64,000 nt of DNA from Escherichia coli (GTDB lineage: Bacteria; Pseudomonadota; Gammaproteobacteria; Enterobacterales; Enterobacteriaceae): the NCBI RefSeq assembly GCF_013315695.1, contig NZ_CP054353.1. The stretch is one strand, 5' to 3'. A program made the translations under genes and the position numbers. How positions within the stretch are numbered: position 1 is the stretch's first letter; the number at the start of each line of letters is the position of its first letter. Under the pieces are notes generated by a model. It did not search any database, had not been told where the DNA came from, and saw nothing but the letters and a program-made list of their open reading frames with translations. Below are positions 1 through 64,000 of this stretch, in pieces.

Positions 1-459
1 ATCTCCTGGCTCAATGGTTGGACACATACTGTCCCCACGAACGTTGATAACTTTAATGTGATTTGCTGGTCGTCCACCAAACATCGATACAGCATTATCA
101 GTTCTGTATTCAATGGCATGAATCACATCAATGACATCACCGCCCTGGATAAGGCCATTTCCCGCACTGGCACTGACATCCAGCATTTCAATACGGAATA
201 CATCCTTCACCTGCGTAACATCCTCACTAATACTGTTTTTACATACAGTATTACTTTTGAGGTCTGAGGTAAAGAGATCAGCAATATCAACACCTAAGCT
301 CCTGGCAATATTACTCAGGGCTTGTTCAGTGAATTGTTTCTGCTTACCTGTTTCGAGGCGCGAGATATTCGCCGCATCCACTCCTATTGCTTCAGCGAGA
401 TCGGCGATTTTCATGTTCTTCGCCTGGCGAAGTTGTCTGACTCGATTTCCTATGTTCAT
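1..459 (-). CDS. cI-like prophage repressor (HTH plus S24 LexA-like peptidase domain); N-terminus in window, C-terminus runs off the 5' edge
   Basis: Minus-strand translation from ATG at 459 gives MNIGNRVRQLRQAKNMKIADLAEAIGVDAANISRLETGK (XRE HTH) and later ...VINVRGDSMCPTIEPGD (S24 Ser motif GDSM). Divergent from a cro-like gene. Confidence 0.8.
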   Translation of the reverse strand, partial: MNIGNRVRQLRQAKNMKIADLAEAIGVDAANISRLETGKQKQFTEQALSNIARSLGVDIADLFTSDLKSNTVCKNSISEDVTQVKDVFRIEMLDVSASAGNGLIQGGDVIDVIHAIEYRTDNAVSMFGGRPANHIKVINVRGDSMCPTIEPGD

Positions 460-556
460 GCGTTTATTACATTTCTTTATTGCGCGTTAAGCAAATCAAC
501 TTGCGCAAAATATTTGCGTGAAATAATATGCTCATCACGCAATATGTGGAGGTTAT
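460..556. promoter_or_regulatory. Divergent cI/cro operator-promoter region with repeated CGCAA-AT-rich half-sites
   Basis: Near-palindrome TTGCGCAAAATATTTGCGTGAA (about 501-522) and a further CACGCAATATGTG copy (about 534-547) between divergent repressor and cro genes; GGAGG RBS before cro ATG at 557. Confidence 0.5.
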
Positions 557-817
557 ATGCAATCACCATTACGGAATGTGCGTAAGGCGCACGGATTTAC
601 TTTGCAGCATGTTGCTGCGGGCGTTCAGGTCAATCCAGCGACGCTGAGTCGTATTGAAAGACTGGAACAAATTCCATCTATCGATCTTGCAGAACGTCTG
701 GCCAATTTTTTTAAGGGTGAAATCAGCGAAATGCAGATTCTTTATCCGGCACGTTTTCAATCTAGCCAAAACCAGAATGGGTTTAAACCACAGGAACAGG
801 AGGTAAGCCGTGGGTAA
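557..817 (+). CDS. Cro-like HTH (XRE family) regulator
   Basis: 86 aa; HTH motif FTLQHVAAGVQVNPATLSRIE; position and orientation opposite the repressor. Confidence 0.7.
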   Translation: MQSPLRNVRKAHGFTLQHVAAGVQVNPATLSRIERLEQIPSIDLAERLANFFKGEISEMQILYPARFQSSQNQNGFKPQEQEVSRG

Positions 818-1367
818 GCATCATTGGAAAGTGGAAAAACAGCCTGAGTGGTACGTGAAAGCTGTCAGAAAAACTATCGCGGCGTTGCCGGGGGGTTACG
901 CTGAAGCTGCTGAGTGGCTGGATGTAACAGAGAACGCATTATTCAACCGCCTTCGTGCAGATGGCGATCAGATTTTCCCGCTGGGATGGGCAATGGTTTT
1001 ACAGCGTGCGGCTGGCACTCACTACATTGCGGATGCTGTCGCACAGTCTGCTGGTGGGGTGTTCGTATCGCTTCCTGAAATTGAGGCAGTAGAGAACGCC
1101 GATATAAACCAGCGCCTGCTGGAAGTCATTGAACAGATCGGCAGTTATTCCAGACAGATTCGTTCAGCAATCGAAGACGGTGTAGTGGAACCGCATGAGA
1201 AGACAGCAATTAACGACGAACTGTATCTTTCAATTTCGAAGCTCCAGGAGCATGCAGCACTGGTCTACAAAATCTTCTGCGCTCCAGAAAAGAGTAACGC
1301 CCGCGAGTGTGCAGCTCCGGGCGTCGTGGCGTCGATTGCTTCTGGTTGTGGAGAAACTAACGCATGA
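810..1367 (+). CDS. Early-region hypothetical protein in the cII position (possible CII-like regulator)
   Basis: 185 aa ORF, GTG start overlapping cro stop, preceded by GGAGG; function inferred only from position. Confidence 0.45.
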   Translation: MGKHHWKVEKQPEWYVKAVRKTIAALPGGYAEAAEWLDVTENALFNRLRADGDQIFPLGWAMVLQRAAGTHYIADAVAQSAGGVFVSLPEIEAVENADINQRLLEVIEQIGSYSRQIRSAIEDGVVEPHEKTAINDELYLSISKLQEHAALVYKIFCAPEKSNARECAAPGVVASIASGCGETNA

Positions 1368-2509
1368 ATAGTTTAACGGCAAATAACCGTTTGTCGCAAC
1401 AGCTGGTGGTCAGCGTCGCTGAACACCTGTTGTTACGGCATGAATGCAGATTACCAAATCACCTGGCTGTAAGTAACCACAGAGAACTTTACCTGACTGT
1501 GGGGGGCGAGTTGTGCAGGAACTTAACCGCTGGTTTCGTGACGGAAGAGGGCTTTATGTCCATGTTATTCGTTGGGAGCCAGAAACACAGCGCGTTATCT
1601 ATCTTCGCAAAGACTACCCGCATGAGTGCTTTAGTCCTTTGTGGAAATTCAGGCGTGATTTTGTTGAGTGTGAAGGACCACCAGCATATTGATTCTGCAA
1701 TTCCGGGACGTTACACTGTTCAGGCACCTTATAAAGCGGGTGCCGGGATTGGCGTCCTGAAATTCGCACATGCGCATAACCGCGCTTCAGCGGTTTTTTT
1801 GCGCACGTTTCCTCACATCCAAATTATGGTGGGGCGTGCAGGGGCATCGAAAGATGCGCCGGGGTCATGTGCGACCGGTTACGCCAACCCTGTACGTCTC
1901 ACCACCTCTGTGATTGGCGTCCCATGTGGTGAGTTTTCAAAATTCGCACATGAGGATGTCACTATGGCAACCACCCCTACCCAAACTCACCCTAAAATTG
2001 ATGTTATCCATGGGAAGGCTGTTACCTCTTCTTTGGCCGTTGCCGAATATTTCTGCAAGCAGCACAAAAACGTTATTCAAAAAATCCAGACGCTTGAGTG
2101 CTCTGTTGAATTCACTGAGCTGAATTTTCAGCCCAGTGATTACACCGATTGCACAGGCCGCAAACTCCCTTGTTACCAAATCACCCGCGACGGTTTTGCG
2201 TTTCTTGCCATGGGCTTCACGGGGAAACGTGCTGCCCGGTTCAAAGAGGCATACATCAATGCCTTTAACCAGATGGAGAAACAGCTTTCAAATCCCTCTG
2301 TACTGAGCGACGTTGCACATAACGCCAGCGTTCTCTATTCCTACATTTCATCAATTCATCAGGTCTGGCTGCAGCAGCTTTATCCTATGTTGGCAAAAGC
2401 CGAATCTCCGCTGGCTGTTAGCTTGTATGACTATATTAATGATGCTTCGGCGCTGGCCTGCCTCATAAATTTGTCGCTGAATCCTTCAGAGGTAAGGGGG
2501 CGTAAATGA
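1364..2509 (+). CDS. Rha-family phage regulatory protein, copy 1 (Rha core from ATG 1964; N-terminal extent uncertain)
   Basis: C-terminal 180 aa carry Rha signatures (KIDVIHGKAVTSSLAVAEYFCKQHKNVIQKI ... FLAMGFTGKRAARFKEAYINAFNQME). ATGA overlap with upstream stop at 1364; internal ATG 1964 has a GAGGA RBS. Confidence 0.6.
   Translation: MNSLTANNRLSQQLVVSVAEHLLLRHECRLPNHLAVSNHRELYLTVGGELCRNLTAGFVTEEGFMSMLFVGSQKHSALSIFAKTTRMSALVLCGNSGVILLSVKDHQHIDSAIPGRYTVQAPYKAGAGIGVLKFAHAHNRASAVFLRTFPHIQIMVGRAGASKDAPGSCATGYANPVRLTTSVIGVPCGEFSKFAHEDVTMATTPTQTHPKIDVIHGKAVTSSLAVAEYFCKQHKNVIQKIQTLECSVEFTELNFQPSDYTDCTGRKLPCYQITRDGFAFLAMGFTGKRAARFKEAYINAFNQMEKQLSNPSVLSDVAHNASVLYSYISSIHQVWLQQLYPMLAKAESPLAVSLYDYINDASALACLINLSLNPSEVRGRK
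1513..1692 (+). CDS. Small hypothetical protein (59 aa, GTG start), paralog of ORF 3384..3608; overlaps the copy-1 Rha upstream frame
   Basis: Frame-1 translation VQELNRWFRDGRGLYVHVIRWEPETQRVIYLRKDYPHECFSPLWKF... looks protein-like and shows DNA and protein similarity to 3384..3608 (HVLRV...QKVI); GGGGGG RBS-like run before the GTG. Confidence 0.3.
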   Translation: MQELNRWFRDGRGLYVHVIRWEPETQRVIYLRKDYPHECFSPLWKFRRDFVECEGPPAY

Positions 2510-3387
2510 TCCGGAATATTTTCAAACTGTTTACCAATCGCCACCAGCATATTGATTCTGCAATTCCGGGACGTTACACTGTTCAGGCACCTTATAAAGC
2601 GGGTGCCGGGATTGGCGTCCTGAAATTGTCAACGGCGATGTATGACGCGCCAGCGTCTTTTTTATCGTCCGCATTTGCTCACATCCAGATTATGGTGGGC
2701 TGGGCGGGGGCACCGAAAGGTGCGCCGGTCTCCGTTGACGCCGGTTACGCCAACCCCGTCCAGTTCACCACCAGTGAAATTGGCGTTTCCGGTGGTGGAA
2801 GTTTTTCACTGTCAACGGAGGCTGCCATCATGGCTACGATCCCAGCCCTCACTCAACCTGAAATCACCATTGACAACGGCCAGGCCGTTACCACTTCTTT
2901 GGCTGTTGCCAACTTCTTCTCCAAGCGTCACGACGATGTGCTGAAAAAGATCCGCACTCTGGATTGTTCCCCTGAGTTTTGTGCCCGCAATTTTGCGGAG
3001 ACATCGATTTCGGTAAATCAACCGAACGGTGGTACACGCAAGCTCCTTTGCTATCAAATCACACGAGACGGTTTTGCGTTTCTTGCTATGGGTTTCACGG
3101 GTAAACGTGCTGCCCGGTTCAAAGAGGCATACATCAATGCCTTTAACCAGATGGAAAAACTGCTTTCAAAGCCATCCACGCTGAGCGATGCCGCAGATAA
3201 CGCCAGCGTGCTTTACTCCCACCTGTCGGTAATCCACAAGGTCTGGCTGCAGCAGCTTTATCCCATGTTGGCAAAAGCCGAATCCCCGCTGGCTGTAAGT
3301 CTGTATGACCGCATCAACGACGCGGCGCTACTGGCCAGTCTCATAAATTTGTCGCTGAACCCTTCAGAGGTAAGGGGGCGTAAATGA
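2506..3387 (+). CDS. Rha-family phage regulatory protein, copy 2 (tandem paralog)
   Basis: 293 aa; Rha motifs AVTTSLAVANFFSKRHDDVLKKIRTL and FLAMGFTGKRAARFKEAYINAFNQME; ATGA start overlapping the copy-1 stop. Confidence 0.7.
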   Translation: MIRNIFKLFTNRHQHIDSAIPGRYTVQAPYKAGAGIGVLKLSTAMYDAPASFLSSAFAHIQIMVGWAGAPKGAPVSVDAGYANPVQFTTSEIGVSGGGSFSLSTEAAIMATIPALTQPEITIDNGQAVTTSLAVANFFSKRHDDVLKKIRTLDCSPEFCARNFAETSISVNQPNGGTRKLLCYQITRDGFAFLAMGFTGKRAARFKEAYINAFNQMEKLLSKPSTLSDAADNASVLYSHLSVIHKVWLQQLYPMLAKAESPLAVSLYDRINDAALLASLINLSLNPSEVRGRK

Positions 3388-3608
3388 TCCGGAATATTTT
3401 CAAACGGTTTACCAATCATACTTTCCGTTGTCCTCGTCCGGGTCAGTGGTACACCACGCCTGCAGGGCATGTTCTACGTGTTAGCCTGGTTGACCGTGAA
3501 TGTCAGAAGGTGATTTGTGAACCGCTGGGCCGTAATTACCGCGTCAGTATGCCGCTTATAGCCTTTCGCTCCGGAAAAAACATGAAGCATCTCGGAGGTG
3601 CTGCATGA
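3384..3608 (+). CDS. Small hypothetical protein (74 aa) sharing its first 22 nt with the Rha copy-2 start
   Basis: Starts ATGATCCGGAATATTTTCAAAC, identical to 2506-2527; ATGA overlap with the Rha copy-2 stop and with the downstream replication gene start. Confidence 0.4.
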   Translation: MIRNIFKRFTNHTFRCPRPGQWYTTPAGHVLRVSLVDRECQKVICEPLGRNYRVSMPLIAFRSGKNMKHLGGAA

Positions 3609-4423
3609 GTATGGAGTTGATGGTTAAAGCGATGAAAATTCGAGTGGGAAATCCATTGCGAAAACTGGTTCTGATTAAGCTGGCTGATAATGCCAGCGAT
3701 CAGGGTGAGTGCTGGCCCAGCTACCAGCATATTGCTGACCAGTGCGAGATTAGCAAACGTTCTGTGATGAATCATATTGCGGCCCTTTGTGAGTCCGGGC
3801 TGGTAAAAAAAGTCACCCGGAAAGGTGAAAAAGGTAACTCAAGTAATATCTATCTCCTTCATCTTGATGGTGCAGGAGATTCACTAGGGGGTAGTGCAAA
3901 TAATTCACTATCTGGTGCAGCAAATTCACCAGGTAGTGCAGGAGTTGCACCAGGGGGTAGTGCAGGAGATTCACCCAGAACCAGTCACTCTTTTGAACCA
4001 GTCAAAGAACCAGTCAATGAACCAATAGCTGTTGGTGCATCTGCTGATGAGTCTGTGCGAGTTCGTTCAAACCGACCGGAATACTCTCCGGAGTTTGAGC
4101 AGGCATGGCTGGCCTATCCAAAACGTGCTGGTGGCAATTCAAAATCTGCAGCCTTCAAAGCCTGGAAAGCCCGTTTGAATGAGGGGGTAAACCCCGAAAC
4201 CATGCTGGAAGGTGTGAAACGCTACGCGGGCTGGGTATCTGCGATGGGTAACAGCGGCACACAATTTGTGAAACAGGCTGTCACGTTCTTTGGCCCGGAT
4301 CGTCATTTCGAAGAATCCTGGGAAGTTCCTGCGGTATCTGCAGTCAGACGCGAGGACCCGTACTTCAAAGCCAGTTACGACAACGTGGACTACAGCCAGA
4401 TCCCGGAAGGATTCAGGGGGTGA
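3605..4423 (+). CDS. Phage replication initiation / replisome-organizer-like protein with N-terminal winged HTH
   Basis: 272 aa; N-terminus MSMELMVKAMKIRVGNPLRKLVLIKLADNASDQGECWPSYQHIADQCEISKRSVMNHIAAL; internal iteron-like DNA repeats; position after the cII/rha block. Confidence 0.6.
   Translation: MSMELMVKAMKIRVGNPLRKLVLIKLADNASDQGECWPSYQHIADQCEISKRSVMNHIAALCESGLVKKVTRKGEKGNSSNIYLLHLDGAGDSLGGSANNSLSGAANSPGSAGVAPGGSAGDSPRTSHSFEPVKEPVNEPIAVGASADESVRVRSNRPEYSPEFEQAWLAYPKRAGGNSKSAAFKAWKARLNEGVNPETMLEGVKRYAGWVSAMGNSGTQFVKQAVTFFGPDRHFEESWEVPAVSAVRREDPYFKASYDNVDYSQIPEGFRG
3865..3985 (+). repeat. Iteron-like direct repeats inside the replication gene (candidate ori)
   Basis: Repeated motifs GGTGCAGGAGATTCAC (x2), AGGGGGTAGTGCA (x2), GGTGCAGCAAATTCACC, AGGTAGTGCAGGAG; encode a G/S/A-rich linker GGSANNSLSGAANSPGSAGVAPGGSAGDSP. 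Confidence 0.5.
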
Positions 4424-4914
4424 TCATGAGTCTTTTGAATGAAGTTCAGAAATTCATTGAAGCCCATCCGGGCTGTACTTCCGGAGACATTGCGGATGCT
4501 TTTGCTGGTTACTCACGGCAGCGCGTTCTGCAGTCAGCAAGCAAGTTACGTCAGAGTGGGCGTGTGGCTCACCGTTGTGAAGGAGATACACGCAGACATT
4601 TCCCACGCCTGACTGAGAGAGCGCAGGATCCGGAACCACAACCAGTTCGTGAAACCAGACCTGTGCGCAATTTCTATGTCGGCACTAACGATCCCCGTGT
4701 GATTTTGTGCCTGACCCGCCAGGCTGAAGAACTGGAGTCCAGGGGCTTATACCGTCGTGCTGCAACGGTGTGGATGGCGGCATTCCGTGAAAGCCACTCC
4801 CAGCCAGAACGAAACAATTTTCTGGCACGTCGTGAGCGGTGCTTACGGAAAAGCAGCAAGCGCGCTGCATCGGGTGAAGAGTGGTATCTGTCAGGGAATT
4901 TCGTGGGGGCTTAA
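4420..4914 (+). CDS. Hypothetical protein with PerC/Pch-like C-terminal motif
   Basis: 164 aa; C-terminal LESRGLYRRAATVWMAAF...RRERCL resembles the PerC-family GLWRRAA..W...RR..C signature; ATGA-coupled to neighbours. Confidence 0.45.
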   Translation: MIMSLLNEVQKFIEAHPGCTSGDIADAFAGYSRQRVLQSASKLRQSGRVAHRCEGDTRRHFPRLTERAQDPEPQPVRETRPVRNFYVGTNDPRVILCLTRQAEELESRGLYRRAATVWMAAFRESHSQPERNNFLARRERCLRKSSKRAASGEEWYLSGNFVGA

Positions 4915-5567
4915 TGAGTAATAAATATTGCCAGGCGCTGGTGGAACTGCGGAACAAACCAGCCCATGAACTGAAGGAAGTGGGCGATCAGTGGCGCACG
5001 CCGGACAACATTTTCTGGGGAATTAACACCCTGTTTGGCCCGTTTGTTCTGGATCTGTTCACTGACGGTGATAACGCCAAATGTGCTGCGTATTACACTG
5101 CGGAAGACAACGCGCTGGCGCATGACTGGTCTGAACGTCTTGCGGAGCTTAAAGGTGCTGCCTTTGGTAATCCCCCGTACAGCCGCGCCAGTCAGCATGA
5201 GGGGCAATACATCACCGGCATGCGTTACATCATGAAACATGCCAGTGCCATGCGTGATAAAGGCGGGCGCTATGTTTTCCTGATCAAAGCTGCCACCAGC
5301 GAAGTGTGGTGGCCGGAAGATGCAGATCATATTGCTTTTATTCGCGGGCGTATTGGTTTTGAACTGCCTGCCTGGTTTATCCCGAAAGACGAAAAGCAGG
5401 TGCCAACAGGTGCTTTCTTCGCTGGTGCTATTGCTGTTTTCGACAAGACCTGGAAGGGACCGGCAATCAGCTACATAGGGCGCGATGAACTTGAGGCATG
5501 TGGTGAGGCGTTTCTGGCGCAGGTTCGCCAGCAGGCGGAAAAACTGGTCAGGGAGATGGCGGCATGA
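4914..5567 (+). CDS. Phage-type DNA N6-adenine methyltransferase (Dam family)
   Basis: 217 aa from ATG 4914 (TAATG overlap); catalytic NPPY motif (AAFGNPPYS); typical lambdoid nin-region gene. Confidence 0.8.
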   Translation: MSNKYCQALVELRNKPAHELKEVGDQWRTPDNIFWGINTLFGPFVLDLFTDGDNAKCAAYYTAEDNALAHDWSERLAELKGAAFGNPPYSRASQHEGQYITGMRYIMKHASAMRDKGGRYVFLIKAATSEVWWPEDADHIAFIRGRIGFELPAWFIPKDEKQVPTGAFFAGAIAVFDKTWKGPAISYIGRDELEACGEAFLAQVRQQAEKLVREMAA

Positions 5568-5890
5568 CGACGTTAACTCAATGCCAGCAGCAGGTGCTGG
5601 ATATGCTGATTTCTTATCAGAAAGAACGTGGCTTCCCGCCAACCAATCAGGAGGTGGCAACCATGCTGGGATACCGTTCGGTGAATGCAGCGGTGGAGCA
5701 TCTTCGCGCACTGGAGAAAAAAGGCGTCATCACGATAAAGCGTGGCGTGGCCCGGGGGATAACGCTTCATACTGCGATGAAGGACGACGACAGCGAGGCG
5801 GTCGGGATTATCCGCGCACTGCTTGCCGGTGAGGAAAACGCAAGGCTGCGTGCAACCCACTGGTTACATGAGAGGGGCCTGAAAGTATGA
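5564..5890 (+). CDS. LexA DNA-binding-domain-like protein lacking the S24 peptidase domain
   Basis: 108 aa; QQQVLDMLISYQKERGFPPTNQEVATMLGYRSVNAAVEHLRALEKKGVI parallels the LexA N-terminal winged helix ([50 protein letters not shown]). Confidence 0.75.
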   Translation: MTTLTQCQQQVLDMLISYQKERGFPPTNQEVATMLGYRSVNAAVEHLRALEKKGVITIKRGVARGITLHTAMKDDDSEAVGIIRALLAGEENARLRATHWLHERGLKV

Positions 5891-6282
5891 AGCTAATACT
5901 GCCTTTTCCGCCCAGCGTGAACACGTACTGGCGACACCCCAACAAAGGGGCGTTTGCTGGTAAGAGCCTGATAAGCGCGGCGGGGCGAAAATTCCAGAGC
6001 GCGGCGTGTGCAGCAATAGTTGAGCAGTTACGTCGTCTGCCGAAACCAACGTCGGCACCTGCTTCAGTGGAGATCGTGTTGTTTCCTCCGGATAACCGGA
6101 TCCGCGATCTGGACAACTATAACAAGGCGCTGTTTGACGCCCTGACCCACGCGGGTGTGTGGGAAGACGACAGTCAGGTGAAAAGAATGCTGGTGGAGTG
6201 GGGACCGGTTATCCCGGAGGGGAAGGTCGAGATCACTATCAGTAAGTACGAAAAAGCGAGTTGCAAATTAGCAACTCGGTAA
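5887..6282 (+). CDS. rusA: RusA Holliday-junction resolvase
   Basis: 131 aa; characteristic DLDNYNKALFDALTHAGVWEDDSQV; ATGA coupling. Confidence 0.85.
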   Translation: MKLILPFPPSVNTYWRHPNKGAFAGKSLISAAGRKFQSAACAAIVEQLRRLPKPTSAPASVEIVLFPPDNRIRDLDNYNKALFDALTHAGVWEDDSQVKRMLVEWGPVIPEGKVEITISKYEKASCKLATR

Positions 6283-6444
6283 CGGAATTGAGCAACACCC
6301 TAAATTTGGGTATTACCTCGTTAAAGATACTGTATTTATGAACAGTGTATCCTTGATAACTATTAAAAATCGCAGTAAGTTCATCCTGCATCAACGAAAA
6401 GGGAGTGCAGTCCCGCTCGTGGATAAAAATTTGTGGAGAAACCA

Positions 6445-7260
6445 ATGAATCAGTTGCTTGTAATTGATGGCGTTTCTGTGCGCCAGTACTTCGAATCTAA
6501 CTACTGTCTTAACGACCTTCAGAAAGCTGCTCTTCTTGCCGCTGGTGAGAATCGCTCCTCCCGTTCGCTGGAAGTTCACGAGTTTATGCGTCGTCCTGAA
6601 ACGAAGGCTCTTGTGGAATTATTGGAAGAAGAAACTACGGGAGATTCCCGTAGTATTCCTGTCATCACCATTCAGGGGCGCAATGGTGGGACGTATGTCT
6701 GTAAAGAGCTGGTCTATGCATATGCAATGTGGATCAGCCCGGCATTCAGCTTAAAAGTGATACGTACTTTTGATGCGCTTCATAATTCATCACCAGAAGA
6801 AACCACATCCGACAAAATTAAATCCGGGGTCATTCTGCTTGAATCAGCAGCAAAGACTCTAAATCTGTCAAACTCCTCGAAACTTGGTGCATACCAGAAA
6901 TTATCAAAGGTAGCTGGTCTTCCTGAACTTATGCCGATCTATGCCATTGATGCACCTGCTGATGCGCCAGATGGTTCAAGCCGCCCTACGCTGTCGCTGA
7001 GTGCACTGCTGAAGCAGTATGGTATCCGCCTGACGGCTAATCAGGCATATCACCAGATGGCGAAGCTGGGGATCGTTGAACAACGCGAACGATACAGCCG
7101 TACCGCGATTAACAACATCAAAAAATTCTGGTCGCTGACCGCGAAAGGCTGCATGTTCGGCAAGAACATCACCAGTCCTGCAAATCCGCGCGAGACGCAG
7201 CCGCATTTCTTCGAATCCCGATTTCCTGAGCTGTTAAAGCTGCTCGATACCGTTCATTGA
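6445..7260 (+). CDS. KilA-N domain protein
   Basis: KilA-N signature GGTYVCKELVYAYAMWISPAFSLKVIRTFD; ATG 6445 preceded by GGAG (ORF track begins at GTG 6433). Confidence 0.6.
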   Translation: MNQLLVIDGVSVRQYFESNYCLNDLQKAALLAAGENRSSRSLEVHEFMRRPETKALVELLEEETTGDSRSIPVITIQGRNGGTYVCKELVYAYAMWISPAFSLKVIRTFDALHNSSPEETTSDKIKSGVILLESAAKTLNLSNSSKLGAYQKLSKVAGLPELMPIYAIDAPADAPDGSSRPTLSLSALLKQYGIRLTANQAYHQMAKLGIVEQRERYSRTAINNIKKFWSLTAKGCMFGKNITSPANPRETQPHFFESRFPELLKLLDTVH

Positions 7261-7261
7261 G

Positions 7262-8257
7262 GTGACTGTGAGAGCACTACTGACCCCTGAAATTGCCCCG
7301 CGTATGGGGATCGTATTGTTCAGGCCAGGTTCAGAGCTGATGCCCCTGTTTATGCAGGGGCGTGTCCTGCTGGAGCCTGAGCCGGAGCGTTATTCATCTT
7401 TCGCCAGTGGTGCCGTTCCGGCGGCATCACAACCGCTGGCGGATGATCCTGCCGTTCGGGCCGTGTTCCGCCATGAGGCAGTGATCCGTCGTGCTGGTGG
7501 CGTGGAATGTCTTGAAAGCTGGTTACTTCGTGAAAAAGGCTGCCAGTGGCCTCATTCCGGATGGCACAGCGAGAACATGACCACAATGCGACACGCTCCG
7601 GGTGCAATCCGTCTGTGCTGGCACTGCGATAACCAGCTGCGCGATCAGTTCACGGAACGGCTGGAATCAATGGCAACGGATAACTGTGCCCGCTGGGTGT
7701 TGTCTGTTGTGCGTCGGGATCTCGGTTTTGATGACAGTCACGTTGTGACAATGCCGGAACTGTGCTGGTGGCTGATTCGTAATGACCTGGCGGATGCCTT
7801 ACCGGAAAGTGCAGCCCGTAAGGCACTGAGATTACCGAAGCCTGTTGTGCCGTCTGTCACCCGGGAAAGTGACCTTGTGCCTTCGGTTCCTGCCACCAGC
7901 ATCATCCAGGATAAAGCGAAAAAGGTGCTGGCGCTGAAAGTGGATCCGGAGTCGCCGGAGTCTTTTATGTTACGCCCCAAACGTCGCCGCTGGGTTAATG
8001 AAAAGTACACGCGCTGGGTTAAGACGCAGCCGTGTGCATGTTGTGGAAAGCCTGCTGATGATCCCCACCACCTGATAGGCCACGGTCAGGGGGGAATGGG
8101 TACAAAAGCGCATGACCTCTTCGTGCTGCCTTTGTGCAGAAAGCATCACGACGAGCTGCATGCGGATACCGTGGCATTTGAAGAGAAGTATGGCTCCCAG
8201 CTGGAGCTGATATTTCGTTTTATCGATCGTGCGCTGGCAATAGGCGTGCTGGCCTGA
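7262..8257 (+). CDS. DUF968-family prophage protein (YdfU-like) with C-terminal Cys/His cluster
   Basis: 331 aa; C-terminal ...TQPCACCGKPADDPHHLIGHGQGGMGTKAHDLFVLPLCRKHHDELH; common in Rac/Qin-type nin regions. Confidence 0.6.
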   Translation: MTVRALLTPEIAPRMGIVLFRPGSELMPLFMQGRVLLEPEPERYSSFASGAVPAASQPLADDPAVRAVFRHEAVIRRAGGVECLESWLLREKGCQWPHSGWHSENMTTMRHAPGAIRLCWHCDNQLRDQFTERLESMATDNCARWVLSVVRRDLGFDDSHVVTMPELCWWLIRNDLADALPESAARKALRLPKPVVPSVTRESDLVPSVPATSIIQDKAKKVLALKVDPESPESFMLRPKRRRWVNEKYTRWVKTQPCACCGKPADDPHHLIGHGQGGMGTKAHDLFVLPLCRKHHDELHADTVAFEEKYGSQLELIFRFIDRALAIGVLA

Positions 8258-8274
8258 TTTTGTGGAGAAAGTTG

Positions 8275-8646
8275 ATGCGTGATATTCAAATGGTTCTTGA
8301 ACGTTGGGGGGCATGGGTGGCAAATAATCACGAGGATGTGGAATGGTCATCTGTTGCTGCAGGTTTTAAGGGATTAATTCCTTCGAAAGTAAAATCCCGC
8401 CCGCAATGTAGCGATGACGATGGCCTGATCATTAGCTCTGCGATGACAGTTCTTAAGAAAAAGGAACCGTATCAATACGAATTACTGGAAATGTATTATG
8501 TGTATGGGGTTACATTACGGGTGTTGGGGGTAAAACTGGGGATATCACTTAATCAGGTTGTTATCAGACTGCAGAAAGCTGAAGGGTTTATTGACGGTTG
8601 TCTGGCAATGTTGGGGGTATCTTTAGAAATTGATTGTTACATATAG
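8275..8646 (+). CDS. Late-gene antiterminator Q (QuuD-like)
   Basis: N-terminus MRDIQMVLERWGAWVANNHEDVEWSS matches the QuuD/DLP12-type Q family; sits directly upstream of the late region; GGAG RBS before ATG 8275. Confidence 0.75.
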   Translation: MRDIQMVLERWGAWVANNHEDVEWSSVAAGFKGLIPSKVKSRPQCSDDDGLIISSAMTVLKKKEPYQYELLEMYYVYGVTLRVLGVKLGISLNQVVIRLQKAEGFIDGCLAMLGVSLEIDCYI

Positions 8647-8721
8647 TAATAAATTCAATCAAAGTAAATAATCATATTTTATTATAACCTCCTGATGATA
8701 CCTGTTCATTGGGAGGTTATT

Positions 8722-9339
8722 ATGGATAAAAATGTAGAGCATGTATTAGTTGATGCAATTGAAAATAAGCAATCTTTAACAGTCGTTTACTTAGGAGGGA
8801 GCCAGCCCGGAACATTAAGGAATATTTCTCCGATTAGTATAAATGGGGATAAATTGCGGGCAAGATGCCATAGTTCTGGAGCAGTAAAGGTTTTCAATCT
8901 TGGGAAAATACAGTTACCCAGTGACTCCTGCGCGGTATCTATGCACTATGGAGATTTAGAAGTTAAAGCTTATGAGACGATGCAGAGCGTAAATGACAAC
9001 TTTCATGCCCTTTATCCTGAAGGACGATGGGGTGTTGATTTTAATGAGCATCGCTTTGCTTTATTTGATTTTTTTAAAAACGGGAAACGAAAAAAAACGG
9101 CATTTATGGCAATTGAGTTCAGGGAAAGAGATGAAGAGAAAATAATAACAGGTGTAACAATTGATATTGGTATATCTGGAACAGTGATTTCTGAGAAGTC
9201 CCGAATCCCAAAAAGACGACCATGGGTAGTGGTTGGTCCCGAACACGGAGAATACAGTACTTATTCAACTTTGGACAAGGCTGCTACAGCGTTTTTTGAG
9301 AGGCTTTCGTTGATAGCATCCGGCCTGGAAGATAATTGA
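8722..9339 (+). CDS. Hypothetical moron protein (205 aa), unknown function, AT-rich
   Basis: Strong RBS GGGAGG 5 nt before ATG 8722; no recognisable motif, no signal peptide; followed by a terminator; lies between Q and the tRNA block. Confidence 0.6.
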   Translation: MDKNVEHVLVDAIENKQSLTVVYLGGSQPGTLRNISPISINGDKLRARCHSSGAVKVFNLGKIQLPSDSCAVSMHYGDLEVKAYETMQSVNDNFHALYPEGRWGVDFNEHRFALFDFFKNGKRKKTAFMAIEFRERDEEKIITGVTIDIGISGTVISEKSRIPKRRPWVVVGPEHGEYSTYSTLDKAATAFFERLSLIASGLEDN

Positions 9340-9468
9340 TTTTATGTTTGGTATTCAGAGTTCGCCGTGCTTAAGAAAGTCAAGATTCTAAAAATACTGA
9401 ATGAGCTACTTGTGTTATAACAAAAATGCTATTAGTGTGTTAAGAGTGGTTACTTCGCCACACAACTT

Positions 9469-9493
9469 AAACCCGCCACTGAGCGGGTTTTTT
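9469..9493 (+). terminator. Rho-independent terminator downstream of the moron gene
   Basis: AAACCCGC-CACTGA-GCGGGTTT hairpin followed by a T-run. Confidence 0.6.
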
Positions 9494-9617
9494 GTACCTG
9501 TAAACTTGGTGCAGTACAGTAAACACGCTGGTGGTCGTGAATACTGGCTTTTTATCTTGCTGGCTTTTTAGACAAGAGTTATTGGTATGTCACGTTAACC
9601 GGAAAGGGTAAAAAGAC

Positions 9618-9815
9618 ATGCTGAAACAGCAGGATATGACAGAAACCGCCAGAGTTGTGTTTGATGAATTAAGCGTTACCGAACCGGCGACAGTCGGGGA
9701 GATTGCGCAGAATACTTACCTTTCACGCGAACGCTGCCAGTTAATACTGACCCAGCTTGTTATGGCGGGTCTGGCAGACTATCAGTGCGGTTGTTACAGA
9801 CGCCTTCAGTCCTGA
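9618..9815 (+). CDS. Small hypothetical protein (65 aa), possible winged-helix regulator
   Basis: ORF with AAAGGGTAAAAAG region before the ATG; helix-rich sequence GEIAQNTYLSRERCQLILTQLVMAGLA; no confident family. Confidence 0.35.
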   Translation: MLKQQDMTETARVVFDELSVTEPATVGEIAQNTYLSRERCQLILTQLVMAGLADYQCGCYRRLQS

Positions 9816-9949
9816 AGGCTTTTTATTTGTGGTGAATGGGCGGCTGGTGGGGGGGCGACACCTGTCAGTCCTTTGCTTATGTGTTGATGATAATTTACCT
9901 TTTGGGGCTATAATTGAGCTAACCAATTGCTAATGAAAGTAAAATTATA

Positions 9950-10663
9950 ATGGCTGTTGTCTGTTCAGTTATCATGGTTTGCTCCCCAATTAATATTTTT
10001 CTTGAAAAGGATACGTTGTCACTTAAGCCAGGCTCAGTTGTTCTGGCCACCAAATGCATCAGGGAGCTTTTCCTTATGCATTATGGCAAAGTTAAAATTG
10101 TCGATATAAGCGAATCCGTCGTAAGTCAATATCTGGAAAGTCAGCATAAGCTGACGAGGACTCGTCTGACTGACATTCCGCTTTACCTGTTGCTGGAACC
10201 CAACAATCCTGCGTTGGCTGCGGCTTTAATTACCAGCCAGGGATTTTCCGGAGAGGCCACGGATATGTTTCTTATGATGGCCTGCCTGTCTCTGTTTGAA
10301 ACAGATGAACGGATGTCATTGTTTTTAAGTGGATGTTTATCCAGCATAAGTGCCAAAGTCAGGGCGATAATTCAGACAGATATATCAGCAAGCTGGACGC
10401 TTGGTGCGATTGCTCTACAGTTGCATATGAGTGAGAGTTTGTTAAAGACAAAACTGAAAAATGAAGGGGGCATGTTCAGTCGCTTGTTGCTGGAAGAGCG
10501 GATGCGTGTTGCTGTAAATATGTTATGTTCCCGGCATGGATATGGACAGGCTATAGCAGAAAAATGCGGTTATTCAAGCAGGTCCTACTTTATTTCTGTA
10601 TTTCACCGCTATTATGGCTTCCCGCCAGACAGATATGTATCCAGGCAAGGGCTTGATTATTGA
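9950..10663 (+). CDS. AraC-family transcriptional regulator (prophage-encoded; start uncertain)
   Basis: C-terminal AraC-type HTH (WTLGAIALQLHMSESLLKTKLKNEGGMFSRLLLEERMRVAVNML...GYSSRSYFISVFHRYYGFPPDRY). Confidence 0.7.
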   Translation: MAVVCSVIMVCSPINIFLEKDTLSLKPGSVVLATKCIRELFLMHYGKVKIVDISESVVSQYLESQHKLTRTRLTDIPLYLLLEPNNPALAAALITSQGFSGEATDMFLMMACLSLFETDERMSLFLSGCLSSISAKVRAIIQTDISASWTLGAIALQLHMSESLLKTKLKNEGGMFSRLLLEERMRVAVNMLCSRHGYGQAIAEKCGYSSRSYFISVFHRYYGFPPDRYVSRQGLDY

Positions 10664-10691
10664 TTTTCATCTGATTATTATTTTTTGGCTC

Positions 10692-10767
10692 GGCCCTTTA
10701 GCTCAGTGGTGAGAGCGAGCGATTCATAATCGCCAGGTCGCTGGTTCAAATCCAGCAAGGGCCACCA
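10692..10767 (+). tRNA. ileZ: tRNA-Ile2 (anticodon CAU, ileX/ileZ-like)
   Basis: 76 nt cloverleaf GGCCCTT...AAGGGCC-A-CCA; anticodon loop TTCATAA; close to the E. coli ileX sequence. Confidence 0.8.
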
Positions 10768-10774
10768 TCACATA

Positions 10775-10851
10775 CCGCCATTAGCTCATCAGGATAGAGC
10801 GCCAGCCTTCGAAGCTGGTTGCGCGGGGTTCGAGTCCTCGATGGCGGTCCA
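10775..10851 (+). tRNA. argN: tRNA-Arg (anticodon UCG)
   Basis: 77 nt; acceptor CCGCCAT/ATGGCGG; anticodon stem-loop CCAGC-CTTCGAA-GCTGG; T-loop GGTTCGAGTCC; 3' CCA. Confidence 0.8.
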
Positions 10852-10864
10852 TTATCTGTACCCT

Positions 10865-10941
10865 GCGTTATTAGCTCAGCCGGACAGAGCAATTGCCTTC
10901 TAAGCAATCGGTCACTGGTTCGAATCCAGTACAACGCGCCA
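10865..10941 (+). tRNA. argO: tRNA-Arg (anticodon UCU)
   Basis: 77 nt; anticodon loop CCTTCTAAG; T-loop GGTTCGAATCC; 3' GCCA; one acceptor-stem mismatch. Confidence 0.8.
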
Positions 10942-10952
10942 GACTTATTTTT

Positions 10953-10980
10953 CCCGGCTCGCTTTTGCGGGCTTTTTTTT
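10953..10980 (+). terminator. Terminator-like hairpin plus T8 after the tRNA cluster
   Basis: GCTCGC-TTTT-GCGGGC followed by TTTTTTTT. Confidence 0.45.
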
Positions 10981-11433
10981 AAATGTCTCACAATTCAGAC
11001 GGTTGACAGTTGTCTGTTTTGCGGGGAGTTTGTTAAAAGAAACTGGCATGGTGAATCCCCCTGTGCGGAGGGGCAATCAGCAACTGGTGTTTTGTCACCG
11101 ACCCTTATCCTTTCTGTGCGGGTTCAGGTGCTGATACTGAACTCACCGGGAGGCACCCGGCATCATGTGCATGATGATACAGATACGCGGCTTTAGCCCC
11201 TCTCCGGAGGGGCTTTCTTGTGGGCAAAAAAAAGCCCGAGTGGGTTCGGGCAACAGCATGAGATATACATTTTTATAATCGAATGGATTTTAACCAGAAT
11301 TCATAAGGCTGCGCAACTGCGCGGTCTTTTTCGAATTGCGGGCTGTCGTCTCTCTTCTGCCATTGTCCTGTAACTTCCGGACTTCAGCCCGCTCCTTATT
11401 TTACTCACAATATTATCCCGGCCGGGAGGATTC

Positions 11434-13395
11434 ATGGCATTTAAACACTATGACGTGGTCAGGGCGGCATCGCCGTCAGACCTTGCGAAACGACTGACAC
11501 AAAAACTGAAGGAGGGGTGGCAGCCATTTGGCAGTCCGGTGGCCATCACGCCTTATACCCTGATGCAGGCCATTGCGGCGGAAGGTGATGTCACCACACC
11601 TGTGGTGGTGAAGCCGTCGGATGGAGAAGGCGCAGTTATCAGCAACACCAGCAACCCGGAGTATTACTTTGTTGTTGCCCTGGCCGGGCAGTCAAACGGT
11701 ATGGCGTATGGTGAAGGGCTTCCGCTGCCGGAGACATATGACCGTCCGGACCCGCGTATTAAACAGCTGGCGCGTCGCAGCACTGTCACGCCGGGTGGTG
11801 CGTCCTGTAACTACAATGACATTATTCCTGCGGACCACTGCCTGCATGATGTTCAGGATTTGAGTAAGTTTTCACACCCGAAAGCCAGCGCAGCTCAGTA
11901 TGGATGCGTGGGGCAGGGATTACATATCGCGAAGAAATTGTTGCCGTTTATTCCGGCGAATGCCGGTATTCTTCTGGTTCCGTGCTGCCGTGGTGGTTCT
12001 GCATTTTTGGCGGGCGATGAAGGTACCTTCAGCGAATCCACCGGCGCAAGCGAGACCTCGGCACGCTGGGGTGTAGATAAGCCACTGTACAAGGACCTGC
12101 TTACCCGTACTCAGGCCGCACTGAAGGCCAACCCTAAAAATATTCTGCTTGCAGTGGTCTGGATGCAGGGCGAGTTTGATTTGAAACAGGGTGCATACGC
12201 CACTCAGCCGGGGCTGTTTGATTCCATGGTGGAAAAATATCGTTCTGACCTGTCGGAATTCGGAGGTCAGTGTCTCGGGGGCTCTCCGTCATCAGTTCCC
12301 TGGATTTGTGGCGACACGACCTACTACTGGAAGCAGACTTATTCTTCGCAATACGATGCGGTGTATGGTGCATATAAGACGAAATCCGCAAAAAAAATCT
12401 TCTTTGTGCCGTTTATGACGGATGAAAACGGGCGAAATGTGGGTACCAACGAGCCGTCAGAAGATCCGGATGTTGCGGATATTGGGTATTACGGAGCCGG
12501 TGGTCGAACGGACGCCAAAACCTGGACGACGGCTGACCGTAAAACGCATTTTGGATCATGGGCACGTCGTGGGATTATTTCCGACCGTCTGGCAACGGCG
12601 ATTCTTGTGCATGCCGGGAGAACCGCTGAATTCATTACCGGAAAACAGCCTGATACGGTGAAGCCCACCGGACCTTCCGGTGAAGGTACGGAGAGAGAGC
12701 CGGAAGGTCCGGTCAGTAACCGAACCCTGATGAGTCTGCTGGCGTCCGGCGAAGACCTGGCATCACAGGGCTGGCGCTATTATCACAAACCGGCGAGCGG
12801 AGACAATGTTAACAAAAACATTGCTGAAGCGGTGGTCAGTGATGCGGGGGCTACGGGAGGTAAGGCCCTGCAACTGAATAAACCGGAAAACCACATCTGG
12901 TTTCTGGAGCATGATGCAGCCGGGCAGGGGGCAGAGTTGCTGAAGAAAGGAGGACGTGTGAGCGTACGGTTTAAGTTGCCGGGTTCACTGGTGCCGAATC
13001 AGTTTGCCCTGGGCATTTACTGGCAGTTGTCGTCCCTGCCGGAGGGAGTGACGCTGGCAGAGGAAGGCAACGACATGCTGATGTCCTTCTTTCTGCAGAC
13101 GGATGCGACGAACCTGAACGCGATGCACCACAAGAAGCCGAATGCGAAGCTGGAAACGTTCGGGGTCTTTGATAACGGATGGCACACACTGGCTTTTGAG
13201 TTTGCCGGAAACAACAGCATTCAGGTGACGCCGGTACTGGATGAGAAACGGGGGACGCCGTTCACACTGGTGAAATCTCCGGCATCAGGGGCGGCGGACA
13301 AACTGCAACTGACAGGCATATCAAAGGCGGCGACATATACGCTGCTGATTGACAGTGTGAAGGTGGAAGTGAACAACGCGGATGCCGCGGCATGA
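11434..13395 (+). CDS. nanS: Prophage 9-O-acetyl-sialate esterase NanS-p (DUF1737 plus SASA/SGNH esterase)
   Basis: 653 aa; N-terminus MAFKHYDVVRAASPSDLAKRL (DUF1737); esterase motif YYFVVALAGQSNGMAYGE; sits where Stx phages carry nanS-p downstream of stx. Confidence 0.85.
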   Translation: MAFKHYDVVRAASPSDLAKRLTQKLKEGWQPFGSPVAITPYTLMQAIAAEGDVTTPVVVKPSDGEGAVISNTSNPEYYFVVALAGQSNGMAYGEGLPLPETYDRPDPRIKQLARRSTVTPGGASCNYNDIIPADHCLHDVQDLSKFSHPKASAAQYGCVGQGLHIAKKLLPFIPANAGILLVPCCRGGSAFLAGDEGTFSESTGASETSARWGVDKPLYKDLLTRTQAALKANPKNILLAVVWMQGEFDLKQGAYATQPGLFDSMVEKYRSDLSEFGGQCLGGSPSSVPWICGDTTYYWKQTYSSQYDAVYGAYKTKSAKKIFFVPFMTDENGRNVGTNEPSEDPDVADIGYYGAGGRTDAKTWTTADRKTHFGSWARRGIISDRLATAILVHAGRTAEFITGKQPDTVKPTGPSGEGTEREPEGPVSNRTLMSLLASGEDLASQGWRYYHKPASGDNVNKNIAEAVVSDAGATGGKALQLNKPENHIWFLEHDAAGQGAELLKKGGRVSVRFKLPGSLVPNQFALGIYWQLSSLPEGVTLAEEGNDMLMSFFLQTDATNLNAMHHKKPNAKLETFGVFDNGWHTLAFEFAGNNSIQVTPVLDEKRGTPFTLVKSPASGAADKLQLTGISKAATYTLLIDSVKVEVNNADAAA

Positions 13396-13546
13396 TAAAA
13401 AAAGGCCGCCAGCAATGAAGGAAAGGGATGAACTGTGTCCACTACATGAATGCTGGCGGCTGGTAAAACGACCACGATGACACCGAAGTTTGCGATATTT
13501 TTCTACAAAAATAAGTAAATCATGTCAACTATCACGGTGAGAAACC

Positions 13547-13729
13547 ATGACATTTCTGAACCAGTTAATGCTGTACTTCTGTACGGCAGTCTGTGTTATG
13601 TATCTTCTTTCGGGTGGGTACAGGGCAGTGCGCGATTTCTGGCGCAGGCAGATTGATAAAAGGGCCGCTGAGAGAATCAGCGCCAGTCAGTCAGCCGGAA
13701 GCAAACCCGAAGATCCGCTCATTCCGTAG
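13547..13729 (+). CDS. Small hypothetical membrane protein (60 aa)
   Basis: One hydrophobic helix LMLYFCTAVCVMYLLSGG then a basic tail; weak RBS; low confidence. Confidence 0.3.
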   Translation: MTFLNQLMLYFCTAVCVMYLLSGGYRAVRDFWRRQIDKRAAERISASQSAGSKPEDPLIP

Positions 13730-13766
13730 TCACTTTCTTGACAACACCTTTCAACGAGAAAATCCC

Positions 13767-14036
13767 ATGTCAGAAATCACATCCCTGGTCACTGCTGAGG
13801 CAGTGAAGGAAGTCCTGCGCTCTGAAGAAGTCCTGAGCGCACTGAAACAGAAACTCCGCCAGAACCTTGAGGCGCGTCTTGATGCAGAAGTGGATGCCAT
13901 TCTGGATGAGCTGCTGGGCGTACCAGCGGTTCCGGAGCCGGAAGGCATTGCGGATGACAGTACTGTTTCAGATGGCGTCGGGTCTCAGCCTGACGGTAGT
14001 GAAGAGCCTCAGCCTGACGGCGAAATGATGATGTAA
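13767..14036 (+). CDS. Small acidic hypothetical protein (89 aa)
   Basis: ATG 13767 inside the longer ORF-track call; acidic C-terminus ...DGSEEPQPDGEMMM; between nanS-p and the holin. Confidence 0.4.
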   Translation: MSEITSLVTAEAVKEVLRSEEVLSALKQKLRQNLEARLDAEVDAILDELLGVPAVPEPEGIADDSTVSDGVGSQPDGSEEPQPDGEMMM

Positions 14037-14111
14037 CCATGCGCAGGGGGTGTCGGTGTGAGCTGATGCCCCACTTGTTGTTGTGAGCTTCCGGATTGCG
14101 GGAGACGGGGT

Positions 14112-14327
14112 ATGTACCAGATGGAAAAAATCACAACAGGTGTGTCATACACCACGTCAGCGGTGGGAACGGGCTACTGGTTCCTGCAGTTGCTGGACAG
14201 GGTTTCCCCGTCTCAGTGGGCGGCAATAGGCGTGCTGGGGAGTCTGCTGTTTGGGCTGCTGACATATCTGACTAACCTGTATTTCAAAATCAGAGAGGAC
14301 CGGCGTAAGGCGGCGCGGGGAGAGTAA
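14112..14327 (+). CDS. Holin, phage 21 S-type (pinholin-like) with dual-start motif
   Basis: 71 aa; MYQMEK... dual Met start; ...[51 protein letters not shown] closely resembles S21. Confidence 0.85.
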
Positions 14328-14331
14328 AGTG

Positions 14332-14682
14332 ATGAATAAAAAATATGAACTGGTTGTTAAGGGGATAAATAATTACGGGGATAAGGTTACTGTTACTGTG
14401 AAGCCGGAAGGTGACGGGCAAGCGTCGCTGTTGTTGCCAGATGTGGCGATTAGTCTTGACCGTACTGAAGGTGCCACGCTGGAGTTTTACGAAGCTGAGG
14501 CGAAAAAGCAGGCGAAGCAGTTTTTCATGGATGTTGCTGCCGGGTTATGTGAAGGGGATGGTCCGTTGCCGGAAAAGCGCCCCGTAATTTTAGAGGCGCA
14601 GGATGTGTTGATAACCTACAAAGGAAAGCTACCGGGAAGAATTACTGGTTCTCTGAAGACTCCACCGGAATCACAACCTTAA
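14332..14682 (+). CDS. Hypothetical protein (116 aa) inserted between holin and endolysin
   Basis: ATG 14332 after GGGGAGAG; soluble, no known motif; unusual position inside the lysis cassette. Confidence 0.5.
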   Translation: MNKKYELVVKGINNYGDKVTVTVKPEGDGQASLLLPDVAISLDRTEGATLEFYEAEAKKQAKQFFMDVAAGLCEGDGPLPEKRPVILEAQDVLITYKGKLPGRITGSLKTPPESQP

Positions 14683-14745
14683 TTCACTGACCGGAACAGA
14701 TAAACCTGTCCGTGGGCAGAAACCGATAAATCCTGATAAATATCC

Positions 14746-15279
14746 ATGAACGCAAAAATCAGATACGGCCTGTCGGCTGCCGTTCTGGCGCTGATTGCCG
14801 CAGGTGCGCCTGCGCCTGACATTCTCGACCAGTTTCTGGATGAAAAGGAAGGTAACCACACCACGGCATACCGTGATGGTGCGGGTATCTGGACTATCTG
14901 CCGCGGTGCCATCCTGGTGGATGGCAAACCTGTCGTTCCGGGCATGAAGTTGTCGAAGGAAAAATGCGACCAGGTTAACGCCATTGAGCGTGATAAAGCG
15001 CTGGCGTGGGTGGAGAAAAACATCAGAGTGCCGCTGACCGAACCCCAGAAAGCGGGGATCGCGTCATTCTGTCCGTACAACATTGGTCCCGGTAAGTGTT
15101 TCCCGTCGACGTTTTATAAACGAATTAATGCAGGTGATCGCAGGGGAGCGTGTGAGGCGATTCGCTGGTGGATTAAGGACGGTGGCAGAGACTGCCGTAT
15201 CCGCTCAAACAACTGTTATGGTCAGGTATCCCGTCGTGACCAGGAGAGCGCGCTGGCGTGCTGGGGAATCGACAGATAA
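14746..15279 (+). CDS. SAR endolysin (phage 21 R-type lysozyme, GH24)
   Basis: 177 aa; N-terminal signal-anchor LSAAVLALIAAGAPAP; lysozyme motifs EGNHTTAYRDGAGIWTICRGA and YNIGPGKCFPSTFYKRINAGD. Confidence 0.85.
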   Translation: MNAKIRYGLSAAVLALIAAGAPAPDILDQFLDEKEGNHTTAYRDGAGIWTICRGAILVDGKPVVPGMKLSKEKCDQVNAIERDKALAWVEKNIRVPLTEPQKAGIASFCPYNIGPGKCFPSTFYKRINAGDRRGACEAIRWWIKDGGRDCRIRSNNCYGQVSRRDQESALACWGIDR

Positions 15280-15438
15280 GCAGAATATTTTGCTGAAAAA
15301 TAAGGCATGGCCACGCGGGCGGATAACACGAAATCCTGCGAACTGGCGAAACGTAAGTGAATAAAAGTAAAAACCCCGTTTGTTGGCACCAAGCGGGGTT
15401 TTGTGTTTCCTGACTCCGGAAAAGTCAAAGGAGAAAGT

Positions 15439-15576
15439 GTGTTTGATTTTAGCAAACTGATTCGGGAGATTCGAGTGATGGCTGAAAAATTATCCACCTG
15501 GAAGTTCATTCTTATCTGGCTGGTGTTTGTGATTATGGCCTCCGGTTATTTCATCGGTCAGATACGCTGGTGGTGA
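15439..15576 (+). CDS. Small hypothetical membrane protein (45 aa, GTG start) between endolysin and Rz
   Basis: AAGGAG RBS 6 nt before GTG 15439; hydrophobic core WKFILIWLVFVIMASGYFIG; stop 1 nt before the Rz start. Confidence 0.3.
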   Translation: MFDFSKLIREIRVMAEKLSTWKFILIWLVFVIMASGYFIGQIRWW

Positions 15577-15577
15577 A

Positions 15578-16015
15578 ATGAACCGCGTACTGTGCGTGGT
15601 CATCATTGCCCTGCTGGTGGCCTGTGGTGCGCTTAGTCTGGGGCTGAATCATTACCGTGATAACGCCATGACCTACAAAGAGCAGCGCGATAAAGCCACA
15701 TCCATCATCGCTGATATGCAGAAGCGTCAACGTGATGTAGCAGAACTCGACGCCAGATACACAAAGGAGCTTGCTGATGCTAACGCGACTATCGAAAGTC
15801 TCCGTGCTGATGTTTCTGCTGGTCGTAAGCGCCTGCAAGTCGCCGCCACCTGTGCAAAGTCAACGACCGGAGCCAGCAGCATGGGCGATGGAGAAAGCCC
15901 AAGACTTACAGCAGATGCTGAACTCAATTATTACCGTCTCCGAAGTGGAATCGACAAGATAACCGCGCAGGTTAACTACCTGCAGGAATACATCAGGACG
16001 CAATGCCTGAAATAA
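15578..16015 (+). CDS. Rz i-spanin
   Basis: 145 aa; N-terminal TM then coiled-coil; embedded Rz1 in the +1 frame. Confidence 0.8.
   Translation: MNRVLCVVIIALLVACGALSLGLNHYRDNAMTYKEQRDKATSIIADMQKRQRDVAELDARYTKELADANATIESLRADVSAGRKRLQVAATCAKSTTGASSMGDGESPRLTADAELNYYRLRSGIDKITAQVNYLQEYIRTQCLK
15771..15962 (+). CDS. Rz1 o-spanin lipoprotein (embedded in Rz)
   Basis: Lipobox LLVVSAC followed by a Pro-rich stretch KSPPPVQSQRPEP; wholly inside Rz in another frame. Confidence 0.7.
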   Translation: MLMLTRLSKVSVLMFLLVVSACKSPPPVQSQRPEPAAWAMEKAQDLQQMLNSIITVSEVESTR

Positions 16016-16216
16016 TTTTTTTGCAAATCACAAAGTCAATTTAATGAGCCTCGCGATGCGGGGCTTTTTGCAATAAATGCGTACCGCAACGCATGTTTTT
16101 TACACCGAACCTGCCCCTTTGGAATGGGCCTTTGAGGATACCAGTTAGTGCTGGCGAGCCTCGGTGGGCTGGTTTCCTATGCGGCAAAGGTTCATTTCAA
16201 ATGGTAGGTAAACGTT

Positions 16217-16738
16217 ATGAATATCGTGCCACTTAATTACAAAGGTGAAATTGTCAGTTTCAACACTGATGGTTGGATCAACGTCACAGGTGTTGCTGAG
16301 AGATTTGGAAAACGCATTGATAACTGGATGCGTTTGGCAGAAACGCTTGAATACGTTCGTGCTTTAGACGAAGCGTTGACCGGGAAAGAATCTCAAATTT
16401 TACATCCCTCACAATCGAGGTATGTAAAAACCAGCAAGGCACGAAAGGACAGGGGTGGTGGTACGTGGCTACATCCAAAACTTTCAGTTGCATTTGCCCG
16501 TTGGTGTGATGCTCGTTTTGCTGTGTGGTGCGACCTGCACATTGATAGTCTGCTTCGCGGTGAACTGACTGAGCAGCAGAAATATGAGCAAGCATGTCGC
16601 ATTCGCGATGACCGGAAATCAAAAGCCAGCAATGGGGCAAGAGAGATGGCTCGCTGGCGATGGGATAAGCCGGTTATTGAAGCAAATGTTGAGTACTGGC
16701 GCGAGCAACTGCAGTTGACTCTCGATATCGCGTGCTGA
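16217..16738 (+). CDS. KilA-N domain protein (second copy in this prophage)
   Basis: 173 aa; GGTWLHPKLSVAFARWCDARFAVWCDLHI is the KilA-N core. Confidence 0.55.
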   Translation: MNIVPLNYKGEIVSFNTDGWINVTGVAERFGKRIDNWMRLAETLEYVRALDEALTGKESQILHPSQSRYVKTSKARKDRGGGTWLHPKLSVAFARWCDARFAVWCDLHIDSLLRGELTEQQKYEQACRIRDDRKSKASNGAREMARWRWDKPVIEANVEYWREQLQLTLDIAC

Positions 16739-17446
16739 TGGCAAACGCAAAACTGCGTTATCGGAAAAATCAAAGCATTACGAGAACTGAGCAACGGCTA
16801 TCCATTACAAAGCCCATCTACGGGTGGGCTTGATAATGAAACCGGAATTTATTCTTGGCAACCAGTTACGGCAGTACCACGAAACAACCCAAGCCAGTAA
16901 GTGGGGAAATAACACTGGCAGCCACTGAAAGATGAAGCTCCTGCCTTAAGGCAAAAAAGATTCTTTGTGGTGGCGGACTGATGGAAAGACATCGGTTATT
17001 GCAGAGGCCATTCAATGAGTGGTCTCGACAATGGCTTATACCCTACACGGGATAACTTAACTGATATCCCTTTTAAAGGATAAAGGTATTCAAGCCTGAC
17101 ACATCATGCGCTGTATCGTCGCCGTATTCCTGCATTAACAGAGACCGCAGCCCGACAGGGAGACTCCTCTGCGCGAGTGTGCGGGGATAATCAAAAACGA
17201 TACACACCGGGGTTTACCGCGTTAACGGAGCGCGGCGTTGTCCCCTCATAGTCGCCTGTCCGGTGCGATGGTGGAAGAAACCGGATGTTTATCACTATTA
17301 ATTGATGACACAGAAATGGATTCATTGAATTTCAGCACGTTTTTGTATTCGTGTTATTGAACATCTGTTTATTTTACTTTTAACATATTGATAATAAAAA
17401 GAGCTGTAAATCTTTAGATGAGTCGATTTTGTCCGGGGAAGTTCAA

Positions 17447-17587
17447 ATGGATTTTATGCTGACGGTTTCTGGTGTGGTTATCCTGTCCATTGCTTATACT
17501 GCAGATAAATATGGCTGCCATTTGTTATCACGTATTGGCGCTTATTGTTCGTTGATGCTGATTTTCTCGTCGCTTTTTTTTGAGTAA
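17447..17587 (+). CDS. Small hydrophobic peptide (46 aa), candidate only
   Basis: MDFMLTVSGVVILSIAYTADKYGCHLLSRIGAYCSLMLIFSSLFFE; AT-rich island; convergent with the RHH gene; weak RBS. Confidence 0.2.
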   Translation: MDFMLTVSGVVILSIAYTADKYGCHLLSRIGAYCSLMLIFSSLFFE

Positions 17588-17719
17588 GTTATATTAATTA
17601 TAACAAATAATTTTCTGTGTTATTTTTTCAGGCTATCCCGTCAGAGGGGAAGCCTGTACTGCCGGGGAGCGAATGGAAAACTGATGTGTCCGGTAACTGC
17701 GTGTTCTGTGAACACCATG

Positions 17720-17905
17720 TTACTTAATTATGTAATTCATACCCGAACTCTCTGTTGACAGCCTTCTTCTGCAGGCTTCAATAACCCACGCTGAAAAGTT
17801 TCCTGAACCTTTCAGATCAAGAGCGATGTTAATTTGTTCAATCATCTGGTTTGGAAATCGGATGTTGCGGGTTGTTGTTCTGCGGGTTCTGTTCTTTGAT
17901 GACAT
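17720..17905 (-). CDS. Ribbon-helix-helix (CopG/Arc-like) DNA-binding protein
   Basis: 61 aa; RNIRFPNQMIEQINIALDLKGSGNFSAWVIEACRRRL fits the beta-strand/helix/helix RHH pattern; AT-rich promoter-like region upstream (17906-18060). Confidence 0.5.
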   Translation of the reverse strand: MSSKNRTRRTTTRNIRFPNQMIEQINIALDLKGSGNFSAWVIEACRRRLSTESSGMNYIIK

Positions 17906-18112
17906 AATGTTTCCCCATATTCAGTGTTGCTGATTTGTATTATCTGAAGTTGCTTTTACGTTAATTTGATGCAGATCAATTAATACGATACCTGCGTCAT
18001 AATTGATTATTTCTCGTGGTTTGATGGCGTACACACATGTTGTGATAAACCTTATATAGATGATAATCATTATCATTTTCGTGGGTCCTTTCCGGCGATC
18101 CGACCGGTTACG

Positions 18113-18124
18113 GGGCGGCGACCT
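18113..18124 (+). other. cosN cohesive-end site (lambda-type)
   Basis: ACGGGGCGGCGACCTCGCGGATTTTCACTATTTATGAAAATTTTCCGG matches the lambda cos region (GGGCGGCGACCT 12-nt cohesive end, then TCGCGGGTTTTCGCTATTTATGAAAATTTTCCGG) just upstream of Nu1. Confidence 0.7.
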
Positions 18125-18308
18125 CGCGGATTTTCACTATTTATGAAAATTTTCCGGGATCCATGTCCGGTTTCTCTGCAAGTTAACCATATGAAAAATA
18201 TAAAAACATGCTTTCCATGAACCGGGCATGCGCAAAAAATAGACACTAAAACCGGACATGACCGGTTTTGTTGTGATTGTGAGGTGAGAGTTTTTTGCGA
18301 GGTGAGGA

Positions 18309-18818
18309 GTGGCTACGCAGACTGAAGTTGCCAGGCATTTAAGTCTGACCGATCGCCAGCTTCGCAGATTGCAGAAATTGCCGGGTGCCCCGATATCGAA
18401 TAAGCGAGGGCAACTGGATCTGGATGCCTGGCGCGATTTTTACATATCGTATCTGAGAAGAAGTAAAAACGATGTGCCTGATGGCGATAGCGAAGACGAC
18501 TATGAGGAGAAATTGCTTATTGCCAGATGGGAACTGACAGCAGAACAGGCTGTTACACAGCAGTTAAAAAATGAGGTGTCAAAAGGAAAACTTATTGACA
18601 CCGGGTTCTGTATTTTTGCCCTCAGCAAGCTGGCAATGGCGTTATCCAGTACGCTTGATTCCATCCCTTTATCCATGCAGCGACAGTTTCCTGATTTAAC
18701 ACCGCGCCATCTTGACCATCTGAAAACCCTTATTGCGAAGGGGGCAAATCAGTGTGCGCGGGCGGGGGATAAATTACCGGATTTACTCGATGAATATATC
18801 AGAGCAACAACTGAATAA
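18309..18818 (+). CDS. nu1: Terminase small subunit (lambda Nu1 homolog)
   Basis: C-terminal half ...TGFCIFALSKLAMALSSTLDSIPLSMQRQFPDLTPRHLDHLK...LLDEYI parallels lambda Nu1; GTG start downstream of cos. Confidence 0.85.
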   Translation: MATQTEVARHLSLTDRQLRRLQKLPGAPISNKRGQLDLDAWRDFYISYLRRSKNDVPDGDSEDDYEEKLLIARWELTAEQAVTQQLKNEVSKGKLIDTGFCIFALSKLAMALSSTLDSIPLSMQRQFPDLTPRHLDHLKTLIAKGANQCARAGDKLPDLLDEYIRATTE

Positions 18819-20707
18819 TATGATGAGTGCTGTCACAACAGCATTACAGCCCCTGATAAGGGCATTGCCGGTGACGCCAGTTGAATGGGCTGATCAAAAT
18901 TATTATCTGCCTAAAGAATCTTCATATGGTGAGGGAGAATGGAAAACGCTGCCGTTCCAGATCGCCATCATGAACAGCATGGGGAATGATCAGATCCGGA
19001 CTGTTAATCTGATTAAATCTGCCCGTGTTGGCTATACAAAGATGTTGCTGGGGGTGGTCGGGTATTTTATTGAGCATAAATCCCGAAACAGTCTGCTTTT
19101 TCAGCCCACGGATTCTGCCGCTGAAGATTTTATGAAGTCTCACGTGGAGGCGACGATTCGGGATGTGCCATGTCTGAAAGACCTTTCTCCATGGCTGGGG
19201 CGTAAACATCGTGACAATACTCTCACGCTGAAACGCTTTTCATCGGGTGTGGGCTTCTGGTGCCTGGGCGGCGCTGCCGCCAAAAACTACCGTGAAAAAT
19301 CCGTGGACGTGGTCTGCTATGACGAACTTTCCTCGTTCGAACCGGATGTCGAAAAAGAGGGTTCGCCAACCCTGCTTGGGGATAAACGTATTGAGGGCTC
19401 TGTATGGCCCAAATCCATTCGCGGCTCGACGCCTAAAATCAAAGGCACCTGCCAGATCGAAAAAGCGGCCAACGAGTCGGCGCATTTCATGCGTTTTTAT
19501 GTGCCCTGCCCGCACTGTGGGGAGGCGCAGTATCTGAAATTTGGCGATGAGTCCACGCCTTTTGGCCTTAAATGGGAGAAGGACAGCCCCGAAAGCGTTT
19601 TCTACCTCTGTGAACATCATGGCTGCGTGATCCATCAGTCTGAGCTTGACCAGAGCAACGGGCGGTGGATCTGTGAAAACACGGGGATGTGGACCCGCGA
19701 CGGTCTGACGTTTTTCAGCGCTGCGGATAATGAAATTCCGCCGCCGCGCTCCATCACATTCCATATCTGGACGGCGTACAGTCCGTTCACCACCTGGGTA
19801 CAGATTGTCTATGACTGGCTGGATGCACTGAAAGATCCCAACGGCCTGAAAACCTTTGTGAACACCACGCTGGGCGAGACCTGGGAAGAGGCCGTGGGCG
19901 AAAAACTCGATCACCAGGTGCTGATGGATAAGGTTGTGCGTTACACGGCTGCGGTGCCTTCCCGGGTGGTTTATCTGACGGCGGGCATTGACTCGCAGCG
20001 AAACCGTTTTGAGATGTATGTCTGGGGATGGGCTCCGGGAGAGGAAGCCTTTCTGGTGGATAAAATCATCATTATGGGGCGTCCCGATGAGGAAGAGACG
20101 CTGTTACGTGTGGATGTGGCGATCAACAAAAAATACCGCCATGCAGACGGAACCGAAATGACCATTTCCCGTGTCTGCTGGGACACCGGGGGGAATTGTC
20201 TATCAGAGGTCAAAAAAACACGGTGTTTTCCGGGTGCTGCCGGTAAAAGGTGCATCTGTTTATGGCAAGCCGGTGATCACCATGCCAAAAACCCGCAATC
20301 AGCGGGGCGTGTATCTGTGCGAAGTGGGGACGGACACCGCAAAAGAAATTCTCTATGCCCGTATGAAAGCCGATCCCACGCCTGCGGATGAAGCCACGTC
20401 GTATGCCATCCGTTTTCCTGATGATCCGGAGATTTTTTCGCAGACAGAGGCGCAGCAACTGGTGGCGGAAGAGCTTGTGGAGAAGTGGGAAAAAGGAAAG
20501 ATGCGTCTGCTGTGGGATAACAAAAAGCGGCGTAACGAAGCGCTGGACTGCCTGGTGTATGCCTACGCGGCATTACGTGTGTCCGTGCAACGCTGGCAGC
20601 TTGATCTGGCTGTACTGGCAAAATCCCGGGAAGAAGAGACGACCCGGCCAACCCTTAAAGAACTGGCAGCGAAGCTGTCCGGAGGAGTGAATGGTTACAG
20701 TCGCTGA
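18790..20707 (+). CDS. A: Terminase large subunit (lambda gpA homolog) with an apparent +1 frameshift in a G6 run near 20188-20193
   Basis: Two overlapping ORFs (18733..20391 and 20171..20707) together align with lambda gpA (...ISRVCWDTGG | IVYQRSKKHGVFRV...); the frame changes at CCGGGGGGAATT. Confidence 0.8.
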
Positions 20708-20897
20708 ACTGCAGGCGCTGCGTCAGGCGCGCCTTGATTTATTAACCGGTAAACGGGTGGTGTCTGTCCAGAAAGATGGTCGCAGAATTGAATATACGGC
20801 AGCTTCTCTGGATGAGCTTAACCGGGCGATCAATGATGCGGAGTCGGTACTGGGGACAACCCGCCGTCGCCGTCGTCCGCTGGGAGTGAGGTTATGA
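20691..20897 (+). CDS. W: Head-tail joining protein gpW
   Basis: 68 aa; LTGKRVVSVQKDGRRIEYTAASLDELNRAI parallels lambda W. Confidence 0.8.
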   Translation: MVTVAELQALRQARLDLLTGKRVVSVQKDGRRIEYTAASLDELNRAINDAESVLGTTRRRRRPLGVRL

Positions 20898-22486
20898 AAC
20901 GAACGCCTGTCCTGATTGATGTGAACGGCGTTCCGCTTCGGGAGAGCCTCAGCTACAACGGTGGCGGTGCAGGATTTGGCGGGCAAATGGCAGAGTGGTT
21001 GCCACCCTCGCAGAGTGCCGATGCGGCCCTGCTGCCCGCGTTGCGTCTGGGGAATGCCCGTGCAGATGATCTGGTGCGCAATAACGGAATAGCGGCCAAT
21101 GCGGTGGCCCTGCATAAGGATCACATTGTCGGGCATATGTTTCTGATCAGTTACCGTCCGAACTGGCGCTGGCTGGGGATGCGGGAGACCGCGGCAAAAA
21201 GTTTTGTCGATGAGGTGGAGGCGGCCTGGTCAGAATACGCAGAAGGGATGTTTGGTGAGATCGACATGGAAGGGAAACGCACGTTCACGGAATTTATCCG
21301 TGAAGGTGTGGGCGTTCATGCGTTTAACGGCGAAATCTTTGTGCAGCCGGTCTGGGATACGGAGAGCACGCAACTGTTTCGTACGCGTTTTAAAGCCGTG
21401 AGTCCGAAACGGGTGGACACGCCAGGACACGGTATGGGGAACCGTTTTCTGCGGGCCGGTGTGGAGGTCGATCGATATGGTCGTGCCGTTGCGTACCATA
21501 TCTGTGAGGATGATTTTCCTCGCTCCGGGAGTGGACGATGGGAACGGATCCCGCGTGAACTTCCCACCGGGCGTCCGGCCATGCTGCATATTTTCGAGCC
21601 GGTGGAGGACGGGCAGACCCGTGGGGCCAATCAGTTTTACAGCGTAATGGAACGGCTGAAGATGCTCGATTCCCTGCAGGCAACACAGCTTCAGTCGGCC
21701 ATAGTGAAGGCGATGTATGCAGCGACGATTGAAAGTGAACTTGATACCGAAAAGGCCTTTGAATATATCGCCGGTGCGCCGCAGGGGCAGAAGGATAATC
21801 CGCTTATTAATATTCTGGAGAAGTTCTCCACCTGGTATGACACGAATAGCGTGACGCTGGGCGGTGTCAAAATTCCGCACCTTTTCCCCGGTGATGATCT
21901 GAAACTTCAGACCGCGCAGGATTCAGACAATGGATTTTCGGCGCTTGAACAGGCGCTGCTGCGGTATATCGCCGCCGGTCTTGGCGTTTCCTACGAACAG
22001 TTGTCCCGTGATTACTCGAAGGTCAGTTATTCAAGTGCCCGCGCATCCGCCAATGAGTCGTGGCGCTATTTTATGGGGCGGCGAAAATTTATTGCGTCCC
22101 GGCTGGCCACGCAGATGTTTTCCTGCTGGCTGGAAGAGGCACTTCTTCGGGGGATTATTCGTCCGCCACGGGCGCGTTTTGATTTTTATCAGGCGCGATC
22201 AGCCTGGTCACGGGCTGAGTGGATTGGAGCCGGAAGAATGGCCATTGACGGGCTCAAGGAGGTTCAGGAATCAGTGATGCGCATTGAGGCCGGACTGAGC
22301 ACGTATGAGAAAGAGCTGGCGCTGATGGGCGAGGATTATCAGGACATTTTCCGCCAGCAGGTCAGGGAATCTGCAGAGCGGGAAAAAGCCGGACTCTCAC
22401 GTCCGGTGTGGATAGCGCAGGCGTATCAGCAGCAGATAGCGGAGAGTCGCAGGCCGGAAGAGGAGACAACACCACGTGAGACGTAA
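20894..22486 (+). CDS. B: Portal protein gpB
   Basis: 530 aa; lambda-like order and size; ATGA coupling with W. Confidence 0.85.
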   Translation: MKRTPVLIDVNGVPLRESLSYNGGGAGFGGQMAEWLPPSQSADAALLPALRLGNARADDLVRNNGIAANAVALHKDHIVGHMFLISYRPNWRWLGMRETAAKSFVDEVEAAWSEYAEGMFGEIDMEGKRTFTEFIREGVGVHAFNGEIFVQPVWDTESTQLFRTRFKAVSPKRVDTPGHGMGNRFLRAGVEVDRYGRAVAYHICEDDFPRSGSGRWERIPRELPTGRPAMLHIFEPVEDGQTRGANQFYSVMERLKMLDSLQATQLQSAIVKAMYAATIESELDTEKAFEYIAGAPQGQKDNPLINILEKFSTWYDTNSVTLGGVKIPHLFPGDDLKLQTAQDSDNGFSALEQALLRYIAAGLGVSYEQLSRDYSKVSYSSARASANESWRYFMGRRKFIASRLATQMFSCWLEEALLRGIIRPPRARFDFYQARSAWSRAEWIGAGRMAIDGLKEVQESVMRIEAGLSTYEKELALMGEDYQDIFRQQVRESAEREKAGLSRPVWIAQAYQQQIAESRRPEEETTPRET

Positions 22487-23981
22487 TCTTTCACACATTA
22501 TTGCCGCAGCATTCAATGAACCGCTGCTTCTGGAGCCCGCCTATGCGCGGGTTTTCTTTTGCGCGCTCGGGCGCGAGATGGGGGCAGCAAGTCTTTCGGT
22601 ACCGCAACAGCAGGTACAGCTTGATGCTCCCGGGATGCTGGCTGAAACGGACGAGTACATGGCCGGAGGTAAACGACCGGCCCGTGTTTACCGGGTGGTG
22701 AACGGTATTGCGGTACTGCCGGTGACCGGCACGCTGGTGCACCGGCTGGGGGGGATGCGGCCATTTTCCGGAATGACTGGCTATGACGGCATTGTCGCCT
22801 GTCTTCAGCAGGCAATGGCAGATAGCCAGGTGCGGGGCATACTGCTGGACATTGACAGTCCGGGCGGGCAGGCCGCCGGCGCGTTTGACTGCGCTGACAT
22901 GATTTACCGCCTCCGGCAGCAGAAGCCGGTCTGGGCACTGTGTAATGACACGGCCTGTTCTGCAGCCATGCTGCTGGCGTCGGCCTGCTCCCGACGGCTG
23001 GTTACCCAGACATCCCGTATCGGCTCCATTGGCGTGATGATGAGCCATGTCAGCTATGCCGGTCATCTGGCGCAGGCCGGTGTGGATATCACGCTGATTT
23101 ACTCAGGAGCGCACAAGGTGGATGGCAATCAGTTTGAAGCGTTGCCGGCAGAGGTTCGCCAGGACATGCAGCAGCGGATTGATGCGGCGCGCCGGATGTT
23201 TGCCGAAAAAGTGGCGATGTATACCGGTCTGTCTGTTGATGCGGTCACGGGAACAGAGGCTGCCGTTTTTGAAGGTCAGTCCGGCATTGAGGCCGGGCTG
23301 GCGGATGAATTAATCAATGCGTCGGATGCCATCAGTGTGATGGCCACGGCGCTGAACAGTAATGTCAGAGGAGGCACTATGCCGCAATTAACTGCAACGG
23401 AAGCCGCCGTGCAGGAGAACCAGCGAGTGATGGGGATCCTGACATGCCAGGAAGCGAAAGGACGTGAACAGCTTGCCACGATGCTGGCAGGGCAACAGGG
23501 CATGAGCGTTGAACAGGCCCGGGCGATTCTGGCCGCGGCGGCACCGCAGCAGCCGGTGGCATCCGCACAGAGTGAAGCCGATCGCATTATGGCGTGTGAA
23601 GAAGCGAACGGTCGTGAACAACTGGCGGCAACGCTGGCGGCGATGCCGGAGATGACGGTGGAAAAAGCCCGCCCGATCCTGGCTGCTTCACCGCAGGCGA
23701 ATGCCGGACCATCACTCCGTGATCAGATCATGGCACTGGATGAGGCAAAAGGGGCTGAGGCGCAGGCTGAACAGCTGGCTGCCTGCCCGGGAATGACTGT
23801 GGAGAGCGCCCGGGCTGTGCTGGCTGCGGGATCAGGTAAGGCAGAACCGGTCTCTGCATCCACAACCGCCCTGTTTGAACATTTCATGGCGAACCATTCA
23901 CCGGCTGCGGTCCAGGGGGGCGTGTCACAGGCGTCAGAAGACGGTGATGCGGACGTGAAAATGCTCATGGCCATGCCATGA
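22476..23981 (+). CDS. C: Head maturation protease / scaffold (gpC with Nu3-like C-terminus, S49 peptidase)
   Basis: N-terminus AAFNEPLLLEPAYARVFFCAL and GIAVLPVTGTLVHR...SGMTGYDGI parallel lambda C; three tandem ~37-aa repeats in the C-terminus. Confidence 0.85.
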   Translation: MRRNLSHIIAAAFNEPLLLEPAYARVFFCALGREMGAASLSVPQQQVQLDAPGMLAETDEYMAGGKRPARVYRVVNGIAVLPVTGTLVHRLGGMRPFSGMTGYDGIVACLQQAMADSQVRGILLDIDSPGGQAAGAFDCADMIYRLRQQKPVWALCNDTACSAAMLLASACSRRLVTQTSRIGSIGVMMSHVSYAGHLAQAGVDITLIYSGAHKVDGNQFEALPAEVRQDMQQRIDAARRMFAEKVAMYTGLSVDAVTGTEAAVFEGQSGIEAGLADELINASDAISVMATALNSNVRGGTMPQLTATEAAVQENQRVMGILTCQEAKGREQLATMLAGQQGMSVEQARAILAAAAPQQPVASAQSEADRIMACEEANGREQLAATLAAMPEMTVEKARPILAASPQANAGPSLRDQIMALDEAKGAEAQAEQLAACPGMTVESARAVLAAGSGKAEPVSASTTALFEHFMANHSPAAVQGGVSQASEDGDADVKMLMAMP

Positions 23982-24017
23982 AGTCAGTGCTGAACATCAA
24001 TACGAGGTTTTTACAAT

Positions 24018-24365
24018 ATGGTGACGAAAACCATCACTGAACAGCGTGCGGAAGTACGTATTTTTGCCGGTAATGATCCGGCTCACACCGCCACAGGCAG
24101 CAGCGGGATTTCCTCGGCAACACCGGCACTGACACCCCTGATGCTGGATGGGGCCACCGGGAAACTGGTGGTCTGGGACGGACAGAAAGCCGGTAGTGCG
24201 GTTGGCATACTGGTACTGCCGCTTGAAGGCACAGAGGAGGTGCTGACCTATTACAAGTCGGGGACCTTTGCGACGGAGGCAATCCGCTGGCCTGAAAGTG
24301 TGGATGAACACAAAAAGGCCAACGCCTTTACCGGCAGTGCCCTGAGTCACGCGGCGCTGCCGTAA
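24018..24365 (+). CDS. D: Head decoration protein gpD
   Basis: 115 aa; NDPAHTATGSSG...TPLMLD...KLVVWDG...AVGILVLP parallels lambda D. Confidence 0.85.
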   Translation: MVTKTITEQRAEVRIFAGNDPAHTATGSSGISSATPALTPLMLDGATGKLVVWDGQKAGSAVGILVLPLEGTEEVLTYYKSGTFATEAIRWPESVDEHKKANAFTGSALSHAALP

Positions 24366-24422
24366 CACGTTATCAGGCCACCGCGTTGGCCTGACTGATT
24401 TCTTAATGAAAGGAACTGATTT

Positions 24423-25451
24423 ATGGGATTGTTTACGACCCGCCAGTTACTCGGTTATACCGAACAAAAAGTTAAATTCCGTGCGCTGTTTCTGGAGCTG
24501 TTTTTCCGCCGTACGGTGAATTTCCACACCGAAGAGGTGATGCTGGACAAAATTACCGGAAAAACGCCGGTGGCGGCCTATGTCTCCCCGATCGTTGAAG
24601 GAAAAGTGCTTCGCCATCGCGGTGGTGAAACCCGCGTGTTACGTCCGGGCTACGTCAAGCCCAAACACGAATTTAATTACCAGCAGGCGGTTGAGCGCCT
24701 TCCTGGTGAAGATCCGGCTCAGCTGAACGACCCGGCCTACCGTCGTCTGCGTATCATTACCGATAACCTCAAACAGGAAGAGCACGCCATTGTCCAGGTG
24801 GAAGAAATGCAGGCGGTGAATGCCGTGCTGTATGGCAAATACACCATGGAAGGGGATCAGTTTGATACTGTCGAGGTGGATTTCGGGCGCTCTGAAGGAA
24901 ATAACATTGAGCAGGCTGACGGTAAAAAATGGTCTGAGCAGGACCGTGATACGTTTGATCCGACGCATGATATTGACCTCTACTGCGATCAGGCCAGCGG
25001 CCTTGTGAATATCGCCATTATGGACGGTACGGTCTGGCGTCTGCTGAATGGCTTTAAGCTGTTCCGCGAAAAACTGGATACCCGTCGCGGCTCAAATTCA
25101 CAACTCGAAACGGCAGTGAAAGATCTGGGGGCGGTGGTGTCCTTCAAGGGGTATTACGGCGATCTGGCCATTGTGGTGGCGAAAACGTCTTATGTGGCAG
25201 AGGACGGTACCGAAAAACGTTATCTGCCGGAGGGCATGCTGGTGCTGGGGAATACGGCAGCAGAGGGCATTCGTTGCTATGGTGCCATTCAGGATGCGCA
25301 GGCGTTGTCCGAAGGTGTGGTGGCCTCTTCCCGTTACCCGAAACACTGGCTGACCGTGGGCGATCCGGCCCGTGAATTCACCATGACGCAGTCCGCACCG
25401 CTGATGGTGCTGCCGGATCCGGATGAGTTTGTGGTGGTACAGGTGAAATAA
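24423..25451 (+). CDS. E: Major capsid protein gpE
   Basis: 342 aa; YVSPIVEGKVLRHRGGETRVLRPGYVKPKHE ... TGDPAREFTMTQSAPLM parallel lambda E. Confidence 0.9.
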   Translation: MGLFTTRQLLGYTEQKVKFRALFLELFFRRTVNFHTEEVMLDKITGKTPVAAYVSPIVEGKVLRHRGGETRVLRPGYVKPKHEFNYQQAVERLPGEDPAQLNDPAYRRLRIITDNLKQEEHAIVQVEEMQAVNAVLYGKYTMEGDQFDTVEVDFGRSEGNNIEQADGKKWSEQDRDTFDPTHDIDLYCDQASGLVNIAIMDGTVWRLLNGFKLFREKLDTRRGSNSQLETAVKDLGAVVSFKGYYGDLAIVVAKTSYVAEDGTEKRYLPEGMLVLGNTAAEGIRCYGAIQDAQALSEGVVASSRYPKHWLTVGDPAREFTMTQSAPLMVLPDPDEFVVVQVK

Positions 25452-25502
25452 TCCGTGAGCGGGGGCGAAATGCCCCCGTGTCTTTTTTCACAGGAGGCTG
25501 AG

Positions 25503-25886
25503 ATGGCAACAAAAGAAGAAAATCTGAATCGTCTTCGTCAACTGGCTGGCCTGCTGGGGCGCGAGGCGGATATGTCGGGGAGTGCTGCGGATATTGCTCA
25601 ACGTGTGTCTGAGTGGGAAGAGGAGCTTGCTGTTTCCCCGGAGGGCATTATGCACTCTGATGAGAGCGGGGCTGATCAAAATCACACAGACGATGGTGAG
25701 CAGTTGCACAACACTGATGCTCCGGATGATGTTAAAGCGGTCCGTGTGCGGAAATGCCTGCATGTGATGGGGTATTGCCCGGAGACAGGCCGTCCCGTTG
25801 AACTGACGTACCGGGGCATGCGTGTTATGGTGCCATCACCACTGGCGACAGCCATGATACAGCACGGAACGGCTGAGCATGCGTGA
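25503..25886 (+). CDS. DNA-packaging protein FI-like
   Basis: ATG 25503 after AGGAGG; acidic protein in the FI position between E and FII. Confidence 0.55.
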   Translation: MATKEENLNRLRQLAGLLGREADMSGSAADIAQRVSEWEEELAVSPEGIMHSDESGADQNHTDDGEQLHNTDAPDDVKAVRVRKCLHVMGYCPETGRPVELTYRGMRVMVPSPLATAMIQHGTAEHA

Positions 25887-26232
25887 TTTTCAGAATGCCT
25901 TTGATGCTGCCCTCGCCGGGGTGGACAGTACGATCGTTGAAGTGATGGGGATCCGTGCGCAGTTCACCTCCGGAGCACAACGTGGCGGCGAAGTTCAGGG
26001 GGTTTTTGACGATCCGGAGTCGCTGGGTTTTGCCGGTGGCGGGGTCCGTATTGAAGGAAGCAGCCCGTCATTATTTGTGCGGACGGATACGGTGCGTGCC
26101 GTGCGGCGTGGTGACACGCTGACCATTAACGGCGAGATGTTCTGGGTGGATCGTGTTTCTCCGGATGACGGGGGAAGCTGTTATCTCTGGCTCAACCGTG
26201 GGCAACCACCCGCTGTTAACCGGCGACGATAA
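25879..26232 (+). CDS. Head-tail connector gpFII
   Basis: 117 aa; ...RGDTLTINGEMFWVDRVSPDDGGSCYLWLNRGQPPAVNRRR parallels the lambda FII C-terminus. Confidence 0.8.
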   Translation: MRDFQNAFDAALAGVDSTIVEVMGIRAQFTSGAQRGGEVQGVFDDPESLGFAGGGVRIEGSSPSLFVRTDTVRAVRRGDTLTINGEMFWVDRVSPDDGGSCYLWLNRGQPPAVNRRR

Positions 26233-26247
26233 ACGCAGGGTGAAATT

Positions 26248-26823
26248 ATGGCGATAAAAGGGCTTGATCAGGCGATTGATAATCTGAGCCGGGTTCGTAA
26301 AAACGCCATTCCGGCGGCTTCAGCAATGACGATTAACCGCGTGGCCACAACGGCGATTAATCAGTCTTCATCACAGGTTGCCCGGGAGACAAAGGTACGC
26401 CGGAAACTGGTTAAGGAACGGTCCAGACTGAAACGGGCCACGGTCAGAAATCCGAATGCAAAAATTATCGTTAACCGCGGTGATCTCCCTGTGATTAAGC
26501 TGGGGATCAGAATGCTGGGGCGTCGTCCGGACAGCATACTCAAAGCCGGTCAGCATCGTTATCAGCGGGCATTTATCCAGCGATTAAATAATGGGCGCTG
26601 GCATGTTATGCAACGTCTTCCCCAGGCCAGATATGAGGAGGGCAATGACGACAAGGGAAGGAAAAAGCGTAATCGCCTTCCCATTCAGGTGGTGAAAATC
26701 CCGATGGCGGCCCCACTGAAACAGGCATTTGATGAGAATGTTGACCGTATCCGGCGTGAACGCCTGCCTAAAGAACTGGCATACGCGCTGAAACAACAAC
26801 TGAGGATTGCGATAAAACGATGA
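26248..26823 (+). CDS. Z: Tail completion protein gpZ
   Basis: 191 aa; MAIKGL...VARETKVRRKLVKERSRLKRATV...[22 protein letters not shown] parallels lambda Z. Confidence 0.8.
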   Translation: MAIKGLDQAIDNLSRVRKNAIPAASAMTINRVATTAINQSSSQVARETKVRRKLVKERSRLKRATVRNPNAKIIVNRGDLPVIKLGIRMLGRRPDSILKAGQHRYQRAFIQRLNNGRWHVMQRLPQARYEEGNDDKGRKKRNRLPIQVVKIPMAAPLKQAFDENVDRIRRERLPKELAYALKQQLRIAIKR

Positions 26824-27215
26824 AACACACTGACATTCGTGCCGCAGTGCTGGATGCACTCGAGCAGCATGAACACGGGGCGACGCTGTTTGATGGTCGC
26901 CCCGTTGTTTTTGACGAAGAGGATTTTCCTGCGATCGCGGTTTATCTGACGGATGCAGAGTATACCGGTGAAGAGCTGGATGCAGATACCTGGCGGGCCA
27001 CGCTGCATATTGAGGTGTTTTTACCGGCACAGGTACCGGATTCAGAGCTTGATCAGTGGATGGAAAGCCGGATTTACCCGGCGATGACTGCGATCCCGGC
27101 ACTGGCAGGACTGATTACCACGATGGTTACGCAGGGCTATGAGTATCGTCGTGATGACGATATGGCGTTATGGAGCTCTGCGGATCTGACTTATTCCATT
27201 ACATACGAGATGTGA
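26820..27215 (+). CDS. U: Tail terminator gpU
   Basis: 131 aa; [33 protein letters not shown]...LTYSITYEM parallels lambda U. Confidence 0.85.
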
Positions 27216-27222
27216 GGACGAT

Positions 27223-27969
27223 ATGGCAACACCAAATCCCCTGGAGCCGGTAAAAGGTGCCGGTACCACTCTGTGGGTTTACAACGGCAAGGCTGATGCT
27301 TATGCAAACCCGTTGTCAGACGATGACTGGCAGCGACTGGCTAAGGTGAAGGATCTGACGCCGGGCGAGATGACGGCTGAATCCTACGATGATAACTACC
27401 TGGATGATGAAGACGCGGACTGGAGCGCGACCGGGCAGGGGCAGAAATCTGCAGGTGATACCAGTTTTACGCTGGCCTGGAAACCGGGAGAGGAAGGTCA
27501 GAAAGGGCTTATAGGCTGGTTTGAAAGCGGCGATGTCCGGGCCTATAAAATCCGTTTTCCGAATGGCACGGTGGATGTGTTTCGTGGCTGGGTCAGCAGT
27601 ATCGGTAAGGCCGTGACGGCGAAAGAAGTGATCACCCGCACGGTGAAAGTCACTAACGTGGGTAAACCTTCTGTAGCGGAAGAACGCAGCAAAATTACGC
27701 CGGTCACTGCGATTAAGGTAACGCCGACAGGTACGGTTGAAAAAGGGAAAACAACCACCCTGACCGTTACTGTGGAACCGGAAAATGCAACGGATAAGAC
27801 ATTCAGGGCGATTTCCGCCGATCCATCAAAAGCCACCATTAGCGTGAAAGATATGACGATTACTGTGACGGGGGTTAAGGATGGAAAAGTCAGCATCCCT
27901 GTGATTTCCGGTAATGGTCAGTTTGCTGCGGTGGCTGAAATTACCGTTAATAATGTGCCGGGTGGCTAA
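27223..27969 (+). CDS. V: Major tail protein gpV (with C-terminal Ig-like domain)
   Basis: 248 aa; lambda V-like N-terminus; C-terminal Big_2-like [14 protein letters not shown]...[13 protein letters not shown]. Confidence 0.85.
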
Positions 27970-27987
27970 AGAGCTGAGAGATAAGCG

Positions 27988-28419
27988 ATGTTCCTGAAAA
28001 CAGAACAATTTGAATATAACGGTGTATCCGTCACGCTTTCTGAGCTGTCTGCGCTGCAGCGTATTGAGCATCTTGCCCTCCTGAAACGGCGGGCAGAAGA
28101 GGCTGAAGCCAGCGGCAACCTGCAGGTGAGTGTGGAAGATCTTGTCAGAACCGGCGCGTTTCTGGTGGCGATGTCCCTGTGGCATAACCATCCACAGAAA
28201 ACGCAGTCACCGTCAATGAATGAGGCCGTGATGAAGATAGAGCAGGAAGTGCTCACCACCTGGCCTGCCGATGCCATTGCCCGGGCGGAAGACGTGGTGT
28301 TGTGCCTGTCCGGGATGATCGAAGCTGTTCGTCCGGATACTGATATTACTGAAGTGGCGAAAAATAACACGCTGACTGATGATGATTTTTCTGCGGGAAA
28401 GTCTTCGACGGCGAGCTGA
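27988..28419 (+). CDS. G: Tail assembly chaperone gpG
   Basis: 143 aa; MFLKTEQFEYNGVSVTLSELSALQRIEHLALLKRRAEE parallels lambda G; slippery site near the 3' end. Confidence 0.8.
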   Translation: MFLKTEQFEYNGVSVTLSELSALQRIEHLALLKRRAEEAEASGNLQVSVEDLVRTGAFLVAMSLWHNHPQKTQSPSMNEAVMKIEQEVLTTWPADAIARAEDVVLCLSGMIEAVRPDTDITEVAKNNTLTDDDFSAGKSSTAS

Positions 28420-28859
28420 ACTTTGCCCTCAGACTGGCGCGTGAGATGGGGAGACCCGACTGGCGCGCCATGCTTGCCGGGATGACATCCACCGAATATG
28501 CCGACTGGCACCGTTTTTACCGCACGCATTATTTTCAGGATACCCAGCTGGATATGCATTTTTCCGGGCTGACGTACGCTGTACTCAGCCTGTTTTTTTG
28601 CGATCCGGATATGCATCCCTCTGATTTCAGTCTGCTTGTCCCCCGGCATGAGGAAGAGCAGGTGGAGAGGCCGGATGAGGACAAAATGCTGATGCAGAAA
28701 GCGGCAGGACTTGCCGGAGGCGTCCGGTTCGGTGGGGACGGAGGGCGCGATATTTTATCGTCTGCGGATGTGGCGGATGTCATGGTGGATGATGCCGCAT
28801 TAATGATGGCTTCAGCGGGGATTCCGGGAGGTGTGAGATATGTCCCAGCCGGTTGGTGA
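27988..28859 (+). CDS. T: gpGT fusion made by -1 programmed ribosomal frameshift at GGGAAAG (28395-28401)
   Basis: Heptamer G GGA AAG sits 6 codons before the G stop; the -1 frame continues ...GKVFDGELNFALRLAREMGRPDWRAM... into the T ORF (28446..28859). Confidence 0.7.
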
Positions 28860-31401
28860 TCTTGTTATTGACCTTAGTCTGGATGCTGTCCGTTTCGATG
28901 AGCAGATGAGCCGGGTAAGGCGTCATTTTTCAGGTCTGGATACCGACGCCAGAAAAACCGCCAGTGCTGTTGAACAGGGCCTGAGCCGCCAGGCGCTGGC
29001 TGCACAAAAAGCAGGGATTTCCGTCGGGCAGTATAAAGCGGCCATGCGAACCCTGCCCGCACAGTTTACGGATATCGCCACGCAGCTTGCCGGTGGTCAG
29101 AATCCCTGGCTGATCCTGCTGCAACAGGGCGGTCAGGTGAAGGACTCCTTCGGCGGGATGATCCCCATGTTCAGGGGGCTTGCCGGTGCGATCACCCTGC
29201 CGATGGTCGGGGTCACCTCGCTGGCGGTGGCGACAGGTGCGCTGGTGTACGCCTGGTACCAGGGAGATTCCACGCTTTCAGCGTTTAATAAAACCCTGGT
29301 TCTTTCCGGTAATCAGTCCGGACTGACTGCCGATCGCATGCTGACGCTCTCCAGAGCCGGACAGGCCGCAGGGCTGACGTTTAACCAGGCGAGTGAGTCA
29401 CTGGCAGCCATGGTGAATGCCGGTGTGCGTGGTGGTGAACAGTTTGATGCCATCAACCAGAGTGTCGCGCGTTTTGCGTCTGCATCCGGTGTGGAGGTGG
29501 ACAAGGTTGCAGAGGCTTTCGGAAAACTGACCACTGACCCGACGTCGGGGCTGATTGCGATGGCGAAGCAGTTCCATAACGTGACGGCGGAGCAGATTGC
29601 GTATGTTGCTCAGTTGCAGCGTTCCGGCGATGAAACCGGGGCATTGCAGGCGGCGAACGAGGCCGCAACGAAAGGGTTTGATGACCAGACCCGCCGCCTG
29701 AAAGAGAACATGGGCACGCTGGAGACCTGGGCAGACAGGACAGCGCGGGCATTCAAATCCATGTGGGATGCGGTGCTGGATATTGGTCGTCCTGATACCG
29801 CGCAGGAGATGCTGATTAAGGCAGAGGCTGCGTTTAAGAAAGCAGACGACATCTGGAATCTGCGCAAGGATGATTATTTTGTTAACGATGAAGCGCGGGC
29901 GCGTTACTGGGATGATCGTGAAAAGGCCCGTCTTGCGCTTGAAGCCGCCCGAAAGAAGGCTGAGCAGCAGACTCAACAGGACAAAAATGCGCAGCAGCAG
30001 AGCGATACCGAAGCGTCACGGCTGAAATATACCGAAGAGGCGCAGAAGGCTTACGAACGGCTGCAGACGCCGCTGGAGAAATATACCGCCCGTCAGGAAG
30101 AACTGAACAAGGCACTGAAAGACGGGAAAATCCTGCAGGCGGATTACAACACGCTGATGGCGGCGGCGAAAAAGGATTATGAAGCGACGCTGAAAAAGCC
30201 GAAACAGTCCGGCGTGAAGGTGTCTGCGGGCGATCGTCAGGAAGACAGTGCTCATGCTGCCCTGCTGACGCTTCAGGCAGAACTCCGGACGCTGGAGAAG
30301 CATGCCGGAGCAAATGAGAAAATCAGCCAGCAGCGCCGGGATTTGTGGAAGGCGGAGAGTCAGTTCGCGGTACTGGAGGAGGCGGCGCAACGTCGCCAGC
30401 TGTCTGCACAGGAGAAATCCCTGCTGGCGCATAAAGATGAGACGCTGGAGTACAAACGCCAGCTGGCTGCACTTGGCGACAAGGTTACGTATCAGGAGCG
30501 CCTGAACGCGCTGGCGCAGCAGGCGGATAAATTCGCACAGCAGCAACGGGCAAAACGGGCCGCCATTGATGCGAAAAGCCGGGGGCTGACTGACCGGCAG
30601 GCAGAACGGGAAGCCACGGAACAGCGCCTGAAGGAACAGTATGGCGATAATCCGCTGGCGCTGAATAACGTCATGTCAGAGCAGAAAAAGACCTGGGCGG
30701 CTGAAGACCTGCTTCGCGGGAACTGGATGGCAGGCCTCAGGTCCGGCTGGAGTGAGTGGGAAGAGAGTGCCACGGACAGTATGTCGCAGGTAAAAAGTGC
30801 TGCCACGCAGACCTTTGACGGTATTGCACAGAATATGGCAGCGATGCTGACCGGCAGCGAACAGAACTGGCGTGGTTTCACCCGTTCTGTGCTGTCCATG
30901 CTGACAGAGATTTTTCTGAAGCAGGCGATGGTGGGGATAGTCGGGAGTATCGGCAGCGCCATTGGCGGTGCTTTCGGTGGTGGTGCGTCTGCCTCCACGG
31001 GGACGGCCATTCAGGCTGCGGCGGCGAACTTCCATTTCGCGACCGGGGGATTTACGGGGACGGGGGGTAAATATGAACCTGCGGGGATTGTTCATCGCGG
31101 GGAGTTTGTCTTCACGAAGGAGGCGACCAGCCGGATTGGTGTCGGCAATCTGTACCGCCTGATGCGGGGCTATGCGGAAGGTGGTTATGTCGGCGGTGCC
31201 GGAAGTCCGGCGCAGATGCGGCGGGCGGAAGGCATTAATTTTAATCAGAACAATCACGTGGTGATTCAGAACGACGGCCCCAACGGGCGGGCAGGGCCGC
31301 AGCTGATGAAAGCGGTGTATGAGATGGCCCGCAAGGGGGCACAGGATGAACTCCGGCTGCAGTTGCGTGATGGCGGTATGTTATCAGGGAGCGGTGGATG
31401 A
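28840..31401 (+). CDS. H: Tail tape measure protein gpH
   Basis: 853 aa, same length as lambda H; coiled-coil rich; position between G/T and M. Confidence 0.9.
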   Translation: MSQPVGDLVIDLSLDAVRFDEQMSRVRRHFSGLDTDARKTASAVEQGLSRQALAAQKAGISVGQYKAAMRTLPAQFTDIATQLAGGQNPWLILLQQGGQVKDSFGGMIPMFRGLAGAITLPMVGVTSLAVATGALVYAWYQGDSTLSAFNKTLVLSGNQSGLTADRMLTLSRAGQAAGLTFNQASESLAAMVNAGVRGGEQFDAINQSVARFASASGVEVDKVAEAFGKLTTDPTSGLIAMAKQFHNVTAEQIAYVAQLQRSGDETGALQAANEAATKGFDDQTRRLKENMGTLETWADRTARAFKSMWDAVLDIGRPDTAQEMLIKAEAAFKKADDIWNLRKDDYFVNDEARARYWDDREKARLALEAARKKAEQQTQQDKNAQQQSDTEASRLKYTEEAQKAYERLQTPLEKYTARQEELNKALKDGKILQADYNTLMAAAKKDYEATLKKPKQSGVKVSAGDRQEDSAHAALLTLQAELRTLEKHAGANEKISQQRRDLWKAESQFAVLEEAAQRRQLSAQEKSLLAHKDETLEYKRQLAALGDKVTYQERLNALAQQADKFAQQQRAKRAAIDAKSRGLTDRQAEREATEQRLKEQYGDNPLALNNVMSEQKKTWAAEDLLRGNWMAGLRSGWSEWEESATDSMSQVKSAATQTFDGIAQNMAAMLTGSEQNWRGFTRSVLSMLTEIFLKQAMVGIVGSIGSAIGGAFGGGASASTGTAIQAAAANFHFATGGFTGTGGKYEPAGIVHRGEFVFTKEATSRIGVGNLYRLMRGYAEGGYVGGAGSPAQMRRAEGINFNQNNHVVIQNDGPNGRAGPQLMKAVYEMARKGAQDELRLQLRDGGMLSGSGG

Positions 31402-31727
31402 AAACCTTTCGCTGGAAAGTGAAGCCGGATATGGAGGTGAACTCGCAGCCATCGGTGCGTGAAGTGCGTTTTGGTGACGGGTACTCACAGCGTATGGCGG
31501 CAGGGCTGAATGCTGACCTGAAAACATACAGGGTGACGCTTTCCGTGACCCGGGAGGAGGCCCGGCATCTGGAAGCGTTCCTGGCAGAGCACGGTGGCTG
31601 GAAGGCATTTTTGTGGAAGCCACCCTATGCATACCGGCAGATAAAGGTGACCTGTGCCGGGTGGTCTGCGCGGGTCGGGATGTTGCGCGTTGAGTTCAGC
31701 GCGGAGTTTAAGCAGGTGGTGAACTGA
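31398..31727 (+). CDS. M: Minor tail protein gpM
   Basis: 109 aa; lambda order and size. Confidence 0.85.
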   Translation: MKTFRWKVKPDMEVNSQPSVREVRFGDGYSQRMAAGLNADLKTYRVTLSVTREEARHLEAFLAEHGGWKAFLWKPPYAYRQIKVTCAGWSARVGMLRVEFSAEFKQVVN

Positions 31728-32425
31728 TGCAGGATATTCGCGAAGAAAGTCTGAACGAGTCGGTTAAGTCAGAGCAGTCACCGCGGGTGGTACTCTGGGA
31801 AATCGACCTGACGGTACAGGGTGGTGAGCGGTATTTTTTCTGTAATGAGCTGAATGAAAAAGGGGAGCCGGTCACCTGGCAGGGGCGTAAGTATGAGGCA
31901 TACCCGATTGACGGCAGCGGCTTTGAGATGAACGGCCGGGGCAGCAGTGCCAGACCGTCGCTGACGGTGTCCAATCTGTTCGGTCTGGTCACCGGGATGG
32001 CGGAAGACCTGCAGAGTCTGGTGGGGGCCACGGTGGTCCGCCGCCGGGTGTATGCCCGTTTTCTGGATGCGGTGAATTTCGTTGCGGGCAATCCGGAGGC
32101 GGACCCGGAGCAGGAGCTGAGTGACCGCTGGGTGGTGGAGCAGATGTCGCAGCTGACAGCCATGACGGCCTCGTTTGTGCTGGCCACACCGACCGAGACG
32201 GACGGGGCGCTGTTTCCCGGTCGCATCATGCTGGCGAACACCTGTATGTGGGATTACCGGGGAGATGAATGCGGGTATAACGGTCCTGCGGTGGCGGATG
32301 AGTTCGACAACCCCACCACGGATATCCGTAAGGACAGATGCAGCAAGTGCATGCGCGGGTGTGAGATGCGCGGCATGGTGGCTAATTTTGGCGGTTTCCT
32401 TTCCATTAACAAACTTTCGCAGTAA
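31727..32425 (+). CDS. L: Minor tail protein gpL
   Basis: 232 aa; C-terminal Cys cluster CSKCMRGCEMRG; lambda L-like. Confidence 0.85.
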   Translation: MQDIREESLNESVKSEQSPRVVLWEIDLTVQGGERYFFCNELNEKGEPVTWQGRKYEAYPIDGSGFEMNGRGSSARPSLTVSNLFGLVTGMAEDLQSLVGATVVRRRVYARFLDAVNFVAGNPEADPEQELSDRWVVEQMSQLTAMTASFVLATPTETDGALFPGRIMLANTCMWDYRGDECGYNGPAVADEFDNPTTDIRKDRCSKCMRGCEMRGMVANFGGFLSINKLSQ

Positions 32426-32430
32426 ATCCA

Positions 32431-33174
32431 ATGACACAGACAGAATCAGCGATTCTGGCGCATGCCCGGCGGTGTGTGCCTGCGGAGTCGTGCGGCTTAG
32501 TGGTGAGAACGCCGGAGGGGGAGCGGTATATCCCTTGTGTGAATATCTCTGCAGAGCCGGAGGCGTATTTTCGTATTGCACCGGAAGACTGGCTGCGGGC
32601 AGAGATGCAGGGGGAGATTGTGGCACTGGTCCACAGTCATCCCGGTGGGCTGCCCTGGCTGAGCGAGGCTGACCGGCGGCTGCAGATAAAAAGCGCACTG
32701 CCCTGGTGGCTGGTCTGCCGGGGTGACATTCACAAATTCCGCTGCGTGCCGCACCTGACGGGACGGCGCTTTGAGCACGGGGTGACGGACTGTTACACCC
32801 TGTTCCGGGATGCATACCATCTGGCGGGGACTGAAATGCCGGATTTTCATCGCGAGGATGACTGGTGGCGCAACGGTCAGAACCTTTACCTGGACAATAT
32901 GGCGGTCACCGGCTTTTACCGGGTGCCCCTGTCCTCTGCACAGGCGGGCGATATTCTGCTGTGCTGCTTTGGTGCTTCGGTACCGAACCATGCCGCCATT
33001 TACTGCGGCAACGGTGAGCTGCTTCACCATCTGCCTGAACAACTGAGTAAACGGGAGAGGTATTCCGAAAAATGGCAACGACGAACGCATTCTGTCTGGC
33101 GTCACCGCCACTGGCACGCATCTGCCTTCACGGGGATTTGCAACGATTTGGCCGCCGCCTCAGCCTGTATGTGA
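32431..33174 (+). CDS. K: Tail assembly protein gpK (MPN/JAB plus NlpC/P60-like)
   Basis: 247 aa; JAMM-like motif EIVALVHSHPGG; lambda K position. Confidence 0.8.
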   Translation: MTQTESAILAHARRCVPAESCGLVVRTPEGERYIPCVNISAEPEAYFRIAPEDWLRAEMQGEIVALVHSHPGGLPWLSEADRRLQIKSALPWWLVCRGDIHKFRCVPHLTGRRFEHGVTDCYTLFRDAYHLAGTEMPDFHREDDWWRNGQNLYLDNMAVTGFYRVPLSSAQAGDILLCCFGASVPNHAAIYCGNGELLHHLPEQLSKRERYSEKWQRRTHSVWRHRHWHASAFTGICNDLAAASACM

Positions 33175-33752
33175 ACACGGCAGCGGAAGCCATTCGCGCC
33201 CTGTCGATGCAGATGCCGGGCTTTCGCCGTCAGATGAACGAAGGCTGGTACCAGATACGTATTGCCGGTGATGACACGGCACCGGAGGCGGTGTATGCCC
33301 GTCTTCACGAACAGCTGGGTGAGGGAACGGTCATCCACATTGTGCCGCGACTGGCCGGGGCCGGAAAGGGTGGACTGCAGATTGTGCTGGGGGCGGCAGC
33401 CATCGTGGGCTCTTTCTTCACGGCCGGAGGCTCGATGGCGTTATGGGGTACAGCCCTGAGTGCCGGTGGTTTTTCTGCCACCACGATGCTGTTTTCACTG
33501 GGTGCCAGCATGATACTGGGCGGAGTGGCCCAGATGCTGGCCCCGAAGGCAAAAACACCGGATTACCGCGCAACGGATAACGGCAGACAGAACACGTACT
33601 TTTCCTCGCTGGATAACATGATTGCCCAGGGGAACCCGATGCCGGTGCCTTACGGGGAAATGCTGGTTGGCTCCCGCCGTATATCCCAGGACATCAGCAC
33701 CCGTGATGAAGGCGGGGGCGGAAAGGTCGTGGTTATCGGGCGGCAGGGGTAA
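33072..33752 (+). CDS. I: Tail assembly protein gpI
   Basis: 226 aa; overlaps the K 3' end in another frame; Gly-rich hydrophobic C-terminal half; start uncertain. Confidence 0.65.
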   Translation: MATTNAFCLASPPLARICLHGDLQRFGRRLSLYVNTAAEAIRALSMQMPGFRRQMNEGWYQIRIAGDDTAPEAVYARLHEQLGEGTVIHIVPRLAGAGKGGLQIVLGAAAIVGSFFTAGGSMALWGTALSAGGFSATTMLFSLGASMILGGVAQMLAPKAKTPDYRATDNGRQNTYFSSLDNMIAQGNPMPVPYGEMLVGSRRISQDISTRDEGGGGKVVVIGRQG

Positions 33753-33961
33753 AAAGAATAAAAAAATCCCGCAGTGATCGCGGACAGGAACTGCGGGAGA
33801 GTTACGAAGATTAAGTGTAAGGAATTATTCTTATATCACGACAAAAAAATTAACGCAGAGAAATTATACGCGCCACAGTCAGTTTGTGAAAATGTGAAGA
33901 TATTCAGAATTTTTATGCCATTACCGGTTTTAACCAACAGGATTATCGGTGGGCATGAAAG

Positions 33962-33993
33962 AAAACCCCGGTATCTGCTGATACCGGGGTTTC
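33962..33993. terminator. Strong bidirectional hairpin in the I-J spacer
   Basis: AAAACCCCGGTATC-TGCT-GATACCGGGGTTTC (10-13 bp stem), T-rich downstream and A-rich upstream. Confidence 0.5.
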
Positions 33994-34095
33994 TCTTTAG
34001 CATGGCAGAAATGTGTTTCATGCTTTTCGGGCGAAGGATATCCGACTTCTGTACGGAATGGCAAGTGGCGGTTAATTTATTCAGGGGAAGGCTGT

Positions 34096-37000
34096 ATGGG
34101 AAAAGGTGGCGGTAAGGCACACACGCCTCGTGAGGCGAAGGATAATCTCAAATCCACGCAGATGATGAGTGTGATTGATGCGATTGGTGAGGGACCGATA
34201 GAAGGTCCGGTGAAGGGACTGCAGAGTATTCTGGTGAACAAAACCCCGCTGACGGACACGGACGGTAATCCCGTGATACACGGTGTGACTGCGGTCTGGC
34301 GTGCCGGGGAGCAGGAGCAGACACCACCGGAAGGCTTTGAGTCCTCCGGAGCTGAAACCGGACTGGGCGTGGAAGTGACGAAGGCAAAACCGGTGACGCG
34401 CACCATTACGTCCGCGAACATTGACCGCCTGCGGGTTACCTTCGGGGTGCAGTCACTGGTGCAGACCACGTCAAAGGGCGACCGTAATCCTTCCTCTGTC
34501 CGGATTCTGATTCAGTTACAGCGTAATGGCCGCTGGGTGACGGAAAAGGATGTCACCATTAACGGCAAGACCACCTCGCAGTTCCTGGCCTCGGTGATTC
34601 TGGATAATCTGCCTCCCCGGCCCTTTAACATCCGGATGGTCAGGGAGACGGCGGACAGCACCACGGACCAGCTGCAGAATAAGACGCTGTGGTCGTCATA
34701 CACCGAAATCATCGATGTGAAACAGTGCTACCCGAACACGGCCATTGTGGGGCTGCAGGTGGATGCGGAGCAGTTCGGCGGCCAGCAGATGACGGTGAAC
34801 TACCATATCCGCGGTCGCATCATCCAGGTGCCGTCAAACTATGACCCGGAAAAACGCACGTACAGTGGTATCTGGGACGGCAGCCTGAAACCGGCATACA
34901 GCAACAACCCGGCCTGGTGTCTGTGGGACATGCTGACTCACCCGCGCTACGGCATGGGAAAACGTCTGGGGGCGGCGGATGTGGACAAGTGGGCGCTGTA
35001 TGCCATCGGGCAGTACTGCGACCAGACGGTCCCGGATGGTTTCGGGGGGACCGAGCCGCGGATGACCTTTAATGCGTACCTGGCACAACAGCGTAAGGCG
35101 TGGGACGTTCTCAGTGATTTCTGCTCTGCGATGCGCTGTATGCCGGTATGGAACGGCCAGACGCTGACGTTCGTTCAGGACCGTCCGTCGGATGTGGTGT
35201 GGCCGTACACCAACAGCGATGTGGTGGTGGATGATAACGGCGTGGGTTTCCGCTACAGCTCCAGTGCCCTGAAGGACCGGCACACGGCAGTGGAGGTGAA
35301 TTACACCGACCCGCAGAACGGCTGGCAGACCTCCACGGAACTGGTGGAAGACCCGGAAGCCATACTGCGCTACGGACGCAACCTGCTGAAGATGGACGCG
35401 TTCGGCTGTACCAGCCGCGGTCAGGCCCACCGTGCCGGGCTGTGGGTGATAAAGACCGAACTGCTGGAAACGCAGACGGTGGATTTCACGCTTGGGTCAC
35501 AGGGGCTGCGTCACACACCCGGTGACATCATTGAAATCTGTGATAACGACTATGCCGGGACCATGACCGGCGGACGTGTCCTGTCCATCGATGCCGCCAG
35601 CCGTACCCTGACGCTGGACCGGGAGGTGACACTGCCGGAGACCGGCACGGCCACTGTTAATCTGATTAACGGCAGCGGTAAGCCGGCGAGCGTGGCCATC
35701 ACCGCACACCCCGCGCCTGACCGGATACAGGTCAGCACCCTGCCGGATGGTGTGGAGACATACGGTGTGTGGGGACTCTCCCTGCCGTCACTGCGTCGTC
35801 GCCTGTTCCGCTGTGTCTCCATCCGGGAAAACACGGACGGCACCTTTGCCATCACGGCGGTGCAGCACGTACCTGAAAAAGAAGCCATCGTGGATAACGG
35901 GGCCCGCTTTGAGCCGCAGTCAGGCACCCTGAACAGCGTTATCCCACCGGCAGTGCAGCACCTGACGGTGGAGGTGAGCGCAGCTGACGGCCAGTATCTG
36001 GCGCAGGCTAAATGGGACACGCCGCGGGTGGTGAAGGGCGTGCGCTTCAGTCTGCGCCTGACCAGTGGTAAGGGAACGGATGCCAGACTGGTGACCACCG
36101 CCATCACCGCAGACACGGAGCACCGTTTCAGCGGCCTGCCACTGGGGGAATACACCCTGACGGTGCGGGCCATTAACAGCTACGGCCAGCAGGGCGAACC
36201 TGCGACCACCACCTTCCGGATTAACGCGCCTGCAAAACCCGCCACCATTGAGCTGACGCCGGGGTATTTTCAGATAACGGCGGTACCGGTGCTGGCGGTG
36301 TATGACCCGACGGTGCAGTTTGAATTCTGGTTCTCAGAAAAACGCATCACGAACACGGCACAGGTGGAAAAATCTGCCCGTTATCTGGGGACCGGCAGTC
36401 AGTGGACTGTCCAGGGGAGCCGGATTAAGCCGGGGACGGATTTCTGGTTTTACGTGCGAAGCGTCAACCTGGTGGGAAAATCTGCTTTTGTGGAAGCCAG
36501 CGGGCAGCCCAGCAATGATGGTGAAGGGTATCTGGAAATTTTCCGGGGGCTGATAGATGAGACGCTTCTGGGGCAGGCACTGAAAGAGCGCATTGATGCT
36601 TCAGCGCTGCGTACGGAGGTCACGCAACTGGAAGAAGATATCCGTCAGCGGATGGACACGGATATCGCAGAAGTGACCCGGAAAATCGGGAAGGCGGAAA
36701 ACAGCCTCACGCAGCTGGTTGCGAAAAAGAATGAGGACCAGACACTGGCCATCGCGCAGGTGAGCCAGAAAGTGGACCGGGTGAGCAGTGAAATCTCACA
36801 GACTGTCAGCCAGGGGCAGTCAGAAAACGCCCGACAGATAGCACAGGTCCGCCAGTACGTGGATAAAAAAGGGAGTGAAATTACCTCGACCACGGATAAA
36901 AAGCTGGGTGACCAGGCCGTGACCATACAGCAAATCCAGCGGGTTCAGTCAGACACGCGCAATGAGCTGAATGCCATGTATATGCTGAAGGTGCAGAAAA

Positions 37001-37788
37001 CAAAAAACGGTATTCCCTATGTGGCCGGGATTGGCGCGGGGATTGAGGATGTTGATGGTCAGACCCTGAGTAACATTCTGCTGCAGGCCGATCGCATTGC
37101 GATGATTACCCCGGAGAACGGCAACACCACGCCGCTGTTTGTGGCGCAGGGGAATCAGCTGTTCATGAACGACGTGTTCCTGAAGCGACTGTTTGCGGTG
37201 AGCATCACGTCATCCGGCAATCCTCCGACGTTTTCCCTGACGCCGGATGGCAGGCTGACAGCCCGCAATGCGGATATCAGTGGAGCCATCACGGCGAATA
37301 CCGGCACGCTCAATAATGTCACCATTAACGAGAACTGTGTCATCAGAGGGAAACTGTCTGCAAACCAGATTGAAGGCGATCTCGTTAAAACAGTGGGTAA
37401 GGCTTTCCCCCGTGACTCCCGTGCACCGAAGCGTTGGCCATCAGGAACCATTACCGTCAGGGTTTATGACGATCAGCCGTTTAACCGGCAGATTGTTATT
37501 CCGGCGGTGGCTTTCAGCGGTGCCAGACATGAGCGGGAGAACAGCGATACTTATTCGTCATGCCGCCTGATAGTGAAGAAAAACGGTGCTGAAATTTATA
37601 ACCGTACCGCGATGGATAATACGCTGGTTTACAGTGGTGTTATTGATATGCCTGCTGGTCGCGGCCACATGACGCTGGAGTTTTCTGTATCAGCATGGTG
37701 GGTAAATGGCTGGTATCCCACAGCAAGTATCAGCGATTTGCTGGTTGTTGTGATGAAGAAAGCCACTGCAGGCATCACGATTAGCTGA
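34096..37788 (+). CDS. J: Central tail fiber / host specificity protein gpJ
   Basis: 1230 aa; lambda J-like size and position; fibronectin-like repeats in the middle. Confidence 0.9.
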
Positions 37789-37855
37789 ATTTTATAACCC
37801 CAATACGGGCGCCAGAAATGGCGCCTTTTTTATTGCAGAAAAGCGAGAGGTAATT

Positions 37856-38455
37856 ATGCGTAAATTATGTGCAGCCATTTTGTCCGCAGCCATCTGTCTG
37901 TCCGTATCCGGTGCGCCTGCATGGGCGTCTGAACATCAGTCCACACTGAGCGCGGGGTATCTTCATGCCCGTACGAACGCTCCCGGCAGCGATAATCTGA
38001 ACGGGATTAACGTGAAATACCGTTATGAGTTTACGGACACGCTGGGGCTGATTACGTCCTTCAGTTATGCCAATGCTGAGGATGAGCAAAAAACGCACTA
38101 CAACGATACCCGCTGGCATGAAGATTCCGTGCGTAACCGCTGGTTCAGCGTGATGGCGGGGCCGTCTGTACGCGTGAATGAATGGTTCAGCGCGTATGCG
38201 ATGGTGGGTGTGGCTTACAGCCGTGTGTCGACTTTCTCCGGGGATTATCTCCGCGTAACTGACAACAAGGGGAAAACGCACGACGTGCTGACCGGAAGTG
38301 ATGACGGTCGCCACAGCAACACGTCTCTGGCGTGGGGGGCTGGCGTGCAGTTTAACCCGACCGAATCCGTGACCATTGACCTTGCTTATGAAGGTTCCGG
38401 TAGTGGCGACTGGCGAACGGATGCATTTATTGTTGGTATCGGATACCGTTTCTGA
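37856..38455 (+). CDS. lom: Lom/Ail/PagC-family outer-membrane beta-barrel protein
   Basis: 199 aa; signal peptide MRKLCAAILSAAICLSVSGAPAWA; C-terminal FIVGIGYRF; lambda lom position after J. Confidence 0.8.
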   Translation: MRKLCAAILSAAICLSVSGAPAWASEHQSTLSAGYLHARTNAPGSDNLNGINVKYRYEFTDTLGLITSFSYANAEDEQKTHYNDTRWHEDSVRNRWFSVMAGPSVRVNEWFSAYAMVGVAYSRVSTFSGDYLRVTDNKGKTHDVLTGSDDGRHSNTSLAWGAGVQFNPTESVTIDLAYEGSGSGDWRTDAFIVGIGYRF

Positions 38456-59355: not shown

Positions 59356-61389
59356 TTATTTCACCTGATGACCCGGTTTAGCACCAGCATCCGGGCTTAG
59401 CAGGAAGATATCTTTCCCGCCAGGACCGGCAGCCATCACCATGCCTTCGGAGATACCGAAGCGCATTTTACGTGGTGCCAGGTTAGCCACCATAATGGTG
59501 TGACGACCAATCAGTGCCTGCGGATCCGGGTAAGCAGAACGAATGCCGGAGAAGACATTGCGTTTTTCACCGCCGAGATCCAGCGTCAGGCGCAGCAGTT
59601 TGTCAGAACCTTCAACAAACTCTGCGTTTTCGATCAGCGCCACGCGCAGGTCAACTTTGGCGAAGTCGTCAAAGGTGATGGTTTCCTGAATCGGATCATC
59701 TGCCAGTGGGCCAGTAATTGGCGCGGCAGCTGCTTTCACTTCTTCTTTAGACGCTTCCACCAGTGCTTCAACCTGCTTCATATCGATGCGGTTATACAGC
59801 GCTTTGAACGGATTCACTTTGTGGCCCAGCAGCGGTTGCTGGATACCATCCCAGGTCAGTTCTGTATTGAGGAATGCTTCTGCGCGCTCGGTCAGTTTCG
59901 GCAGTACCGGCTTCAGGTAAGTCATCAGCACGCGGAACAGGTTTATGCCCATTGAGCAAATTGCCTGCAGGTCGGCATCGCGGCCTTCCTGTTTTGCCAC
60001 CACCCACGGAGCCTGTTCATCGACATAGCGGTTAGCCAGATCAGCCAGCGCCATGATTTCGCGTACTGCTTTACCAAATTCGCGGCTTTCCCACGCTTCA
60101 CCAATCACTTCAGCGGCATCAGTGAAGGTTTTGTACAACTGCGGGTCAGCCAGTTCGCTTGCCAGCACGCCGTCAAAACGCTTGTTGATAAAGCCCGCAT
60201 TACGAGAGGCCAGGTTAACCACTTTGTTAACGATATCGGCATTCACGCGCTGAACGAAATCTTCCAGGTTGAGATCGATATCATCAATGCGCGAAGAGAG
60301 TTTCGCAGTGTAGTAGTAACGCAGGCTGTCGGCGTCAAAATGATTCAGCCAGGTGCTGGCCTTAATAAAGGTACCGCGAGACTTAGACATCTTCGCGCCG
60401 TTCACCGTCACATAGCCATGAACAAACAGGTTGGTCGGCTTGCGGAAGTTGCTGCCTTCCAGCATTGCTGGCCAGAACAGGCTGTGGAAGTAAACAATAT
60501 CTTTACCGATGAAGTGGTACAGCTCGGCGGTGGAGTCTTTCTTCCAGTATTCATCGAAGCTTACGCTGTCGCCGCGCTTGTCGCACAGATTCTTGAAAGA
60601 ACCCATATAGCCAATCGGCGCATCCAGCCAGACGTAGAAATATTTACCCGGCGCGTTCGGAATTTCAAAACCGAAGTACGGCGCGTCGCGGGAGATATCC
60701 CACTGTTGCAGGCCGGATTCAAACCACTCCTGCATTTTATTTGCCACCTGCTCCTGCAACGCACCGCTGCGGGTCCATGCCTGCAACATTTCGCTGAAAG
60801 AGGGCAGATCAAAGAAGAAGTGTTCAGAATCACGCATTACCGGCGTAGCGCCAGAAACCACCGATTTCGGTTCGATCAATTCAGTCGGGCTGTAGGTCGC
60901 GCCGCAGACTTCGCAGTTATCGCCGTATTGATCCGGGGATTTACATTTCGGGCAGGTGCCTTTCACAAAACGGTCCGGCAGGAACATGCCTTTTTCCGGA
61001 TCGTACAGCTGAGAAATAGTGCGGTTTTTAATAAAACCGTTTTCTTTCAGGCGGCTGTATATAAGCTCTGACAGCTGACGGTTCTCTTCGCTGTGCGTAG
61101 AGTGGTAATTGTCGTAGCTAATGTTAAAGCCTGCGAAATCAGTCTGATGCTCCTGACTCATTTCGCCAATCATCTGCTCCGGGGTGATACCGAGCTGCTG
61201 AGCTTTCAGCATGATCGGTGTACCGTGGGCATCGTCGGCGCAGATGAAGTTGACCTCGTGGCCGCGCATTCGCTGGTAACGGACCCAGACATCAGCCTGG
61301 ATGTGCTCCAGCATATGGCCGAGGTGGATTGAGCCGTTAGCGTACGGCAGTGCGCACGTCACCAGAATTTTCTTCGCGACTTGAGTCAT
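59356..61389 (-). CDS. metG: Methionyl-tRNA synthetase
   Basis: 677 aa from [38 protein letters not shown] (HIGH motif), KMSKS present, Zn knuckle CPKC...CEVC. Confidence 0.95.
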
Positions 61390-61520
61390 AGTAGGCATTA
61401 CTTCTTAATAGTGAAAAGGGGTTAGATAGTACCAAATGGGAAAATGTTAAGTAAGTACTTCTCTATATTCTTCAGGTAAACTATCAGCTGATGGTTTATC
61501 TATACAAAAAAGGAGTCGGG

Positions 61521-62630
61521 ATGAACGAACAATCCCAGGCCAAATCACCAGAAGCCTTGCGCGCAATGGTCGCCGGGACACTGGCCAATTTTCAGCACCC
61601 AACCCTGAAGCATAACCTCACCACGCTGAAAGCGTTGCACCATGTCGCCTGGATGGACGACACGTTGCATGTGGAACTGGTTATGCCATTCGTCTGGCAT
61701 AGCGCGTTCGAAGAGTTAAAAGAGCAATGTAGCGCCGAACTGCTGCGTATCACCGGGGCGAAAGCTATCGACTGGAAACTGTCGCACAATATCGCCACCT
61801 TAAAACGCGTGAAGAATCAGCCGGGAATTAACGGCGTGAAGAACATCATTGCGGTCAGCTCCGGTAAAGGCGGCGTGGGTAAATCCTCCACGGCGGTAAA
61901 CCTGGCGCTGGCACTGGCGGCGGAAGGGGCGAAAGTCGGCATTCTGGACGCCGATATCTACGGCCCATCAATCCCCACCATGCTGGGCGCAGAAAATCAG
62001 CGTCCAACTTCGCCGGACGGTACCCACATGGCACCGATTATGTCTCATGGCCTTGCAACCAATTCAATTGGTTATCTGGTCACTGACGACAATGCGATGG
62101 TGTGGCGTGGTCCGATGGCGAGCAAGGCGTTAATGCAAATGTTGCAGGAAACCTTGTGGCCGGATCTCGACTATCTGGTGCTTGATATGCCGCCAGGCAC
62201 CGGTGACATTCAATTGACACTGGCACAAAACATTCCAGTAACTGGCGCGGTAGTGGTCACCACCCCGCAGGACATTGCGTTGATCGATGCGAAAAAAGGC
62301 ATTGTGATGTTCGAGAAAGTCGAGGTTCCGGTGCTCGGTATTGTCGAGAACATGAGTGTGCATATTTGCAGTAACTGTGGTCACCATGAACCGATTTTCG
62401 GTACCGGTGGTGCAGAGAAACTGGCCGAGAAATACCACACGCAGTTGCTGGGGCAGATGCCGTTACACATCTCCTTACGTGAAGATCTCGATAAAGGCAC
62501 GCCAACGGTTATCAGCCGTCCGGAGAGCGAATTTACCGCTATCTACCGCCAGCTGGCTGACCGCGTTGCAGCCCAGCTTTATTGGCAGGGAGAAGTCATT
62601 CCTGGCGAGATTTCCTTCCGCGCGGTCTAA
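61521..62630 (+). CDS. apbC: Fe-S cluster carrier ATPase ApbC (Mrp)
   Basis: 369 aa from MNEQSQAKSPEALRAM; P-loop SGKGGVGKSS; CxxC motif ICSNCGHHE. Confidence 0.9.
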   Translation: MNEQSQAKSPEALRAMVAGTLANFQHPTLKHNLTTLKALHHVAWMDDTLHVELVMPFVWHSAFEELKEQCSAELLRITGAKAIDWKLSHNIATLKRVKNQPGINGVKNIIAVSSGKGGVGKSSTAVNLALALAAEGAKVGILDADIYGPSIPTMLGAENQRPTSPDGTHMAPIMSHGLATNSIGYLVTDDNAMVWRGPMASKALMQMLQETLWPDLDYLVLDMPPGTGDIQLTLAQNIPVTGAVVVTTPQDIALIDAKKGIVMFEKVEVPVLGIVENMSVHICSNCGHHEPIFGTGGAEKLAEKYHTQLLGQMPLHISLREDLDKGTPTVISRPESEFTAIYRQLADRVAAQLYWQGEVIPGEISFRAV

Positions 62631-62660
62631 CGCGTATTAACCTTTTTGGTTGTTTTTCAT

Positions 62661-62700
62661 ACACCGCAGAGATGTACATTGATGCGGTGTATTTGTTTTT
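62661..62700 (+). terminator. Rho-independent terminator after apbC
   Basis: ACACCGCA-(14 nt)-TGCGGTGT followed by ATTTGTTTTT. Confidence 0.55.
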
Positions 62701-62891
62701 GCCGCATTAATGAACACTTATTTAATGCTACGAATATTCTGCGGACCTTCGTCCGAAACTCTATAAAGTCGATTGATCGTACAGGCAATGCTTCATTATC
62801 ATCCTTCGTGGCTGTGTAGTGGATGTACAGCTATAGTTTGTTATGCACTCATTCTATCCAGGCATAACCTTTACTACAGGGATAACGTTCA

Positions 62892-63170
62892 ATGAATAAG
62901 TACTGGCTGTCAGGAATTATTTTTCTTGCCTATGGAATGGCTTCTCCCGCGTTCTCTTCACAGACTGCCACATTAACGATTAATGGCAGGATCAGTCCCC
63001 CAACATGCAGTATGGCTATGGTTAATGGTCAACCTCAACAGCATTGTGGTCAGTTAACGTATGATGTTGATACCCGTCATCAGGTTTCTTCGCCAGTCAA
63101 AGGTGTAACGACAGAAGTGGTTGTTGCAGGTAGCGATAGCAAACGTCGGGTGATGCTGCCAACTTACTGA
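62892..63170 (+). pseudogene. yehE: yehE-like small protein, C-terminus replaced at the IS1 junction
   Basis: MNKYWLSGIIFLAYGMASPAFSSQTATLTINGRISPPTCSMAMVNGQPQQHCG...; the last codons and stop lie inside IS1 (starts 63149). Confidence 0.6.
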
Positions 63171-63203
63171 TTTAGTGTATGATGGTGTTTTTGAGGTGCT
63201 CCA

Positions 63204-63479
63204 GTGGCTTCTGTTTCTATCAGCTGTCCCTCCTGTTCAGCTACTGACGGGGTGGTGCGTAACGGCAAAAGCACCGCCGGACATCAGCGCTATCTCTGCT
63301 CTCACTGCCGTAAAACATGGCAACTGCAGTTCACTTACACCGCTTCTCAACCCGGTACGCACCAGAAAATCATTGATATGGCCATGAATGGCGTTGGATG
63401 CCGGGCAACAGCCCGCATTATGGGCGTTGGCCTCAACACGATTTTACGTCACTTAAAAAACTCAGGCCGCAGTCGGTAA
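63204..63479 (+). CDS. insA: IS1 InsA (copy 2)
   Basis: Identical to copy-1 InsA. Confidence 0.9.
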
Positions 63480-63901
63480 CCTCGCGCATACAGCCGGGCA
63501 GTGACGTCATCGTCTGCGCGGAAATGGACGAACAGTGGGGCTATGTCGGGGCTAAATCGCGCCAGCGCTGGCTGTTTTACGCGTATGACAGGCTCCGGAA
63601 GACGGTTGTTGCGCACGTATTCGGTGAACGCACTATGGCGACGCTGGGGCGTCTTATGAGCCTGCTGTCACCCTTTGACGTGGTGATATGGATGACGGAT
63701 GGCTGGCCGCTGTATGAATCCCGCCTGAAGGGAAAGCTGCACGTAATCAGCAAGCGATATACGCAGCGAATTGAGCGGCATAACCTGAATCTGAGGCAGC
63801 ACCTGGCACGGCTGGGACGGAAGTCGCTGTCGTTCTCAAAATCGGTGGAGCTGCATGACAAAGTCATCGGGCATTATCTGAACATAAAACACTATCAATA
63901 A
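63398..63901 (+). CDS. insB: IS1 InsB (copy 2)
   Basis: Identical to copy-1 InsB. Confidence 0.9.
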
Positions 63902-64000
63902 GTTGGAGTCATTACCTAAATAGGCTTGATGAAAGTTCTATTTCTATATTTTTCAATATACAAATTTCCCCAAAAACGGCGTGAATATCACGCCGATCAA

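Follow-up and report, generated by a model that had tools for sequence, protein, structure and literature searches.

Does the C-terminal part of a lambda-type prohead protease gene in Escherichia coli carry a genuine triple repeat, how does it compare with phage lambda, and what could such a repeat do during head assembly? These questions are raised by a gene in a 64,000-nucleotide stretch of E. coli DNA (contig NZ_CP054353.1), called the window throughout. We consider it close to certain that the gene is a prophage head gene of the phage 21 type and that its three repeats are the boxes Tri1, Tri2 and Tri3. The triplication is already known from coliphage 21, in which it was annotated about thirty years ago, in the early 1990s. 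The repeat is an ordinary, resolved feature of a gene that is among the commonest in E. coli prophages, and our additions are incremental, namely the size of the family, the distribution of copy number, the age of the repeat, the constraint acting on it and a confident predicted fold of the module.

A lambda-type protease gene with a nested scaffold gene

The predicted product of the 22476-23981 reading frame is an S49 prohead protease of the lambda C / phage 21 gene 5 family. Its match to the Pfam family PF01343 scored 121.6 bits against a cutoff of 24.9, a PDB sequence search returned the SppA structures 3rst and 4kwb with an E-value of about 3e-16, and the Ser of its CSAAM segment aligns with the Ser of the AASGG segment of SppA. 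With the E-value of the Pfam match (Table 1) and 53% identity to lambda gpC over 412 columns, the assignment to a gpC-type protease made in an earlier, sequence-only reading of the window is borne out. The 501-aa protein is 100% identical to WP_016238736, an 'S49 family peptidase' of E. coli NMBU_W05E18. Its GTG start lies inside the 3′ end of the portal gene, so that the two genes overlap. The order of the head genes in the window (terminase, W-like gene, portal, protease/scaffold, decoration protein, major capsid protein) is of the lambda type. The corresponding operon position, with the portal gene before and the decoration and major capsid genes after, was found in the window, in NMBU_W05E18 and in one distant relative.

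The last 200 residues of the protease are predicted to be made also as a separate scaffolding protein, through a nested in-frame start codon that is preceded by a strong ribosome-binding site (Table 1). Homologues from Salmonella and elsewhere keep the Met of this start, from which gene callers predict separate products of 199-206 aa. The repeats are located in the segment common to the protease and the nested Nu3-like gene, in agreement with their earlier placement in a C-terminal, scaffold-like part.

The state of the prophage was also noted. The large terminase gene (18733-20707 in the window) is split into overlapping frames at 18733-20391 and 20171-20707. Compared with phage 21 and E. coli NMBU_W05E18 (intact, 1929 nt), 11 bp (ATCGATGGCGA) are missing after ACCGGGGGG at about 20194. 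Owing to this frameshift the prophage is probably packaging-defective, unless the assembly is in error.

Table 1. Features of the protease/scaffold gene and its surroundings; positions are those of the window
Feature	Position	Strand	Remarks and basis
Protease/scaffold gene (lambda C / phage 21 gene 5 counterpart)	22476..23981	+	Prohead protease/scaffold, 501 aa; ORF list and phage 21 match
S49 (SppA-like) peptidase domain, aa 146-293	22911..23354	+	Pfam PF01343, E = 3.8e-35
Shine-Dalgarno GAGGAGG	23368..23374	+	4 nt upstream of the nested ATG; putative gene 6 RBS in M81255 and OL657228
Nested in-frame scaffold gene (phage 21 gene 6, lambda Nu3 analogue)	23379..23981	+	200 aa; CDS in both phage 21 records
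Box 1, aa 316-358	23421..23549	+	GenBank 'Tri1 box' = 23446-23549; counterpart of the single box of lambda
Linker 1, aa 359-368	23550..23579	+	Predicted disordered; pLDDT <50 at Nu3 residues 56-63; dN/dS 0.38
Box 2, aa 369-407	23580..23696	+	GenBank 'Tri box' = 23586-23696
Linker 2, aa 408-415	23697..23720	+	Alignment and structure model
Box 3, aa 416-455	23721..23840	+	GenBank 'Tri3 box' = 23727-23840
C-terminal tail, aa 456-501	23841..23978	+	Second conserved motif ALFEHFMANHSP and terminal LMAMP; alignment
Decoration-protein gene	24018-24365		Downstream of the protease/scaffold gene; ORF list
Major capsid protein gene	24423-25451		After the decoration-protein gene; ORF list

Three boxes separated by linkers

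The repeat strings quoted in the sequence-only reading match the translation of the reading frame exactly, and three repeats are indeed present. Their description as tandem units of 37 residues did not hold in its strict head-to-tail form: the repeats are modules of 39-43 aa, here called boxes, that are split by linkers. The interval that had been assigned to them, 23380-23830, runs from the nested start codon to a point 10 nt short of the end of box 3. The boxes are spaced 53 and 47 aa from start to start, and the linkers between them comprise 8-11 aa rich in Pro, Ala, Ser and Gln.

The similarity between the boxes was assessed by local alignment. Box-versus-box BLOSUM62 scores were 101, 86 and 97, compared with shuffle means of about 26 and an SD of about 5 (z = 12.4-15.3). 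Because the observed score was reached in 0 of 1000 composition-keeping shuffles, the Ala-rich composition does not explain the similarity of the boxes. Core identity among the three is 53-58%. Box 3 is the most divergent copy, reading KGAEAQAE against the family consensus KGREELAE, and in it the near-invariant Arg of GRE is replaced by Ala.

At the DNA level, Tandem Repeats Finder detected no array in the gene, and a seed-based search returned only imperfect matches of 12-25 nt. A helix-hairpin-helix, DNA-binding reading was tried and rejected, the match to PF00633 reaching 13.1 bits against a cutoff of 24 (E = 0.091) and covering aa 427-450 only.

Behind the boxes, ALFEHFMANHSP (23868-23903, aa 465-476) resembles the first helix of the box (DRIMACEE, DQIMALDE) and also the post-box segment ALDRLMQGAP of lambda. 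Low-confidence helices were predicted in the tail at Nu3 residues 160-173 and 190-196. Judged from the sequence, a last, incomplete repeat with helix 1 only may close the array.

Correspondence with the Tri boxes of phage 21

The gene matches that of phage 21 (AAA32343/UMO75420) with 98.2% nucleotide identity over an ungapped 1506 nt. The phage 21 record M81255 holds three repeat_region features in gene 6, named 'Tri1 box', 'Tri box' and 'Tri3 box' and annotated as 'function unknown; putative'. Their coordinates (5542-5645, 5682-5792 and 5823-5936) map onto the Tri segments listed in Table 1 and coincide with the boxes that were found independently in the window. The source of this annotation is presumably the paper of Smith and Feiss in Gene in 1993. 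No mention of a 'Tri box' was found in our literature search.

The complete phage 21 genome OL657228 carries a further annotation within the gene. A 'CII binding site' of the pattern ttgynnnnnnttgy is marked on the minus strand at two places, which correspond to 23384-23397 and 23618-23631; the plus strand of the window reads GCAATTAACTGCAA and ACAACTGGCGGCAA there. Since the pattern is degenerate, these matches probably arose by chance.

Predicted fold of the box

The fold of the repeat region was modelled with AlphaFold2. For the 200-aa scaffold protein, an alignment of 18 sequences gave three helices per box with a pLDDT of 70-80. The linkers were of low confidence, and the arrangement between boxes was not fixed in this model (pTM 0.27). 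Box 1 with its upstream helix, modelled from 104 diverse homologues, formed a three-helix bundle with a pLDDT of 93.5 and a pTM of 0.76; its helices span residues 3-18, 27-34 and 41-50. Each box is predicted to form a small bundle of this kind by itself. Helices 1 and 2 are joined by a turn that holds the near-invariant EAxGRE, and conservation elsewhere concerns small or hydrophobic residues of helices 2 and 3.

A fold search of BFVD returned other S49 prohead proteases, including that of a cyanophage, as the only convincing matches (TM 0.86-0.89). No meaningful match was obtained when the whole 200-aa Nu3-like model, with its flexible linkers and pTM of 0.27, was compared with the PDB by Foldseek.

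Copy number and size of the box family

As the sequence-only reading had suspected, repeat number varies between phages, and relatives carry from one to four boxes. One box is present in lambda and in P0090. Two were found in P0018, which is without box 2, and in P0022, where boxes 1 and 2 are fused in register. The phage 21 type has three, as do Salmonella homologues such as P0028, and P0040 has four. Lambda gpC has its single box, the counterpart of box 1, at aa 359-400. The claim that lambda C/Nu3 holds a related but shorter segment is therefore right, with one box against three, and the count that was made in lambda does not equal that of the window.

To determine the extent of the family, we built a box profile from 23 boxes and searched it against 1.84 billion cluster representatives (clusters at 50% identity). 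At E <= 1e-3, 961 cluster representatives were found. The best 150 of these 961 were scanned again for the number of boxes: 137 have one, 10 have two and 3 have three. Among the 58 full-length proteases in the best 150, the median distance from the end of the last box to the C-terminus is 49 residues. The near-invariant positions of the box are E, A, G, R, A, L, A, A and L. One distant single-box relative lies in a complete lambda-type head module that comprises a GpA terminase, Phage_portal_2, S49, a weak HDPD (decoration) match and Phage_cap_E.

No Pfam or NCBIfam model covers the box. In PDB sequences, the box profile and the Nu3-like protein as queries gave chance-level matches only. In the unassigned 24-residue chain Un of PDB 9hqv, the nine consecutive residues AKGREALAE agree with the box consensus; with an E-value of 0.26, this match is likely due to chance.

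Age, selection and natural variants

Boxes 1, 2 and 3 of the window are 81, 75 and 64% identical to the boxes at the same positions in the Salmonella homologue P0028. Positional counterparts (64-81%) are closer to each other than neighbouring boxes within the gene (53-58%), which indicates that the triplication is old and predates the split of the lineages. The lack of a repeat at the DNA level likewise points to an old duplication. In P0040, boxes 2-4 are 81-92% alike, and the amplification there is therefore more recent.

Selection was estimated from 60 distinct alleles of loci related to the scaffold alignment, all with at least 89% identity. Every box is under purifying selection, with dN/dS values of 0.14, 0.18 and 0.18 for boxes 1, 2 and 3. 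In the same alleles, the protease part had a value of 0.12, the tail 0.22, linker 1 0.38 and the N-terminal linker 0.55. Synonymous divergence was two to three times higher in linker 2 and box 3 (23697-23840), with a dS of 0.24-0.32 (0.32 in box 3), than elsewhere in the gene (about 0.10). This rise suggests that the alleles are mosaic or that a recombination boundary lies within the repeat region.

Of 5426 complete E. coli genomes, 1869 contain the scaffold segment, and a single genome may hold as many as 5 copies. When records were sampled evenly down the match list, the 603-bp segment was intact in 58 of 60 E. coli records, about 97%, and one of the 60 had a 57-bp deletion in box 2. Another record with a gene shorter by 57 bp is a prophage whose other head genes are intact and whose tape-measure gene is frameshifted. 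The 18 phage records that cover the whole gene are all free of gaps. All natural deletions that we saw fall in box 2, removing part of it or the whole, and because such variants occur in genomes, three copies may not be strictly required. A different kind of variant was seen in two IMG/VR contigs (L063 and L064): in a 1473-nt allele, a late frameshift replaces the last 28 residues, including LMAMP, by the nine residues ERVTGVRRR.

Possible functions of the boxes

We propose that the boxes serve as protein-docking modules by which scaffold and protease are tied to the assembling shell, trivalently in the present case, and give this proposal about an even chance of being right. For lambda it is established, in outline, that scaffold and protease are brought into the prohead by their common C-terminal part. 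By far the most conserved element of this part is the box, and we therefore infer that it docks onto the capsid protein or the portal. In the proposed mechanism, each box would attach the scaffold (gp6/Nu3) and the protease (gp5/C) to the inner shell, that is, to the major capsid protein, the portal or both, and the near-invariant EAxGRE turn would form the contact surface. With three boxes on flexible linkers, one scaffold molecule would be trivalent and could span adjacent subunits or gain avidity in binding. In lambda, an equal valency may come from self-association of Nu3, with which the equal length and single box of this protein are compatible. The protease would then degrade the scaffold after assembly, a step that is taken from the lambda literature: proteolysis of lambda gpC and degradation of Nu3 during maturation are described in papers cited in PMC12617516 and PMC3224144. 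For lambda, interactions of Nu3 with E, of Nu3 with itself and of C with Nu3 have been reported, and Nu3 is required for incorporation of the portal (PMC3224144). These interactions, the retention of all three copies and the analogy to tandem three-helix binding modules were counted in favour of docking, and box 3 without its near-invariant Arg and the existence of box 2 deletion variants were counted against it. The conserved 40-residue module is an obvious candidate for shell recognition by lambda-type scaffolds and their protease.

The capsid-binding element could, by analogy, lie elsewhere, namely in the separately conserved tail of about 46 residues that follows the boxes. In several other scaffold families, among them those of P22, 80alpha and herpesviruses, the capsid-binding element is at the extreme C-terminus. 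The box would then be a module for self-association that makes the scaffold-scaffold and scaffold-protease contacts of the internal core, with the tail binding the capsid protein. Nu3-Nu3 and C-Nu3 interactions in lambda (PMC3224144) would fit such a role, as would the conserved motif and the predicted helices after the last box. We nevertheless regard it as unlikely: tandem copies in one chain would tend to pair intramolecularly, and the element that is conserved across the 961 clusters is the box, not the tail. The fusion of the box to S49 proteases in the full-length matches, and its place inside a complete lambda-type head module in one distant relative, could also mean that the boxes serve mainly for recognition or cleavage by the protease, with cuts at the EAxGRE turn or in the Ala/Ser-rich linkers, or that they are spacers that set length or volume. 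Nu3 is degraded by gpC (PMC3224144), and the scaffolds of lambda and phage 21 are of similar length (201 and 200 aa) despite their different architecture. However, a compact bundle that is modelled with confidence would be a poorer protease substrate than disordered linkers, and the linkers, where cuts are expected, are the least constrained segments (dN/dS 0.38-0.55), so that a role as protease sites or spacers seems distinctly improbable.

The variation in copy number bears on whether all three boxes matter. In-frame deletions that take out part or all of box 2 occur naturally, box 3 has lost the conserved Arg, and 137 of the 150 best relatives have a single box, all of which would fit if an old duplication had left boxes 2 and 3 as functionally redundant copies and box 1 alone were important. 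The selection data disfavour this view, to which we assign a very small probability: at 0.18, dN/dS of boxes 2 and 3 is near that of box 1 (0.14) and of the protease (0.12). Positional counterparts are also kept between the E. coli and Salmonella lineages, and all three boxes are present in about 97% of the sampled E. coli copies and in 18 of 18 whole-gene phage records. A role of the DNA or RNA itself and not of a protein repeat, as a hotspot for repeat-driven recombination or as a group of regulatory sites, could be read from the two CII pattern matches annotated inside the gene in OL657228 and from the in-register deletion and fusion variants between boxes. Such a role is hardly conceivable here, because there is no detectable repeat in the DNA; moreover, it is the protein that is conserved, as the low dN/dS in the plus frame shows, and we estimate that a pattern as degenerate as that of CII is expected by chance several times per 43-kb genome.

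Beyond this locus, the proposed docking role of the boxes can be extended tentatively. The box may be an undescribed, widespread domain family and the universal shell-docking module of lambda-type (S49-associated) heads. Tandem copies, two to four in a few lineages, would then offer an alternative route to scaffold multivalency, replacing the self-association of single-box scaffolds such as lambda Nu3. We consider this generalization possible but doubtful. The natural variants with one, two, three and four copies are ready test material for work on phage assembly.

Comparison with known systems

The nearest solved folds to the predicted box are three-helix binding modules, which also occur in tandem: the Z domain of protein A (affibody), the albumin-binding GA module, Embp/Ebh and UBA/CUE domains. 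The coat-binding helix-turn-helix at the C-terminus of the P22 scaffold resembles the box in being small, helical and placed towards the end of a scaffold, with a presumed role in docking on the capsid protein; a two-helix domain of the P22 type, homologous in sequence or fold to gp8 residues 264-303, was not found at the extreme C-terminus of the present protein. Analogous capsid-binding ends are known from the scaffolds of phi29, 80alpha and herpesviruses, and the nested arrangement of protease and scaffold is also found in herpesviruses, P2 and Mu.

Like the locus in the window, lambda gpC/Nu3 combines an S49 protease with a scaffold gene nested in frame, at the corresponding site of the head operon, and the two proteases show the sequence identity given above. 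Lambda differs by a 36-residue insertion rich in Ser, Thr and Ala upstream of its single box. The annotated lambda Nu3 has 201 aa compared with 200 aa here, and is composed of one box and an extra N-terminal segment of about 120 residues, the RefSeq start being 70 codons further upstream than the phage-21-type start and inside the protease domain. In lambda (NC_001416), the ATG homologous to the gene 6 start (gpC codon 309, locus 2843) is preceded by AGGAGG at good spacing, whereas no Shine-Dalgarno sequence of similar quality precedes the RefSeq Nu3 start (codon 239, locus 2633). The later site may be the conserved one for the nested scaffold start, and lambda Nu3 would then have about 131 aa. 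A lambda product of about 131 aa is also predicted by a gene caller (P0107).

The closest known system is phage 21 itself. Its genes 5 and 6 (M81255; complete genome OL657228) have the same length, nested start, RBS and three segments as the locus in the window. Phage 21 differs by allelic changes only, whereas the copy in the window sits in an E. coli prophage with the 11-bp deletion in the large terminase gene.

Follow-up and report, generated by a model that had tools for sequence, protein, structure and literature searches.

The X XXY YYZ phasing of a slippery heptamer is the arrangement required for a tandem -1 slip, and E. coli dnaX, whose heptamer is A AAA AAG, adds an SD-like element on the 5' side and a stem-loop on the 3' side, with a shift rate of about 50%. 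The closest described system to the locus presented here is the G/G-T frameshift of phage lambda (Levin, Hendrix and Casjens 1993; Xu, Hendrix and Duda 2004, 2013, 2014, cited in PMC5009743 and PMC3296357), in which the heptamer GGGAAAG encodes Gly-Lys in both frames and about 96% of translation stays in the 0 frame (PMC3296357). The lambda gpG to gpGT ratio of about 30:1 is critical for tail assembly, with the G portions binding the tape measure protein and the T domain recruiting the tail tube protein, and neither G nor GT ends in the virion (PMC5009743). The sequence G_GGA_AAG is highly shift-prone in E. coli because one tRNA-Lys (mnm5s2UUU) decodes both AAA and AAG, and A_AAG is the minimal -1 shift motif in this host (PMC5009743). 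The lambda shift depends on the mnm5s2U of tRNA-Lys (PMC7618472), and hypomodification of this tRNA increases shifting and reduces the yield of lambda (PMC5009743, PMC3296357, PMC7618472).

Here we analyze a window of 64,000 nt, a chromosomal segment of E. coli (RefSeq assembly GCF_013315695.1, contig NZ_CP054353.1) that holds a complete-looking lambdoid prophage adjoining btsS-btsR-yeh. The first-pass annotation of this DNA had proposed that its tail chaperones G and T are joined by a frameshift of the lambda gpG/gpGT type, and the protein families, the gene order and the homologous heptamer all agree with that proposal. We consider the heptamer at 28395-28401 to be very probably a functional lambda-type -1 programmed frameshift site that makes GT in this prophage. 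This reading is favored because of the geometry of the site, the families of the two proteins, the homology of the site to that of lambda, its conservation across the whole family, and the selection that the T frame shows beginning at the slip site. The mechanism itself is already known and is textbook recoding, and the allele is common in E. coli.

Organization of the G/T Cassette

The tail module of the prophage has the same order as in lambda, Z-U-V-G-T-H-M-L-K-I, with a strong Pfam match for each gene. G and T are flanked by the tail tube gene V, whose product here comprises a tail tube and an Ig-like domain, and by the tape measure gene H. The features of the cassette are as follows.

27223..27969, plus strand: major tail tube gene, lambda V homolog (PF16461 Phage_TTP_12, E 1.1e-68, plus Big_2); 5' border of the G/T cassette
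27988..28419, plus strand: G ORF, tail assembly chaperone G, the 143-aa product of the 0 frame (PF06894, E 3.5e-51)
28386..28419, plus strand: 34-nt stretch in which the 0 and -1 frames are both open (the -1 stop ends at 28385; G stop at 28417-28419)
28395..28401, plus strand: slippery heptamer G GGA AAG, putative -1 tandem tRNA slip site, Gly-Lys in either frame, identical to lambda at the homologous codon
28401..28445, plus strand: 15 T-frame codons, VFDGELNFALRLARE, preceding the ATG; a conserved peptide with coding periodicity, inside which position 1 of TIGR01715 aligns
28410..28478, plus strand: predicted RNA structure (z = -3.6), with an outer stem that begins 8 nt past the heptamer around a GC-rich hairpin at about 28435-28470
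28446..28859, plus strand: "T" ORF of 137 aa in the calls of ORF finders and PGAP, very probably the C-terminal portion of GT in practice (PF06223, E 3.8e-14)
28840..31401, plus strand: tape measure gene, lambda H homolog (PF06791, E 3.9e-69; PF09718, E 7.5e-21); 3' border of the cassette

The start of H lies inside the end of T, giving a T/H overlap of 20 nt. The match of G to PF06894 reaches 172.7 bits against a cutoff of 27, and a scan of the GT fusion against NCBIfam returned both the G equivalog TIGR01674 (163.2 bits, cutoff 74.45) and the T equivalog TIGR01715 (209.1 bits, cutoff 77.35). The first of these models spans fusion residues 1-138, of which the last is the slip-site Lys, and the second starts at fusion residue 143, with the ATG-encoded Met following 11 residues later. 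A search of the PDB gave no sequence-detectable relative for either G or GT.

The 872-bp G-T segment occurs with 100% identity in many E. coli chromosomes, and 3,647 of 5,426 complete genomes contain a detectable related segment. The contig JAIJJM010000220.1, binned in a "Collinsella sp." MAG, is also 100% identical to the E. coli prophage G/T region, a match that is probably due to mis-binning or contamination, and the "Planctomycetaceae" MAG contig JALWSL010000651.1 gave a weak T-like match with 34% identity. The record MW057783.1, "Campylobacter phage CJLB-4", has a score equal to that of phage lambda at near-identical coordinates, which suggests that it consists of lambda-like DNA.

Geometry of the Slip Site and Comparison with Lambda

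GGGAAAG occupies positions 28395-28401 and is phased G GGA AAG in the frame of G (start ATG at 27988, stop TGA at 28417-28419), with base 28395 as the third base of a codon. Five sense codons (S-S-T-A-S) lie between AAG and the G stop, which makes AAG the sixth codon back, so that the first-pass annotation was correct in placing an in-phase heptamer six codons before the end of G. In the -1 frame a TGA ends at 28385, and the frame is then open to the stop at 28857-28859. Because the -1 frame is open only from 28386 and G stops at 28419, a slip that produces the fusion is restricted to the 34 nt from 28386 to 28419, which include the heptamer. A -1 slip at the heptamer would be read as ...GKVFDGELNFALRLAREMGRPDWRAM..., an exact match to the peptide that had been proposed, and in full as ...SAGK VFDGELNFALRLAREMGRPDWRAM...; the T ORF at 28446..28859 is present, and its continuity with the -1 frame, likewise part of the original claim, is exact. 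The resulting GT fusion, join(27988..28401,28401..28859), would have a length of 290 aa.

As a bare string the heptamer is not significantly enriched in the window, where 12 copies are found on the two strands vs. 8.33 +/- 2.82 expected in shuffles, and we therefore see its significance in where it sits, how it is phased and how well it is conserved. Of the 12, a single copy has the required geometry, with an upstream 0-frame ORF of 137 codons, a stop 5 codons on, and a -1 frame that stays open for 152 codons. Among the 3,930 codons of 11 neighboring phage head and tail genes, X XXY YYZ heptamers occur in phase 12 times, and the pattern N_NNA_AAG occurs in phase once, at the slip site only.

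Much of the cassette is shared with lambda G/T, whose slip site we take from Table 1 of PMC3296357. G GGA AAG is identical in the two, falls at the same aligned codon and stands 15 nt before the G stop in both, in line with the comparison to lambda drawn in the first-pass annotation. The V-G-T-H order and the families (PF06894/TIGR01674 and PF06223/TIGR01715) are shared, the G-T segment is 76% identical at the nucleotide level, G is 76% identical to gpG over 114 aa, and the post-slip peptide is near-identical (VFDGELNFALRLAREMGRPDWRAM here vs. VFDGELSFALKLAREMGRPDWRAM in lambda). The differences lie in the C-terminal linker of G on the 5' side of the slip site, which has diverged (NTLTDDDFSAGK vs. 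DAGPAEPVSAGK), in the protein lengths calculated from coordinates (143 vs. 140 aa for G and 290 vs. 279 aa for GT), in the stretch where both frames are open (34 nt here and 64 nt in lambda), in the T/H overlap, which is 8 nt in lambda, and in the host element, here a chromosomal prophage beside btsSR. Nucleotide identity between the window and lambda steps up abruptly at the site, from 47% over the preceding 45 nt, where the variable C-terminal linker of G is encoded, to 87% over the 45 nt that follow. From the slip site to the ATG, 5 codons are changed between the two, of which 3 are synonymous in the T frame and none in the 0 frame.

Conservation of the Slip Site across Relatives

A search of viral contigs with the G protein returned 80 loci that were all 98-100% identical and hence useless for assessing conservation, and two other collections were used instead. 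The phage set consists of the window and 17 phage loci (n = 18) forming a graded series from 92% down to 33% G identity, and the 46 loci of the genome set come from species-representative genomes of the Enterobacterales, which span Escherichia as well as Proteus, Providencia, Morganella, Pantoea, Serratia and Erwinia. A shift-prone heptamer is found at the homologous codon in all 64 loci (18/18 in the phage set and 46/46 in the genome set), with an A_AAG core that is nearly invariant, while the stretch upstream of the slip site is unconserved among the relatives. The heptamers are distributed over the distinct sequences as follows.

GGAAAAG: 40 of 55 distinct sequences
GGGAAAG: 6 of 55
AAAAAAG: 3 of 55
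GGTAAAG: 3 of 55
AGAAAAG: 2 of 55
GGGAAAA: 1 of 55

These six variants share one codon across the Enterobacterales, and most of them are imperfect forms of X XXY YYZ. Lineages may in this way set different G:GT ratios, or they may rely mainly on a single-tRNA slip at A_AAG.

The records of N15, phi80 and LLS annotate the homologous position as a -1 slippery sequence. The gp14/gp15 proteins of N15, G/G-T of phi80, and their counterparts in Gifsy-1 and phage LLS are homologous to the G/T proteins of the window and have a slip site at the homologous codon. They differ in that this site is G GAA AAG, an imperfect X XXY YYZ because the P-site Glu codon re-pairs imperfectly, in that Phe stands at the position of the ATG-encoded Met of the window, and in that their T proteins are without the C-terminal extension of about 35 aa that is found in the T of the window and of lambda. 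This extension (28746-28856), which is also present in Stx1 phages, ends in a second motif, GGVRY, which seems to duplicate the GGVRFG motif that precedes it by about 40 residues; T proteins of the N15, phi80 and Gifsy-1 type stop after the first GGVRFG motif.

In Candidatus Symbiopectobacterium endolongispinus truncation leaves a G-frame ORF of 65 aa, and GGTAAAG stands in place of the GGGAAAG of a sister genome. Both features fit a prophage that is decaying in its insect symbiont host.

Predicted RNA Structure Downstream of the Slip Site

A frameshift that is real but helped by downstream RNA structure, as in stimulated signals of the dnaX or IS3 type, has to be weighed against slippage at the heptamer unaided, and on balance we think such help unlikely. 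The structure in question pairs 28410-28416 with 28472-28478 in an outer stem that encloses an inner hairpin at 28435-28470, and the 99 nt past the heptamer fold at -41.4 kcal/mol (z = -3.6, a value reached in 0 of 200 shuffles). On 15 sequences of the lambda/N15/phi80 type the structure appears convincing, as it is 95.8% paired, compared to 20-48% in slid registers, one of its pairs is seen as G-C, A-U and C-G (0 of 500 shuffles), and the stem given by RNAalifold begins 8 nt after the heptamer, which is the canonical spacing. The picture changes once the comparison is extended to 55 distinct sequences, on which 79% of cells are paired and several pairs are broken in 16-21 of the sequences. 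Pairs changed on both sides then number 6 vs. 6.4 in shuffles, with 427 of 500 shuffles reaching 6, the number of further pair types is equalled in 82 of 500 shuffles, and RNAalifold drops the stem (-1.39 kcal/mol). Synonymous differences between the window and lambda, counted over codons for the same amino acid, are also no rarer in the stem (5/24) than in the rest of T (10/46) or in G (25/87). A family-wide stimulatory stem, though supported on the 15 close relatives, is thus rejected on the 55 sequences and by the synonymous-site test, and the predicted structure is probably a by-product of the highly conserved coding sequence for LAREMGRPDWRAML.

Direct reading of ACGCTGACTGATGATGATTTTTCTGC (28370-28394), upstream of the heptamer, gave no GGAGG-like motif as an SD-like element. 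The G/T site would share with dnaX a -1 tandem slip in which the one tRNA-Lys of E. coli (mnm5s2UUU) decodes A_AAG in the A site (PMC5009743), and it differs from dnaX in having no upstream SD-like sequence, in a predicted downstream stem that is not conserved across the 55 sequences, and in an expected slip rate of a few percent.

A narrower form of the idea applies to the lambda/N15/phi80 subfamily, this prophage included, in which the two-helix RNA at 28410-28478, 8 nt past the heptamer, may tune the G:GT ratio; we put it forward tentatively, as a possibility that seems to us rather doubtful. If it were true, the lambda G-T frameshift would not be wholly stimulator-free, contrary to the prevailing view, and the more distant relatives in Proteus, Providencia, Pantoea and Kosakonia would do without the structure or use other means.

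Translation of the T Frame

In the RefSeq reading T is an independent gene that starts at its own ATG (28446), with the heptamer being incidental. The in-frame ATG does open an ORF of 137 aa, which PGAP names "phage tail assembly protein T" and which is catalogued on at least 1000 contigs, and the Pfam match to the T domain begins past the ATG; on the other hand, the curated TIGR01715 model starts 11 residues ahead of the Met, and the homologous product of lambda is the GT fusion (PMC3296357, PMC5009743). Direct reading shows no in-frame ATG, GTG or TTG ahead of the 15 codons at issue, those between the slip site and the ATG (28401-28445), and they are thus reachable only by a frameshift from G.

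These codons are conserved as protein and carry the periodicity of coding sequence, which speaks against an independent T. The T-frame consensus from the slip site is.la.El.Fvl.LAREFgRpDWR.MLagM, and over the first 33 codons the T frame is free of stops in all 55 distinct sequences, each of which has a stop in the 0 frame. Nucleotide diversity at the three T-frame codon positions is 0.29/0.26/0.50 from the slip site to the ATG, and 0.25/0.16/0.53 after the ATG, in the same 55 sequences, so that the pattern on the two sides of the ATG is closely similar. The ATG codon is itself poorly conserved, as the codon at 28446 is TTC or TTT (Phe) in 47 of the 55 and ATG in 7, with Phe or Leu in 48.

Ribosome binding points in the same direction, with no SD at functional spacing before the T ATG and an anti-SD ΔG of -2.3 kcal/mol, compared to -11.6 kcal/mol for H, -5.9 kcal/mol for U and V, -3.0 kcal/mol for G and +0.7 kcal/mol for K. 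The T value is the second-weakest, and since K and G are poor as well the anti-SD score is a weak discriminator, so the conservation of the ATG codon carries the argument. The first-pass annotation had named an efficient T start of its own, together with no frame continuity from G, as what would speak against joining; the locus has exact continuity, no usable SD and an ATG codon that is mostly Phe among relatives.

Start codons, conservation and periodicity, the ATG codon, ribosome binding and the NCBIfam boundaries together lead us to reject a stand-alone T, which we regard as very improbable. They support a T frame that is probably translated from the slip site in preference to the ATG at 28446.

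Formation of the fusion elsewhere in the 34-nt overlap, by a single-tRNA slip on U_UUU at 28386-28389 or by RNA polymerase slippage, is barely tenable: GAT TTT TCT does give a T_TTT that would allow a tRNA-Phe in the P site to re-pair in the open -1 frame, but relatives do not keep the T-run (CCT GTT TCT in lambda, unrelated sequence in the N15 and phi80 types), the runs present (T5, G3, A3) are much shorter than the homopolymer runs with which transcriptional slippage is associated, and the element that is conserved across all loci is the N_NNA_AAG heptamer. The distinction between ribosomal and transcriptional slippage is discussed in PMC5009743.

Proposed Mechanism

For the tandem slip at G GGA AAG that we favor, the sequence of events would be that of lambda. 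Most ribosomes would read G from 27988 to 28419 and stop, producing the 143-aa chaperone, and a small fraction would pause with tRNA-Gly on GGA and tRNA-Lys on AAG. In this fraction the paired tRNAs would move back by one base and re-pair with GGG and AAA, and translation would resume in the -1 frame, from 28401 to 28859, to give the 290-aa GT. By analogy with lambda, the G part would then bind the tape measure protein (encoded at 28840-31401), the T part would recruit the tail tube protein (encoded at 27223-27969), and a low fixed G:GT ratio, set by the slip rate, would enable tail assembly. The slip event, its rate (about 4% in lambda) and the functions of the proteins are all carried over from lambda in this description, and it should be read as a model built on that phage.

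Other Features of the Window

Tail genes I and J, which abut in lambda, are separated in this prophage by a spacer of 344 nt (33753-34095) that is AT-rich and unannotated in RefSeq. On its minus strand lies a near-consensus sigma-70 promoter (TTCACA-16-TATAAT, 11/12, 33890->33863) directed towards an intrinsic terminator (stem 33784->33768 followed by a T-run), an arrangement which suggests a candidate small RNA of about 90-100 nt (fold z = -2.3). The spacer also contains a second perfect hairpin at about 33958-33995, gave no match in Rfam, and recurs with about 91% conservation in lambdoid phages of EHEC (PPompW, Stx phages, ASU11).

A cluster in the style of Stx phages occupies 10692-11281, with tRNA-Met, tRNA-Arg(tcg), tRNA-Arg(tct) and the sRNA STnc100 (131.7 bits). 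The same cluster holds, on the minus strand, AsxR ("anti-stx2 sRNA"), whose score is exactly at the gathering score. No stx ORFs are present between this cluster and the gene for a 653-aa esterase (11434-13395), and the prophage would appear to be related to Stx-converting phages but stx-less.

The early region of the prophage has two tandem copies, about 860 nt apart, of a pair formed by isrK, an Hfq-binding sRNA, and a C4 antisense RNA (1724-1909 and 2587-2775). In the chromosomal flank outside the prophage, the minus strand at 52220-52295 gave a strong match (98.9 bits) to OrzO-P, the antitoxin RNA in a type I toxin-antitoxin system.

Annotation and Implications

RefSeq/PGAP annotates T as a separate CDS with no slippage join, and many phage records do likewise. 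The start given for T differs among the records, being for example 1432, 1450, 1483, 1492 or 1549 in different loci. Automated annotation consistently miscalls T, using an internal start that is not conserved. A collection of about 15 billion proteins lacks the exact 290-aa GT fusion, while G and the 137-aa "T" are each found in it on at least 1000 contigs; this absence is expected since gene callers do not model slippage. As long as T is called as a stand-alone gene, the GT product is missing and the first 15 T-frame residues are never represented.

What is new in the present analysis is practical only, namely that the fusion is missing from protein catalogues, that T is miscalled, and that no solved structure for G or GT can be found by sequence. 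The GT fusion is the form to use when the integrity of prophage tail modules is judged, in proteomics searches, and for defence systems that sense tail chaperones. For the prophage and its host, a slip site of this type would make tail assembly depend on the modification state of the host tRNA-Lys (PMC3296357).

Follow-up and report, generated by a model that had tools for sequence, protein, structure and literature searches.

A predicted, unannotated and divergent member of the PasB/EcOnc22 family of prophage small RNAs at the I-J tail-gene junction of a lambda-like Escherichia coli prophage

PasB is one of five "pathogenicity-associated" small RNAs (sRNAs) identified by Hfq RIL-seq in enteropathogenic E. 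coli (EPEC) O127:H6 E2348/69 (Pearl Mizrahi et al. 2021, PMC8550237). Table S6 of that paper lists it as a Northern-validated RNA of 83 nt encoded on the minus strand of NC_011601 (1466343-1466261), in prophage PP6, between E2348C_1436 and E2348C_1437 in the orientation "(> <) >". PasB has 37 RIL-seq partners, is nearly always the second RNA of the chimera, and ends in a U-tract of 7 (PMC8550237). In an hfq deletion, its level changed by a log2 fold change of -6.8 (100-fold) in the activating condition and -2.4 in the non-activating condition, its level being greater in the latter (PMC8550237). No seed motif was reported for PasB, the term being absent from Table S7 of the same paper.

A second set of prophage RNAs has been described in enterohemorrhagic E. 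coli (EHEC) O157:H7 Sakai. EcOnc22, from prophage Sp15, was crosslinked to Hfq, migrated at ~85 nt on Northern blots, and was destabilised without hfq (Tree et al. 2014, PMC4104026, Table S2); EcOnc23 (Sp14) and EcOnc24 (Sp11) were given as its homologues (PMC4104026). Neither the PasB table in PMC8550237 nor the accessible text of a 2026 survey (Zhu, Shabalina & Storz, bioRxiv 10.64898/2026.05.13.724894) states that EcOnc22 and PasB are equivalent. Here, we compare with these RNAs the spacer between tail genes I and J in a 64-kb stretch of E. coli DNA, referred to below as the window.

The predicted minus-strand RNA gene of the I-J spacer

The tail operon of the window is lambda-like and is encoded on the plus strand. 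From the list of open reading frames (ORFs) and the sequence, genes I and J are separated by 343 bp of AT-rich, non-coding DNA (33753-34095), with a GC content of 0.37-0.46 compared with ~0.57-0.62 in the flanks. This agrees with the insert of about 340 bp reported in the initial annotation, although the accompanying statement that I and J are adjacent in lambda was inexact, since the lambda spacer is 60 bp long and carries a hairpin of its own. The insert is not a constant of lambda-like junctions, being absent from lambda, HK629, and PhiR49_2. The locus in ATCC 25922 (NZ_CP009072 3960539-3960881) is identical, and the same two genes are annotated there with the gap between them left empty. 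Some part of the 343-bp spacer occurs in 1661 of 5426 complete E. coli genomes and is annotated in none of them. An Rfam 15 scan, covering 33000-35000 at E <= 1 and the whole window at the gathering threshold, returned nothing in 33753-34095; the best match in the spacer by E-value was PK-repZ, with 18 bits against a threshold of 44. Rfam 15 includes no PasB family. The features discussed below are listed in Table 1.

Table 1. Features of the I-J spacer and its flanking genes, in positions of the window
Feature	Position	Strand	Basis
Tail assembly gene I (upstream flank)	33072..33752	+	ORF list; PGAP 'tail assembly protein' at the identical ATCC 25922 locus
Predicted PasB-family sRNA, ~97 nt	33760..33856	-	5' end inferred from the -10 box, 3' end taken as the U7 tract; PasB alignment and covariance model
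Predicted intrinsic terminator of the sRNA (hairpin 1): stem 33768-33775 / 33790-33797, then A + U7 (33766-33760)	33760..33797	-	Terminator scan, fold
Predicted sigma-70-type promoter: -35 TTCACA (33890-33885), 16-nt spacer, -10 TATAAT (33868-33863)	33863..33890	-	11/12 consensus
CRP-like palindrome AAATGTGA-N6-TCAGAATT	33890..33911		14/16 consensus
B-long module, promoter block to J start	33917..34095		Assorts independently of the sRNA allele
Hairpin 2: 13-bp perfect stem, 4-nt loop, A-tract upstream and T-tract downstream on both strands	33963..33992		Folds, hairpin scan
Weak promoter-like site TTGCCA-18-TATCCT	34035..34064	-	9/12 positions, chance level
J Shine-Dalgarno GGGGAAGG and ATG	34084..34098	+	Read off the sequence
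Tail tip protein J (downstream flank)	34096..37788	+	ORF list; gpJ annotation in ATCC 25922

The left half of the spacer contains a hairpin (hairpin 1) with arms CCCGCAGT/ACTGCGGG and an 8-bp outer stem (CCCGCAG...CTGCGGG). Its predicted fold has an energy of -15.7 kcal/mol with z = -4.1, and none of 200 shuffled sequences was as stable. The hairpin had been noticed in the initial annotation, which placed it at 33790-33820; its actual position is 33768-33797, about 22 nt further to the left. The U-run follows it on the minus strand and there is no T-run on the plus strand, which excludes hairpin 1 as a terminator of the tail operon. Read on the minus strand, CCCGCAGU...ACUGCGGG is followed by A and U7, which exceeds the RIL-seq criterion of U >= 4, and the predicted 3' end of the sRNA lies 8 nt past the stop codon of I.

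The same strand of the spacer is homologous to PasB. The PasB locus of E2348/69 is also an I-J gap, with PasB on the strand opposite to I and J, and the E2348/69 and window spacers align across the terminator, the core, and the promoter. The published Northern probe (AATCCCGCAGTGATCGCGGAGCT) matches 20 of 23 bases at 33765-33784. A covariance model was built from seven members, none of them of the window type, i.e., PasB of E2348/69, four variants from viral contigs, the Sakai allele, and the allele of an Stx1a phage. When run against both strands of the 64 kb, it gave a single full-length match, at 33760-33856 on the minus strand, with 62.3 bits and E = 1.6e-9. The window copy has in common with the family its I-J slot, antisense strand, homology, U-tract terminator, and a predicted promoter of its own. 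Its homology, synteny, anatomy, and conservation are in this sense direct observations.

The consensus fold consists of a 5' stem-loop, followed by a conserved unpaired core and then by the terminator, whose stem (CCCGCAG/CUGCGGG) and U-tract are invariant across all alleles. Also common to all alleles are a 5' GCGUUA, a U-run paired with an A-rich stretch, and, in the unpaired core preceding the stem and U7, the motif ..UCCUUA..UUAAUCUUC... Covariation was almost nil, with compensatory changes at one pair and an invariant terminator, so the case for the RNA structure rests on folding energy and conservation. A U-rich region, a terminator hairpin, and a poly-U tail, i.e., an Hfq-type module, are visible in the sequence, and the predicted layout is the usual one for Hfq-dependent base-pairing sRNAs.

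The predicted promoter of the sRNA is the best sigma-70-like match within 20 kb of the late operon. It lies within a 40-nt block that is found, as an exact copy, in >120 viral-contig stretches; this block is invariant, whereas the RNA body diverges. The published 5' end of PasB in E2348/69, which is an estimate from read coverage, is 15 nt downstream of the equivalent predicted start.

Upstream of the -35 box, and overlapping it, the invariant block also contains a CRP-like site (AAATGTGAAGATATTCAGAATT) that matches the consensus at 14 of 16 positions. It is the sole such site in the 64 kb, where 0.04 would be expected by chance. Three different 6-nt spacers separate the conserved half-sites, and the site lies at the same distance, 24 nt, from the -10 box in all alleles, including that of Sakai. 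Its centre (33900.5) is at -44.5 from the predicted +1 at 33856, a figure that could shift by a few nucleotides; relative to this predicted +1, it does not match the standard activating positions (-41.5, -61.5, ...). The sRNA Spf is repressed by CRP. PasB was higher in the condition with low Spf (PMC8550237). In their accessible text, neither of the two Pas papers discusses the promoter of PasB. We propose control of the sRNA promoter by cAMP-CRP as a hypothesis and not as a finding, with the chances somewhat against it; the promoter map, with its conserved CRP-like site, makes the regulation directly testable.

With good confidence, we regard the left half (33753-33916) as a self-contained, reverse-oriented RNA moron carrying a divergent PasB/EcOnc22 allele, with hairpin 2 as the likely terminator or stem-loop before J. 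The sigma-70 promoter at 33890-33863 would drive a minus-strand sRNA of ~97 nt, from 33856 to 33760, which, by homology to PasB and EcOnc22, would be stabilised by Hfq. It would probably base-pair with mRNAs in trans via its conserved single-stranded core (..AAUUCCUUACACUUAAUCUUC..), which is predicted to sit between the 5' U-run/A-run stem-loop and the terminator. The RNA would probably be made in the lysogen, convergent with and independent of the silent late operon. What we infer in this explanation is that the RNA is expressed in the source strain and depends on Hfq, where its 5' end lies, which targets it has, and that the terminators are active. In the sense of Juhala et al. 2000, the segment has the marks of a moron, i.e., its own predicted promoter and terminator, a divergent GC content, and a length of 343 bp compared with the 60-bp spacer in lambda, HK629, and PhiR49_2. 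Of the origins suggested in the initial annotation, a small RNA holds for the left half, as a reverse-oriented gene of the PasB/EcOnc22 family with hairpin 1 as its terminator. The scar of a lost moron does not fit this half, where the RNA moron is intact, and could apply solely to the right-hand module.

Mosaic alleles at a common phage slot

The 40-nt promoter block retrieved 123 occurrences, which yielded 114 extended sequences, 57 of them distinct. The spacer is made up of two modules, i.e., A (terminator, RNA body, and promoter block) and B (promoter block to the start of J), and cross-tabulation revealed that these assort independently. The window-type RNA was joined to the B module of the window (B-long) in 45 copies and to two short B types in 4 copies each, while the E2348-type RNA was joined to B-long in 21 copies and to a short B of its own in 22. 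Phage records confirm the mosaic, as in Stx2c phages only the part of the spacer at 33761-33916 is shared. Judging from these comparisons, the invariant promoter block is the junction between modules A and B.

In the current Sakai record, EcOnc22, EcOnc23, and EcOnc24 each lie between I and J, in Sp15, Sp14, and Sp11, respectively, antisense to the tail genes. The coordinates in PMC4104026 come from an older sequence version, for which AgvB, used as an anchor, gave a shift of ~+128 to +146; the shift-corrected crosslink peaks land within the PasB-like RNA of the Sakai spacers. Because they share the terminator, the U-run, the core, the I-J slot, and the antisense strand, EcOnc22-24 and PasB are, on sequence grounds, one family. 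PasB in EPEC, EcOnc22-24 in EHEC, and the window allele are thereby joined as one family at one phage slot, and the altered core of the window allele implies a different set of targets.

The window-type RNA was found in 799 of 5426 complete E. coli genomes, with 636 records at >= 99% identity, i.e., an unannotated gene running from predicted promoter to terminator is present in ~15% of complete E. coli genomes. Carriers include reference and clinical ExPEC (ATCC 25922, CE10, and the ST1193 and ST648 lineages). A word-28 megablast with the published PasB query found 956 of the 5426 genomes, all at >= 90% identity, and left the window type unfound. In the 2026 survey, the search word size was 28, and its accessible text describes PasB variants that differ by a few nucleotides and a distribution of the PasB family of ~1,100 hits (bioRxiv 10.64898/2026.05.13.724894). 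Because of this word size and the closeness of the variants that its accessible text describes, the survey very probably left the window allele uncounted. The reported distribution of the family is probably underestimated by nearly half, since the allele is too diverged for the published PasB query. Among species-representative genomes, matches to the promoter block were limited to E. albertii and one contig of a Collinsella MAG, the latter probably being a mis-binned E. coli phage fragment.

The same junction also receives protein-coding genes. A query with the N-terminus of J gave near-identical loci only, and tblastn over phage records together with six junctions was used instead. At the I-J junction, sodC is present in reverse orientation in Sakai Sp10, gp22 and an srb that is likewise reversed are present in HK022, and morF is present in phi80. 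In Sp10, the sodC cassette has taken the place of the PasB promoter and directly adjoins, on the upstream side, a PasB body and terminator of the window type. The I-J junction is in these respects a general slot for reverse-oriented accessory genes; the moron suggested in the initial annotation was right in kind, but the left half is intact and not a scar.

The right-hand module and alternative readings

B-long was found in 1445 of 5426 genomes; of 1450 records, 1441 had it at >= 99% identity. Searches by distant blastn against phages, by local blastn with the other I-J cassettes as subjects, and by hairpin pattern in viral contigs recovered only the same module, at the same I-J place. Near-invariant and with no diverged relatives found, B-long offers no variation for an evolutionary or covariation test of its hairpin (hairpin 2). 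A copy of B-long in Sakai was not located; EcOnc54 and Sp6, tried as B-long sites from the Sakai Hfq-CRAC table, are not I-J junctions.

Hairpin 2 was as described in the initial annotation, with flanking A/T runs and 13-nt arms at 33963-33975 / 33980-33992 that include a 10-bp GC-rich core. It is predicted to fold at -27.1 kcal/mol (plus strand) and -26.0 kcal/mol (minus strand), with z ~ -8 for both, and no other perfect hairpin with arms of at least 13 nt occurs in 27.5 kb of the late region. The T-tracts that follow it (plus strand, TTTCTCTTT; minus strand, TTTTCTTTC) are both interrupted by C. A simple consensus terminator scan did not list hairpin 2, probably because the T-run was absorbed into the extended stem, and a separate scan counted at least 6 T among the 9 positions that follow the core stem on either strand. 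Hairpin 2 looks like a two-way (bidirectional) intrinsic terminator.

Hairpins precede J in other spacers also. An unrelated hairpin (ACAGGCAYC-loop-GRTGCCTGT) is common to all the short B alleles, with TGTTTTT after it on the plus strand alone. The 60-bp spacer of lambda, HK629, and PhiR49_2 has AAACCGCC-N4-GGCGGTTT followed by TGTCATTT, and HK022 has GCCACC-TTCG-GGTGGC followed by T7, directly before J. Because lambda and the other spacer-retaining alleles examined each have one, a predicted plus-strand, terminator-like stem-loop before the J ribosome-binding site is general in these operons, where it is formed from non-homologous sequences. A natural 46-bp deletion between AGAAA repeats (variant B10; loci L076 and L103) removes hairpin 2, which is therefore dispensable in at least some prophages.

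Hairpin 2, the leader of J, and its ribosome-binding site would all come from module B. A plus-strand role for hairpin 2 before J has about even chances in our estimate; it would most likely be that of an intrinsic terminator or of an RNA-stabilising stem-loop for plus-strand transcripts just before J, and Q-modified polymerase would read through it. Since it is symmetric and has a minus-strand T-run, hairpin 2 could also halt minus-strand transcription coming from J, ahead of the sRNA promoter. The terminator suggested in the initial annotation is thus compatible with hairpin 2, and not with hairpin 1 on the plus strand. We also considered a plus-strand sRNA ending at hairpin 2; this candidate was dropped, as there is no plus-strand promoter in the spacer.

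Three other accounts bear on B-long and on the action of the sRNA. In the first, B-long is a functionless scar, left when a reverse-oriented moron lost its gene by deletion and kept its terminator and promoter ends; the intact arrangement would be that of Sakai Sp10, where sodC together with its terminator adjoins the PasB body on the upstream side. Reverse-oriented morons (sodC and srb) do occupy the I-J slot, nothing separates the promoter-like site of B-long from its minus-strand terminator, and the hairpin can be lost. However, B-long has no similarity to the sodC, srb, and morF cassettes or to anything outside I-J, and its near-invariance in 1445 genomes and its provision of the J ribosome-binding site argue against a scar. 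The plus-strand hairpin before J is, moreover, general even without a moron, as in lambda, and we find this account doubtful.

In the second account, which we judge unlikely, B-long would make a second sRNA of ~70 nt (~34028 to 33958) that lies antisense to the J leader and ends at hairpin 2, so that the spacer would be a tandem two-sRNA moron. The weak promoter-like site of Table 1 has an AT-rich stretch upstream, but a match of 9/12 is no better than chance, the expectation being 0.9 per 1.1 kb and, in shuffled sequence, 13 per 20 kb. A 76-nt minus-strand fold reaches -31.9 kcal/mol with z = -7, although this z-score is due wholly to the hairpin. Hairpin 2 does have a T-run on the minus strand, yet the resulting U-tail is interrupted. 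The short B alleles are without a minus-strand T-run, making the two-way symmetry specific to B-long, and this, together with the extreme conservation of B-long, would suit a second RNA. Against it, the hairpin is removed by a natural deletion, there is no Rfam match, and a published sRNA at the position of B-long was not found.

In the third account, the PasB-family sRNA would act mainly in cis, pairing with the tail-operon mRNA of its own, a co-resident, or a superinfecting phage, and causing its cleavage or being sponged by it. The sRNA is perfectly complementary to the late I-J mRNA, its gene being convergent with the late transcription unit and wholly within it, and several prophages per genome can carry alleles at the same site (Sp10, Sp11, Sp14, and Sp15 in Sakai). 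However, the 37 Hfq-mediated partners of E2348/69 PasB, mostly CDS or 5'UTR of other genes, are typical of a trans-acting RNA in RIL-seq, and the J ribosome-binding site is ~230 nt away, with no overlap with the RNA. We consider an action mainly in cis to be improbable.

A combined reading has the spacer as a carbon-status-controlled two-RNA module, comprising a cAMP-CRP-dependent PasB allele with a regulon unlike those of the EPEC and EHEC alleles, cis action on the tail mRNA, and the ~70-nt B-long RNA (34028 to 33958). This is speculative, with the odds weighing heavily against it; if true, the module would gate the expression of J, lom, and stf, or interfere with related phages sharing the site.

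Finally, a small protein encoded by one of three ORFs in the spacer (113 aa on the plus strand, 33774-34115, and 94 aa or 44 aa on the minus strand) is very improbable: although the ORFs do exist and one phage record has a 'hypothetical protein' annotated across the region, none has a Pfam match or a PHROG match better than insignificant (E = 0.1-0.2), all pass through the hairpins and are without a Shine-Dalgarno sequence, and their frame and length shift among spacer variants (the 113 aa becoming 77 aa or disappearing), with 1-nt and 46-nt indels tolerated that break them. The initial annotation had likewise called these ORFs spurious, and neither the family searches nor the comparison of spacer variants found a conserved ORF, or a conserved protein, in the segment.

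Comparison with known elements

The preferred reading, a reverse-oriented RNA moron in the left half of the spacer, makes the segment an unannotated, divergent member of a known family of prophage sRNAs, and it overturns nothing in current understanding. The window RNA resembles PasB in its I-J spacer slot, its antisense orientation, its terminator stem with U7, the 40-nt promoter block, and its overall architecture. It differs in being 74% identical, with a longest exact match of 25 nt; the single-stranded core and its flanks and the 5' stem-loop diverge, and the terminator loop has a 5-nt insertion. EcOnc22-24 share the terminator, the U-run, and the UUAAUCUUC core with the window allele, but they represent a third allele, with another -35 region, 5' part, and core flanks, and are paired with a short B module in a 240-bp spacer.

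The sRNAs AsxR and AgvB (Rfam RF02703 and RF02702) are similarly prophage-borne, Hfq-binding, and terminator-ended, convergent with late transcription, and located at a moron slot. However, their site is downstream of Q/PR', they are 51-60 nt long and unrelated in sequence, and they are sponges of core sRNAs. An AsxR-like gene is also present in the window, at 11229-11281.

The protein morons at the same junction (sodC, gp22, srb, and morF) are, like the segment described here, extra DNA with its own signals between I and J, and sodC and srb are also reverse-oriented; their products are proteins, whereas the predicted product in the window is an RNA. The I-J hairpin of lambda (15445-15504) is comparable with hairpin 2 in having a GC-rich stem and a T-rich plus-strand tail just upstream of the J ribosome-binding site, but it is unrelated in sequence, has its T-run on the plus strand alone, and lies in a 60-bp spacer that carries no sRNA gene.

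The 5′ end of PasB and its alleles in other prophages

For the prophage small RNA PasB in E2348/69, the published 5′ end (1466343; position 1844 of the locus that we retrieved, L002) is an estimate based on read coverage. It falls where the 5′ U-run ends, 15 nt downstream of where the conserved TATAAT box would place the start, which corresponds to window position 33856. The difference reflects either a primary transcript of about 98 nt, with coverage falling off within the U-run, or processing of the RNA.

In Sakai Sp10 (L216 13485-14335; NC_002695.2 1963484-1964334), a reverse-oriented sodC moron occupies the I-J spacer, and its terminator adjoins a PasB body and terminator of the window type. 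Both the canonical PasB promoter and the CRP-like site are gone there, so that PasB in Sp10 may be a product of the sodC 3′-UTR, or silent. A further allele of the family, in Stx1a_EH182 (L204, LC744189.1), retains the terminator and the UUAAUCUUC core unchanged, with CCCCCUGUGG in place of CUCCUUAAC; its -35 (TTCTGT) and -10 (TATCAT) boxes are both degenerate and are separated by a 15-nt spacer.

Rearranged I-J spacers and one on a contig binned as Collinsella

In two IMG/VR contigs (L076 and L103), a natural 46-bp deletion, equivalent to window 33970-34015 and bounded by AGAAA repeats, precisely removes hairpin 2, the stem-loop within the long module preceding J (B-long), and the remainder of B-long is intact. 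In Stx2a_1447 (L205, AP012536.1 43618-44317), an IS66-family element directly upstream of J replaces the end of the I gene, PasB and most of the spacer; all that is left is about the final 50 nt of a short B module. The E. coli prophage I-J spacer, including a B-long that is 100% identical, also stands on an 8.7-kb contig binned into a 'Collinsella sp.' metagenome-assembled genome (L211, JAIJJM010000066.1; Actinomycetota); the contig is very likely mis-binned or a contaminant.

Stem-loops and further small RNA genes in the window

Two strong terminator-like hairpins in the late region and, likewise, hairpin 2 suggest stem-loops at intervals along the late transcript. The OrzO-P match suggests a zor-orz type I toxin-antitoxin locus past the tail-fibre end of the prophage.

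RNA genes and terminator-like hairpins in the window
Feature	Position	Strand	Remarks
isrK, copy 1	1724-1800		
C4-antisense, copy 1	1822-1909		
isrK, copy 2	2587-2663		
C4-antisense, copy 2	2688-2775		
STnc100	11017-11225	+	Rfam, 132 bits
AsxR-like sRNA	11229-11281	-	Rfam, 63 bits, exactly at threshold
Hairpin AAAACCCCG...CGGGGTTTT	15370-15402	+	strong; late region
Hairpin GCGGGGGCG-AAA-TGCCCCCGT, then T6 run	25459-25479	+	strong; late region
OrzO-P RNA antitoxin	52220-52295	-	99 bits

The two isrK plus C4-antisense units stand in tandem, 863 nt apart (window 1724-2775), and look like a duplicated immunity RNA region of the P1/P7 type. Three tRNA genes (10692-10938) lie just upstream of STnc100, directly after the end of which comes the convergent AsxR-like gene. 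Such a pair is classic for the PR′ moron site of Stx-type lambdoid prophages and brings the sRNA genes of the window prophage to at least three.

Follow-up and report, generated by a model that had tools for sequence, protein, structure and literature searches.

In this study, we reconstructed the history of the second of two IS1 copies (copy 2) that lies close to the right end of a 64,000-nucleotide stretch of Escherichia coli DNA, which as a whole is called the window here. Our findings support a model in which copy 2 is very probably the single IS1 left behind after two neighbouring, directly oriented IS1 copies recombined, with the loss of about 5.9 kb of chromosome. Seen over its whole history, copy 2 would have arisen through three or more consecutive events within a single IS1-rich E. 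coli lineage. It is an ordinary IS1 recombination or deletion scar of an already known kind, and the route of bacterial gene loss that it exemplifies is well known. Insertion sequence (IS) copies that lack target duplications have been attributed to IS-IS recombination or to adjacent deletions, and in experimental evolution the deletions beside a fixed IS grow stepwise (PMC11708052).

Copy 2 is a complete and presumably active element (table 1). When it was queried by BLAST against the window, two matches were returned, copy 2 itself and copy 1, both on the + strand and both at 768/768, with a gap of 9,887 bp between the copies. The earlier note had described a second, direct IS1 about 9.9 kb from the first and identical to it in the coding regions, lacking a target duplication and clipping the 3' end of yehE; all of this holds on closer inspection, and the identity extends beyond the coding regions to the whole element. 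Its range, 62892-63925, takes in the truncated yehE ORF (62892-63170), the IS1 and the 9-bp right flank. As is typical of the IS1 family, copy 2 measures 768 bp and ends in imperfect terminal inverted repeats of about 23 bp, the left repeat agreeing with the reverse complement of the right one at 18 of 23 bases; it encodes insA and an overlapping insB', joined by a -1 frameshift at an A-run, and an identical IS1 copy in strain AF3 bears the RefSeq label 'programmed frameshift'. More narrowly, it resembles the IS1A isoform of E. coli and Shigella in its 768 bp, in its 23-bp ends starting with GGT, in its insA/insB' organization and in the A-run frameshift, and its sequence is that of copies which RefSeq annotates as 'IS1-like element IS1A family transposase'. 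Where copy 2 departs from IS1A, and from the family at large, is in the 8-9-bp target duplication, which it does not have: the flanks, CAAACGTCG on the left and TAAATAGGC on the right, come from two different insertion events. The missing duplication is nonetheless no argument against its identity as an IS1; each flank corresponds to one half of a duplication that is complete in another genome.

Table 1. Features of the window discussed in the text (positions counted from its first nucleotide).
Feature	Position	Strand	Remarks
IS1 copy 1, complete, direct, identical to copy 2	52494..53261	+	Marks a deletion of ~7.3 kb
Native interval between the IS1 copies	53262..63148	.	Collinear with MS 21-1
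WGR gene remnant	53262-53967	-	
molR-like gene split by IS4	53980-55593 and 57068-59215		
IS4, 1,426 bp	55659-57084		12-bp target duplication CATCCTTGTAAG; clean simple insertion in the molR-like WGR/DUF4132 gene
metG	59356-61389	-	
apbC	61521-62630	+	
yehE' (DUF2574 family)	62892..63170	+	Pfam DUF2574, E=1.7e-47; RefSeq annotation of the identical AF3 sequence
CAAACGTCG, probable kept left half of the target duplication of the original yehE IS1 insertion	63140..63148	+	Comparison with 2017.15.02CC
IS1 copy 2 (IS1A type), complete	63149..63916	+	768 bp; 768/768 identical to copy 1
IS1 left terminal inverted repeat	63149..63171	+	GGTGATGCTGCCAACTTACTGAT
insA, 91 aa, GTG start	63204..63479	+	Pfam Zn_ribbon_InsA and HTH_Tnp_IS1 (PF03811, PF12759)
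insB' reading frame, DDE transposase domain	63398..63901	+	Pfam DDE_Tnp_IS1 (PF03400), E=2.3e-78
Slippery run TTAAAAAAC, programmed -1 frameshift giving the InsAB' transposase	63453..63461	+	Motif located
IS1 right terminal inverted repeat	63894..63916	+	GGTAATGACTCCAACTTATTGAT
TAAATAGGC, probable kept right half of the target duplication of an IS1 at the HNH endonuclease gene end	63917..63925	+	Comparison with MSB1_4I and AF3
Integrase/HNH islet remnant: 3'-terminal 7 nt of the HNH endonuclease gene plus downstream DNA	63917..64000	+	84/84 matches

The two 9-bp flanks of copy 2 do not match one another, nor does a match arise when they are combined in every possible way with those of copy 1 (CGACAGGCA on the left, CAGTAGCAT on the right), which rules out a mutual exchange of duplications between the two copies. 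As controls for the detection of duplications we used two IS1 insertions in strain MSB1_4I, with CGCGATGAC and with TAAATAGGC respectively, together with the IS4 of the window and its 12-bp duplication. Comparison with an IS1-free reference, which had been proposed as a check, likewise gave no matching 9-bp repeats: in strain 503025 the flanks of copy 2 map 9,422 bp apart, this being the total that is missing from the window relative to that strain. The lack of a duplication is therefore not a matter of odd length, and a simple insertion with an unusual duplication length is ruled out. On the left side, native yehE reads ...CAAACGTCG/AATCGTG... at the insertion point. The native protein of strain MS 21-1 has 93 aa and the C-terminus ...SKRRIVLNRYD*; that of the window has 92 aa and ends in ...SKRRVMLPTY*, its first 86 residues being native (62892-63148) and the last 7 native codons having been replaced by six codons from the left end of IS1 and a stop within the left inverted repeat (63149-63170). 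Strain 2017.15.02CC carries an IS1 of opposite orientation, with 8 base differences, at the same nucleotide of yehE and with CAAACGTCG on both sides, and for the left flank of copy 2 the best reading is that one half of such a normal duplication has survived. On the right side, positions 63917-64000 are identical at 84/84 bases to AF3 L001 20132-20215 and to 503025 L003 12001-12084; as the window stops 84 bp past the IS1, the right-hand context rests on these 84 bp, which are present, as a single copy in each, in 69 of the 5,426 complete genomes that made up our comparison set.

Within this set, the complete genomes that best match the window are those of E. coli AF3 (NZ_OZ547117.1) and MSB1_4I (NZ_LR898874.1), the latter being the closest. 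Positions 48900-63916 differ from AF3 by 2 mismatches in 15,017 bases, and positions 47900-63916 correspond to MSB1_4I L004 1-16017 with 1 mismatch in 16,017 bases; both matches end exactly at the right end of the IS1. The left junction between yehE and IS1 is thus common to all three, and 3' of this IS1 both AF3 and MSB1_4I continue with a 5'-truncated yehA, rcnB, rcnA, rcnR, a TPP riboswitch, a tyrosine integrase gene and an HNH endonuclease gene. Immediately 3' of its IS1, the window has 84 bases from the end of the HNH gene and from the sequence beyond; in AF3 these are located 5,114 bp further on, where the site is uninterrupted (gttaa/taaataggcttgatg). In MSB1_4I, a third direct IS1 sits exactly at this point (...gttaaTAAATAGGC / IS1 / TAAATAGGCttgatg) and is bordered by a perfect 9-bp target duplication. 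The two MSB1_4I copies that matter here lie at L004 15250-16017 (yehE site, +, flanks gcaaacgtcg / cgtgagtac) and at L004 21135-21902 (HNH end, +, flanks TAAATAGGC / TAAATAGGC). Window 63149-64000, that is the IS1 plus 84 bp, is 100% identical to MSB1_4I L004 21135-21986, so that the window equals MSB1_4I minus 5,885 bp (21135-15250), made up of one IS1 and the 5,117 bp between the copies. The content lost is the yehA remnant, rcnB, rcnA, rcnR, one copy of the TPP riboswitch, the integrase and HNH genes and one IS1. The exact arrangement of the window occurs in none of the 5,426 complete genomes, the best matches stopping at the right end of the IS1, and the junction of IS1 with TAAATAGGC is found among them in MSB1_4I only. 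With at least 40 IS1 places in each of the two sister genomes, the evidence points to an expansion of IS1 in this lineage.

From these comparisons a succession of steps can be proposed. An IS1 would first have entered yehE at its 3' end, using CAAACGTCG as target, after which some 4.3 kb to its right would have been lost, comprising the rest of yehE, yehD, yehC, yehB and the 5' part of yehA. The gene order in the IS1-free strains 503025 and MS 21-1 is apbC, yehE, yehD, yehC, yehB, yehA, rcnB, rcnA, rcnR, and the loss itself is seen when the IS1-free state is compared with that of AF3 and MSB1_4I: the yehE junction falls after 503025 L003 2578 and the right junction of AF3 at L003 6872. Common as it is to the window, MSB1_4I and AF3, the yehE-yehA loss would be older than the split of their lineage; among the 5,426 complete genomes its junction is restricted to AF3 and MSB1_4I. 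The same genomes include neither a direct-orientation simple yehE insertion of the window's lineage nor an IS1 at the AF3 yehA junction together with an intact yehE, and we therefore infer these first two steps. In a third step, seen in MSB1_4I, an IS1 of the same orientation would have inserted where the HNH endonuclease gene ends, 5.1 kb downstream, producing the 9-bp duplication TAAATAGGC. Given that AF3 carries the yehE IS1 while its HNH site is uninterrupted, it represents the state before this insertion. Finally, as the exact identity of the junctions suggests, the identical direct copies would have recombined homologously and a 5,885-bp circle would have been excised. The hybrid IS1 that remained would be bordered on the left by the DNA next to the upstream copy and on the right by that next to the downstream one, and the flanks of copy 2 would be mismatched because such a hybrid keeps one flank from each parent. 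We infer, then, that the states followed each other from AF3-like through MSB1_4I-like to that of the window.

Both the precursor and the product expected of a deletion between direct repeats are at hand. MSB1_4I has two + strand copies, the distal one with the duplication TAAATAGGC, and the window is this precursor minus the interval and one IS1, with 5,885 bp missing and the other junctions identical. Since the window is the expected product of direct-repeat recombination, homologous recombination is taken as the mechanism of the last step; no crossover point is visible within copy 2, because the parental copies are identical. Deletions by homologous IS-IS recombination are described from IS-rich genomes and from evolution experiments (PMC11708052). 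The window is alike in that its precursor with two copies is represented by a near-identical genome, in that one IS remains, bordered by one outer flank from either parent, and in that exactly the interval and one IS have been lost; apart from a crossover that cannot be mapped between identical copies, there is no difference of substance.

An alternative is a one-step adjacent deletion, in which the yehE IS1 of an AF3-like ancestor transposed intramolecularly and replicatively into TAAATAGGC, 5.1 kb to the right, without any second IS1; the product, an IS1 joined to TAAATAGGCttgatg, would be identical to the window. IS1 is reportedly a classic producer of adjacent deletions, as Reif and Saedler are said to have described in 1975, which counts for this explanation. 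Adjacent deletions are also a common cause of missing duplications (PMC11708052), and the one-step mechanism is possible, beside IS-IS recombination, for the yehE-yehA deletion, and likewise possible for that at copy 1, as no two-copy intermediate of either exists among the complete genomes. We nevertheless regard it as unlikely for copy 2. MSB1_4I has a normal insertion with its duplication at exactly TAAATAGGC, and the same 9-bp target would need to have been struck twice, independently, in genomes that are 1 base apart in 16 kb; yet the site is no evident hot spot, IS1 being present there in one of the 5,426 complete genomes (MSB1_4I). An error of assembly is another alternative. Identical 768-bp repeats are a classic cause of collapse, and the missing segment is bounded exactly by the repeat copies, so the real genome could have the MSB1_4I arrangement, with 5.9 kb dropped where the assembler jumped between IS1 copies. 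We judge this very unlikely: the window runs unbroken over 64 kb through two IS1, an IS4 and a prophage, which suggests a finished or long-read assembly, where 768-bp repeats are easily spanned, and the missing segment is found nowhere else in the window.

IS1 copies also occur between yehE and yehD in other strains. The left junction of the window recurs in KFu023, where the right end lies in yehC, in AF3 and MSB1_4I (right end in yehA) and in 23CRST009 (right end near the 3' end of yehA); in the window itself, with its left junction at the yehE site, the right end is the HNH end, and in MB20 the left junction lies 7 bp upstream and the right end in yehB. A shared yehE-IS1 junction with varied right ends resembles the nested series produced by one-ended, adjacent deletions of IS1. 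However, the last step of the window has a two-copy intermediate with a duplication, and KFu023 has its right end at the position of an independent insertion that is widespread: its right flank is that of the yehC::IS1 insertion of MB07152, which has the 8-bp duplication CGATTTCG and appears widespread, many other genomes displaying the same two-piece match pattern. The intermediate in MSB1_4I and the coincidence in KFu023 thus imply that at least some of the nested series did not arise by one-ended transposition. On this evidence KFu023 would be a second case of a duplication-less copy of which one junction coincides with an ordinary insertion elsewhere.

Within about 0.6 kb downstream of the yehE site, 22 of the 5,426 genomes carry a direct IS1 and 26 an inverted one, at many different positions that derive from match spans only. 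The yehE site and its surroundings are suggested by these counts, which ignore shared ancestry, to be a hot region for IS1. From the 3' end of yehE to yehD (L002, L008-L011; H41-H62, H196-H220), IS1 clusters in both orientations, and the exact CAAACGTCG target has been used in at least three settings; further insertions appear, from match spans alone, at about -7, -13 and +19 bp and up to ~0.6 kb downstream. Published descriptions of yehE, or of the yeh operon, as a hot spot for IS1 were searched for without relevant results. We tentatively raise the possibility that the yehE 3' end (CAAACGTCG with 30 bp of surrounding sequence) is a true hot spot for IS1, struck independently in at least three E. 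coli lineages, and that IS1 there and in the AT-rich yeh genes repeatedly erases the Yeh pilus operon through IS-IS recombination, here together with rcn; selection against Yeh pili, and not mere opportunity, might drive this process.

Copy 1 reads as another deletion scar when set against MS 21-1, which was taken as the reference here, 503025 being too divergent in the molR/yehI region. Its left flank maps to MS 21-1 L007 4712, in the yehK-yehL spacer, and its right flank to L007 ~12007, which falls within the second gene of a group of three WGR/DUF4132 paralogues; what is missing comprises yehK, yehI and most of that second gene. Among the complete genomes, only AF3 and MSB1_4I share the junctions of copy 1, at the same locus, and none of the 5,426 holds an intermediate of this deletion. 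Apart from the IS4, the DNA between the copies runs collinear with IS1-free MS 21-1, at an identity of 99.9-99.98%, and the AF3 region from which it was annotated is 99.99% identical. Both copies are also present in AF3 and MSB1_4I, where their inner junctions are unchanged and the DNA between them is intact.

In Tn9, direct IS1 copies bracket a cargo. The earlier note had viewed the DNA between copies 1 and 2 in this light, as a recombination-prone, composite-transposon-like segment, and the window is indeed alike in having two complete, identical, direct IS1 with intact ends around 9.9 kb, the outer ends of which could in principle act together. That the pair and the DNA between them form, or arrived as, one Tn9-like unit is nonetheless extremely unlikely. 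Whereas a composite transposon is a foreign unit with an outer duplication, the 'cargo' here is native chromosome in its native place and order, the outer flanks CGACAGGCA and TAAATAGGC form no duplication, and beside each IS1 a separate stretch of native DNA has been deleted. No second location is known from other loci or replicons either: the junctions are confined to AF3 and MSB1_4I, where the arrangement is unchanged, and no plasmid carries the metG-apbC segment at ≥99% identity. The composite-transposon reading thus lacks support, and the DNA between the copies is native chromosome. The other half of the proposal, that the region is prone to recombination, was borne out in part: recombination between direct IS1 copies would already have happened at copy 2, but on its other side, across yehA'-rcnBAR-integrase-HNH, and not over the segment from copy 1 to copy 2. 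Across the latter, metG is reportedly essential in E. coli (Keio collection), so a deletion between copies 1 and 2 would be lethal and only duplication or amplification survivable.

Mobilisation of metG-apbC via plasmids was considered and rejected, the plasmid matches being mislabelled chromosome-sized records (96-98%) and homologues of ~91% identity on plasmids of ~112 kb. PLSDB evidently lists several chromosomes, 4.8-4.9 Mb in length, as 'plasmid' records. The metG and apbC homologues, compared with window 59300-62700, lie side by side on many E. coli plasmids of ~112 kb, such as NC_023916.1 (111,741 bp), at about 91% identity. Three paralogous WGR/DUF4132 genes (molR-like, second copy and yehI) stand in tandem in this lineage (window 53262-59215; MS 21-1 L007 5283-16523). 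The trio adjoins yehLMPQ (AAA ATPase, DUF5682, vWA, SWIM zinc finger), and its alleles have 70-83% identity to those of 503025 or no nucleotide match at all, the locus being hypervariable.

For the source strain, the reconstructed losses predict the absence of the Yeh chaperone-usher pilus operon and of RcnR/RcnA/RcnB nickel-cobalt efflux, the latter possibly seen as metal sensitivity. About one half of E. coli genomes are reported to contain Yeh pili, and a link has been drawn between these pili and both the binding of pectin and colonisation of the gut (PMC12778044). More generally, an IS copy without a target duplication should be taken for a deletion or recombination scar. Here, each step would be datable through comparison of sister genomes and the history fully reconstructable, which makes the locus a clean natural example of how an IS inserts, then recombines, and the deletion grows, in a lineage with an IS1 expansion. 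Otherwise the finding matters little, as it involves no departure from described IS behaviour.

Several neighbouring features deserve mention. The tyrosine integrase and HNH endonuclease genes form an islet upstream of thiM, of which window 63917-64000 is the remnant. In AF3, the islet is bordered on both sides by an 82-bp perfect direct repeat (L001 17811-17892 and 20739-20820) that overlaps the TPP riboswitch, which is therefore annotated twice; 503025 has a longer, 7.7-kb version (L003 9684-17564). From this layout the islet looks like an integrative element with the thiM leader as attachment site. The inverted IS1 of MSB1_4I with the perfect 9-bp duplication CGCGATGAC (L004 29169-29936, also at the end of AF3 L001) adjoins yegT, a gene that in AF3 has an internal stop. 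Left of copy 1, yehP has a 70-bp deletion at window 48391/48392 relative to MS 21-1 (L007 541-610) and is annotated as frameshifted in both AF3 and MSB1_4I. At the far left, a lambdoid prophage occupies the window from position 1 to ~41,900 and adjoins btsS (start 42129); it is 99.3-99.4% identical to its AF3 counterpart and carries tRNA-Met, tRNA-Arg(tcg) and tRNA-Arg(tct) at 10692-10941.
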